From NCBI GenBank assembly GCA_051047955.1, contig JBPGPT010000002.1:1054001-1118000 (forward strand): 64,000 bases of DNA, written 5' to 3'. Positions 1 through 64,000 of this stretch are shown piece after piece (within the stretch, counting starts at the first letter, position 1; the number at the start of each line of letters is the position of its first letter). A program made the position numbers and the translations under genes. This stretch comes from Cystobasidiomycetes sp. EMM_F5 (Eukaryota). Below the pieces are notes generated by a model, which was not told the DNA's origin, searched no databases, and saw nothing but the letters and a program-made list of their open reading frames with translations.

Positions 1-1471
1 CATGCCCATTCTTCGACTACTCTGTCACACGCCAGAACATTCACGCAGTCACTGCGCGGCCCCTCTCCGTCTGATGCGATGGCCAAACGCGGTACCCAAC
101 TTGACGCCATGTCCCCGACTAGTATGAGAAGCCAAAGCATAGATTCGGGCCTTTCTTCCCGTCCTCCATATGCGCGACAGATAACTCAATCGAACTTGTC
201 AAACTCACGTCCGACCTCAGCTCTCGATAATTACGCAAACGTATCGGTTACGCCCATCGTGACTCTCAGTGCGGGCTCGACACCTGAATCTAACGGCTTG
301 CCCGATTTGTCGGCTAGTGAAGACATTGATACTGCTCAAAGTCAGCCGCGATCGTACGAGCTTATGCAAGAGTCGATATTATCAGAGAGCAGCACGGGCA
401 GTGGCATATTCGACAAGATTCAGCTGCTTCCCGACGAGCTTGTCTGCGTAGGACTCAGCCTCGCACACGAAAAGCATTGGCGTACAAAGATTGTGCACGC
501 GCTTTACTATCCGCACGACGTGATGCCGCGTCCGGGTGACAATCGCAGGCGAGTCCGGCGCCGTCCTCGCAGCAGCACACATACCTCTACGGAAAGCGAT
601 GATGTCACGTCTGATCAGGACTACCTTGACAATGATAATTCTGACAATGAGGCGGTGGAAGAGCCAGGCGATAGCAAAATCACAATATCAGGTCTCACCC
701 TCGATGATGGCGAGCACCCATACTCTGCAACGCCGAAACCGAAGCACCCTTCTCTCAGTAGACTTGCCTTGAAGCGGACTGCCACCACCTCATCGCAAAG
801 CTCCGCAGGATCACCGATGGTAGTGCGAAGGACCAAAGAAGCGCCTTACCCTGTGAGTGTAAACAACTGCTTTCAGCCCCAGCATCCGTCTAATGTACGC
901 ATGCTTGCGGCGCACCAGATTCCCTTCCTATCGCTTACTCTGACTGTTGAAGGCGGTTCTTTGATAGCCGACATCAGGTTGATGAGGGCGCTGTTTGATG
1001 AGCAGGAGGAGAGTATGGTGTTTGCATCAGGTCAAGGCGGGCTTGTAGAATTGTGGGCTGGAGAAGACGACAACTTCGACGACGACGATATGGCGAGTCC
1101 AACGCGGGAGCGGTATACTCGTGTGGGCGACACGCCGAAGGATGCCTCGGATGAGTGGGAGAAGGTCGATCAGGAAGAGGAGTCTCAGGACGATGCGGAG
1201 ACTGAGGGCAGAAGTCTGTACAAATGCCTACAGCTCGATCTATCGAGTTTTGGACTGGAAAAGGCGGGCTTAGCCCACCAGTTTGCTGGCTTGCTAACAA
1301 AGGAGGACATTAACTTGCTATATTCATCTACGTATAGGCGAGTATACAGATGAAGGCGAGGCTGTGTTACTCGAGTGCTAACGTTGAACGGTACACAGGA
1401 CTGCTAACATCTTGGTTGCGAAGAAGCACATTCGCAAAGCCAGACGCGCGCTCGAGGCGAATTCAAAGTAA
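1..1471 (+). CDS. CASTOR/GATS-like ACT-domain protein, 5'-partial (frame open from base 1); last intron 1338-1398 (GC-AG)
   Basis: Motifs IPFLSLTLTVEGGSLI and CLQLDLSSFGLEKAGLAHQFAGLLTKEDINLLYSSTY|RTANILV resemble the ACT_7/CASTOR C-terminus. Spliced last exon ends ...ALEANSK* at TAA 1469-1471. Confidence 0.65.
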
Positions 1472-1605
1472 TGTAGGTGGTGAATATTTAGTCAATACAG
1501 CCCGACTCTCAGTCGCAGATGTTTGTAGTAGCTTGTCGTTGTTATACATTATCAGATCTCATTCTTTCGAGTGGACATTACCATGCTGATACTTGACATG
1601 CGCCA

Positions 1606-4062
1606 ATGGCTAGCGATTACCGGATACTGGTCGTTGGGGACTGTCATGTCGGAAAATCATCTCTGATAACATCCTTTCTCCGCGAATCAGACGCTGACGG
1701 GCTCAAAGCTGGACCATCCCATACCGTGCAGCCCGTCGTCAGTGTGCCCGGACTCGGGAGAACTACGCTATACGTGGTAGACACGCAGTGTAGGTCAGGA
1801 ATGGCTGCGTTAGTCAGCCGTGCTGATATTGAGCACAATGACAGGCAGAGAGTGCTTCCAGGACGATAATGCATACGGACACTATCAACGCCAGCTCGCG
1901 AATGAGCTTGATCGGGCAGACGCTGCAGTCGTGGTCATCGCGGCGAACGACGAAGCCAGCATAGACGGTGTCCGCACGAGATGGCTGCCTTGGATCAGGT
2001 CTAGGAATCCTCAGGGAAACAAGGCCTACCTGCCGGTCATTCTCGCTGTCAATAAAGCGGACGTCATACCGTCAGATTCCCTCACATCTCTTCGAACGAG
2101 TCTGCAACAGCTGGTAGCCGAATGTAGGTCATCCCGGGCTGTCAAATTAGTGAATCCGCTGATTAGATGCCCAGCGCCAGAAATTGAAGAACGTTTGGAG
2201 TGTTCCGTAATGGTGTACAGAAATGTTCCGGAAAGTGAGCATAGAGTTCTTTACGCCTACGGGCGCAGCTGATTATCTTTTCGCACATCTTACAGTGTAG
2301 GCATGCCCTTATTGACAAGATATCGCTTGTGGAGCTAACCATTTTCTAGATTTTGGCTTGCTCAAAAGTCCGTCGTCAATCCTCTGGGTCCTCTCTATGA
2401 CACGACGAGCAAGGTAAGGTGGACTTCCTCTAAAAAGTAATAACATTGCTGAAATGGACGGCAAAGACGCTTCAACCTCTGGCGAGAGCGGCTATTGCCA
2501 GGATTCACCGGCTGTCGAGTCGCCAAAAGGACGTCATGGCTCATGCAGACCTACAAGATTTGCAGATGCGCGTGTTCAACCAAGCGATGTCACCAGACGA
2601 TGTCGCCCAGCTCCTGCCAGGCACTGTTGCCATAAATCAACAAGACTTCGCAAACCTCTTCCGAGAGCTGATACAACGCGGTCAAGCTGAGACAGTCTGG
2701 AATATCCTTCGATTCTACGGCTACGACGATGGCTTGCAGCTCGATGCTGGCTATTTGCACCCGAAGCTCGACATCAAAGCGGACGGTTCGGAAGTTATCG
2801 AACTCAGTCAAGATGGCTGGAATTTCCTGGTTGAACTGTTCCACAAGCTTGAGAAGGTAGGCAATTACATGGTCCGTCGAGGTGTTGTGCCTCTGCTCAA
2901 ACGTTAGTTTAGGGCGCAATACTCAATAAGGAGAGTCTATCCGACCTTCTCGACCCCACAGACTTGTTTTCAATCGAAAACATGACTTTGGTAGAGTGGC
3001 GCGCACAATGGGCGTACGTAGCGTTCTGTTCTCGGTCAAAGTTCAGATATGGCTGATCTATGGTATTTGCAGCGCATTGGTGTGGAAAGATCATAAAGCT
3101 GCGCTGAAAGCCCTCGCACAATTAGGATATCCGCAAGCTGGCCCTACGTCTGCGTCGTCTACCTCAAAACGGAAAGCAAGAAGTACAACTACCGCTCTGA
3201 GGATACTCAAAGCCGTTCCCGCTAGTACTCGACACAGTCAGCGAAGCGTCTTTGGTGTTTTGGTCATTGGCGAGATTGATGCTCAGACTGCCTTCCTTCA
3301 AACTCTTGGACGGGACGTTCTTCAATTGGAACACGAGCGATGTATCGTAGTCAGTATAGAACTGCTATGGACACCTCCGAGAGCTGACAGCTGCCAACCG
3401 TTTGCAGTTTATTTCCGTATCTGACGTGGCTCAATTGAGTACCAGGAGGATCGCCTCATCAGACTTGGCTCTCTACGTACAGATACACGATAGCAAAAGT
3501 GAGAAGGGAGACGGTGTCGGAGACGGAGACGGAGAAGAAAGGAAGCTCGATCTGTCGTACCTTGAAGACGTGCGAAGCGAGGCCAATACCAAGCTCTTGC
3601 AGCTGCCCAGCAAGCTCGTGCTCGTCCTTTCAGGATCTTCGTCCCCTCAAAGGGGAGAGGATGGGGACGCTTCTGCATCAAAACGAGTGTCGCTAGAATG
3701 CTTGGAATTTGCTCAAAAACACGGTATGTCGGGTATTGTAAGTCTCATGGAGGGCAGCGTCACGCCATTCACCGCAAACATCGAGGAGACTGTTCTGAGA
3801 AAGTAAGTCTTGTGGATCAGAACCCCGCACTTTGCCAGAAGCGGGCTGACGATCGTGTCTAAGCGCAAGGACTCGCGGCAACGAGGACCGACTGACAACA
3901 TCGACTACGAGCTGGCTTGTGTGGTCTGGCGCCATCGCTGCAGGCTGTGCTATCGGTTACGTTCTGCTGCAGAGGCTAGGATGGCTGCAGTCAAACGACT
4001 TGTCGACGACCAGCTATTCAATCTCCAGTGTCAAGTCTGGTGCGCGTCCGAAGAAGCTGTGA
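1606..4062 (+). CDS. GEM1: Divergent mitochondrial Rho GTPase (Miro/Gem1-like), multi-exon, tail-anchored
   Basis: N-terminal GTPase motifs GDCHVGKSS, NKAD and ECS. Miro-specific segments RWLPWIRS, FWLAQKSVVNPLGPLYD, TVWNILRFYGYDDGL, IELSQDGWNFLVELF and EWRAQW...LAQLGY. C-terminal TM WLVWSGAIAAGCAIGYVLL; stop TGA 4060-4062. Confidence 0.8.
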
Positions 4063-4236
4063 ATGGCATATTGAGTTGAGACCGTGGTAGCGGTGCTTGC
4101 AGATGAGGACAGTGGCGAAGAACAATACAACGACAGGAATGCTTCCGTTAACTACCACTATTGAAAGAAATGCAGGAAATGAGGGTAATGAAGTGATGCA
4201 GAAGGCAATGGTAGCATGATGTATTGCGTCGTGTCT

Positions 4237-4809
4237 TCACTTTGCGCTCATCTTGTACTGTGAAGTGTCGAGAATCTTGGTCTCACACATAACACAGATG
4301 CCCTCCTGCAAGGCCAAGAAGCTCAGCGCTCGTGTCGTATAGCAAAGGCTGGTTGGCAGAGACAGGCTCACCTTGTAGGCGCATCCTGCAGTGACGGAAG
4401 GAGACAATTGTGAGCAGTACAATCATTATATATGACGGTGCGACTGACTCTGACAATATTTTGCGCCCTCTTTGGCAACTGTCACTTTGCACACCTTGCA
4501 CTTGCCAAATGTACTCTTGCCAGCGCCTTCCGACGATGCTTTCTGGCCATCCGCTACGTCTGCACCGGCTCCTCGTTTGCTCGAGCCTACGTCTGTCGCC
4601 GTGAGGTTGCCCTTGCCTTTGCGAAGTGCGCTTCCCGCTGCGGGCACAGAAGACGTGTACCTCCTCCGTGCTTCGAGCAGTTTGTTGCTGCCCAGCTTGC
4701 GTTCGTTTCGCTGATCCGACCCAGACCCAGCAGCTTTCCAGACGTCGGTGACGGCGAGTGTCGTAGTCTTTTTGGAGCGCTCGCTGGCTTCACATTTTGC
4801 GCAGACCAT
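4237..4809 (-). CDS. CRIPT: CRIPT-family cysteine-rich PDZ-binding protein (3 exons)
   Basis: MVCAKCE...NKLL...CKVCK...YCQ|RCAYK|EGICVMCETKILDTSQYKMSAK matches the CRIPT Cys pattern; the middle exon is 14 nt. Confidence 0.85.
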
Positions 4810-5117
4810 TGTGGGACGTCGAGGTCTCAAGATGACCAGTTGGGTCGAGTGGTCAGAGCAGAGCAGACCCGTCGTCGTTGTTGCACCCAACTTGGCAGCC
4901 AGCTTTTGTCGGAAACCAATCCGCAAACAAAGCGAGCTCATCGCCAGCTACAGTGCGAAAGGATATCGTCTGACAGCTGAGCTGGGGCAGTCCAAGAGTC
5001 CGCCAGCGGGTCAGTTCTTGCAAGAGTCGCAAGTGACGACGGGATAGCCTGGGGCTCGTATCGGGGCGACAGCAAGCATAGGGTTTGTACTGGTCCTGGC
5101 TGTAGCAACCTCACAAC

Positions 5118-6552
5118 ATGGCCGGACAGACTCCCATCGTCCTGGACCAGGGAACTGGGTTCGTAAAGTGCGGTCATGCCGGGCAAAGTAGGTTGCGACT
5201 AGGAGCTGGACTGGCGACCGCGATAACCCGACTGAACAATGTTGACAATGCATGCGTACAGACTTTCCAGAATTCACATTCCCATCCATCGTTGGGCGGC
5301 CCATCCTACGTGCCGAAGAGCGTGGTGCCAATGCCCTCCCCGCCGACCTGGGCGACATCATTGTCGGCGATGAAGCCAGCCAGTACCGGTCCATGCTACA
5401 GATCACGCAACCTCTCGAACACGGTATCGTCACAAACTGGGACGACATGATGGAACTCTGGAACTATACCTTCTTCAAGAAGCTACGAACAGACACCAGA
5501 GGGCAAAAGATCCTCCTCACAGAACCGCCAATGAATCCTACGCGAAACCGGGAACGCATGTGTCAGATCATGTTTGAGTCGTATGGCTTTGACAGCGTAT
5601 ACGTGGCCATCCAGGCAGTTCTCACTTTATACGCTCAAGGTTCGGACGGGTGTAATTCTGGCCAGACTCCATGCTGACAAGAACTTTACAGGTCTGTCTA
5701 CTGGTGTCGTCGTCGACTCTGGTGATGGTGTCACTCATATCGTCCCGGTCTACGAAGGCTTCGCTCTACCGCATCTCACAAAGCGTTTGGATGTTGCAGG
5801 ACGCGATGTTACCAGATATCTCATCAAACTGTTATTACTGCGAGGCTATGCATTCAATCGAACCGCAGACTTTGAAACCGTTCGCCAGATCAAGGAGAAG
5901 CTGTGTTACGTCAGTTACGACTTGGAGTTGGACAAGAAGCTTGCAGAAGAGACGACTGTGCTTGTGGAGTCTTACAAGGTATGTTGGCAGGGCAGAATGA
6001 CTGTCATGTATTCTTGCTGAGCAGTGACTGTGTTGGTCTAGCTTCCCGATGGCCGAGAAATCAAGGTCGGACAAGAACGATACGAAGCGTCCGAGTGCCT
6101 GTTTCAACCGCATCTGATCGACGTGGAACAACCGGGTATGGGAGAGATGCTATTCAATACTGTTCAAGCGGCTCCAGTCGATGTCCGCGCGGACCTGTAC
6201 AGCCACATTGTGCTTTCGGGTGGCTCCAGCATGTACCCTGGCCTACCGAGTCGGCTGGAAAAGGAGCTTAAACAGCTCCAACTGACCAGAGTGTTGAACA
6301 ACAACCCTGACCGGCTGAGCAAGTTCAAGGTCGGAGTCAACGCCCATCCCGTTAGGCGGAACCTAGGTTTGTGCCAACACTTTGCGATGTTGACACACTC
6401 TAACCCTCGCATGCTATTTCTTTACAGTATACATGGGTGGCTCGGTATTGGCGGATGTAATGAAGGATAACCCAGCTTACTGGGTCACGAAAGCCGAGTG
6501 GGACGAGCAGGGTACAAGAGCTCTTGACAAATTGACTCCTAGATCCGGATAG
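5118..6552 (+). CDS. ARP2: Actin-related protein 2 (Arp2/3 complex)
   Basis: [44 protein letters not shown] and [22 protein letters not shown]; last exon [10 protein letters not shown]...SG* (TAG 6550-6552). Confidence 0.95.
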
Positions 6553-6936
6553 ATGAGGGCTAGACGCACAGCCTGTACGGTCGGAAAAGATGGTCTCTTG
6601 TGTCGAGTCGTGTGCCGAATCGTAATTATTGAAAATTGATGTATGTACCCTCGTCAGGACGCTTGAGCTGTTGCTTCCCTTGATCGAGCGACAATGATTG
6701 AACGGACCATACGGGAACCGTTGTTGTCGTGCATGGTCTCCACAACTTGCCTTACAAAGCAGTGATACTTGGTAGATCTCTCCGCCCACTATGTCGGCGA
6801 TGTCGGCGATACTACGATCTCTATCCTCGGGCCGGCGCGTCATAAGTGTGGGTTTCAGCCTCTTGCTCGCATTTTTTGCGCTTTCCTTCGTTCCATCATC
6901 CAGCGCTATTAGCAGACAACATCAGCATAGCACAGA

Positions 6937-8679
6937 ATGTCTTCCACCGTACCATCCGAGTTCACAGGCTGGGCAGCCGTTGGCAAGGACTGCTTGAAGG
7001 GCAAGTTTGAGAAGACAAATTATAAACCAAAAGTGGGTATTGTTTCTTCGCTGTTGAGTGTTACCGCTAACGATGATATGCTATCAGGCTTGGGAGGAGA
7101 CCGACGTCGATATCAAAATCGTAAGCCAATCGTGTTCGGCGGCTCCTTCACTATCAGCTGAACAGAGTACGTAGCAATACTGTGGTATCTGTGCTTCCGA
7201 TCTGCACACTGCTTCCTCTGGTTGGGGAGAAGTTCAGTACCCAATTGTACGGAAAACCTAACCGTGGAGACTGTCAATTATACTCTGACAGCTTTTCCTG
7301 ACAACAGGTAGTCGGCCACGAGATTGTCGGAGGTGGGCATATCCTATTTAGTGATGGAAGTAGTTCTGATTTGATCACGATACATCAAACAGAGGCCGTC
7401 CGCGTTGGCAAAGAAGTCAAGCACGTCAAGGTTGGCGACATTGTCGGTAAGCCGCCATTGTCTACATTGCGCACATCTGATCGCGACTGACATTATCACT
7501 ATAGGTGTCGGAGCACAGTGCGGCAGCTGCCTCGACTGCCCGCCATGCAAGACCGACAACGAGCAGTACTGCGACAATGGTCAAGTCGGCACATATAACG
7601 GAATTTTCTACAAGGAAGGTCCAGCCAAGGGTGACCGTAGCCAGGGCGGTTACTCCAACTACAACCGCAGCCCAGGACACTTTGTAATCAAGATTCCAGA
7701 CGGTCTGGACCCTGCAGTTGCCGCTCCTATGTTGTGCGGAGGAGCCGTAAGCGTTAAACTTCGTTATATTTATGGACCTAGCTGAATGCGTACGCTGCGA
7801 GGTAGACGGTGTACTCCCCGATGAAACGCCTTGGGGCCGGGACGACCCGCAAGAATGTCGGTGTCATCGGACTCGGCGGACTGGGACATTTTGCTGTCTT
7901 GTTCGCAGCACACATGGGTGCCGAAGTGACTGTGAGTAACGACTGTGTGAGAAAGGTCTGATGTAGATTTATAATATGAATCTGCCACTGTCAGGTCATC
8001 TCGCACAGCAACAGCAAGGAGCAGGATGCGAAAAAGATGGGCGCAAAGCATTTCATCGCAACTCACGATGATGACTCTGTGTTCAAGAAGAATGCGCGTA
8101 CTTTGGACCTGATCATCTGCACAACCGTAAGTGAATACCACAGCAGACACATAAGAAGTCTGACCTCTGCTTTCATGGTTGCCTAACTCCGTCCTGTTCC
8201 GCGTCTGGTGCTAACAGAACGGTGAGTCGCAGGAGTACTAGCCACATGCATGGGACGTCACTGAATCAAGTGATGCTATGCTCAGACGACAAGATGCCAT
8301 TGACTGGTTACATGAAGTTGCTCAAGCCAGGCGGTATCCTCAACTTTGTCGGACTGCCCGAGGCCGGACTCCCCAAGGTTCCTCCTTCTGCCCTTATCAT
8401 GAATGTGAGTTACGAAATGGAAAGTCGTACATGATTGCTGACTTTCCCACGTATAAACAGAACGTCAGCCTTAGCGGATCTGCCATTGGATCCCCTGCTG
8501 AGATCTCCGAGATGCTCGAACTTGCCCACAAGGAAAAGATCCACGGATGGGTTCAGAAGTGGGATCTGAATCAGGTGAACGAGGCAATTCCTGCAATGGA
8601 AGCTGGCAAAGCCCGCTACCGCTACGTCCTGGTAAACCAGGAGAACGGAGGAAAACTTGATACCAAGAGTCAGCTTTGA
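6937..8679 (+). CDS. NADP-dependent Zn alcohol dehydrogenase (ADH6/cinnamyl-ADH family), many short exons including a 4-nt exon at 8218-8221
   Basis: CGICASDLH, GHEIVG, structural Zn CGSCLDCPPC...C, APMLCGG, GLGGLGH and GSAIGS...ARYRYVL. Confidence 0.9.
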
Positions 8680-8918
8680 TGAGATATTAGGGAGGTTACA
8701 ACCTTAGCGAATCCTCAGCCTCAAGCAATAGACATGCCTAGAGTAGAAGGACCAATACATTAGACGATTAGTAAAACGCGGTTTCGTGCCGCCATTATTG
8801 GTCTAACTAAACTAAACCCACTTGCCGTGTCTTTACAACGCTTGTCTCTTCCGGCTTCAATCGTTAGAGTCGCCAACTTTATGTGAGATAGACACCACAT
8901 GCACCACTGTCAAGCAGC

Positions 8919-11127
8919 ATGAGTGTCAGCGCGCAGTCTCACAATCGCCGCCCGTCCATCAGTCAGTTCCGGCTAGTATACCAGCTGCGGGCGTGCATCT
9001 GACATCCAAACTAGCAGCCTCCAACGCCTCTGGCCTCTCGGAGCGTACACCGCTACTCCCTGGCGCGAGCAGTATCAGCATCGTCAAGGATGACCCAGAT
9101 TTGCTGGCACATCCACCGCATGGCTGGCCAGCTGAAGTCAGAGCCCTGACGAGGGTCGCTTTCCCACTTTGGATGACGTTTCTCCTGGAGTATGCGATAG
9201 GCGGCTTCACGATTGCTTTCGTGGGTCATCTGGGAGTCAAGGAGATGAATGCCGCCAGTTTGGGCGTAAGCGGTTACTCCTTTGCAAGAAGGAAGTTCAA
9301 TATTGACAAATTACTCGTCTGCAGCAATTGCTTTTGACAACCACTACAGTGGCTCCCCTCATCTACGGCTTATGCGTCAGTCTCATGCGTGACAGTCATG
9401 CTCCGTAGTCTGACAAGCTTTCATAGGCTGCTTTGGACACTCTGGCTACTCAAGCATTCACTTCACCTAATCCCAAAAATACTTCATTATACGTTCTCCG
9501 CACAGGCGTCATCATCTTTGCCTCGCTGGTACCCGCTTCAATCTTTTTATGGTTTGGCGAATCAATTCTTCTTTTCCTCAAGCAGGATCCTGATGTAGCC
9601 AGGCTCGCCGGAGAATACGTCCGAGGTGAGGTGACATTTTATCCGCATCGACGATCGCTGCTAAAGTGCCGAATGTACCAGTCTACCTCGCTGGTGTACC
9701 GCTACTCGCGGCGTACGAGCTATGTCGCCGATGGCTGCAAGTTCAAAATCTGATCTTCATTCCAACACTGGTCTTGGTTGTCGCAGCCCCGCTTAGCATC
9801 ATCCTCAATTACCTTCTTGTTCTTGGCCCGTAAGTTTTTGCAAAACGTGCGAGTACTGTACTTGTTTCTGAGGCGAATTATTTCCGATAATGCAGAGATT
9901 CGATGCGAATTGGTTTTATAGGATCTGCGATTGCTGTCGTTATCACGGACGCTGTCATGGTAGGATAGCGTACAGCTGTACAACATTAACATCTAACTAT
10001 TTGAATTCTCTCAGCTTATTATGCTAGTCGTCTACATTGTCGGGTGGGCACCTCGGCACGCATGGGGAGGATGGACGTCGGCCATATTTCTTGATCTCGG
10101 ACCCAATATCCGACTTGGACTCGCTGGGATAGCCTCAGTATGCTCTGAATGGCTGTCGTGGGATGTAGTTTCTATCGCTTCCTCTCTAGTGGGGCCAGAA
10201 CCCTTCGCCGCAAACCAGATTCTCAGTATGTGTGCCAACTATGTATATGCCCCGGAACTTACACATCACGTGCACAGTTGTGTTTGCGGTGACGGCCTAT
10301 CAGCTGCCGTTCGCTTTGAGCGTAGCAGCGAGCATACGAATCGGCAATCTGGTCGGTGCTCAGCAGATACGGCAAGCCAAGATATCTGCCCAGGTCATTC
10401 GATGGAGTACGGTCGTACTGGGGTTACTCAACTCTGTCATTGCTATTGGAGCGCGCAATCAAATTAGTCAACTGTTCACCGAGGACTTGGCAGTCATGCG
10501 TCTGGTCTCGTCTGTAGTGAGCAAGCAGCGTCCGAGCCGTATTGAGCCTACTGATTGTCCAATTATTGGCACTAGATGCCGCTTGTGGCTGCTTTTCAGG
10601 TACTGGATGGACTGACGGGTACATGTCAAGGCATACTGAGAGGTGTAGGACTGGCGGTATGTTTTTTTGAACGAGTCGCAACAAGACGAATACACTGATG
10701 TCTGCCATGGTTGATTCAGGGCATCTCGGCCAAGGCTAATATTATCGGTGTGTTGCCTCGCTATACTTGGCAGGAATGCATTGCTGATGGGCGCCCCTTT
10801 ACGTAGGATACTGGATATTCGGCATTCCTACGGGTCTGCTACTGGCGTTCCACTATGGCTTTGGCTTGAAGGGGTTATGGTGCGGCCATGTGTTGGCTCT
10901 ATCGTTGACCACTCTTTTAGTCGGAACTCCAACATATAGGTAAGTCGCTTCTCGGGATGCTCACTGCCGCAGCCTGACCACCACGGCTTGACAGCATCAA
11001 CTGGCAAAGAGCGGCCGATGATGCGAAAAAGCAGTCTCTAGAGACCGAGGCGTTTCTTCACGCTCGCCGGCGGACATACGGAGCGGATGTCGAGGACAAC
11101 GAGGAAGCTGTGACGGATCCAGCGTGA
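8919..11127 (+). CDS. MATE-family multidrug/toxin efflux transporter
   Basis: SERTPLL, FVGHLG...AASLG, ALDTLATQAF, SEWLSWD, SIRIGNLVGA, FQVLDG...QGILRG and GLKGLWCG. Hand-spliced; start ATG 8919 followed by an intron; stop TGA 11125-11127. Confidence 0.9.
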
Positions 11128-11606
11128 AATCAGAAAGACAGAGCAGGCGTGTTTGTTCGCAAATCCTCAGCAGACGTCTCCACAGTGTAGCATATCGTGT
11201 ATAGTGAGTGCTGGAAAGCGGCGAGTCGGATAGTGCGAGCAGAGGACACTGCGAGGCGTATGAGCACTCCCAGACAGTCTTGCCCCATTTGCCCAGTTTA
11301 CCATTCTGCAAATCCGCCACCCCTACCTGTGGACCTTTGACGGCATCTCTGCGGCTCTTACCGCATCTCCTGGAGGCATTTGACGCAGTTACCGCACAGC
11401 CAGCGCAGCACAGCAGCAGCAGCGATAATACTTGCAGACATTCAAGAGTGAACTCGCTGTCCAGCAAGACAGACCTCTGGGCGGATTGCGGGAGCTGGGC
11501 AGCACCGAGATAGCCAGCGAGCAAAGTGGTGGAGGAGCGACTTGGAGCTGGCTGGCAGCGGGATTAGGACGGGCAAGGCGCACAAGCTGGAGCTCTCAAG
11601 CTAGCC

Positions 11607-13553
11607 ATGGCGACCGTGCTCGACGCAGACTCGTCGGGCTGGCGGTTCGCCCAGTGCTTTGGCGACAAGGGAGAGGTGCGCCCAGCTGACCGGCCAGTAT
11701 GCCCAGTGAGGGCTGACGCTGATTTCTGCATACGAATGATGGTAATACTCTCTACTGGCCGCAATTCTCACTCGGCGCCCTCGATTTCTGCGCTTTCGTG
11801 TGTGGTCTCCGCCGTTCTCGACGACAAATGACGAACCGCCAACCTCGTCTGGGTAACACTCCACAAACGACAGGTCGAAGATGTGACCGAGGCAGACATC
11901 ATCTCGACCGTCGAGTTTGATCACACTGGAAATTATCTGGCTACAGGCGATAAAGGCGGTCGCGTAGTGCTCTTTGAGCGTCACGAGTCGAAAAAGCAGA
12001 CCTGCGAATACAAGTTCTACACCGAGTTTCAGTCACACGAGCCAGAGTTTGATTACCTCAAGTCGTTGGAAATTGAAGAAAAGATCAACAAGATTAGATG
12101 GTGTCGCAGACAGAACCAAGCCCATTTCCTCCTTTCAACCAACGGTGAGCAGATACCATTGAGCAATTAGCACACACCCTGATGCACGGACTCCAGACAA
12201 GACAATAAAGCTGTGGAAAGTATTCGAAAAGTCCTTGCGGGTTGTCGCTGAAAACAACCTCTCTGCCTCGTCGCTGTCGGGCGGTTCAATAAATACCGCG
12301 GACTTTCACCCCAATTCCTCTCCCTTGGCCCAGAATGGTCAGAGCGTAGTGTCGTCGCTGTTTGCCGACTCGCCTCAATCCCCAGCTTCGCAACAGACTC
12401 CCATCTTCCGTCTACCTCGCATGGCCTTTCATGATAATATTGTGGCGGCCGTCCCCAGGAAAGTGTACGCCAATGCGCATGCCTATCATATCAACTCCAT
12501 CAGCATCAACTCGGATGGCGAAACGTACATGTCGGCGGATGACCTGCGTATCAACCTGTGGAATTTGAACATAAGCGATCAAAGTTTCAGTAAGTCAAGC
12601 CTGACATTTACTCGCGTCTCTTCATTATGTGCAGTCTTGACCTTGGTGTTCGTGCGCAGACATTCTCGATATTAAACCAGTCAATATGGAGGAATTGACT
12701 GAAGTCATTACGGCTGCCGAATTCCACCCGACGTCCTGCAATCTGTTCTGCTATTCCAGCTCCAAGGGTACTGTCAAGCTGGCTGACATGCGAGATTCTG
12801 CGCTGTGCGACCGGCACGCCAAGCGTAAGTCCACGAAAACTTGTTATGATAGGCAACGTCACATAAAAGCTGATTGCGGAACGGAAATAGTCTACGAAGA
12901 GGAAGAAGATCCTTCCAACAAGTCCTTTTTCAGTGAAATCATCTCATCTGTCAGCGATGTTAAATTTTCGCGAGACGGCCGATACATTCTGTCTCGTGAT
13001 TACCTCACTCTGCGGATTTGGGATTTGGCAATGGACAGCAAACCGTTACGGACAATCAATGTGCATGATCACCTTCGGCCAAAGCTGTGCGATTTGTACG
13101 AGAACGATTGTATCTTTGACAAATTCGAATGCACCTGGTCGGGAGACGGCGAGTAGGTCATAACGTCTTCGAGCTCAGGGAATAGCGAGACTGAATACAC
13201 TTTATGTCTCTAGACATTTGCTATCAGGATCGTACAATAATAACTTTCATATTTACGACAGAGAGGGACAAACAGATGTCGTCCTTCAAGCCGACAAGTC
13301 AGCTTTCAAGGCAAAGAAGGTCGGAGCGCAAAAGAGCAAGGCTGGAGCAGCCGGCAAGAATCAAGGCAAAGGCGCGAATGGTGTACGGTCGCCAGTAGAC
13401 ATTGACAATATCGACTTTAACAAGAAGATTCTGCACGCGAGCTGGCACCCGAAAGAGGACACGATTGCCATTGCGGCGACAAACAATCTATTCCTCTTTG
13501 CCAAATCCTCACCTCAATCAAGCCAGAACTCCACTACGGGAAGCGGGCCATGA
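11607..13553 (+). CDS. CDC55: Protein phosphatase 2A regulatory subunit B55 (WD40)
   Basis: [70 protein letters not shown] and [11 protein letters not shown]. Confidence 0.97.
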
Positions 13554-13890
13554 TCAAGAAGCAAGTCGCAAGCCATCTATGATGAGTCTACAGTGCTCAG
13601 TCACTGTCTAGGTCGTCATTTGTCCGGAATACACCCTTCCCACATATCTTAGATGACATGATAAGCCATTGTGCATGTCAAACCTTGTCCCTCCTTCCTG
13701 CACTACCTTTTTTAGTCATCTGCCCAGACGGATGGGCCAAGAGCCGTCGGATGTAGACTAAGCACAATAATGTACCCGAGTCATAGTGAATTCGGGCGAT
13801 GCCTGAACACTTTCAATGCAAAAACAGCAGATTCACGAGGTTGGCATTGGCTTTGCGCACACGCTCCCACGTCAGCAGTGTTGTACAGCA

Positions 13891-14720
13891 CTACGTCGGC
13901 ATGGTGAAGACTATGTCTGATCTCAGCACCCATTTGACACCGCGGAGTACAGGTCTGCCTTCGTGGAGCAGGCACGAGTTTCCATGCCGGTGAAGTAACG
14001 CCATTCCTGCCTCGGGATCAACGACTACATCCTCTTGGCCTGCCCGGATCTTTCGTTGTCGAGCAGCAGCTTCACGCTCCGTAGCAGGCGGCGGGATTCC
14101 GCTAGGGTAGAAGGCGGTTTCTCCACCTGTGACTTCATCTCCCCCGCTGAGATAGATGAGGAGCGTCCACTCTGTATGGTTTGACCCTAACTTGACAGAT
14201 TCGTCGTAGTGATATGAGAAGTTCTGACCGGGCTCGTACCGATATATCTAAGGGTGTATATCAGTGTCCATTCTTTCACTTTCGCTTCCACGACTAGGAT
14301 ACCTACCCTGATGTTGGAGTTGAGACCAGAAGGCTTGGAGCCCGGTCGTTCACAAGACGCGAATGTAGACTCGATAGCGCCTTGGACTAGTTCGCGTAGA
14401 CCTGTCTCGGTCCACAAGGCGGCTGCGAGTGCAGCATCTTGAACTGAAAAGCGGGAGTTTGTCCGCTGAGCCTCGCCCCTTTTCGCTGGCGGACTTGGTG
14501 ATAACGCAATAGCATCCGAAGAGGACAGAAATGTTTTCCAAGCTGTGCGTATCTTGCTGGGAAAGAAGTTGCGGACAAGAACGATTTGTGACGAAAGGAT
14601 CTCTTCGAGCTCCAGAGGCAAGTGCCGTTGATCAGCACACGAAACCGACGGCCACGCGGGAGTGGATATTAGAGAACTCGATGCAAGAGCCGCAGCGATG
14701 GTCTTGACCTTGCGTGCCAT
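13891..14720 (-). CDS. 2OG-Fe(II) dioxygenase (prolyl-4-hydroxylase-like), 2 exons
   Basis: GLNSNIR|IYRYEPGQNFSYHYD...WTLLIYLSG...GGETAFY...LLHRHG...LLHEG...KWVLRSD gives the HxD...H facial triad. Start ATG is uncertain. Confidence 0.85.
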
Positions 14721-15017
14721 GGGCGGCGCTGGAGAGGCAGGGGCAGGTAACACACGCGCAGATAGGGCCTGTTCGGCGTTTCAGAATGCCAACTTTCATA
14801 CATATATGTTATTTGGACTCAGCCGACTTCATTGCCCAAGGCATTTTCACATTCGAACGCATTTCTCGCCTTTTACTAGAGGTGCCCGTGTGCATATGCT
14901 GCCTCAATGGGCTAGCCCAATGTTTCCCAACTCTCTCGAGTTCAATTCTGTTTTGCTGCCAGTTGTGGATTGCTTTTTGCCAATTTCGTCACTCAGCTGA
15001 CCGCTAATATATAAAGC

Positions 15018-16213
15018 ATGTCCACGCAAGCTAATGAAGAAGCTCTTCCTTCCACCTCTTCATCTTCCTCCGCTGCTGCGCTGACTTCCCGCGATGTGTC
15101 ACCTTTCGCAGGCCGAAACTTTGTCGTCACCGGTAATTCAGGTTTATACCATCCCTACTCGATCTCCAATTTCTGATACGCCTCTACAGGGTGTACCACC
15201 TTCGTTGGGAATGCTATATGTCAGCTGCTAGCCAAAGAAGGCGCTAGTCTAGCTCTAGCGACGCATGATAAAGCAGAGGGGCAGGAACTATGTAGAGACT
15301 TGCAAAGGCTGGGCCATACCGGATCTCTACTGCTGTCTGTCATGGAGCCAACAGATGCAGATCGCTTGAGCAACTTCATCCGGAGTGCGACGAAAACTTT
15401 GAAGCGCCTCGACGGATTGATCAATTGCGCTGTCCACAGCGGAGAGGTGAAAACAACGATTGCACAGAAGCCAGATCAGAGCTCAGTGATGTTTGCAGGA
15501 AGACATGCTGCATCAGACCAAATCTTCTATTGCTGCAACCATCATGAATGCGAATTATGACCTGACACAGCGAGCAATGCAAACCGCTATCAGTTTATTC
15601 GAAACCCAGAACGATAACAAGCTGCTACATCCACAGGGAGGGTACCCTATAGTGTGCGTGATGTGTCCGCAGCGCGCAATCTAAATTAACGTGCATATTC
15701 CCTTCAGCAATGTTGTTTCAAGCTGGGACGCCCAAGAGTATTGCAGCATCTATGAGGCGGGTGAGTCGGCAGATGTATTGGCTCTTGCCATTCATTGAGA
15801 AAATGCGTTGCAGCGCGACATGCTATTATAGGGCTATCGAGGTCAGCTGCATGCGAATATGCGACATCGGACATCCGGGTAATGACGATGTGACCGAATC
15901 GCGCGTCAAGCGTAGCTAATGCTCCCCGTGCAGGTCAATGTGGTCCTAGCGGGGCTCGTCGACGGGCAAGAACAGGTCCAAAGCCTAATCAACCAGATTT
16001 TTACTTCTATAAATGAAGTCAAGAGTCGTATACCAATGCGACGGAGTGCGCGACCCGAAGAAGTGGCACAAGCCGTCTTGTACCTGCTGGGCCCTTCAAG
16101 CAGTTATGTCACTGTATGCTACACCCTCTCGAAATAATCGACTGTGCTGATAATACTGTCTCTAGGGTGTTGTCCTTCCCGTCGACGGCGGTATCGGAGC
16201 CCGGCGGGGATGA
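15018..16213 (+). CDS. Atypical short-chain dehydrogenase/reductase
   Basis: FVVTGCTTFVGNAI...LAKEGA, LDGLINCA, YEAARHAIIGLSRS, IRVNVV, IPMRRSARPEEVA and YVTGVVLPVDGG. Fold motifs are present but the Gly-rich and YxxxK motifs are altered. Confidence 0.8.
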
Positions 16214-16222
16214 CCTCATGCC

Positions 16223-17414
16223 TTAGAGCTCAGCTTTCGGAGTGCTCTTGACGCTGGACGCCTGCTTGAGCCAGTGTGATATGTGGCCAATCTTCAATGG
16301 CCCGCTATAGATTTCGACCGACTCCTGACCCTTCCAGAGCAGCAACGTTGGAGTCTTCTTGATACCGAAAGCATCTTTGAGCGAGTCAAACTGTGGGTCA
16401 TCTTTGATGGTATAGAACTGAAAGCTGTCGTGCCATTCTGACGAGATGGCTTTGTACAATGTAGGCGTAGACGACTTCTCGGTAAACAGGAAGACCAGGG
16501 GCTTCTTTGGGACCTGCGTGTTACCGATAGCTCAGCAGCATTAACGAGATGCTATGAAACAGAGACTCACTCTCGAAACTAGTTTTTCGAGGTCGGCTTC
16601 GCTCTTGATGCGTTTACTGAATGTGGGCATTTCCCGTGTCGCATGTTGTACGAGAGCACTTGCAGTCCTCTCGCCCATGTAGTCTAGTGCGACAGCCTGG
16701 ACTCAGCTTGTACCCTGAGGAGAGATTCGCAGATACCGACCTTTAGCTATGCTCTTGTCAATCCCTCCAAATGTCTGCTCGACTATGATCAGTCAAAGGG
16801 AGGCTTGCACTGCCAGTATCCGCACCTTCAACGTGGGAAAGCCCTGAAAGCGCTGCGTTAGATCAATGCCCCGTGTGATGAATGCGTCCGCTTACTCGAA
16901 CTTCATATTCCGCGCATAGGCCTTTGTTACTATCCACATCGCAGTCGATTGCAACAAAATCGACAAGACCCTGCACGACATGTCAGTCTTTGTAGAAAAT
17001 GGTACGGGAAACGAATCCAGTACTGCCAGGTTCTTTGCTGCCTTTTCATACTCCGGCTGCCGGGCGTGATGTTAGCTAGCGGTCGCAGCCATAATACTAA
17101 TGCTGCTTACCGCTAATCGTTGACAATGTCCGCCTGTGGAATCGTTATCGCTTTGGTTAAATTGCTCGCGACGTTTGCCGGATAACAAGGGCAACCTACA
17201 CCATGGCGCGTAGAAAGCAGCCACTACAGCTTTCTGCGATACCAGGCTCAGTGTTTTCTGTCAGAGTCCGCCATTGCTGCTCACCTACATTACTGCCCAA
17301 GACCTCCTTCTTAAACGTGGAGCCTGTCAGCTGCTTTACGTGTTGCGACCCGAAAGTTCCGGCCTGCACGAAGGCTGCAAAGAGGAGCAGCAGGACAGAA
17401 GTTACGGAATGCAT
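16223..17414 (-). CDS. Protein disulfide isomerase-like thioredoxin protein (Mpd1/ERp5-like), ER-resident, 9 exons
   Basis: Signal peptide MHSVTSVLLLLFAAFVQA; FYAPWC|GHCQRLA|PEYEKAA; GFPTLK in an 18-nt exon; C-terminal KAEL (KDEL-like). Confidence 0.9.
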
Positions 17415-17522
17415 CGTTTTGGCAGCGTTTGTATGGATTTGCAACAGTTCGAAATGACGACCTGATCATCAAGGTCTGGCAACACCTCGTCTTCAAACCA
17501 AATTGCAAAGCTGCAGACACAA
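17415..17522. promoter_or_regulatory. Very short divergent intergenic region (putative bidirectional promoter) between the PDI-like and PAP2 genes
   Basis: Head-to-head ATGs at 17414 (-) and 17523 (+), 108 nt apart. Confidence 0.5.
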
Positions 17523-18601
17523 TATGAACGAGATCAATGACGGCGAGCCTCGAGCAAGAGGTCTGGGGATACGGATGCGGACTCCGGCTTGGTTTACGCC
17601 AGCGATTGCAACAGATTGGCTGGTTGCTGCGGTCCTGCTAGTAATAGATCGCACGTACATCGAGCCTGGGATACCCTTTCAACAGCCTCTAGAGCCATTC
17701 ATTGGTGACCCTACCGTCAGCTTCCTTCGGCATTCAAGGCCTGCAAGCTGTCGTTCTGCGCAATCACCGCTAACGAAGCAATCCAACAGCTTCAGTATCC
17801 CCATGTCACGGTTCAGCGCGTCTCACCTGTCACCAATATATGGACGACGTTAGCGATGCCTCTCGGAGTCGTCTTGCTGCTGTCGGGCATTCGCGGCAGC
17901 TTAAAAGAGGCTCACCACGGTGCCCTGGTTTTGTTGTCTGGATATGTATTGAACGATCTGGTCACAAGTGAGCATCAATGCCGTACAGAGTCTTCGAGTG
18001 ACGGTCCAGCTTAGCCTTCTCCTAGATTTCATCAAGCGCCGCGTTGGCAGATTGCGTCCAGATTTCTGGAGCCGATGTCAGTATGACGAAGTGATGCAGA
18101 TATGCACAGGCCTACAGCACGTAGTCACAGAAGGACGTCGGTCCTTCCCTTCAGGTCATTCTTCATCCGCATTCTTTGGCTGTGTTTTCTTGATGCTGTT
18201 CCTTGCTGGGAAGAACCGGTGTTTCGCTTTCAGCGCAACATTGCCTCGGGATGGCATTCTGCATTCGAGGCTGCTGCGCCTATCGATATCATTGTCTCCT
18301 CTCCTGCTCTGCACTTTCATAGCCATTTCAAGATGGGATGATCACTGGCATCATCCCACCGATAGTACGTTACAGACACGTTGGCAGACCATTTCCCGCA
18401 GAGAGTAACTCAACGATTTGTGAATCAGTCATCGCAGGGGCCATAATTGGGACTGTCATCGCCTTGGTTATGTATCACGTATGGTGGCCTTCGCCATTTA
18501 GCTGCCAAAACTTCGACACGATGGCAATGCCACTGGAGACTCATCGGACAGTGGATGTAGTGGAAGAGGAGTCAGCGTTGCTTGGCGAAGGTGAAGTGTA
18601 G
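17523..18601 (+). CDS. PAP2-family lipid phosphate phosphatase (Dpp1/Lpp1-like)
   Basis: The three PAP2 motifs KRRVGRLRPDF, SFPSGHSS and SRWDDHWHHPTD are present with TM helices. Confidence 0.92.
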
Positions 18602-18712
18602 TCGATTTGATAGCCGAAGTGCAAGCACACAGCATTGGGCAGGTTAGACGCAGTTTCGCATAACGTTTGTCGCAACAACAAGCTTCTCTATACATTTCTG
18701 CCATAGTCGTTG

Positions 18713-21700
18713 CTAATCATCGTTGGTCAGATCCATTTCTGCTTCGCCGTCGTCCGCCTCCGCCGTTGCCGCTATGCCATGGGCCTCTGCAGACGGAGGA
18801 GCATGCTTCATCTGGTTGCTGCTGTCGTCGTCCGCAGAACGTGCTGACTTTGAGGTAGCTGCCTTCATGCCATCGTCCGATCGTGACTGTGCCTTCATAT
18901 CTTGCTGTTGTGTGAAGTCTTGACCCATCATTCCAGCCATACCGTTCATACCATTCATGCTATTCGGCATGCCCATGGCAGAAGACTGCTGCATCATGGC
19001 CATACTGTTCATAATCCACGCAACCATGTCTGTATTGCTTGGCATTTGGCCTAACATTTGCTGACAGTGCACAGCGAAGCTAGCCCAAGATTCTGGCTGA
19101 AGTGCATTGAAGGTCATTGGGTTGAAAGGTTGAGCGTTCTGTATTAGATCCACAGAAGAGATATTGGTAGCCTCCTGTACTCCGCTCATATCCGCAGGCC
19201 CGCTGAAGCTGTCATTCAAGCCTGCGTTGCTTGGAGGCCGCTTTTGCTGATTTACAAGCTTGAGGTTGCCGTTTTGCATGCTGGAGCGGTTTTCACCAAA
19301 CAAAGGGCGATCATTACGGACTGGGCGGTCTCTTTGAGCATTGTCCTGCTCATCAGACATGAAGGATGCAATGCTTTGCAATGGTTGTAGTTCAGGTGCT
19401 GCCTGTTCTTTGATGTCTGGTCCATTGTCCCACCGAGACTTCCTCGTCTTGACCGAAGTCTCTTCTGATTTGGGCGGATCATAGGTATCCCTAGGTGGCG
19501 GCCCAGAAGTAGGCGCCGGAGGCTCTCGAATTGTATTTGGCATTGGATTGCCTTGAGAACCTGAATAATTCTGCTCGTATGGTCGGCGATGATCTTCGTA
19601 CGGCTTTCTGTCTCTATCGTCGAAGCGTCGCCGCTCATCCTGATGGTCGTTCGGTCCGTTGTGGTATGCGTTTCGGTCTCGTCGAGGCGGCGACGCACTG
19701 CGCCGCGACGCATCACGGTCATCCCATCTACGTCGCATAGGCTCGCCTCGTGGTGGACTGGGACGCCGACGCTCGGTGTAATCTTCGTAACGACCACCAT
19801 ACCCATCGCGGCGCTGTTCTTGATAACCGTGTCCTGGCGGTCCTGGCGGGTAAGGATGTGATGAAGTACTAGCATGAGGGTATGACTGATCTTGCTGAGG
19901 ATAATGGGATGATGGAGGGAATGAAGGGGGTCCAGTATTGAAAGAAGGGCTTGAACCTTCATTGCCAGTTTGAGTAGCAAGCTGTTGCAGCAATGCTAGC
20001 TGTGAAACGTCAAAACTTGTTTGTGAAGGCCTTTGACGATCAAAAGGTAGCGAGTCAGTAATACTTCATGAGCGGCGGCAAGAGTGTGACCCACGCAGGA
20101 TTGGGCATCGTGGCCTGAGGTGGCTGTTGGAATGCGAGAAGGGAGGCCAGCGAGTCAAGTGACGCAGACGGTACTCCGACACTGCTAGCACCTGCGACAT
20201 TGGCGTTGCTGTTGCTTGCTGATAATGCGGAGACGCTTGACACACGCGGTAAGGGCGGCAGAGGCGGAAACTGTATAGGGTGTACGGGCGGCGGGTATGG
20301 CGGCGTCGTGCTTCCGGTATTGCTTGTACTTGCTGCGTGTCCAGAGCGACCCGCCGTGCAACATTGTCACGGTCGATTCGGATCATCCATTTTATGGTGG
20401 CAATTGCAACGCCAGTGCAAGGTGATTTGATGCAAGATATGCAGACGAAGAAAGAAAGAAAAACGACGAGAATAGTTTCAGCTTTTTGCACATACAAAGC
20501 AAATTTAATTACGGCTAGGGTTTGCGATTCCGCCACGCTTTCGGCTGCTCCTGCTACTTCTGCCAGATCTGCTGATATCATGTTGTAAAACATCGACAGC
20601 TTCGACTGCTGGGCGAGCGTTGGGGAAGTTGAGCGCGGTATTGTGATGATATGGCAACATGTGCGCATACTCTTCGCCGAACCATCGTCCGACCATCGCT
20701 CTGCCAAACATGTCGCTAGCAACCAGGTGCACATGCTGAACAGCCACTGCAGCAAGTCCTGCTGTCTCTCAGACACCCATACTGATGTACGGGTACGATT
20801 GACAGACTGCCGGCAGTCTGCGCCTGCAGCGGTGCGTTGCATGGCATAGCTTGCGGCTCGACCGGCACAAGCTCGCAGTAGTAGCAGAAGCAGCAGAGAG
20901 CGTGTCGGAACGGTCACAAGGCCTAGTATATGACAAGATGAGCTAGAGGCTCTTATATACTGACATTGAGTAAATGGGTTGGCTTGGACATCCTTCCCCT
21001 TGACTTCGTTAGCGCTGGGTGTCGCGACCACCTGGCTCGTCAGCTTGGCTGCATCTGGTGCAGGCTGCCCCGATAGCCGGGCATACGGTCCTTTCAGAGC
21101 CTCCGCACTGAAGGTTGAAGTCTTTGTCCAGATGTCCAGCACTTTCCGGACCTTTTCCTAAACCAAATAATCAAGTCGTTAGCGGGAGACGGAGGGGTGG
21201 ACGAATGGGGAATGTGTGCGGAGCAGTCAGCAAGGAGCAGATGAGGCGCCGTGCAGGGAATGCACTACCTTGTGCTCTGTTGGCCCCTTGTTGACGTTTT
21301 CCGCTACGAAGCGATCCAGAAAGTTTTCAATCTTGGCTAGGAAGCTGGCATACGTGCCTTTACCCTTGCCGATGCGCCTCAACTCGGGCTCATCGTCTTC
21401 ATTATTTGGCGTAGAGTCGTCCCTCTGCTGCGGCTTGCTGTTCCCGGATTTGTCGCGTGCTCTCTTGATTTGCTGCTTGGCTTCCCTGGAGACGGCATCG
21501 ATAATGTAGAGCGAACTTAGCTTGTGCGAGCCTTTGGCCTGTTTGTGTACTTTGAACAGTGTCGCTACTAGATGGGCGTCGTTCTGCGAAACAAGACTGG
21601 TAATCAGTTTTCCCTGCGCCATTCCAGCCGGGCCAGTCTGCGCGAGGGCCCACGTCGATGTTTGCCATGGCAGCTTCGGTGATGCTCTTGACTCGGGAGC

Positions 21701-21829
21701 TCGACAGCTTGTTTGAAGTCACCACGTCCAGCACCTCGCGGTCAAAAGCCTGTGGTGCAAGCCAGCCGTCAGTGCGTTTGAGGGTGCCAATCTCGAATCA
21801 AAACCCTGGCCAACCTCGAGACTCGTCAT
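18713..21829 (-). CDS. RNA Pol II CTD-interacting-domain (CID) protein, Nrd1/Seb1-like; no RRM recognised; contains a 632-nt intron (20333-20964)
   Basis: N-terminal KLSSSRVKSITEAA...KLSSLYIIDAVSR...EKVRKVLDIWTK (CID), followed by Pro/Arg/Asp low-complexity sequence with RRWD/KSRWD and a Met/Gln-rich tail. Confidence 0.75.
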
Positions 21830-22095
21830 GACTGAGCGGGAAGCAGCCCTGTCGTCTGTCGTGGTATCGTCTGTTCGCTCGCAGTGCTTTAGGCTGAGTG
21901 CTTTAGCATCGCAATCATCTGAACGGCATCCTGAGGAGATGTGGAAGCTGGAGTCAAAAGTCGAAATGCGGACGATCGAAGACCTGCAAAACCCCGCAAC
22001 CCTCAAGTCATGTTTCATGTCATGTTTAATACAACGATCGCAGGTGATATGGCCATCCTGATCTCTCCAGACGTTTTCATTCCTTTCCCGGACGT

Positions 22096-24526
22096 TCATT
22101 CAATGACCTCGACGTAATTAGCAGGGAACCTATACATTTTTTTTCCCTTGCATCAGCAACACGGCCTAATGAAAATGCGAGAATTAGCACCCACAGTCCT
22201 CTGTTTCCGTGCACGGTTCCGGTCCACCAGTCATCCGTGCTAAATTCAAGTTCGGTAATCTCGTCATCCTCCGCAAAGGCTGAACAGAGCAGGTAGTAAG
22301 CTCGCTGTGTACGTAGAATAGCCAAGTTCGCAGTGAGACTTACATATCTCATTATCTTCGTCTGCTGTATAATCATACAAGGCCCTCGCTCGTGGTCCGC
22401 TGGCTGACTGCGGCTCAGGCTCAGCTTGGCGCGGAGGCATGGGTGGTGCAGGCGGCGCAGCTGGAGCCACTGGAGCTACTGGAGGCATTGGCGGAGCGGC
22501 TGGAGCAGCGGGCGGGGCTGGCGGAGCAGCAGGCGCAGACGGAGCAGGCGGAGGTGCAGGTGCGGACTGCGCTTCTTCAACTAGCTCTACGTAGTTTGCT
22601 GCAGGTGCGGCGGAAGGTGAGCATGGCCCCGTATTCACGGAAGAGTGGTCAAAATTACCTGGGAAGACTCCAGACTTGCCGTTGTGTGTTCCGCTCCACC
22701 ATCCGTCGTCGACTTCCTCGATAGAATCTATGATTTCACCTTCGGCGAGATCCAGCTCATTCTCCTCCTCTGCTGCGTAGTCGAAGAGTACCCTTGCACG
22801 TTTACCGCCTGCAGTCGGCGATGCACTGGAAAAACATGCACGGCTATTTAGCGGAAGTATCCTGCATTCGTGCGATCATTTCGCGTGCAACTTACGCAAG
22901 ACTCTGTTGCACGCTGAGGCTAGCCATCTGGCGCGTTGGCGCTTCACCCTCATCATCATGGTCAGCAGCTCCGGCATTGACCGCTGGTGCAGGCGGAGCG
23001 GGTGGAGGAGCAGGCGCTGCAGGTGCTGGTGGTGCAGCTGGAGCAGCTGGCGGTCGTGTGCTCATCGATGGTGCAGGCGGAGCGGCTGGAGCGGGAGGTG
23101 CCATAGGAGCGGGCGGGGCAGTCGGTGGAGCAGCCGACGACAACGTCCTCTGGATACCGAGTGGCGGACTCAATACTTTGGAAGCGGAAGAGATGGCCGC
23201 AGCAGACGCTGCTTCTTCATCCTCCCTCTGCTTCTTAGCTGCAGCCTGACGCTCAGACCATGTGAGTTTTTTGCCTGCTGCTGCACCACCACTAGCAGAG
23301 TAGCCGGAGCCTGACGAAGGCTGCTGCTGGAAAGCTGACAACCTGTCGCCTAGCTTCCCGGCTCGCGGTACTTGGACTGGCGTGTACGCCGTGCCCTGTA
23401 ATTACGCGAACAATACATCAGCATGTGATGATAGATACAGAGACATCTTCTCACAACTGGAGCAGGAGGTTCGTATGACGATTTGGCCGTTTCGCTGAAG
23501 TTCGAGGCGGAAGAGTTGAAAGAAGGCCTCGTCACAGCTGCGGGTGGCTGTAGAGGGACGACTGTTAGCTGCAAATGTCTGCGGGTATTATTGTGCCTGC
23601 TCACCACAGGTCGAGAAGCAGCAGGCGGAGCAGCAGGAGGAACTGACGTAGTTGACGGAGTGAGCGAGATGTTTCGCTCAGACTGTGCTTGCGTTCGTAG
23701 CGCATTCAGATCCGGACGACCGATAGGTACATACGAAGATCCTACTACAGTAGGAGCTTCCATCTTGCTGCCTGCCGTGAGTGCATTCATGTCTGGCCTT
23801 CCAATAGGCACGTATGCCGAGCCGACCGGAGCGGGACGTTCCATTTTAGGCGGAGGTGCTTGGATATTCTGCTGCACCTGATCCATTCCTGCTGTGTATT
23901 TTGCACCACCTGCGTCTGCTACACGCTTCATTATGAGCTTTGTGTCGACGTCTGCTTCGCTTCGAGCTTGAATGACGACGTGAGCGCTGTGAGCGAGCAC
24001 TCACATCAGCCGGACCAGTACGCAAGGATGAATGTACACGCACCCGGTAAGGACGCGCGCTACGTCGTTGGCATAGACCTGGTACTTGCTCTTTCTCTGA
24101 ACGGGAACACCGCCTCCGCACCAGTTTATGGTGACAAACTTCTGGAGCTTTGAAGCTTCGTCGACGACTCTGGCGAATGCAAACTGCATTCTGTGCATGT
24201 CGGGGAGCGTCCATCCATCAGCTCTTGATACTTTGGCACTTTGGCACTGTTGACGGCCATTATGACGCACTTTCCATCGCTAAACTCGTCCTTCATGTCG
24301 TCGAGCGTCGAGTCCTTGTAGCCCTGCTCCTCGAGCTTGAGCTCATCCTTTGCATTGAGCGTAAAGACGGCCCAGCTGCTCGTCCCGTTTCGAACGGCGT
24401 TGTAGGCGTTGACGATGTCCGGCGAGCCCAGGTTGATGCCAGACTGCGTACACAGCACGGCGGGATAAAGGACTCAGTCATATTCCTTCGAATAAAAGCA
24501 CGCTGCTGCTGGTGTTTCCTTACCAT
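22096..24526 (-). CDS. ABP1: Actin-binding protein Abp1/drebrin-like (ADF-H, Pro-rich, two SH3)
   Basis: First coding exon is ATG only (24524-24526). ADF-H: DEFSDGKMQFAFARV...KFVTINWCGGGVP...AHVVIQARS. KKLTWSERQ; two SH3 domains (ARVLFDY...GWWSG...GVFPANYV; ARALYDY...DWWTG...GLFPANYV). Confidence 0.93.
22400..23140 (-). repeat. Coding low-complexity Pro/Ala repeats (PAAPPAP) in the Abp1 linkers
   Basis: GGAGCAGC/GGCGG-rich imperfect repeats in two blocks flanking the first SH3. Confidence 0.7.
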
Positions 24527-25228
24527 GTTGTCTGGTGGATTGTCGAATAGCAAGGCAGGCAAAAGGCAAGGCAAGCGGGGTGTAAAGTGCTATCCAGCGA
24601 CTAAGTCATGGCTTCATTGCTCAGAGCACACTCCGGCCTCGCTCTGAACAACGCGCACACTGATGTGACTACAACTCGCTCTTTGTATCGGCCACAGGCT
24701 TGTTTGCATTCGCCTTGGACGAGGATCCCCCGCCAAAGAGGCCTTGGACAAACGAGGTCGCTGGGTTGGCGGCATTGTGGTCTGCGCAAGTGCATTGCTC
24801 TTCTTGCGGAATCTTGGTCATGACCTGCAAAGAGTCTCAGCTTTACATTACGACCAGCATGGTTAGTTGGCCCGCTTGCCGCATCGATGTGCTATATCAT
24901 CAGCGAGTGTCAGTATTCCAGTCATCAGCGCAGCATGCAACAGTCAGTCCACCTTTCCGCATCCCCGCCACGTCTTCCTGCAGAAATCAACCAAGTCTGA
25001 GCTCGTGAATGTCGTTTTATAGCAATATACAGCCATTGCATCGACATACTTTCCGCACCCGTCATTCTGGCAGCGCGCTTCCATGCACATTGTGTATATG
25101 TCGGTACTGTTTGCAGAGTTGATCTTGCTGCAGGTCTTTCAATCTGTTGGTCAACTTACAACCCAGTCTTGATGGTCGTCATACGGCTTCCCATCATTCC
25201 ATACATCTTATTTCAGCCTGCCCATGAT

Positions 25229-25964
25229 ATGCAAGCTGCACTCCGACAACGATTGCCGCGTATCGCATCGTGGTCGACTGGGTTTGCGCAGGTGCGTCAG
25301 GATCGTTATTGGCCTTGCATTGTGTAAATGTACAAATATCTAATACGATGCTTGCCAGGCCATGTTTGCAGCGGTCCTCTTCAAGGAACACGTCGCTGAC
25401 ATTAATCCAGTGAGATTGCGCTGATGCCACCACTCAAAAGCTCATTCCACACCGTGCTGAAACCAGTCGTGCGCACAAGTGCGTCGGGGCATCCATGTAT
25501 CCCACTCTGTCCCTCGAGAAAGACTGGCTGCTCACAATACGAATGACTACAGTCCGCAATCTCTTCCAACGTAATGCCCCGCACGTCAGCCGAGGTGATC
25601 TCGTCGAGTTCACTTCCCCGTCAGATCCAAGCTACGACTGCTGCAAGCGCGTGGTTGGGATTGAGGGGGATGTCGTGTGCGTGGATCCGTCAAGGGAGAA
25701 TGATCCCGACGCGGTCGACTGGGTAAAGATTCCACCAGGCTATCTCTGGGTCGCAGGAGACAACACATCGCATTCTACCGATTCGAGAACGTATGGTCCC
25801 CTCCCGCTAGGACTCGTTCAAGGCAAAGTTGTCGCAAGGGTGCGTATGCCTTCCAAGCGGCACCTTGCAGCAGCACTGACAATCCATCCCCTTGGCCTGT
25901 GCAGATCTGGCCAAGACCGCGATGGCTTACAGCAGCCAGAGACCACGTCGCTGTCGTGCAATGA
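25229..25964 (+). CDS. IMP1: Mitochondrial inner membrane peptidase subunit 1 (S26 family)
   Basis: LFKEHV...CVGASMYPTL (catalytic Ser), RGDLV...CKRVVG (Lys) and GDNTSHSTDSRTYGPLPLGLVQGKV...IWP. Confidence 0.85.
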
Positions 25965-26981
25965 AGCTCGCGATGATGCGATCAAGAGGGTCCAGTACTA
26001 GAACTGCTCGCACTTCTCTTCATCGTCGTACTTTCCTGTGGATGACAGCGACAGGCTCACAGCAAACTCTCAACACTCCGCGGCCCGACGTCGGCTCCGC
26101 GTAAAGGCGAGAGACACAAGCCGTTGCAACGGTCAACGGTCAGCTGGGTGGCGTAAATTGGACGTGCATTCACCGCAAACTCGCTGGTACAAAGAGGTAG
26201 CCATGGTCGCTGACAAGAGCTGCGATGCTTAACAGCAACCTTTGTTTTCGCGGCTAGAGGAGAAATGCGCCAACTTGGAAGACAACTCGGCCATGTCTTG
26301 GCGTAAACTTCGCTTGTGAGGCTCCGTGCCGCGTGAGCAAACTCGTCGCTTCCAGGGAGTGCGGCGACTTCCTCCCTGCAGCTTTCACCCAGCGGCAGCC
26401 GAATCGCGTAAAGTTGCTCAGGGCCGTGTGCAAGCTTGGTTGCTTACATATGCAGCATCAAGCTCCCGATTGTTGACAGTTCCGAGGCGTTCGAGCGGAA
26501 GCGACGTCTGGATTATGTTTCCGGTGTAAACGGGTCCACTACATATCCAAACCTACGGTACAGTACGGTACCAGTTGGCGTACTTCCCACGCTAAACAAT
26601 CATCAAATCATCGAATGGTTCAACACATTAATCAAGTGTTTCTCGATATCCGTCGCAGAATGTTTGTGCTCGTCAAGAAAAAGTATGGTCAACTCCGATT
26701 CGCCACTTTTCACTCCACGGATTACTCAAGCATCAGCCGAAAGAAGCGAAAATTACTTCAGATCTCGGCCCAGTCATCTGTTCTGGCCTTCGCTTGCTGT
26801 GTAAGGCCTCGTCCGAGTCTGCGCATACATAAGCGCTGCTCGCTTTCCACCTTCTCTCCTCTGCTCTGCTCGACCATCTTGCACACTCTTCACGCTCTTT
26901 GCACCCACTTCATACTTGCATTCATACTCATACCAAGCACATAAGCACGACATACATTCAAAACACCTGCATCATCAATTC

Positions 26982-28914
26982 ATGGCGACTCCATCCTCAG
27001 CAATGCTCGACAGCTGTGGGACGACTCTTCGTGGGGATAGTTGCGCAGTCAGCATCAAGCAAGACGATAGCTGTGCCTCCAGCACGCACGGCAATCTCGA
27101 CTGTCTACCTGTGCTCAACAGCGAAGCAGCTGCTCCGACACCCACTATAAAATCGTACTACCTCGCTCCATTCAGGTGCAGCGATTGGTACATGACGTTT
27201 TGCGTTGGCTTCAGTAGGCAGCAGATGACTCTCATTACTGTATTCAATTCAATGTCGCTGATGGACATCCTCCTTCCGCGTCATCTTCAGCTTTCCTCGT
27301 GCAGGCCTCCGTCTACGGCTTATACACCCCAATCATCCCTTACCAGCTAGCTAGCACCGGTCAGCAAGACATCGGTATCCTTACAGGTTACATGGCTTCA
27401 GCCTTTGCTGGCGGCCTATGTATTGCTTCGCCAATCACTGGCTACCTCTCGCGCAGGTTCAAGGTGAGTCATCGAATTCAATCAGTCTGCTTCACATATG
27501 CGTTCTCACATGTACATTGATTCGTCACTAGCAAAAAAGAACCATGCTCCTCGCATTCACTGCTTTCGCCGCCTCGTCTGACATACTCCTGATCGCGACA
27601 AGCGGAGTTGCCAGCCTGGTGGTTGCGCGAGCTCTGCAGGGGGTGGCGACTGCCGGAATATGGACAGTCGCTACCGCTCTCCTTCTAGACAATGTCAGCA
27701 TGTCTCGAGCAGGGATGCTCATGGCATGTGCGATGGTCTTGTACAGCGTGAGTGACCACTATCGGGTAATGCTTATAACCCTGAAAGACTAATTAACGCA
27801 CATCTTGACGCCAGATCGGAGGCATTATCTCCCAGACACTGGGTGGCATCATGTATTCCGCACTAGGGTGGAAGTCTGTTGGCTTCGCTGGACTTGGACT
27901 CTGTTAGTCATACTTGTCATCTCATAAAGACTATCCGTTGACAGTCTTCTGCGTCCAGGCGCCGCCAACATGATCTTTCTCTTCACCTACCTCGAGAAGC
28001 GGCAAATCCTCGCGTCGATTGGTCTACCTCTTGACAGCAAGTCGGCGCCAGCCACGCATGAAATCAGGTCGATCTCCGTCCTTGCGCAAGTCAAGCTGTT
28101 GATACACAATTCAAAATTAATGGTGTCCCTTGCGGTCACGGGTGTCTACGCATTTTACATCAGCGGTAAGACTGTGTGGTCATATTGTTTGCTGGCTCTG
28201 TGCTAATGCTCCGCGGATTGCACAGGCGTGATAACCACAGCATTATCCCTACGTCTAGCGGAAAGATATGCTTTGACAGCTTCCCAGACAAGTCTGGCTT
28301 TCCTGGCCATCTCCATACCTGCTGCCGCCTCTGGACCGTTCGCCGGCTGGCTGACTGACCGCTTCGGAGCGAGATGGGCGCTCCTGATTTGTTTGTCAAA
28401 CTACATCGTCTGGCTCGCGTTGGCGTGTGTGGATGCGCTACCCTTCGCCGCCTTCGTGGTCGTCCTAGCAGGCCTTGGACTCGCTCAGGGGTCAGTTAAC
28501 CAGTCGAGCATGCCTTAGACCCTATGCTAACGTGAGCTGCCCTTTTTGCAGCCTGGTCGTGACGCCAATCCTGGTCTACATGGCTGCGGCCGATCGGGAG
28601 GCAAAGATCCAGTTGGGAAGTAGCGTTATATACGCCGCATGGAACGTAAGTCTACTGTGCTTGTCATCATAACATAATTGTTGGCTCATCTGCTTCCTGT
28701 GTAGTTTCTTTACGCGATTGCAGCACTCATCTTCCCTCTGGCAGCTGGTCCTTTGCTGCAGCAGCTCGGAGTGTCGCAAGGGTGGAAGGTGATTGTCGGA
28801 ACGACGGCAGCTCTCATGGCAGTAGCATTCGCACTTGTCGTTAGATACATCACGGTCATTCATCTGCCGGCGGAGGTACGGCTCGAGCCTGTGGACGAAA
28901 AGTTGACGGTATGA
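26982..28914 (+). CDS. MFS transporter (SLC18/vesicular amine transporter-like), paralog A
   Basis: YTPIIPYQL, SPITGYLSRRF, ARALQG and GWLTDRFG; a 12-TM-like hydrophobic pattern after splicing. Confidence 0.85.
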
Positions 28915-29643
28915 CGACTGCCAGATGGGTCGAATATTGATACTTTCACAATTGTAAATTTACCCAGCGTATCCCATCAAGACACTCTCTACGGTTAGCA
29001 TCATCATCTGCAATGGATTGGCATCACTCTTGTACATCATTTCATTGATACAGAGGAAGCTTGGAGTTCGACGTGACGTATGAGCGATGCGACTGTGTTC
29101 CGCGTACATAGCCATTTTCCTCGATTCCGGCCTGCGATTATGTACAAAGGATCCGAAGTCCGGCTCCTACAAGCGTCCTGCCGGTCCAGAGCTATCGCTT
29201 GTGTTGGGCGTCATACCACGGTGTTCTTCCGTGATCACTGATGTCGTCTGAAGTTGCCGGCGTTGCCCAGCAATATCGGTCGAGTTAGGCAGTATTGGGC
29301 AGCGCTATAGTCACTAGGCTCCCTTGGGCAGCAATTCAAGAGTGTACTGTCGATCTGGTGCAGGGTTTGACAGTGTTCGCCACCTGTCACCCCCTCCGCA
29401 TTGGCGGGTTTAGCCGAAGAACATTGCGTAACGTCTCTCGCTTGCTGCTGCTTGCTGATCCCGCTAAATCTGCATATCTGCATATCTTGCAATGGCTTCT
29501 TCTTTGGTTGGCTCCTTCACCATTCTCGGTGCACTTCCGGAGATCAGCCTACGAGACGCATCTACCAAGCCTCGAATTTTCCCCTTGTGTATCGCTATAC
29601 GAAAGCTTAAACGCCCTTTGAAGCTACGAACGGAACTATCAGC

Positions 29644-31560
29644 ATGTCGGATAGTATCAAACTGCAGAGCTCGCACGAACCACCCAAGGATGGCGAGGAG
29701 GCGGTCTTGCAGACGCCAACGGCTGTAGAACAGCAACAAACAATATATCGGGTACAAAAGTACGCGCTCGCGTCATTGAGGAGTAGCGATTACTTCATCA
29801 CTTTCGTGATAGGATTCTGTAAGTCTCGTTCCACGATCTACTGAATGCGGTGAAGCTTGCTGATATACTCTCAGGTATGCTGGTCCAGAGCGCTGTGTAT
29901 CAGCTTTACACACCCATCATCCCCTTCCAGCTGGAAAATACCGGTGTGACCGATGTCGGCACTTATACAGGCTACGTCGCCTCGGGCTTCGCTGGCGGAC
30001 TCTGCGTTGCGGCCCCGCTTTTCGGTCATCTGGGAAAGCGATACAAGGTAAGACGTACCTCAGTGTATCCAAGTTGCGGATCGCTTATCGCGTCCGCTGC
30101 CCCCCTCTCCCCTTCGGTCCTCAGAAGTACCGACGCGCTCTTTTGGTCGCACTGATGGTATTGACTGCGGCGTCGGATATTCTCGGCGTGACAATATCTG
30201 GCTTTATAAGCATGCTGATGGCGCGAATCATCCAAGGCATTAGCACTACTGGCGTGTGGGTGTTGGCAGTCTCGCTCATGATGGAAAATATCAATGAAGC
30301 GCGGGCTGGCATGTTGATGGCATGGGCACTCCTGCTGTACAGCGTGAGGCGGTGATATCTCATCTAGCTGGGTGTCAGACTAAGTAGCTCTGCCGTGCTC
30401 AGATTGGTAACCTGGCTGCACAAGCTCTTGCTGGAACCATGTATACAAATCTTGGATGGAAGTCCGTCGGCTTCGCTGGCATCATCCTGTGTAAGTAGTT
30501 CCGCAAGCATCAGAGCGGTAGAATGCCATAGGAATGCTGATGTCGACCCCATGCCTATGCAGGTGCCTTGAATGCACTTCTCCTGATGCTATACTTGGAG
30601 AAGTCTCAAATCAGCTTAAGCGAGTCTGCCCATACAGGACAGAGGTCCGAGTCGGATGCTCCTATAACCGCCGAGATATCTCATTGGGCGCAGCTGAGAC
30701 TGCTTGCTTCAAACTCTCGACTGGTGGTACCACTTTTTGTCATGGCAGCGTACGGAATTTATGTTAGCGGTCAGTCTGCAAGCTAGCCATCATCGCTCAA
30801 GCGTTAGCTGACTTTACAGATTAGGCATGCTGACAACAGCATTAGCAATCCGACTAGCCGACCGTTATGGACTTGATGCAGCGCAGACCAGTCTGGCGTT
30901 CCTTGCGATCTCAGTACCAGCTGCCATTAGCGGGCCTCCTGCTGTTTGCCTAAGCCTCTGTAGTCTCGGACGCGCGACTGATGCCTCGTATCACAGGGCT
31001 GGCTAACGGATAAGTTCGGCGCAAGAATCAGCTTAATTATCTGCCTGGTAATCTACACAATTTCCCTTGCCTTAGCTTGCATAGATGCGCTACCGCTTTG
31101 GGCATTCTTGTTGGTGCTCGTAGGCATAGGAATTGCACAGGGGTGAGTCAGAGTCAGAGGCCGCAATTTTGCCGCTAGATTCTGATTGATGCAACTAGCA
31201 TCATTGTTACACCTTTACTGTGTTACCTGGCAGCCGCCGATAAAATAGAGAAAGTCCAACTTGGAACCAGCTTTCTATATGCCATGTGGAACGTAGGTAT
31301 TTCTCGTCCGCCGCACTGGAGCCCAACTGACTGTTACGTTGGCTTTGTAGTTTGTATATTCCATTGCCTTCTTGGCGTTCCCATTCGTAGCAGGAGCCAT
31401 TATATCGGCGATGGGCATATCGAGAGGATGGAAAGTCATCACTGGCATGACGGCCGTCGGCACAGCGGTTGCTCTGGGTCTCACTGTGAAATATGTGACT
31501 GTGCTCCCTCTTCCCAGTGGGGTTGCCGACGATACGACAGATGACAAGATAGAAGTATAG
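29644..31560 (+). CDS. MFS transporter (SLC18-like), tandem paralog B
   Basis: YTPIIPFQL, APLFGHLGKRY, ARIIQG and GWLTDKFG; colinear with paralog A and sharing most intron positions. Confidence 0.85.
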
Positions 31561-31691
31561 GCCTTACGGGTGGCTGGACCGCGTGCAGACAAATCGCCAT
31601 ATCGCGAAGATATAATGAAGCCGCGCAGCAGTTGATCCAGATGCAGCCCGTTCATCGGAAAAAGAAGACTCCGACCGAGCTTATTAAGTGC

Positions 31692-33429
31692 TTATAGCAG
31701 GAACTCCTCTATCAAAGGTCTCAGGTCGTTTCTGGTAGCAGTTCGTTCGTTGATGATACTTTCGCTGTAGTTTGGCAAAGATAAACGCGTTTTCAACATG
31801 CCGTTCACAGCTAGTGGCGTATTTTGCAATTCCAGGAAGTTGGCCAAACAACCGTAGCAGAGCATGTCCGCCAAATCTTGAGTAGTTCCCACATCATGCG
31901 TCGTACTTTTGTTTTCGTTCTCGTTCTCCCCTGATGCATCGGCATCGGATAGAGTTGACAGGGAAGCTGCTTTACGCCATTGTCTTGCCTGCGTATCGGC
32001 TGGTCTGCAAACGTATCAAAGTCAGCAACAGCCCACGTACTGTTTGTGAAGCAGCTCACAGGCTACATAGCGGACACTGAGGCAAGGTGACACTCCCTGC
32101 TGATCGCATGCCGACCTTCCCGCTTGTTCTACTGATGACGGAAACGGTTGACGGGAAGCTCCTCTCTAGATCCGAGACAAATTCTGCTTTATCATAAGCA
32201 GTATTCTCAAACATAAGGTGGACGTTACACCTACTCTGTACGAGCCCGCTAATGCCTAAGTCGTCTTGCGGGATCGCCGGGCTAGAGATGGTCCATCCCT
32301 TAATAGTTTGCGCTTGAAACAAAACTTCGTCATTGTTCAATGCAGACAGCGGTCGATATACGCGGACATCTGCAGGCGGTTTGCTGAGGTCAGCACAGAG
32401 CGCCTAAGCCCCGAGAGCACGTACTTGTACCAGGTACCACGACATCCGCAACTCCGACGGCCTCGCCCAAACTGTAGCCTTGCCCATTAGCTATAGCTGA
32501 AAGCGTTACTGCAGCCAATTCTGTGGACGTCTGCGGGAAGATCAGGATTCGATGCCCATGTTCGTGGGCGTATTGGCACATGTATGCGTCTTGTACTCCA
32601 GCCGACAAGCTTTGCCTTGCTGTTGCGCTCAAACCTCTTGCAGCGAGTAGGATGTCCGCATGATCTCGCGCGGATGATAGCGGCATACCTGGAAGGTTCA
32701 CAATTTCAGCCGTGTCCTCGCCAGCCAGTCACAACTTGGTCTCACCATTGCCGCGTATTTCAACAGCAAGGCCTGATTTATGGAACACATCTTGCATATC
32801 AACAACGTCGATAGTGCGACTGTATCGAGCTGCGAATGCGTGAAGGTCGTCCAGACTGGTAGATATTGAGTCGTCCTTCCGTACATGAACCATGCGCAAG
32901 TCCGTAAATAAAGATGGACGCTGCGTAGCTCCAGACTCTTTTTCTTCAAAGTATAGAGTATGTAGATAATCGAGCGTAACTCTGTGAATGACAGCTTCTC
33001 AGCCAAATGTTCGAAACATCTTGAGCAGGCTTACCTAGACGCCAGATCGTCTCGCATTACGAGAAGAATGGAGAAATCGGTGCATCTTGACTTAGTGGGA
33101 CTTCTCTCGTCCAGAGGTCGACAATTTGGCATCAATTCTCGAAACCGTCTAATTGCGATGAACGCAAAGCAGACGCTAGACACGGGCATTTTACTCAGCA
33201 AATTGGGGGTTCTCTCTTCCTCACACTCACCGACAATGATGCGCATGGCTCCGCGAGATTTCTACAGGCCGTTCTCGACATCTGACGCAAATCGATGGTT
33301 TGGAGCCTTTCGGTCGAACTGCAGACTGACAGTCTCAGCATCCGCACAACCATTTTTGTACCAGTGCCCCGTCTCCGCACCAGGCATATTGGCTGTGTCA
33401 TCATCCTCTGCATTTCTACTGCACGACAT
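31692..33429 (-). CDS. NCS2: Cytoplasmic tRNA 2-thiolation protein 2 (Ncs2/Ctu2)
   Basis: N-terminal CVRC...HCRVCF, TSTELAAVTLSAIANGQGYSL, LERSFPSTVSVISRTSGK, CPLC and C-terminal LCYGC. Confidence 0.8.
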
Positions 33430-33679
33430 GGCTTCAAACAATGTTGTTCAAAGGCAAGAAATTTCCAAACGCCACACGAAAGACAGTCGCGTAAAGTGGA
33501 CGCACGCAGTATATGCGCGATGAGCGAATTACCTACAAAGTCATAACGAGGAGGACCTGTGTAGCTGCATTAAAATACAACGAAGTTGGCGTTTCGAGCG
33601 AAATGGCTAGCGTGGCGAGCCATGCATGTCACGCCCCTGGCGTCCAGACGCTGTACGAAGCGCTCATCTCTATGAGACT

Positions 33680-36600
33680 TCATGGCAGGCGCTCGTTCGG
33701 AGGTCTGGCAAACATTGACGAAGGCACTTTCAGTAATGAGCTGTTGCCAAAGAGCGAGGCGAGCATCCGCACCTCCATTTCGTTCCTAGAGCAGCGAAAA
33801 TCTCTTCTTCAGTACGAGCTGCAAGATCACAAGATGGCGCTCAATCAAGAATACACCCAAACCTTTGGGTCATGCGCCTCTCACAAGCTATGCGGGATCC
33901 AGCAGTCTTCTTTTCGCCAGTCTGTTTGTCCCGCCAGACATCCTTGAATAGACCTGTGTGTCACCCGTCTTAGCAGAACACTTTCATTCTTTGGTATGTG
34001 ACTAGCCTCTTTGATTCAACGAATACCCAAGATGCCGAGCTTTCAGTCGGAGGGAGCGATTGAAGATGTCATTTCCGGTAAAGTAGATGAGAGCAGCACC
34101 GAGCTCATCGAACGGCACGCCCAGAATATCGATCCTACGCATTTTCCCGCCAAGTCCAACGAGTAAACCCATCCACTTGGCGTCTAGACTACGCCAGTCA
34201 TCGGGATTCGACAAAGTGTAGCGAATGACACCTTGCGAGAACAAAGTCTCAACCAGTCGCTGCACCAGACCGGAATGGTCTTTCCCATCGGTTGTTGTAT
34301 CGCGCGTTACCAGGATATCGATATCTCCACAGTCAGATTGTCCTGGACGATCAATCGTCAGCTCGTCGACAGTCTGTACATAGGCCCATGCAGATGAAAT
34401 ACAGACTCACCGCGTCTGAACGATCCCATACACTCAACAATAAGGTAAGGGTCAATAGACACAGCTGTACGGATCTCTCAGCCTTGGCAATGTCCGCTAG
34501 TTACTCTACACACCAGCATTCTTGATGCGTTTGAAGTGTCGCTCAACTTCAGAACGGAGCATACGCTCCTGAAGGTCCTCGTAGTACTGTAATCCGAGCT
34601 TTTGTGCTGGCGTCAAGGTAATGCCAAACCTCTGCGCAGTCTCACAGTCCTGCAGAGTCCGCACGCCGGCATGGTACATCTCTGCAGCGCGGGATGGACC
34701 AACGCCGTAGATGCCGGTAAGCAGCGCTTCCACCCTATCCTTCTCCGTCTTTGCTTCAAGGTGCGTCGATTTACCAGTCTGAATGATTTCCATGAGCTTC
34801 ACTGCCGTCTTTTCACCTATGCCATGTAATTTCCTTGCATCTTCAAGCGTGTCAATCTTTCTTCCTACGTTCCGTAAAGCGCCAGCAGCCGTGCGATACC
34901 CTTTGACTCGCCACCATGCACCCTGCAACTTGCTCTTCTCGTAGTATGCAGCCAACTGGTCAAACACGACAGCAACATGCTCATTTGGCCCTTCCCGCTG
35001 TGCACCCATGGCATTGGACGAATCGCATCTATACTTGCTGCCAGACACGCGCTTTTGCTTTGATGTGTCTGACGTGTCAGGTAATCGAGAGGCAGAATAC
35101 GTGAGACGTGCTTACCTGCTTAAAAGCAGCAGTTGCACTTTGCTTGTCCTTTTCTTGCTGTTCCAGAAAAGCCGCCTCCTCGTCCGTCGGACAGTCATCA
35201 GAGTCAATCGGATCCGGCCGAAGAGAAGGTAGTACATAGTCGACTTTGCCAGTTGCATTGTAAAGCGAATCGACATCGCCTTCCTCTGTGACGCCTTGAG
35301 CGTGCCCATCCGCTTGCGAACGCTCGTCGTCGTCATCGTCGTCCTCCAGCAAAGTATCGAGACCACCTCGGGCCATGTCTACCTCGACGGCGATGTCTTC
35401 GAAAGACATTGGTGTCTCGTTAGAGGCGGGCAGATGCAAGCGCAGTAGCTGACTGTTTGTCGGCATCTTGTCCGATTCATTTTGCGGCCTGTGCAATCGA
35501 AGCGGACATGACGTTATTGCACCGGCTCAGCGGGGGTGCGAAACCACATATAGACGATGCAAGTACACTCACGTAGATTCTTGTGATTCCCCCGGCATTT
35601 GGAAATTGACGAGTTCAACGTCTCTCGACATGACTGTTCCAATGGACGCGGTAGATCGACTTGCATTACGAAGCATTGCCGACTTTTTCCTCTTCTTGTC
35701 GCCCTCGCACTGCACGAGGTGTGCCATCTCTGCCACTTTGCGAGCGGTACCTGTGAGGGCTGGCTGCTTTGCACACTCGATGACCCACGACTTCTTGACG
35801 ACCCATACTGGGCGATTCGCTCCAGATGTCCCTGCTGCCGTCTCTGCGCCGACCAGGTCCTCTTCGTTCTCCAGCGCAAGCAAACGCAAGACGTCTCTAA
35901 ATTTCGGCTCGGGAAAACTGTCCGACCAGTAGAGAATAACGTGGGTCGTATGTTGTATGGCATCTGCTTGATTTGCGTTAACGACAATGTCTTTTGAAGG
36001 CAGCGAAGGGAGTAAGAGGGCATCCTGAATTTGACCGCCCATTCTGACGACATTTGCCATGAGGATTGCCATCTGTTTTACGAGCGACTTTTCAGGAGTT
36101 ACAAAGAGTGCTCTCACACCAGACAGAGGAGCAGGCGGCTTGAAGTACTGCAAAAACTGCAGATCCGCAGGAGGACTTGTTGCCAGATGGCGGGCGAAGA
36201 TGGGGGGAGTGGAGAAGCGCTTTGCAAAGTCTTTCAATGTCCATGGTGCCACTGCCGGCTTTGCAGCCTTCTGCTTCCCTCGCTTCTTGCTAGCATTGCC
36301 CGTGTCTTTCGTTCCGCCATCACTGGAAGATACAGATGTGTCTGTTACGGATGGTTTGCTGATGTTGTAGAGTGATGCTTTGGTTGCATTTTCTCTCACT
36401 TCCAGTAGAGAGGGTTGAGCATTTGCAGAGGTATTGCATGAGTAGTCTATAGTATTTGTGCTCGTCTCGTTGAGCGACATGTCGATGCGTGCTCGCTTCC
36501 GGGCTGCTTCACCGGACGTCGGCTGTTGATGCTCTATATTTGCGTGAATTTGGCTGCCGACTATATCACGCAACGATGAACGAGCTGCCGGTGCGTTATG

Positions 36601-36870
36601 CTGTAACGTAGCCCGCTTGGCCTGGATTTCGGCCAGTTGCTTATGTGTTCCTGGAGACAATCCACTTCAGCCAATTAATCCAACTCGGCCAAGGACTAGC
36701 TCACTCTTCAGTATCAGCTCTTCCAGTTTAGACAAGTCTTCATCATCTTCATCGTCCTCGGTCTCGCTGTCGCTTCCAGAACTAGCACCCTCATAGATTG
36801 CCCGGAGTGTCTCAGCTGAAGCCGCTGCTCTTGCGAGAATTTCCTCGCTGGATGGCTTAGTCCACGACAT
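33680..36870 (-). CDS. POL4: Family X DNA polymerase (Pol lambda/Pol4-like) with N-terminal BRCT; includes a GC-AG intron at 33954-34006
   Basis: BRCT (THVILY...WVIEC), 8-kDa lyase domain (PNEH...GIGEKTA), GIYGVGP, MGSFRRG|QSDCGDIDIL, RRIDIL, ALIYFTGNDIFNRSLR and EEEIFAALG...PPNER. Confidence 0.93.
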
Positions 36871-37073
36871 TTCTGCGCCATCAGATGTACTTGTGCAGCA
36901 GTCTGGGCACCTTTCCACAGACGGTTGGCTCAAAACACACCTTCACCGGGATTGGCCGCAGCGTCGCCACTAAATAGACCCCTGTAAATTCCTGATTGAC
37001 GGCTTGACTCTGCTGCAAATCGCAGACGATATCTACATTCTGATTGCAAGTCTGACTGCTGCTCAGCGCCGAC

Positions 37074-38019
37074 ATGGGCAACACATCGTCGTCCCCAGTC
37101 ACGGCCTCGCGGTCACCGTCGATGCCGGCAGACCATCCTCGAGTTGGGAGCACCTCAGCAGCTGCACCCCCGGCAGGCTGTCCGATGCACGAGCCAGCAT
37201 CGCAGTCTGCTGCCAGTGATATGCTCAACCCACTCAACAACATCCCGCAGCTCCCGCAGTCTCCTCTTTCCCCGGCGCAAAAGACTGCGCTATCGCTCGA
37301 ACGGACATACTCGTCGATTCCCCGCACATCAGGCGATGGTACTCAAAAAGGCAGCGCGTCTGCATGTCCGGTCCCGCACGGTGATGCAAAGGGCAAGGGA
37401 AGAGCGGTAGAGAGCAGCGACAGCGGCGATACCGGCTCAAATTGGGTGTACCCGTCACCTCAGCAGTTCTACAACGCACTCATGCGCAAGGGAAAGGATA
37501 CGCCAGAGGAGAGTGTCGATATGATGGTCCAGATTCACAACTTTTTGAACGAAAAGGCCTGGGACGAGATTCGAAGATGGGAAGACCGCAGGTCGCCAAA
37601 TGAGCGACTCGAACTGTCCAAATTCGAGGGGAGACCAGAGCAGCTCAGTCCAAAGGCTCGCTATCACTTATTCTTGGGCAGTCTCTTTCCACAATTCTAC
37701 AAGTGAGTCAGTGATGGTCACGTACGTTTTCATCCATGCTCATCTTGTACGCAGCACCACACCTCCGTTTGACAGGCACGACTGGCACGTCAGGAGGGCA
37801 AACGACGGAACTTCGCAACGCTACGTCATCGACTATTATTCATGTCCAGACGATGAGAATGGCATGCCCGTCTTCTCGCTCGACGTCCGACCTGCAGTCG
37901 ACACACCGGGAGCGGTGTTTGAACGCGTCTCGGAGTGGGCTAGGGTGAAGAAGGAGGCATGGTCATCTCCACAGAGTAGCCAGCCGCCTCTCGGCGGACA
38001 ACGGACTGGTCAAAATTAG
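37074..38019 (+). CDS. Holocytochrome c/c1 synthase (heme lyase, Cyc3/Cyt2 family)
   Basis: CP heme-regulatory motifs GCPM and ACPV; WVYPSPQQFYNALMRKG, HNFLNEKAW, PFDRHDW, RYVIDYY and LDVRPA. Confidence 0.95.
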
Positions 38020-38218
38020 ACGATTCCTATAGTACCACACATAATCATCCCTTCTTGCATTTTACCCTACTAGAAGCAGACATAACCATTCCTTCTTGCA
38101 GTTCAGGTAACTGTTGTTGCCATCACGACTCTCATGACAGTGTTCATACATTAAGCCTTGTTGTAATATACGACAAATCGCGCAATCCCACTCCATATGA
38201 CTTGCTCAAGGTGCTACA

Positions 38219-39851
<1,633 letters not shown>

Positions 39852-40107
39852 AGCCCTTGAGCGAGGAAACAGATTCTGGAACCGTGCAAACAGCTTGAAC
39901 AGTGGCCGGGAACAGAGATTGTTGCGAAAAGAAACAGATGGACGCAAAGCTATGACGGCAGAACTGACACCAACTCTACGACATCGCTGAACGAAAACAC
40001 AACAGCGCGGACTAGGTATCACAGACACACATGTAGTACTGCTCGTTGACTACGCCGCCGTTGGAAGCGTATGCACCCGTCCACTCTGAGCTCAGTCTTT
40101 CTCTCCT

Positions 40108-41209
40108 TCACGCGAAAGCTCCGTTGACGCGACTGGAGCAGGACCATCAGAAGCAGCTTGCGACTCGGAGCATTCCTCTCACATGTTCTGTCCCGACACC
40201 CAGCGTGCCTGCTCTGATGCCAGATAGACAATAACGTCTGCGATCTCATCAGGCTGGCCCAGACGGCCCTGATTCGCGTAATGTTTCAATAAAGTGTTGA
40301 CAAACTCGTTAAGGCCATTTAGGTAACTTACAAACGGAGAAAACTGCTTTGCGGCTTCGACGGCTGGAGCAGGACTCTGGCTGAGGAATAGCTGCGTCTC
40401 CACGGGACCAGGCGAGACTGTATTGACGCGAATCCCTTTAGCTCCAAGATCTTTTGCCAGGATTCGAGAGATTTGCTCGATTGCACCCTTGTTGCTGGCA
40501 TAAGTGATGTACTGTGGTCTGACGGCGGTGGCTGCTGTCACCGAAGTAGACAGGAAGATGACGCCGCCGATTCCTGCCTGCAGGTGCCTGGGATCGAGAC
40601 GCTTAAGTGGGATTGTACCTAAACAATATGCAGAGGAAGCGTACGGTATGGCAGCTTTAGCCAGGAAGAATGGTCCCTTGACGTTGAGCTTGTAGTGCAA
40701 GTCGAAGAGAGCTTCGTCTGTGTCTGCAATGGGCGCCAGCTTCATGATTCCAGCATTATTTACGAGGAGAGTCAATCCGCCTGTCATGCTTAGCAGAGTC
40801 AGCGGTACCGAAGTACTACGAGGATGGTTTATGATTAGGCACCAAAAGCGGAGACGACATCGGCAACCAGCTTTGCGCATTCATCGACGTTTCCCAGATC
40901 TGCCTTGAAGGCCTGAGCTTTGGCCGACGTTGTCGACTGTATCTCCTTGACGGCCTCTTCGGCGTCCTGTGCTCCCGACGAGTAGTTTACAGCAATGGCC
41001 TCCCAGCCCGCCTTTGCGAGAGCCAGCTGGAGCGTTCCGTTCAATATGATCTCAGCAAACTGATGTATCCCAGTGTGTCAGCGCAGTGATATCCTGACTG
41101 ACAGCGGTTGCCCGACCAATGCCTGACAACGAGACCCTCAGTCTCATCCTGCAGTCCCCATTAAACCCAACTCACCGCGAGAGCTCCCAGTGACCAATGC
41201 GACCTTCAT
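40108..41209 (-). CDS. Classical short-chain dehydrogenase/reductase
   Basis: KVALVTGSSRGIGRA, LVNNAG, YASNKGA (YxxxK), IRVNTVSPGP, GRLGQPDEIA and WVSGQNIRVNG. Confidence 0.92.
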
Positions 41210-41383
41210 TGTTGTTCTAGCAGTTGGTCCAAAAGAGAGCAGCTCCCATCAGGCGGGTTGACCACATGCTCGGTCACGGCGGTAAGGGCGGTTTGATCCG
41301 GCGATAAGGATTGGGCGTCAGCTTCCTTTCGAATGGATGAGCAAGGTCGCAGCTGCGTGTACGATAATATGGCTCGCTGAAAC

Positions 41384-42308
41384 ATGGCGCCCATACGATT
41401 TAATGACCGGCGATGCGTAACCGTCTACATCCAGGCTCACGGCGAGACTGCCCCGGCCAACAGCGACGCGAGCAATTGGAACTCGCTGCTTCGATGGCAT
41501 CGCAGGAAACGGGGACCGCAGTGGGACTACTCGACGGCAATGTGGGTGGCAGGAGAGTATTGTTAAAGTGCACGGCTGATGGATGGGACGCCTTGACGGG
41601 TGTTCGCAGGTACCATGTTGACCAAGGGTCTCCGGAATACTTTGGCGGTGTGGAGCCCCTGCCAAAAGAGTATGGCTCTCATTCCCTGGAAACCCTACAC
41701 TGCTGACTTGTTATTCCATCAGAACCGTAAAGATAGAAGACGACAAGCCAGAGTCGCCCGAACGACCTCTGACCCGCAAAGCTGAAAAGGCAAAGGAGCA
41801 GAACCAGCAGGAGAGAATACATACGAACGAGTCGGATGTATCGGGCGCACATAAGTCTGCGCCGCAGAGGCAGCCCAGAGCTATGTCTCAGTCTGATCTG
41901 GGCAACGTGCTGCCGAATTACAACATCAACAGACAGGCGACGCAACAGCAACCGCAACTGCAGCCAATACCTGTGCAGGTCCAGCAGAGGCAGGCGGACA
42001 ACATGTACAGCAGCGTCCGGCAAGACTTGCCGCAGATGCCGACTGGCCAAGGGATTCCTGCGCAAATGCCAGCATTATACGGACAGCAAATGTATAATTT
42101 GACTAGCAATCCGGTCCAGGCCCAGGCTAGGTATCCAGGATCCATCGCACCTCCTCCTGCGCAGATGCAACAGAGGCTTCAGACGCAGCCGCAGATGCAG
42201 CAGTACATGCCAAATCAAGGTGGAAATATCCCATATCAGCCACACTATCCAGACGCTTCATCGTATCAAGGCAGTCCGGAGAGCCGGGCGACGGCCTCGT
42301 TCAGTTAG
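41384..42308 (+). CDS. Hypothetical protein, small N-terminal domain plus Gln/Pro-rich C-terminus (3 exons)
   Basis: Two canonical introns join MAPIRF...RKRGPQWDYSTAM|YHVDQGSPEY...|...MSQSDLG...QQQPQLQP into one open frame. Confidence 0.65.
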
Positions 42309-42539
42309 ACTATGCTTGGAGTACGCTATATCTTTCTGTTTGCTTGGCCCTAAATTCTGCTCATCCTAAGAGATGCGGACACCTAGTCCGCGCATCGTAT
42401 TTATACAGCAGATACAGCAGTAGTGAATGTCGTTGTCATATTAGGACTATCAGGCTGTAGAGGCCAAAACTTGTCGCAATATCGTTATTCTCTCGACCCC
42501 TACCTTGTCTTCTAAACAATCTGCCAACTTCTGTAAAAT

Positions 42540-45267
42540 ATGCAAGTCCCGCCGCCGCCGCCTCCAGAGGACGACGACGTGTCAGGGTATGCTAAATGCT
42601 AGCTATTCGAATGTCCTGAAGCTCGCAAACTGACCACTCGAATCTAGGCAAATTACCGTATTACCGCCAGGTTGGGCAGAGTATACGGGGCCAAACGGGC
42701 AGCCTTACTATTTCCAAGCCAGTACAGGCGTATCGACATATGAGCGGCCTCCAGCTCAGTCAAATGCCCCGCCTCCGCCTCCGGCTGGCTTTCAAGGTTC
42801 ATACGATAATACCCCTTCAAATCCGCAACCAGTAGCCTCTGGTTCTGGCAATGCGAATGCAGCAGATACTGGTGAAGTCAATGGCTTAAAGGAGAAGAAG
42901 AAGAAGAAGGAGAAACCAGTGGAAAAGCTGCCTATTCCTGGTACGCCATGGCTACGAATAACGACAAATCAAGGCAACGTCTTCTACACCAATACAGAGA
43001 CGAAGACTTCAGTGTGGACCGTGCCAGATGAGATCAAGGATGCCGTTGACGCACTTCAGACTGGCCGTAATGGTCAAATCGACACGGCTAAGCAGCAAGA
43101 AGCTACGTTGAAAGCTCAAGCGGAGGCGGCACGCTTATTGCAAGAAAAAGAAGAGGAGATGCAGAGATTGCGGGAGGAGCTGGAACGAGAGAGGGAAGCA
43201 AGTAGGAAACGTAAAGCGGAGGAAGAGGAGCAGGAAGAGAAAACACAGCAAGCGAATACAAGTACTAAGCGAGCAAAGGTGGAAGACGAGCCAGGCGACG
43301 ACAATGACCCTGAGCAGGATGAAGAAGGAAACAGTGATGAAGAGGAAAAGGATGCGCCCCTCGAGGACTGGCAGCTGGAGGAACTGCAAAAGAAGGCAGA
43401 AATGGAGGCAGATCTGCAGGAGCCAGTCGCAACACTGCCGGATATTCAACTGTCCAGCGAAGAGAGCATAGCTTTATTCAAGGTAAGGCTTAAACCTCCG
43501 GATCCTGTCGGAACTCATGCTGAATAGTCTCTTCGCAGACTATGCTGGCGGAGAAGGATATAAACCCAATGAGGCCGTGGGATACGGAGCTGCCCAAATT
43601 CATCAACGATCCTCGCTACAAGTGTACGTGGCGTTGATGCAAATCCGCTCTCCGGCCAAAGGTTACTGATTGACGCATCTTCCGCCAGCTGTCAAGATGC
43701 TGCGTGAAAGGCGTGACCTGTTCGATGAGCACTGTAAACAAATTGTGCGTGAGAGGCGCGCACAAAAGGCTGCCTCGGCAAAAGAAAAGGCAGATGTAGG
43801 GATATAATATCCTTTCTGCACGAAGTTCAATGCTGATGATATTCCTAAAACAGCCTGCATCAGCATATCGGGCTTTACTCATTGCCGAAGTTACGTCGAC
43901 GCGGACGCACTGGGAAGACTTCCGCAAGAAGCACAAGAAAGATGCACGTTTTCGTGATTTTGGCAGAGATGATCGTGAGCGGGAGAAGGCGTTCAGGACT
44001 TGGCTGAAGGATTTAGGCGAAAGTAAGTCGATGCTTTCCGTAAGCTTGACGGGACACTGACAGACGTACGCCATAGTCAAGCGTGCCAGCGCTGAAAAGG
44101 CGGAAGAACAGTTCCGACAGATGTTGTCGGAGCAAGTCATCCCAGAGGATGCTGTTTGGTCCAATGTCAGTAGAATGGTCGCGTGTTCGCTGGCGATCTC
44201 ATCTGATAGATCTATCACAGGTGAAAGGAAAGATGACATCCGATCCGCGATACAACGGAGTCGCTTCCTCCTCACAGCGTGAGGATATTTTCAAAAAGTA
44301 CATGTCGAGCCGTACGAAAGTTTCCAACGGCCACACCAGCAACGAGAATGCGGACGAAGCCAAACGTTCCGCGGATGAAGATCGCAAAGCGCGACAGGCA
44401 GCCTCGTTGCGTGAGCGAGAAGAGAAAGTGAGAAAAGATCGAGCGGTGCTCGACAGAGTCGCAGGTCGAGGCAAAGAGGAGGCTGCAAGAGAGGAATCTC
44501 ATCGAGAATACCTGAACCTGCTAATCGACGCCGTCAGAGATCCTGACGTGGGTCCATGCTGGGCTGTTCACATCGCTTTATACTGATTCATAGATCACAC
44601 AGGCACGATGGTCCGACATGCTGTCAAGCTTCGAGCGCGATCCGCGATTTGTACGCTCACACTTGTCGACGAGCGAGAAGCGGCGCCTGTTTGATGACCA
44701 CCTCGATTCAATCCACAAGAAACGTATCGATGCTCTTGAAGGGTTGTTTGCGATGTACTCGCCTACATTACAGACAGATTTCGAAGACGTCTATGCAAGC
44801 ATATCTGCAAACCCCATTGTTACGCGACTAGACATCTCTGCCGACCGCGTCAGGCGATATTATAATGACTGGTCATCGAGGCGCTACGATCAAGCAAGGA
44901 AGGATTTCGAAGCCATGTTGTCGGAAAGTAACTTTGTGGAATATTGGGGTCGCTTGAAGCAGGAGAGTGCTAGCAAAGCAGACGACCGTGCAAGAGAAGC
45001 TTTGGCAGCTGATACTGAAGGAGATGTGGATGAGCAAGAAGGGCCCGACCTGAGGCAGATGGCTGCACAGATCGACCTGAAGCAGCTTCAAGCAGTTCTG
45101 AAGGTTGGCCATACTGCATTGTACATGACTTCGGCTGACTGGCATAACTCTACTAGCACGACAAGCGATATACTACCTTCGACTACGACCCTCCAAAACG
45201 GGAACAATGGATCAGAGAGCATGTAGAGGGACTGTCTCGCCCGAAACAGACTGTTCACCAACAGTGA
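42540..45267 (+). CDS. WW/FF-domain transcription elongation/splicing factor (TCERG1/CA150-like)
   Basis: WW1 LPPGWAEY...YYF...STYERP and WW2 IPGTPW...FYTN...SVWTVP; repeated FF motifs (FKTMLAE...PW...DPRY...LFDE). Confidence 0.88.
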
Positions 45268-45285
45268 AGGAAAGGACTGGAAAGA

Positions 45286-46583
45286 TCAAAGCAAGCCAGG
45301 AATGACAATCTTTCTCTGCTTGGGGAATTCTTTCCCAAATTTCTCCTTGTACCACCGATGACCTTTTATTGCACGTGGCATCATGGCTGCAGGAGCAAAG
45401 TCAGGAGATACTCAGAGGTTACCACTTCTGTAAGAACTTGGAGGCACTCACTGAAGACCAAGACCGCCACAAATAGGAAGGGCGGCGAACCGTATGTGCT
45501 CAAAGTCCTCAGAGATTCTGGCAAAACCGCCGGAAGTGCAAAGGTATGGCCTATAACACGGGCGACCTCGGCTGAAACTCCAGGTAAAGCTGTTTGAGGC
45601 GAAGGTGGAGCGGGAGAATGGCTACACGCTGCGACAGCGAAACCAAACCACTCCACCCATTCGCAGAAGTAGGATGGAAAAGATATCCCGCCGAACGGGA
45701 AGGAGTACAGCCACCCATATGGAATTGAATATCTTGGCCTCGGCTTGCCATCCTTTCTAGGTCGTCGCAAGCTGTACAGGATTTCATCGTGGAGAATGTT
45801 TCCTGCAAATCCAGTCGCCCACAAACCTAACCCTACCCAAAAGAGCGTGCTATGGACAGCCGCCTGAGGAACAGCTCCACTCTGTGAGGTTAGCGGTGAG
45901 GTTCGTCCACCGAGCCATGCACCCATCAGGTAGCCATTGCAAATGTTGAAAATAAAAGCTTTGTCGGGACTATCATGTCAGATCGTTGTGGAACGTCTTC
46001 GTGCGGAGGGAAGCGGCTCACATATGAGCGGAATCAGGAGATGAGCCTGAGCCCGTGCAGTTGGCATTCGCAGGCAAGATATGGTCGACCGGTTGATGTC
46101 TGCGTCGAGGTGGAGACGATTATTGAATCGTAAGCCAGAGGCAGCCAATACGAATATGGAACGCGTACAATGAAAGACGTAGCACGCTGCCAGTATCTTC
46201 GTGGGAGTAGTCAAGCTCTCGATCTTGCTCAAGTCAGCACCTTTCCAAATATTCCATGACGTCGGCCGGTCATCGAGCAGTGGTCCCAGTAATGCGGCGA
46301 TGAAAGTTATCGGACTCCCGACCTCCATGAGAAACTGGGCACATGGGTCAGCTCAATGGCGCTACAATGGAATTGATGTACCCACCCATGATATCCTGCC
46401 ATCCACGTTGAAGAGGGACTTTACGGTAAATCGTCCAAAGGGTGCATCCACAAAGTATGCACAGGGTCCGATGGGGAGCCACAGCAGAAACAGCTTTCGG
46501 ATAGCATGGAATTGTGTCGCGGACCCGCGTGTACCCGAGAGCTGGTCGATGAAGAAGTGCAGGCTCTTTGGAAGCATCGACAT
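45286..46583 (-). CDS. 3-oxo-5-alpha-steroid 4-dehydrogenase-like (steroid 5-alpha reductase family)
   Basis: APFGRF, WFLME, HYINRS, FNICNG, NILHDEIL..LR, YSIPYGWLY, PSYFCEWVEWFG and PRA...HRWY.EKF...FPKQRKIVIP. Confidence 0.9.
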
Positions 46584-46962
46584 TGTTGTGAATTTGTAGC
46601 AAAGGCAAGCAGGACAGCGCAAAGACCGTAAGTAATATGGGCATTCAGAATGCGACACGCGCGTATACGATCATGTCGTTGTCCTGCGTGCTTGCTATCT
46701 GTCTGAACGTATCGTACAAGCCGTTGCATGCATGTCTATGCTAGTATTACCAACATGGGATTTAGTGACTGAAAAACTGGAATGCGAGGTTTGAAGGTTA
46801 GATTGCAGATAGCGAGTACTCGCTTCGAGAATGCGGGCTTGGACGTGAACCCCGGACATGCAGCGTTGCCATCTAAGATTATGGTACAAGTAACGGCGTC
46901 CATCCGCTGCGTAGGGCCATGCAGCTACTGAGTCTCGGATTGGAGGATCGCATAATGTCCTG

Positions 46963-47444
46963 CTAGTCTTCGAAGCGGAGGTCTGACCTCTTGGGTGCTG
47001 TGAAAGACTTCCGTCAGTTACGTTGACGCTTTCAGAAACGTCCACTTGCAAATCATTGGGTGCAATTGAGCGAGGTAGACGATAGCCCACCTGCAGCGTC
47101 ACAGATTCACAGTCAGTACATTAAGATCCCCGCACGCGCATCGCTGGCAGAGTGCTCTCCAAGGAGCGACCATTTGCATTTGCTGCTCAACAGCCGATAT
47201 TGCAACGATGATGGTTTGGCTGAATATGGAATCTTACAACTCACATGAGCGTACAGCATGTGATGGTAAGGTATATGCTCGTTTGCACGACTCTGGACCC
47301 ATGTTTGCCGTCAGTGGGATCCAGGTTTGCACTGCCAGCTGGCGCAACTCACATCTGGTTCTCGCCTTTTGGCACAAACCGTGAAGACCCAAAAGCGATA
47401 CCGCCCATGATGACCATGACCAGCGGAATCGTCAAGTTTGCCAT
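46963..47444 (-). CDS. VMA9: V-ATPase V0 subunit e, 71 aa, exons 47444-47353, 47292-47245, 47090-47050, 46997-46963 (absent from the ORF track)
   Basis: Spliced product MANLTIPLVMVIMGGIAFGSSRFVPKGENQIVVQTSIYLTITCCTLMWAIVYLAQLHPMISPKRSDLRFED carries the family motif PKG.NQ...CC.LMWAI.YLAQLHP.I.P. The last intron has a GCAAGT donor. Confidence 0.92.
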
Positions 47445-47595
47445 GGTTTGTGATGCAGATGGTCTGCTTGGACCCCCGTCAAGAGTTGCAGGCCGACGGG
47501 CAAAGACCAAGCTGGGCAATCGCAGTCGTAAGTGAATGCAGAATTAGAGCAATGATGCCGTTTACGCTACAATACATCTCAAATGGAGATGTGGA

Positions 47596-48616
47596 CTATG
47601 TGTACCGCGTTCTGTCTGTTGGCGAGTACACCGAGACTGGAACCGACTGGCGAGCCAGCGTATTTGGATGCGGCATCTCATTGTAGTAGTATGGATCCCT
47701 GGCGGTACCAGACAAGTCATCAGACTACCTTCTCGACTGACCACCGATTCAATGCCACTCACTCTGGAGATGCCTCGGAAACGCTCGGTCCAGTATAGCT
47801 ATTGCCAACATTTACTCGAGTAGAATCCGGTTCACTCGGGAAAGGCGGATGCGCAGGCATACTACTTCCAGGTAGAGTCATGCCCACATAGCTGCTCGTA
47901 GACGGAGACGGAACGCTTCTGCCGCCAGCTGGGTCCATAGCTTCTATTTCGCGATGCGTGGACAGACTTGATCCGGCTTCCACACCTGCGAATGAGCCTG
48001 CTATCGAAGGTGGTTGCGTCGCATTGAAGTGTGGATACATCGAGTCTGTAAGTATGCGAGACCTTAGCACAGACGCACTGCGCCACGAGCAACGGTAAAT
48101 TTGCTCACTGTCTGCCGTAGGCATCGGAGCTCCAATTTGCATCATATTGCCGTTCTCAGTGTTGCCCGCTATGGCTTTCATGGCCTTGTTATGCCGCCAT
48201 TTCAAGAACCATGCGGTTAAGAAGCCGCCAATGAAGACGAAGGCCAGTCCAGCCACGCATATTGATAAAATGAGGTCTACGTGATTGGCAGACCAGCTAT
48301 ACAAACGTCGGATAAGATCCGAAGAATCAGCTCGTTTCCCCTTCACGTATGTTGCGTACCATCCTTACCTGTTGAATCTAGCATTGAGGGCCGATTCAGT
48401 CGCAGTAGCGGCCGCCTTGCTGTTTGTTGCAGTAGAGCTTTTCGCTTTTGCGTCAGCGGCCGTCGAGCTTTTAGGCGCTTTGCCATGTTTTGTTGTCGAT
48501 GTTGGCGTCGAATCATCGTCACCGTTACCCGCGTCAGCAGCGGCGGCGAGCAGTATGCAGAATTTTGAGTGCGTGAAGAGTGCGAGGGCGAGCCAGTATG
48601 TCCATTTGTGTACCAT
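47596..48616 (-). CDS. Hypothetical single-pass (type I) membrane protein
   Basis: Signal-like N-terminus, short Ser/Thr/Ala/Lys-rich ectodomain, TM LILSICVAGLAFVFIGGFLTAWFL followed by KWRHNK, and a Pro/Ser/Tyr-rich tail; 3 canonical introns. Confidence 0.65.
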
Positions 48617-48938
48617 CTCATTTGTATCGTCACAGTGAGCGGCATGCTATGGCGAGCCAGGTGTATACTGCATCGGCCAACGTTGGAGCAGGAAAGGCAT
48701 CGCCTGAGCGCATCGCCGCGGTCTCCATCATGACAAAGGCGCGTGTAGATCCGGAAGCGGGGCGGTTGTGACCGGGGAGTGGTGAGTGTATGCGGCACCC
48801 TTCGGGGAAAGCAAGCCGTCAGCCGTGAGGTCAGTGCATTCAGAATACGTCTTCATCTCAGCGCGAAAACGGTCGTCGTCAGTTATTCCTCCCGTCAGCT
48901 ATCCAGACCGTGAACGTCAGTCGAGCTCAGACTGCACC

Positions 48939-49586
48939 ATGGCAGGCTCAGGAGCCGCCTTCCGAACAGATGTGCAAGTCAAAACGTCTTTGACATCGGG
49001 ATTGCTGCCCGGGTCTGGCGGGAACCGTCGCGGGGAAAGGGCTGGTGGACCAGCTCGCGGCCAGGAAGCAGAAGCGACATCGGACGAATATCTCGCCAGA
49101 TTCGAAGAAGACTTGCACAAGAAGGTCGATACTGAGATTGGGACTCTGGTCGACGGATTGGCAGACTGCGTTGCCCTGGCAAAGGTTGGTCATTCTTTGA
49201 GTGAAGCTGACTTGAACGCTGATGAAACGAGATAACCCAGGTTGACGGAAACGACAAATACAAAGCTGCTCAGGGATCCGCAGAGATTGAACTAAAGGCA
49301 GAGACTATGGTGGGTCTCGCTGTTGCCCTTTTTCGCCCTAAGCTCATGCCAGCTCCGCACACATCGGCCCCGCTTTCAATACTGGCACAATGTCACATCG
49401 CAGATCAGAGCAACGGAAAACCTACTCTCGCTAAGTCATACCTTGAAGTTGCTGTTCCTCCTACATCAAGAAGACGCCGGGTCTGAGCGCGTCCACGCAA
49501 ACCAACAGGCAGCAGCGCGGCAGGAAGTACGCGAAGCAAAGCTGAGGGCTTCGCAGGCCCTGTCACACCTTCTCGCTAGGTCATAG
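48939..49586 (+). CDS. MED22: Mediator subunit 22 (Srb6/Surf5 family)
   Basis: VDTEIGTLVDGLADCVALAK|...AETM|IRATENLLSLSHTLKLLFLL resembles the Med22 helical core. Confidence 0.75.
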
Positions 49587-50149
49587 TCGTCACTGCTCTG
49601 GTATCAATGCACGCAATTCATGCCAAACATCGCAGTGGCTGCTTACGAAGCTGTGCTGTGCGGGACTCGAGCCCCATCGAATGAGCACGCAATAAGCGCA
49701 ACGATATCTCACAAGATCAATGACGGAGCAGTCTCGCCTGTCAAAGCCTGCGCCAACGGTCACAGCTGCGTCACGAGCTTCCTGCTGGCATTTGACAGGC
49801 CGCGATTTAGGCCGTCAGACACCCGACAGTGGATCACGATATAATCTGCGCTCCGATACACTTCATTGCAGCAGTCTCTGAAGTGTCCTGACGGCTTGAT
49901 GTGGCCGACTTGCAGTCCTGCCTGCCTTTGGTGTGTCTTCTCCGCCAAAATTGGAAGTCGGCACCTGGATCTTTGCCACACTGAAGGCGACCTCGCGTGG
50001 CATGGCTTCTCATTCACGAATGCAACAGGAAAGACGAGAATATGCTCTGTACAGGTCCAGATTGCGTTTGAAGCTTGTGGTTCTCTCTTGTGTCTCTTCG
50101 GCTTTTCGCCTCAAAGAGCGTGCACTTCAATCTGGACACACTATTGACC

Positions 50150-51880
50150 ATGTATACAACGTATCTGGCTGGCTTTACTTTGATAGCATCCTCCCTTGCG
50201 CTGCCGCAAGGTAAAACTCCTGCGGATCTCAAGCGAGCTGCTAGTACACCGTCGCAATTCACATTACCGCTCATCAACCTTGGCGACAACAAATATTTCG
50301 CGAGATCCCAGTTGGCCGGGCAAGATTTTGATTTCTTAATTGACACAGGAAGTGCCGAGTACGTGCAGGATTCTCTGCCGCGATTGACAGAGACTATCAT
50401 GACAGAGACTACCAGCTGACGTTACCCACCACAGTACATTTGTGCTGTCTCAGCCGCCTGATGGTGCCTATCCTCAAATCGCTCAGAGACCTACGGAATT
50501 ACTGTTGAATCTACTGGATAACAGCACCGCTCAAGGGGTCAAAGACTTGAATCTACCAACCAAGAATGTCTACGGTGGCCTGGAAGGCACTCCCGCCGCC
50601 ATCGTTTCGCAGTGCGTCAGAATCACGATATTTCACCCCAATCATTCATTGACGATGCGTGGTCTGATGCAGAGGCGCGCTACAAATGGCGCCCTTCTCT
50701 TTCAGCAATACTACGCTAGATCCCATCGACCATATCTTTACAAACGTGTGGCGACTTACACACTACGACCACCTCACAGCCTTGGTCGGACTCGGCTTTC
50801 CTGCAGGATCAGCAGCGTACGGCCGCGTCTTAGCCGCAGCATTCAATCAGACGAAGATGGCAATGACACAGCAGCAACAGCAGCAATATTTACCGATCGT
50901 CCCGCGATTGTTTGGCGCTGGTCAGATTGCTCAACCTATCTTTACCATCAGCCTTCAGGGTCTAAAGTCACTGTGGAATGATTCTTACACGCCTCACGAC
51001 CTTCAAAATGCCAGAGCCAACGTGGGCTCCTTGACCATCGGCGGCTTCCCGGACGGACAATCGTATGCCGTTTCAGCTGACTTCCGACGAACCATTGCTA
51101 ACGCCCTTTTTTCCATAGGAGCACAAGTTACAATTGGCAAAACGTAACAGTGTACCCTGCAACCAACGATACCATGGCTATCGGTGTACCGTCTTACATC
51201 GCTGCATCGTGGTCTGGTCACGTAGAAGAGATCTATTTAAACGGCATCAAGTTGCAAAATGTATCGCGTGTCAATCCCAGCGACGGAAGCATGATTCCGC
51301 AGCCGATGCTCATCGATACTGGAAACCCCACACTAGACTTTCCACCGGAATTAATGGCACAAATCGTACCGAATGGAGCCTACGCCAACAACGCCAACAA
51401 TGCGACTATCCCGTGCAGCACGGTTTTGCAGCTCACCATGCAGATCGAGTCAGTACAATTGACCACCGAAGCATGCTGTGCATTGACTGAGGAGACGCTC
51501 ATCTCCAACAGGGGCCGCAATTATACGCTTAATCCCAACGATACCGTCGTTCCCTCGCGCCGAGTCGGTTCTTATCTTTTACATACCAGCGCAAGCGACA
51601 CAGCTTACCTGTCTTTATCTCCGCAGGCTATTGACGGCCTCAGTATTGGCGGAGCTGCTGTGGACAACTGCCAGTTTGCTGGCCAGATTGATAAAGGCCT
51701 ATTCGTGCGTAGCCTCTAGAGCACTGGGCTTCGGGCCGCAATTTGATCTGACGCACTTTTGGCGAACAGGTTGGCGACGTGTTTTTACGCAGCATTGAGG
51801 TTGCAATGGATTACGGCGACATTTGGAATTCGCAGATATCGCCACCAAGAATAGGCTATCGCTCCACATATCAGCCTTGA
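50150..51880 (+). CDS. Secreted pepsin-like aspartic protease, paralog A
   Basis: Signal peptide and KR site; FDFLIDTGSA, ALVGLGF, GSLTIGG, MLIDTGNP, IPC and VGDVFLRS. Confidence 0.88.
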
Positions 51881-52552
51881 AAGACGTTAAGACGGTGTAA
51901 AGCTACGAGTGACTAGATTGAGATTATACAGACAGGAGATTGTAATTGTATGAAAGTGACTACATGCAATGCCTTTCTGGATGATCTTATATGTCGGCCA
52001 TCTGGTCTCAGTCGACGGCAACCCCACCAGTCTGCGAGTCGGGACATTCACAAATCCATGCACGCACAGGGAGCCAACACCGCTGTTTCAGTCTCCTAGC
52101 TGATTGGCGAGGGCTACAGTTTGCGATGGTATGGCTAGACGAGGTCTTGTCCAAATCGCAACCTCCGATAGTCTCCAAAGCCCTTCGATGCCCTTGTCCG
52201 AATCGGCTGCTAACGAATATGGCTGCGCAAGGCTGTACCAGGCTTCTGTCGTCTCGTTCGCTGCTTCGATACCGCCCTCGATGGCCCTGACCCAATCTGG
52301 CCTGCATTGGAAGGATACCTCTCCGCTTTCGGAAGCTGGTCCCCAAAAACAGGTCACAGCCGCTCGACCAACTCAAAGGAACTGACTGCTTGAATGGACA
52401 ATCTTGTCGGGCAATGGAGTGGCATTCGACGCGGCCAAGCTTACCGGCTTCCACCTCAACGCTGACGGTATCACTGATCTGATCCATATCTTTCTTCAGA
52501 CTCGACGACCTTGAAATACACACTCTCCACTCACTGACTTGTGCTGGCCATT

Positions 52553-54249
52553 ATGCGTTCTGGTGCCTGGATGAGCTTAGTGCTCACCTCGGGAGCCGTG
52601 GCACTTCCTCAAGGCAAATCATCTACCACTACAAAGCGTACCGTCCCGTCAACGTACACTCTTCCGCTCGTGAACCTTGGCGATAACAAGTACTACGTTG
52701 GAGGCCAGCTGGCTGGTCAAGACTTTGACTTTCTCATCGATACAGGAAGTGCCGAGTATGTACGAGCTCGTCGTACAGCATGAACGCCATGTGTGCTGAA
52801 CTCTGTCGTATTCATGTAGTACATGGGCCTACTCGCAAGCTCCTACTGGCTCATCACAAATCTCTCAAAAGCCCTCCGAGTTGCTATTAAACCTTTTCGA
52901 CAATAGTACAGCAAAGGGGGTGGTAACGACACCTATGCAGCTGAGAAATGCATACGGCGGTGGAAGCGGCGAGGATGACGACCCAAACTCGCTTGTCGTA
53001 CAGTAGGTGAATGCTTTCCTCGCATCATACCTTCTGCTAACACGGGAGCCGTAGCGGGACAATTCAGACAGCGCCCTTTTCAGTAGGGAAGGCTGCTTCT
53101 GATTTCGTCAGCGTAGCTTTCGCAAACATCTGGCGTTCAAGCGTATACGACCATTTCACGGCTATTGTCGGCCTCGGTTTCCCCACGATATCCACCGTCT
53201 ATGATATGGCGCTGGCGACGGCATACAACAAAACAAAAAAAGCTTTGACAAGACAAGAGCAGTTGCAATATTTGCCGTTTGTGCTGCGAATGTACAACGC
53301 AGGTCTCATTCCTCAAGCCATATTCACTTTCAACCTCAAGGGCTTGGGAAATCAATGGAATGATTCGTATACGCCTTACGATCTGCAGAATGCGCGCCAG
53401 AACATGGGCACGCTGAGCATTGGTGGTTTGCCGGAAGGAAGGTCGTACGTTGGCTATAGCCTAATCACCTATCCTACGTTTGCTAATGACTGCCCGGCAG
53501 AGGGACGGAGTATAATTGGCAGCAAGTTCCGGTATACCCATCAACTGATGATGAAATGGCAAGAGGCTATCCACCCCACTCTGCTCGTGCTTGGCGAGGA
53601 TTCGTGGAGGCAATCTATCTTAATGGCAAGAAGCTGGACAATGTAACACAGCCTGACGAAACTACAGGTGTTCTCGGACCGCGTCTCATGCTGGTCGATT
53701 CTGGAGATCCGACCATTGGCATTCCTGACGCAATCATCAGTCAGATCGTGCCGAACGGAGCCTATGCCAGCAACATCAAGAATGCCACAATCCCGTGCAG
53801 CACTGTCATTCGTTTGACTTTCCAGATAGGGTGCGTCCATTACGTAGGCTTCGGGTTGACTACTAGAAACTCAGTATGTATTGACAGGGGCATGAATTAC
53901 ACCATCAATCCAAACGACACGGTCATTCCGTCACGCCATGTTGGTCTTGCATATGTTCGCTAAAATCTAGCTGTACCGACTCAAAGCCGTATCTTCACCA
54001 AGGCCATCGATCCCGACAATGAAGGAGGCATTGCTACCACTGACTGCCAATTCGCTGGTCGCCCGGATGGTCTTACTGTCAGTGCATCCCTTGCAGTGAA
54101 TGGCTGTACTAGATAGCTGATGAAGACCCTTTATGCAGCTTGGCGACACATTCTTCCGCAGCGTAGAAATTGCGATGGACTACGGCGATGTCTGGAATGC
54201 TCAAAAATACCCACCAATGATTGGGTATCGGTCTACGTACAAGCCCTAA
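52553..54249 (+). CDS. Secreted pepsin-like aspartic protease, tandem paralog B
   Basis: Signal peptide and KR site; FDFLIDTGSADTW, AIVGLGF, GTLSIGG, MLVDSGDP and LGDTFFRS; same intron layout as paralog A. Confidence 0.88.
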
Positions 54250-54537
54250 GGTTCTATGCGAGTACCAGCCTGGAGACACACTGATTTGTATTGAAGAGTC
54301 TTGCGTCATCAATGAGTGCGCAATTATAGCCTTGGCTGTCAGACAAGTTGAAAATGCATGAACGACATAGTGTTGCGTCTCAACGCCGTATCACCACCTT
54401 GTAACAACGCCCGAAATATCATTTCGCTGCAACAATTCAGAGGAACTCTCATGAACGAGGTCGTCTTTGCAGCTTGAAGCCTGCTGAGTACGATGCGACA
54501 GCTGTCAACCCTCCGAGTGGTGTCTGCCCCTGTGAGC

Positions 54538-56529
54538 TTATCGTCTAGTCTCGTCTTTGGAATCGTACGAAGAGTCTGCAGACGTGAGGCAGGAGTCAAG
54601 TAAGCGCGCTGAGCAGGTGTCGAAGCGTGAAGCTTACCAATGGGACCAAGTAATAGCTTGACGAGCCACACTGCGCAATCCGGTGGTTAGAAGTGAGACT
54701 AAGATCATGTAAATGACAGAAATCTGCGCACGTTCTGGACTAAGGTCAACGCCTGTCTTCTTGCGCGTTTCGTCCGCTTCGAGTTCGTAATTTCTGGTTC
54801 CCAATCGATAACTGTCAGTGGCCATACGCCTTCACGACAATTCCGCGAACTTACGAGGTGCAATCGATACTGGATCAAGCAAGAACCGAGGTCAGCACAT
54901 TAAAAGACAGTGCTAAATACTACTCACAGTGGCCCGATTTGAGGGTTGGCGTCGAGCTCTTGCAAAAAGTCGCGGGCTGGAACGTCATTCCCTACGAGTC
55001 GCGGAGGGGTCATGAGCCACTGATATACAGCTGCGAATGGCCAAAAGCCTCACCGACTTGCGCAAACTGGAAAGAGATAGTGTCTGGTCCATAGCGGGTG
55101 CTGCGAAGAGCACTCACGGCGTTGGAAATGACTTGGGCAATGTGCATGCGCGATTCTCCGGCAGGCGCTCTACACATAGGATATGTCAGTACAGTCTTGT
55201 GCATTCAGGAAGCATGACGGACCCATCAGTAACCGTAATGATCAGGACAGGCTTGCGGAGCTGGTTGTTCCTGGCTGGCTGAATGACCATAGGACCCAGA
55301 ATCTTCTGGTCCATGCTGGTTCCTAGCGGCGTGAGACCGCCATACTGAATGCGCTGGATGAGTTGACTTGCTTGCTGTTCATTCGTAATGTTGTCGCCTC
55401 TCTCTTGCGAGTTCATGAACCTGACCGAAATGCCATCGTGATCGAAGAGGGATGTTGCGAACGCGACTCTATTGAGGATGAGCTTGAGGTCATCAATTCG
55501 GCTACCTTGTTCCTCGAATCTCATGCTACCACTGTCATCTAGGTAGAGAATGACATCGAACAGAGCAATCTTGGCGCAGTCAAAGGCAATCTCCTTTGGC
55601 AGGCGCCATTCTGCACTCAAACGATTCAGTGCACCAGACTGGACGATGCGTGCTGAGATCTGATCGAGACTGCCTGGTGGATAGAAAGCTTGTAATTCTG
55701 CAAGACTAGTGGGGTCAGCCAAAGTTGGGATGCTAAGAACGGACGCAACGCACTCTGGTCCATAACGCATTGATTCAAGATCTGTGTGATCATGCCCTGC
55801 TCGCCGGCACCACCTGACTGGCCACCATATCCACCTTGAGCTTGACCGCCATACTGTCCTGGAGCCTGTCCGTATTGGCCGGGTGGAGGCTGACCGTATT
55901 GTCCGGCTGGTGGTTGACCGTACTGTCCAGATGGAGGCTGTCCGTACCCTTGCTGGGGCGGCTGACCATATGCAGGCTGAGGCGGACGATAGGCACCCTG
56001 TTGAGAAGCGAAGACGCGTAGATGACAATGATGTCAGTTATGAATAGTCTCCTTATTGCTGCTGAAAGGCGTCTGGAGTCTCGTTGAGCCTTGCGACAGC
56101 ACTCCAATTGCACGCGCCATGTGCAGCGATAGAGTACTCGAATACGCAAAACTCACGGCTTGCGCTTGCCCGTGCTGAGGGTGTCCAGGCACGTTGCACG
56201 AATGGCTCACCTGGGGCGGTGCACCGTAGCCAGAGGGAGGCTGACCGTACGGCTGTCCTTGGTGCTGCTGTTGCGGCGGTTGGCCGTAGCCTGCGCCTGG
56301 AGCCTGCGGCCCGTAGCCGCCTGGTGCTTGACCGTAACCTCCAGCCTGACCTGGGAGGGGCATGGCTCCGCCATATCCGCCCATTCCGCCTTGCGCTTGG
56401 ACTGCAGCTAGCTGGAGGTCGTCAGTGCATGCACGATATCGTCGTTAGTGTCAGTCAAATCGCACACTGTCAGCGGTTTCTTTCGTAATTCCGGCTGTTC
56501 TGTGACCTCACCTTTGATGCCAGGCCCAT
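54538..56529 (-). CDS. vWA-domain protein with Gly/Gln/Pro/Tyr-rich N-terminus (RfeF-like fungal family)
   Basis: MGLASK|LAA start (possible N-myristoylation) and YGQP/GQYG repeats; MIDAS-like DDSGSM, TPLG, ITVTDG, FAQVGND and WLVKLLLGPIDSSYD. Confidence 0.82.
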
Positions 56530-56898
56530 GTTTACGAGTTGTAAATGGTCTTTGTCTTTTGTATTCGAGTATTCCGGAGCTCTGGATGGAGCAGAACCAA
56601 GCTGCGAATTGCCAGAATCACCGCCCTTTTGAATGTTTTCCTGCAGACCCGCTTGTCTCTGTCGGCGACGGGTGGACGTGCTTGGCCGCGAAACGACTGT
56701 ACAGCTTTCATGACAAATGGGCTTTGAAAGTGCTTAAATAGACTTAAAAGGTAGTTATAATGAATACTACGTGCTATGCGATTCCGTGCGCCTTGTTCCG
56801 ACGTCGGTGCGACTTCGACGAGGAATTCCAGGTTATCGAGGTCCGACCAGGTTGTCTTGCAACCAATCACTAACATTATATTTGGGGAAAAGCTGACA

Positions 56899-59367
56899 AT
56901 GACCACAACTTACGATTCCCATCTCAATCTAATCACAGACTTACTATCTCCTATCGAATTTCCACGCAGCTCTCTCACTTCCCTCGCTCATCATGTAGCC
57001 GTTCTCGACAATGTCGCGCTCGCGCATCTGGTTCAGACAATGGCCACATCCGCGGCGCTGTGGCCTGTATGTCCATCCAGGCCCTCTGCAGCGATGGATT
57101 CAGCAGACTCCGATACGGTCGCCGATTCATATTCCTCCTGGCTACATCTCGACGCTGCTCGTGCCAGAGACGTCTTCTATGCCATTGAGCACGGCATCAC
57201 GACTCGCTTCGATATCTTGAAGGCTGTGCACGGAAAAGGGTGGAAGGTCAGACGCAGGGTGTTCGAGACCATGCGGGTCATATATAATACACTTTCAACC
57301 TTACCGGTTAGTTCGACGCATGTCGCTAGCGCCAGTCTCGCGCGTCACCCTTTCGTGCCGATCGTAATTGCGAGCGCAGTAGCGAGCGCAGTGCAAAAAG
57401 CTCGTCAACAAAAGTCGAGCATAGTAGCGCAAAACCAGGCTCTCAAGGCGCAGGTGGCGAAATTGACGGTTGAAATATGGGCAACTGTCTTGCCTGTCCT
57501 CCCAAATCAGCCCCTCTACGATGTTTTTGATGGTAATTAGAATCACTTCAGACGCTGTAACGAGATCTAACGGATTCTCGTACACACAGACAATGACAGT
57601 TTGTTTGCGTGGTTGGTTATCAATGTGCTTTCCAACATGACAGCTGAACAGCTATCTCCGTTAGCTAGCGAAGTGAGTACTCTTGAGGTGTCGATCAAAC
57701 GTTTGTGCTGAATAAGCCATGCTATGGGCGTACCAGCCTTTCATCGACACATGCTTTGATGTTATTCGAGGTATCTTCCTACACGGTTCCCTTACACGAG
57801 ATCTAGCACTCGACACCGAGCGGACTTCGCAAGGCCTCATATGGAACCATGACTCTAAATCTTCCCGAGAGATCAGGCTTGTGACAGCGAACCCAATCTT
57901 CCAGTCTCTACAGCGTCTATCGCGAACATTAGGCATGGTGATCGAAAGCATCCCGATATCTACTGCTGCATCAGTGATCGGTATACAGCTCGAAGAGCTA
58001 AAGTATCTCGTCCACCGAATGTATGGCGACTGGTTAGCATGTGATTGGTCGCAAAGCGAGAACACTGCAGGGCTGCAGTCCGAAGTGCAGGGATGGCAGC
58101 AAATACAAAGAATCCACGACACCCTTCTGTTCACCTGCACCATGATATACTCATCTGTCGTTTCCATGGTCAACGCCCAATTGCCATCGCATTCAACGTC
58201 GTCTACGAATCGCGAAGCTGTTCACCATCTAGCAAGTATGGCATTACATACTTTTTCCTACCTGTACTTTGTGACAACGAAATTCGGCACGGAAGGCTTC
58301 GAAGCGTATCGGAGCTTGTGGTACGGGATGCTCGACCTCTTTGCGAAGGGTACCTCGGAACAAATCGATACCGCTGTTCGCTCTCTTGAACCACACTTTA
58401 TCAATCCTGCAGGTGCCGAAACAGTCGAGACAAATCCGATACTCCGGACTCGTGTAACGTACTATCTGAATGCAGTCGAGCAATTACTGCCGGTTTTGGA
58501 GGATGGCTATGTGGAAACGACTGTTCTCACTATAGCCAAACCGTAAGTAGCAGACAAGCCTTAGTATACACTGTAGGCTGATCTGTCAAATTCACAGATA
58601 TCTGGAAAGTAGTGAATATCGAGAAGCATCTGAAGCAGCTCATTCGGTACTACTGGCGATCTTCGCGAAAGGCAGGGCGGTATCTATTCCCCTAACACCG
58701 TGGTACTCACGTGTGCTCATAACTGTGAGTTCGGATAATGTGATGCTTTCAAATGGGTCAACTAAGGTGTATCTCTGTGTGCTGCCGACAGGGCTACCCG
58801 GATGCCCTCGATATAAGACAGCTTCGGTTGGCGTATACCACTATGGTGACCTGTATCTCCGAAGCGGATGAAGACGCGTTGGTGTGGTATTGCCTCGAGG
58901 ATCTGTGGACACAGGTCACATCGGTCGCAGCATCGCGACACGTACGGCGGAAAGCCGCCATCGACACGGTCGCGCATTCGCCTCAAGGCGGACATAGCAG
59001 TCCATCTATGGAAGTAAGCATGGAGAGCGCCGTTTCACAGCAAGATAGCGCAAGCCCTACAGAGAATGCAGCGACGACAGACATTGCTCTGCAATCTCCG
59101 CAAGGTGCTTGGATGCTCACTCTAATCGACCAAGCGTCCGCAGTCAAAGTCCAGCTCCTAGTACCGCTGCTAGACCGCATCGCCTGGATACTCATGACGG
59201 ATGATCTGATATCACCACCGCAAAGTCGAACAGCTCTCATTGTAATCTTGTTCAACACGATATCGGGAGGAATGGATATGACCAAACGGGAGGTGGCTGC
59301 CAAGTGGTGGTTGCAACATCGGCAGCAGTTCTATCCCAAACCGGTGCTACCGGCTGCTCGTTTGTAA
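56899..59367 (+). CDS. PEX8: Peroxin Pex8-like helical protein with C-terminal PTS1 (ARL); an alternative in-frame ATG lies at 56776
   Basis: Long alpha-helical protein; YYLNAVEQLL, EAAHSVLLAIF, QLRLAYTTMV, LIDQ and AAKWW; ends PAARL*. Confidence 0.7.
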
Positions 59368-59660
59368 ACCTCTTCATATCGGGCGCATCGTCCGATAATT
59401 GTCATACACGTACGCATCAGGTCAGCAGTAACCACTCCGCTCGTACTTACCTGTTGTATGGCCATTTATGCGTGATTTGCAGAATCGACACTCGAAAAGA
59501 AATGTTGCATTGCTAAAGAAACGAGCCGAACAAAGGGACAAACGACAAGTGGTGTACGGCAACATATAGGGCTCAACAGACAGTCCGAAGAACGACAAAA
59601 TGGTGACGAATGCCCATGCGAGTCTGCGGAGAATCGATAAAAGCGAAGACTTGGGATCTC

Positions 59661-62600
59661 TTACTGCGGTCTCGAAGACGATCTCGCCTGTGTCCCTGAA
59701 TGAGCTTATCTGTGTCTAGTAATGCCAATCTGCGAGAGACTCACTAGGACGGCAGAACTCTGAGCAGCTTGATAGCTGCTGAAGCGTTTCAGTTCGTTGT
59801 TGTTGACGTGCACCTTCTGACCAAGACCGGATCGGATCCGACGAGTTGTCTTTGTAAGGAATGATACACGATTCCTGTAGAGCGACTCGTGGATCGATGC
59901 GGCGCGGGATTGAGTGCGAGCCAGGGGTATGCCAGTCTTCTTGTCGACGTTTGCTGCCCGTTTGACGTCCTTTGGTGTACGGATCTTCCGCATCAAAGCT
60001 TTCATACCGAATTTGATGATATCGAGCCTGTTGTTTCAGACATCATGTGAAGAATCACAGAAGAAGAGGAGATCATGACATTTCAGCATCATGTGCTTCG
60101 GCAGCGCAAATCTAGGACGTCACGCACGGTAGGAACCAGACAATATTCCAGATCCACACGATTCCGATCCATCCACCCGAAACGCCTGCGATATTGGTAA
60201 AGCCCCAATTTGCATACGCGGCGATAATGCTTGAAATGAGTTGGGCAACAGCGAATGCAGCGAGTAAAGCATATGATGGACGCTCCCGGAAGAAAAAGCC
60301 GTGTGAACGGGTCACAAAAATCAGTGCCTGACGATGGGAGAATATCAGATTTTGTCGAAGTTGAATCATGACTACCCTACCTGGGATATCATGGCAACTT
60401 GGAGATAGATAATCATGTGATTATGGGGATCATTGACTTGCTTGTATGGCGCAACTCCGAATTTATCCTCGAAAAAGGTCGTATCGAGAATCAGAGCCAG
60501 CATCACGATAGTTGAGGCTGCCAACCACAGGCCGTAGGCTACAGCATATGCAAAGATCTCCGCAAGGTCCCAAGAATCCGGCGTGTGAGAAGGGAGGACT
60601 CGGTCCACGGAGAGTGTCATAATCGTACCGTCATTCAGGATGGCGATAATGAGTACCATGAATGGCGGGAAATCGAACTTGTAAGCGAAAGCCATGATGG
60701 CAAAGCCGACAACGATACGAATAGTGACGGCACAAGCGCTGTTATAAAGTCAGTCAGTCTTTGGCTGTGGCGGCTGAAGGGGTCCGTGCGTACTAGATGG
60801 CATAATTTCGCATGCGCTGGAAGATGATTCTCGACTGACGGATGGCGTGTATGATGGTTGATAGACCAGGTTCAGTCAATACGATGTCCGCTGCGGCTCG
60901 AGCAGCATCGGTAGCGCCTTCGACGGCAATGCCAACGTTGGCTCGAGCTAAAGCTGGCGCATCGTTGGCACCATCACCCGTCTACGCGTATGTGTCAGTG
61001 AAATGGACCCGTGACTAATGTCTCAGTCCTACTCACCATCGCCACCAGATGGCCCAAACCCTGAAGTCGTTTTACGATTTCATGCCTAGATTGGAGAAAT
61101 TAGATCATGCAGTCTGAGCAGTGAGACCGTCCTCACTTATGTTCAGGATACACTCTGTGTGTTTCAAAAGTCAGTTCCAATCACACTCAACGCTATCTGA
61201 GACCAGGTCGACTTACCCAGCGAAACCATCTGCATCTAGAATCATTTCATCGAGGGACATGTGCTTGCCATTGTCAGGAATGCCTTCTCTAAGCACCTTG
61301 GCCGGATACATGTGATCTCCCATTCCCAAGCGTCTGCCAGTCTCCTTTGCAATAGCGAGCTGATCGCCCGTGACCATCTTGACTTTGATACCGAGTGCTA
61401 TGGCTTCATTGATAGTCTGGTGCGTATCCTCTCTAGGCGGGTCAAAGATAGACATGAGTCCTACAAGTTCGAAACCGTTGCCGTGATCGTCCTTATTGCC
61501 AGACGGAACCTCCTCGAAAGCGATTGCGAGCGCACGAAGACCTCTTCTTGCAAACTCTTCCACGTCCGCCTCTAGCCGAGTCTCGAGTTCTGCTGAAGTG
61601 TTGCGCGTACACAATTCATATATGACGCCCGTCATGCCTTTCGTGACTCGCTTCATTCTTCCGGTGGCTTCCTCAATATAGGTAATCTCTGTACGCTTGT
61701 CGACCGGGTTGAATGGCTTGAAATCGAGCAATTTGATTCCCTTTCGAGCATTCTCGAGGCCGACGGCGCCGACAACACACCCGTCAATAGCGTCGCTGTT
61801 CTCTGTGCGAGAGGCGTATGCAGCCAACAAAAGGCTCTCGTCAACATTGAAGGGTCCGTACGTCTTGACAGTCGAGCGATCGATAGTGAGCCTGTTTGTG
61901 GTCAGGGTACCAGTCTTGTCAGAGCACAGGATGGTCACACCAGCAAGTTCCTCAATGGCAGTGATACGCGTGACGATCGCCTTGTACTTTGCCAATTGCT
62001 GCGCGCCTACAGCCAGGGTGACAGACAAGACGGTAGGCATAGCAATAGGGATACCGCCGATAAGGAGGACGAGAATGTTATCAAGTCCGCGTCGGTAACT
62101 GTAGCGGAAGCCGGCGTAAAGGACCAAGATCTCGGCCACAATGAAGATACCGATGGATACCAGGCAAAAAGTACCAATCTGTGCCAGAATCTTCTGCAGA
62201 TGTCCAGCTGAATCATCGTCCTGTCCAACCAGAGTAGCAGCGCGGCCGAAAAAGGTGTTGGCGCCCGTAGCAATGACAACGCCCTCGGCTTCTCCCTGTT
62301 TACATGTGGAAGACGAGTAGCATTGATCACCAACCTTCTTATTCTGTGGAAGCGATTCGCCAGTAAGAGCAGCCTGATCTATGGAGACATTGATGGCGTC
62401 GTATAAGCGGCAATCTGCAGGAACAATATCGCCAATCTTGAATGCAATAACGTCGCCCGGAACGAGGTCTGCAGCATCCATGTCTTTCCATTCGCCATCC
62501 CGACGTGCTCTGGCCTTGGGTGCCAGCTGTTTCATAAGGGCTTGGACTGCATTGCCTGCACTGCGTTCCTCGTAGAATCCAATCTGTACATCATTGAGGG

Positions 62601-63504
62601 GGATTGACAGAAGAGGCGAATTTGATGTGTGTACACAGGCGTGAGATTAGTGGTCAGAAACTGCGAGCTTTTGCTCTTCACGGATGCGTGTGGCAATACT
62701 CACTGCTGAATTGATTAAGAGTAGTAGGACGATACCGACAAAGTCTTGCCAGTCGGGCGGCTTCCCTTCTCCATTGGACAGAGCAATAGCGACGAGTGCT
62801 GCACCCTCCATGACCCATGAAAGGGGATTCCACATGAAAGAGCTGGCGGATCCATCTGATTAACAATAGATCTTCCAGAGACACACGTCCGCTGGTCACT
62901 CACAGGAACTGAAGAAACGCATTGTCTTTCTTCGCTTCGAGCCGATTCGGCCCAAAGATTGCAGTGCGCTCTGCAGCTTCTTCTTTGGTGAGACCACTCT
63001 CTGTAGTTCTGCGGTCGGAGAAAAGGGAGCAAGGTCGATCGCGTCAGATTGGATATCTCCGACAGTGACAGGGCAGGAAATACTCACCTAAGCAGCTGCC
63101 AGACATCCTCGAGGACAATCTTGTCAAGGTCAACCTTGTCCTTGTCGTACTATCACACAATCAGTCGAACAGTAAGATATGTATTCGACGCCACAAGCCA
63201 GAGGGTGGGCAGCAGTGCACTATCCACAACATACCAGGTCTTCCGCCTTCAGCTCAATCGTCGACATGTCCACAAAAGCGTGCTGAGCGGCCTCTTCGTC
63301 GGCGTGTGCATTCTTCGGGCATCAATCCAGCTACATTTTAGCCTGAAACGTCAAAACCACATTAAAACGACGCAGACTCACATCCGCAGCGTCGAATCTG
63401 CCGGCTTTCGAGGGTTTCTCTGCTGCAATCGCGACTTTATCTTCTGCTGCGGTCATCGTTGGCGATGTGCCGGCTGCCGAGGCCTTCTCGTTCATGTCCG
63501 CCAT
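59661..63504 (-). CDS. PMA1: Plasma membrane P3A H+-ATPase
   Basis: [57 protein letters not shown] and IAILNDGT; last exon ARSSSRPQ*. Confidence 0.97.
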
Positions 63505-64000
63505 GGTGCAGATTTATCGGCTGCTGCGATTGTTGATGTTGGCACCGCGACGACTGAAACACAGCCAGACAAGCCAACTCACGGGAAATAATTCCAAAAA
63601 GGTTCACAGACAGTGCCAGCTGAGTAAAGGACGTGTTATGTTTGACAGCGTGCTAAGCGAGCCGGCGGGTTTCGAGGAGTTGCACAGGGCGCGCGTATGG
63701 GTGAAATGGGTGTAAAGTCGACACCACAAATGAGAAATGCAAGTTGCGAAGAAAGCGGAGCAGTGCAAACGAGTGCGGATATCGTATAGAGAGCACTAGT
63801 CAGCCCGGAAACGCCGAGAAAAATCGGTATTCTGCGATGGAGCGACTCGACGGGTTTGTCCAGCCATTTCGCTTGGACGGGCCATGTTTATGGCGCACCC
63901 ACTGCACTTGGCACTGTTCAGCGTATGGACAAATGAGCATATACGTACAATATGAGCTGCTTGACGAGCAATGGCGGACACCTTATGCCCAAACAAATCA

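Follow-up and report, generated by a model that had tools for sequence, protein, structure and literature searches.

A probable one-nucleotide exon between two short introns in a divergent fungal Miro-like gene

The T at position 2296 of the analyzed DNA, a stretch of 64,000 nucleotides referred to below as the window, probably forms by itself a constitutive exon, one nucleotide long, in a fungal gene of the Miro/Gem1-like type that is divergent and rich in introns. We attach to this reading, which is drawn from genomic sequence, a probability of about 0.8. Two U2-type introns of 61 nt (intron A) and 53 nt (intron B) would interrupt a single codon in phases 1 and 2, one base apart, and the mRNA would join exon 3, which ends at 2234, to T2296 and then to exon 5, which begins at 2350, forming an ATA codon for Ile at a position which is hydrophobic across the Miro family. 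The features are collected in Table 1. The anatomy of the site is established directly from the bases: the layout around T2296 had been described in the original prediction, and every coordinate and motif given there was found in the sequence as claimed.

Table 1. Window coordinates of the Miro-like gene and of the features around T2296
Feature	Position	Strand	Remarks
Miro-like gene, CDS span	1606..4062	+	11 exons including T2296, 10 short introns, about 649 aa
Exon 3	2175..2234	+	Encodes ...PEIEERLECSVMVYRNVPE followed by A2234 (base 1 of the split codon); ends CCG GAA A
Intron A	2235..2295	+	61 nt, phase 1, donor GTGAGC, acceptor TTACAG
Putative branch site, intron A	2269..2273	+	CTGAT; A 23 nt from the 3' splice site; motif match only
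Proposed one-base exon T	2296..2296	+	Predicted middle base of the Ile codon A-T-A, from frame enumeration and homolog alignment
Intron B	2297..2349	+	53 nt, phase 2, donor GTAGGC, acceptor TTCTAG
Putative branch site, intron B	2335..2339	+	CTAAC; A 11 nt from the 3' splice site; motif match only
Exon 5	2350..2413	+	Opens with ATTTTGGCTTGCTCAAAAG (A TTT TGG); A2350 is base 3 of the split codon; then encodes FWLAQKSVVNPLGPLYDTTSK

The requirement for T2296 in the reading frame can be established in the same way. Homology fixes the frame of exon 3 and that of exon 5, and the two are one base out of phase, so that the mRNA needs this base. Skipping it had been predicted to shift the frame; the computed product does so, and meets a stop after 251 aa. 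A 5-nt exon TGTAG had been said to create a stop, and read off the sequence it gives ATG TAG. An enumeration of models with two GT-AG introns yielded 110 that are in frame and stop-free, and just 2 of the 110 retain both NVPE and FWLAQK: the model with the one-base exon, and a model with a 28-nt exon behind a 34-nt intron. The assembly of one codon from three exons, as A-T-A (Ile), is upheld at the level of sequence by the frame enumeration, by the splice-site scores and by a gapless alignment with Miro proteins. A point against it is that the ATA codon is little used in many fungi.

The fit of the computed product to Miro homologs was examined at the joint between exons 3 and 5. For this alignment 38 homologs were chosen from 155 proteins by a motif of the F-Y/W-x-x-Q-K type located at least 60 residues from the start, which leaves out fragments and proteins missed by the regular expression of the motif. 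An earlier alignment of the joint to the Miro consensus is confirmed on this larger basis: exactly one residue, mostly hydrophobic, stands between ...E and F-Y/W in 38 of the 38 homologs, and none of them (0/38) has a gap within 10 columns on either side. The residues at the joint are distributed as follows: L in 15 homologs, V in 13, I in 3, A, C and M in 2 each, and T in 1. In 33 of the 38 this residue has a codon with T in the middle, and the Ile of A-T-A fits. Miro loci fetched from metagenome contigs were used as a length marker: they number 13, and the 5 examined, whose frames are long and open only when read with the ciliate code, are all uninterrupted at the joint and carry one residue (I) there.

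The quality of the splice sites was evaluated with matrices trained on 62 intron candidates from the window. This training set was itself selected with the donor and branch regular expressions, and about 40% of it is expected by chance. The training medians are 8.6 for donors (5th percentile 6.2) and 5.8 for acceptors; intron A scores 9.4 and 5.3 respectively, and intron B 7.7 and 3.8. The donors at 2235 (9.4) and 2297 (7.7) are the only ones in 2175-2420 which fall within the range of the window's candidates. The base at position -1 of donor B is a T; at this position the training set has G, the commonest base, in 19 of 62 cases and T in 15 of 62. A T at donor -1 is normal in the Miro-like gene, since its donor list contains GTAGGT donors preceded by T at 1790 and 2124. 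The reuse of the GTAGGC donor elsewhere in the gene, as originally noted, was also found, at 2857.

Results concerning intron lengths in the window bear on the two ways of reading the interval. The excess of intron-like candidates in the window is confined to 50-69 nt (63 found, 24.6 expected), with none at 110-119 nt (12 against 10.8 expected); a pair of introns of 61 and 53 nt therefore matches the enriched lengths, and a single one of 115 nt does not. We then considered the tandem layout itself. A full donor-branch-acceptor intron on both sides of one base occurs at one site, 2296, on both strands of the 64-kb window, compared with 0.08 per window in 200 second-order Markov simulations of the window. 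The layout at 2296 exceeds chance, and as the figure of 0.08 holds for a whole window and both strands, the chance is far lower per 115 nt. The GC content of the window is about 0.50-0.56, and its sequence has the look of nuclear DNA from a filamentous fungus.

The gene itself was modelled from the three-frame translation, the list of donors and computed splicing; the borders of the last two introns have alternatives (3350/3347 and 3863/3869). Its ten other exons are all open, for a total of about 649 aa. Exon 6 matches Pfam PF08356 (EF_assoc_2) with an E value of 5.6e-15, scoring 55.6 bits where the cutoff is 23.7, and the neighbours given by an Atlas look-up are EF_assoc clusters, with a score of 0.90. 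The EF_assoc_2 region, which lies between the GTPase domains, is a hallmark of Miro/Gem1 GTPases. An N-terminal P-loop GDCHVGKSS and an NKAD motif are readable in the translation. Matches to Ras, Roc and MMR_HSR1 in Pfam all remained below their cutoffs in scans made exon by exon, on single exons only, and exons 6-9 gave no EF-hand or GTPase match in Pfam. At the position of the second P-loop of the homologs the protein reads VLVIGEIDAQTAF. Since neither an EF-hand nor a second GTPase domain is recognised and the second P-loop stretch has this form, we call the predicted protein "Miro-like": judged by its sequence, it is a divergent member and not a standard Miro. A hydrophobic stretch WLVWSGAIAAGCAIGYVLL is found near the C-terminus in the models whose last intron stops at 3863 or 3869.

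To place the gene among its relatives, exon 6 was searched with HMMER against 1.84 billion representatives. The search returned 185 proteins at E <= 0.001, of which 24 at E <= 1e-10; at E <= 1e-30 there is one protein, which is the window's own fragment. The closest relatives comprise at least 14 distinct proteins with 35-56% identity (14 aligned). They are ORF fragments, from prokaryote-style calls on Logan, ENA or IMG contigs. Many of these ORFs stop just past the equivalent of the end of exon 6, typically after a Val (GTN) and a few residues, and these ends are consistent with a common intron at that place. One relative, P0013, is alone in reaching exon 5, and has an Arg ("MAR") directly before F-W; this would fit read-through of a phase-2 acceptor of the form AG/A or AG/G, and is uninformative on intron A. 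A word-indexed protein search with exon 6 against longer proteins gave no match. The ORF that reads through from exon 2 into intron A has a sole database match, P0155, which agrees with 1847-2273; since this record is marked as the window's own protein, it is not independent evidence. In the search of metagenome contigs, the 13 loci retrieved have 25-34% identity and correspond to the ciliate-code Miro genes mentioned above, and no fungal ortholog DNA was found; genome contigs and viral contigs gave none either. That the other exons are open, and that the family is conserved, with at least 14 relatives, speaks against a pseudogene in decay.

How would such a base be spliced in? Introns A and B would be removed by two separate standard reactions under intron definition. 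After the first removal T2296 would be the last or the first base of an exon of normal size, so that the second reaction would be an ordinary one. The U1 snRNA pairs with positions -3 to +6 of a donor, and at donor B this pairing would overlap the AG of intron A; for this reason we infer that both splicing reactions would take place sequentially rather than simultaneously. An ordered removal had also been suggested as probable, and this was not supported. The scores which depend on the order are nearly equal (7.72 against 7.83 for donor B, and 5.32 against 5.22 for acceptor A), so that the sequence gives no reason for one intron always to go first. Zero-length exons are known as the ratchet points of recursive splicing, at which an acceptor directly adjoins a donor; long intervals are taken out in steps in this way. 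Ratchet points keep no base, whereas T2296 would be kept and coding.

The interval was also considered as a stwintron. No nested pair of boundaries using the donor at 2235 or the acceptor at 2349 (115 nt) gives an in-frame product, and this candidate was rejected. It had been noted from the outset that the site does not follow the [D1,2] or [A2,3] stwintron patterns, which agrees with the retention of one base in the mRNA.

Three other explanations of the interval have to be weighed against a one-base exon; jointly they are unlikely, without being negligible. An indel in the assembly would have removed one exonic base beside 2234 or 2350, the true structure being then a single 115-nt intron (2235-2349) with a coincidental AG-T-GT inside. 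Short homopolymers (A3 and T4) lie at both exon edges, and the only ORF record that agrees with the assembly is the window's own protein. Against this, 115 nt is about twice the length class enriched in the window, and the simulations described above leave little room for a full inner set of acceptor and branch, donor and branch to arise by coincidence. Moreover the residue at the joint would become Lys or Asn if an A or a T were added; 0 of the 38 homologs have either there, and 33 of the 38 have L, V, I or M. We consider an indel to have a slim chance. About as slim, or marginally better, are the prospects of an explanation in which T2296 is not used productively: the gene would be an untranscribed or decaying paralog, or splicing would use a weak in-frame donor, or the 115 nt would be removed whole to give a frameshifted mRNA prone to nonsense-mediated decay. 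In its favour, single-intron alternatives do exist (19 combinations with GT/GC-AG or AT-AC borders are in frame and stop-free), and the Miro is a divergent one in which Pfam recognises no EF-hand or second GTPase domain. However, the GT donors scored among these 19 reach at most 1.6 against a training 5th percentile of 6.2, a deficit which is partly built in, as the training set was chosen by the same regular expressions. In addition all 19 remove or add residues in a block which is gapless in 38 of 38 homologs, none of the other exons is broken along the roughly 649 codons, their splice sites are good, and the family is conserved in the relatives described above, many of whose ORFs end just past the place of a possible common intron after exon 6. 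One example of a weak donor is given by the intron 2215-2349 (135 nt), which would remove seven residues at the joint, YRNVPE and Ile.

The remaining competitor is a 28-nt micro-exon at 2269-2296, behind a 34-nt intron (2235-2268) and followed by intron B, which would add the nine residues TDYLFAHLT and place a V at the joint. It owes its interest to being the sole other in-frame, stop-free model with two GT-AG introns that keeps NVPE and FWLAQK, and to its acceptor at 2268, which scores 5.5. The 34-nt intron nevertheless lacks a CTRAY branch, since the CTGAT would then belong to the exon; the window shows no enrichment of candidates of 30-39 nt (5 found, 8.2 expected); and the nine residues would be inserted where 0 of the 38 homologs have a gap. 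We regard this micro-exon as barely credible.

One-base exons have been published before, and T2296 is probably a further case, in a Miro-like gene, of what is already described for fungi and Arabidopsis. The original statement that they are reported mainly in plants is outdated, as fungal cases are described in the Fusarium CYP621A gene (PMC12940212) and in Coprinopsis cinerea (PMC12230235). The one-nucleotide exon of the CYP621A P450 gene was reported by Nelson and Syed (2026) in at least 20 orthologs and with 18 RNA-seq reads (PMC12940212). As described in that account, it resembles the present site in several respects: the gene is a nuclear one of a fungus, a single base separates two short spliceosomal introns and forms the middle of a codon in a conserved motif, the phase-1 exon end and the phase-2 start cannot be joined without it, what looks like one intron is about double the usual length, and uninterrupted homologs serve in the argument as a length marker (PMC12940212). 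The Fusarium base, as described, is a G (AG-G-GT) confirmed by RNA-seq (PMC12940212), whereas here it is a T, predicted from genomic sequence, in a Miro-like GTPase gene. In Coprinopsis cinerea, which is a basidiomycete, a long-read annotation published in 2025 lists 13 one-nt exons in 13 genes on full-length transcripts, and one-nt exons thus recur within one fungal genome (PMC12230235).

The single-nucleotide exon of APC11 in Arabidopsis thaliana was proven by Guo and Liu (2015) with cDNA and reporter constructs (PMC4674806). As presented there, it is constitutive and essential for the frame, with GT-AG introns on both sides, like the exon proposed here; it differs in belonging to a plant, in its base (A) and in its much longer introns, the base lying 333 nt into a 422-nt interval (PMC4674806). 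In the reported constructs the APC11 exon was still spliced when its base was changed to T or G, so that the identity of the base is not critical (PMC4674806). Fungal stwintrons are related systems, and have been described (Fekete et al. 2017, PMC5587772) together with 1-nt discordant introns, whose positions differ by one nt from one ortholog to another. Complex introns of Lipomyces are reported to contain two canonical donor elements one nt apart (PMC7138796). These descriptions share with the model proposed for the present site two canonical U2 introns at one place, removed consecutively under intron definition (PMC5587772, PMC7138796). In a stwintron, as there defined, the inner intron interrupts a splice signal of the outer intron, and none of the interval is kept in the mRNA (PMC5587772, PMC7138796), whereas the introns around T2296 lie side by side and one base would be kept. 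Searches of the literature under variant wordings for one-base exons returned no further nuclear cases, only mitochondrial or unrelated matches, and within this limited search on such wordings no one-base exon in a Miro gene was found.

If RNA confirms the junctions, T2296 would join the documented one-base exons of nuclear genes, as the first to lie in a Miro-type GTPase. With a T as the exon base and no G at donor -1, it would also imply that the spliceosome of a filamentous fungus needs no exon-side consensus for two abutting introns. The 115-nt locus would constitute a compact natural substrate to study how two spliceosomes share one base. A practical consequence concerns annotation: automatic gene callers will break or mis-frame the Miro-like gene, as is described for Fusarium CYP621A (PMC12940212). 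A rule for finding more cases can be stated, namely an apparent intron of twice the usual length between exons which are out of phase.

A more speculative extension would make the one-base exon old and conserved in lineage-specific degenerate Miro paralogs, with no working EF-hands and a pseudo-GTPase as second domain. Competition between the removal of two introns and of one 115-nt intron would then act as a switch, through nonsense-mediated decay, that sets the protein level. The frame is either kept or lost depending on whether a 1-nt exon is included, which is what suggests such a switch, and its productive form would need a fixed order, A before B. We consider this extension doubtful, and rather improbable.

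The possible origin of the two introns was also explored. Introns A and B are not recognisable as sister introns born from a tandem duplication: their global alignment score is -6, a value reached by 1363 of 2000 shuffles, and this origin was rejected. No copy of either was found elsewhere in the window beyond chance matches of 9-12 nt, and the 64 kb show no trace of introner-like spread. Finally, the Logan contigs of one run were compared with 1400-4300, and a single contig of 184 nt matched, at 2879-3062, away from the site of T2296.

The Miro-like protein (encoded at 1606-4062 on the plus strand) looks degenerate: it has no Pfam match to an EF-hand or to a second GTPase, and the sequence VLVIGEIDAQTAF is found at the position of the second P-loop. 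These degenerate features are common to no fewer than 14 relatives, whose identity is 35-56%, as exemplified by the database protein P0003 (GVLVFGEKICRTAF). The protein and its relatives may constitute a lineage-specific family of Miro paralogs, so far encountered only in unannotated assemblies.

Thirteen Miro-like loci from metagenomes (L001-L013; 25-34% identity) are interrupted by stops when translated with table 11. Table 6, in which TAA and TAG specify Gln, gives open frames in all seven metagenome loci tested, with lengths of 287 aa for L001, 434 aa for L013 and 682-764 aa for L003, L004, L006, L008 and L009. These thirteen loci are most likely ciliate genes from lake and estuary metagenomes. 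As for the long protein P0002 (1977 aa), which is built of tandem repeats of about 190 residues, ten stretches match exon 6 (E 2.6e-24, 36% identity across about 50 residues), a likeness that probably reflects no relation to Miro.

Among the ten donors of the Miro-like gene, four are of the type GTAGG[TC] (at 1790, 2124, 2297 and 2857, plus strand), three of these four being preceded by T at -1; this is a local preference, unusual compared to GTAAGT or GTGAGT. The coordinates of two introns are listed below.

Two introns of the Miro-like gene (window positions)
Feature	Coordinates	Strand	Remarks
Intron 2	2124-2174	+	51 nt, in frame, stop-free
Last intron	3803-3869	+	two in-frame acceptors, 3863 and 3869, 6 nt apart

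Because intron 2 can be read through, a prokaryote-style ORF caller joined exons 2 and 3, the intron 2 between them and the opening 36 nt of the following intron (2235-2295) into P0155, a "protein" of 144 aa. Database entries of this type are artefacts, yet they preserve the DNA at splice sites. Both acceptors of the last intron are weak (scores 1.9 for 3863 and 0.9 for 3869); the choice between them changes the product by two residues, and the pair may represent a NAGNAG-like alternative.

Of the contigs of the sequencing run X1, a single one falls on the gene, spanning 2879-3062 at a depth of about 3. It differs from the window by A>G at 3016, within intron 7; the cause is either a difference between strains or an error due to low depth.
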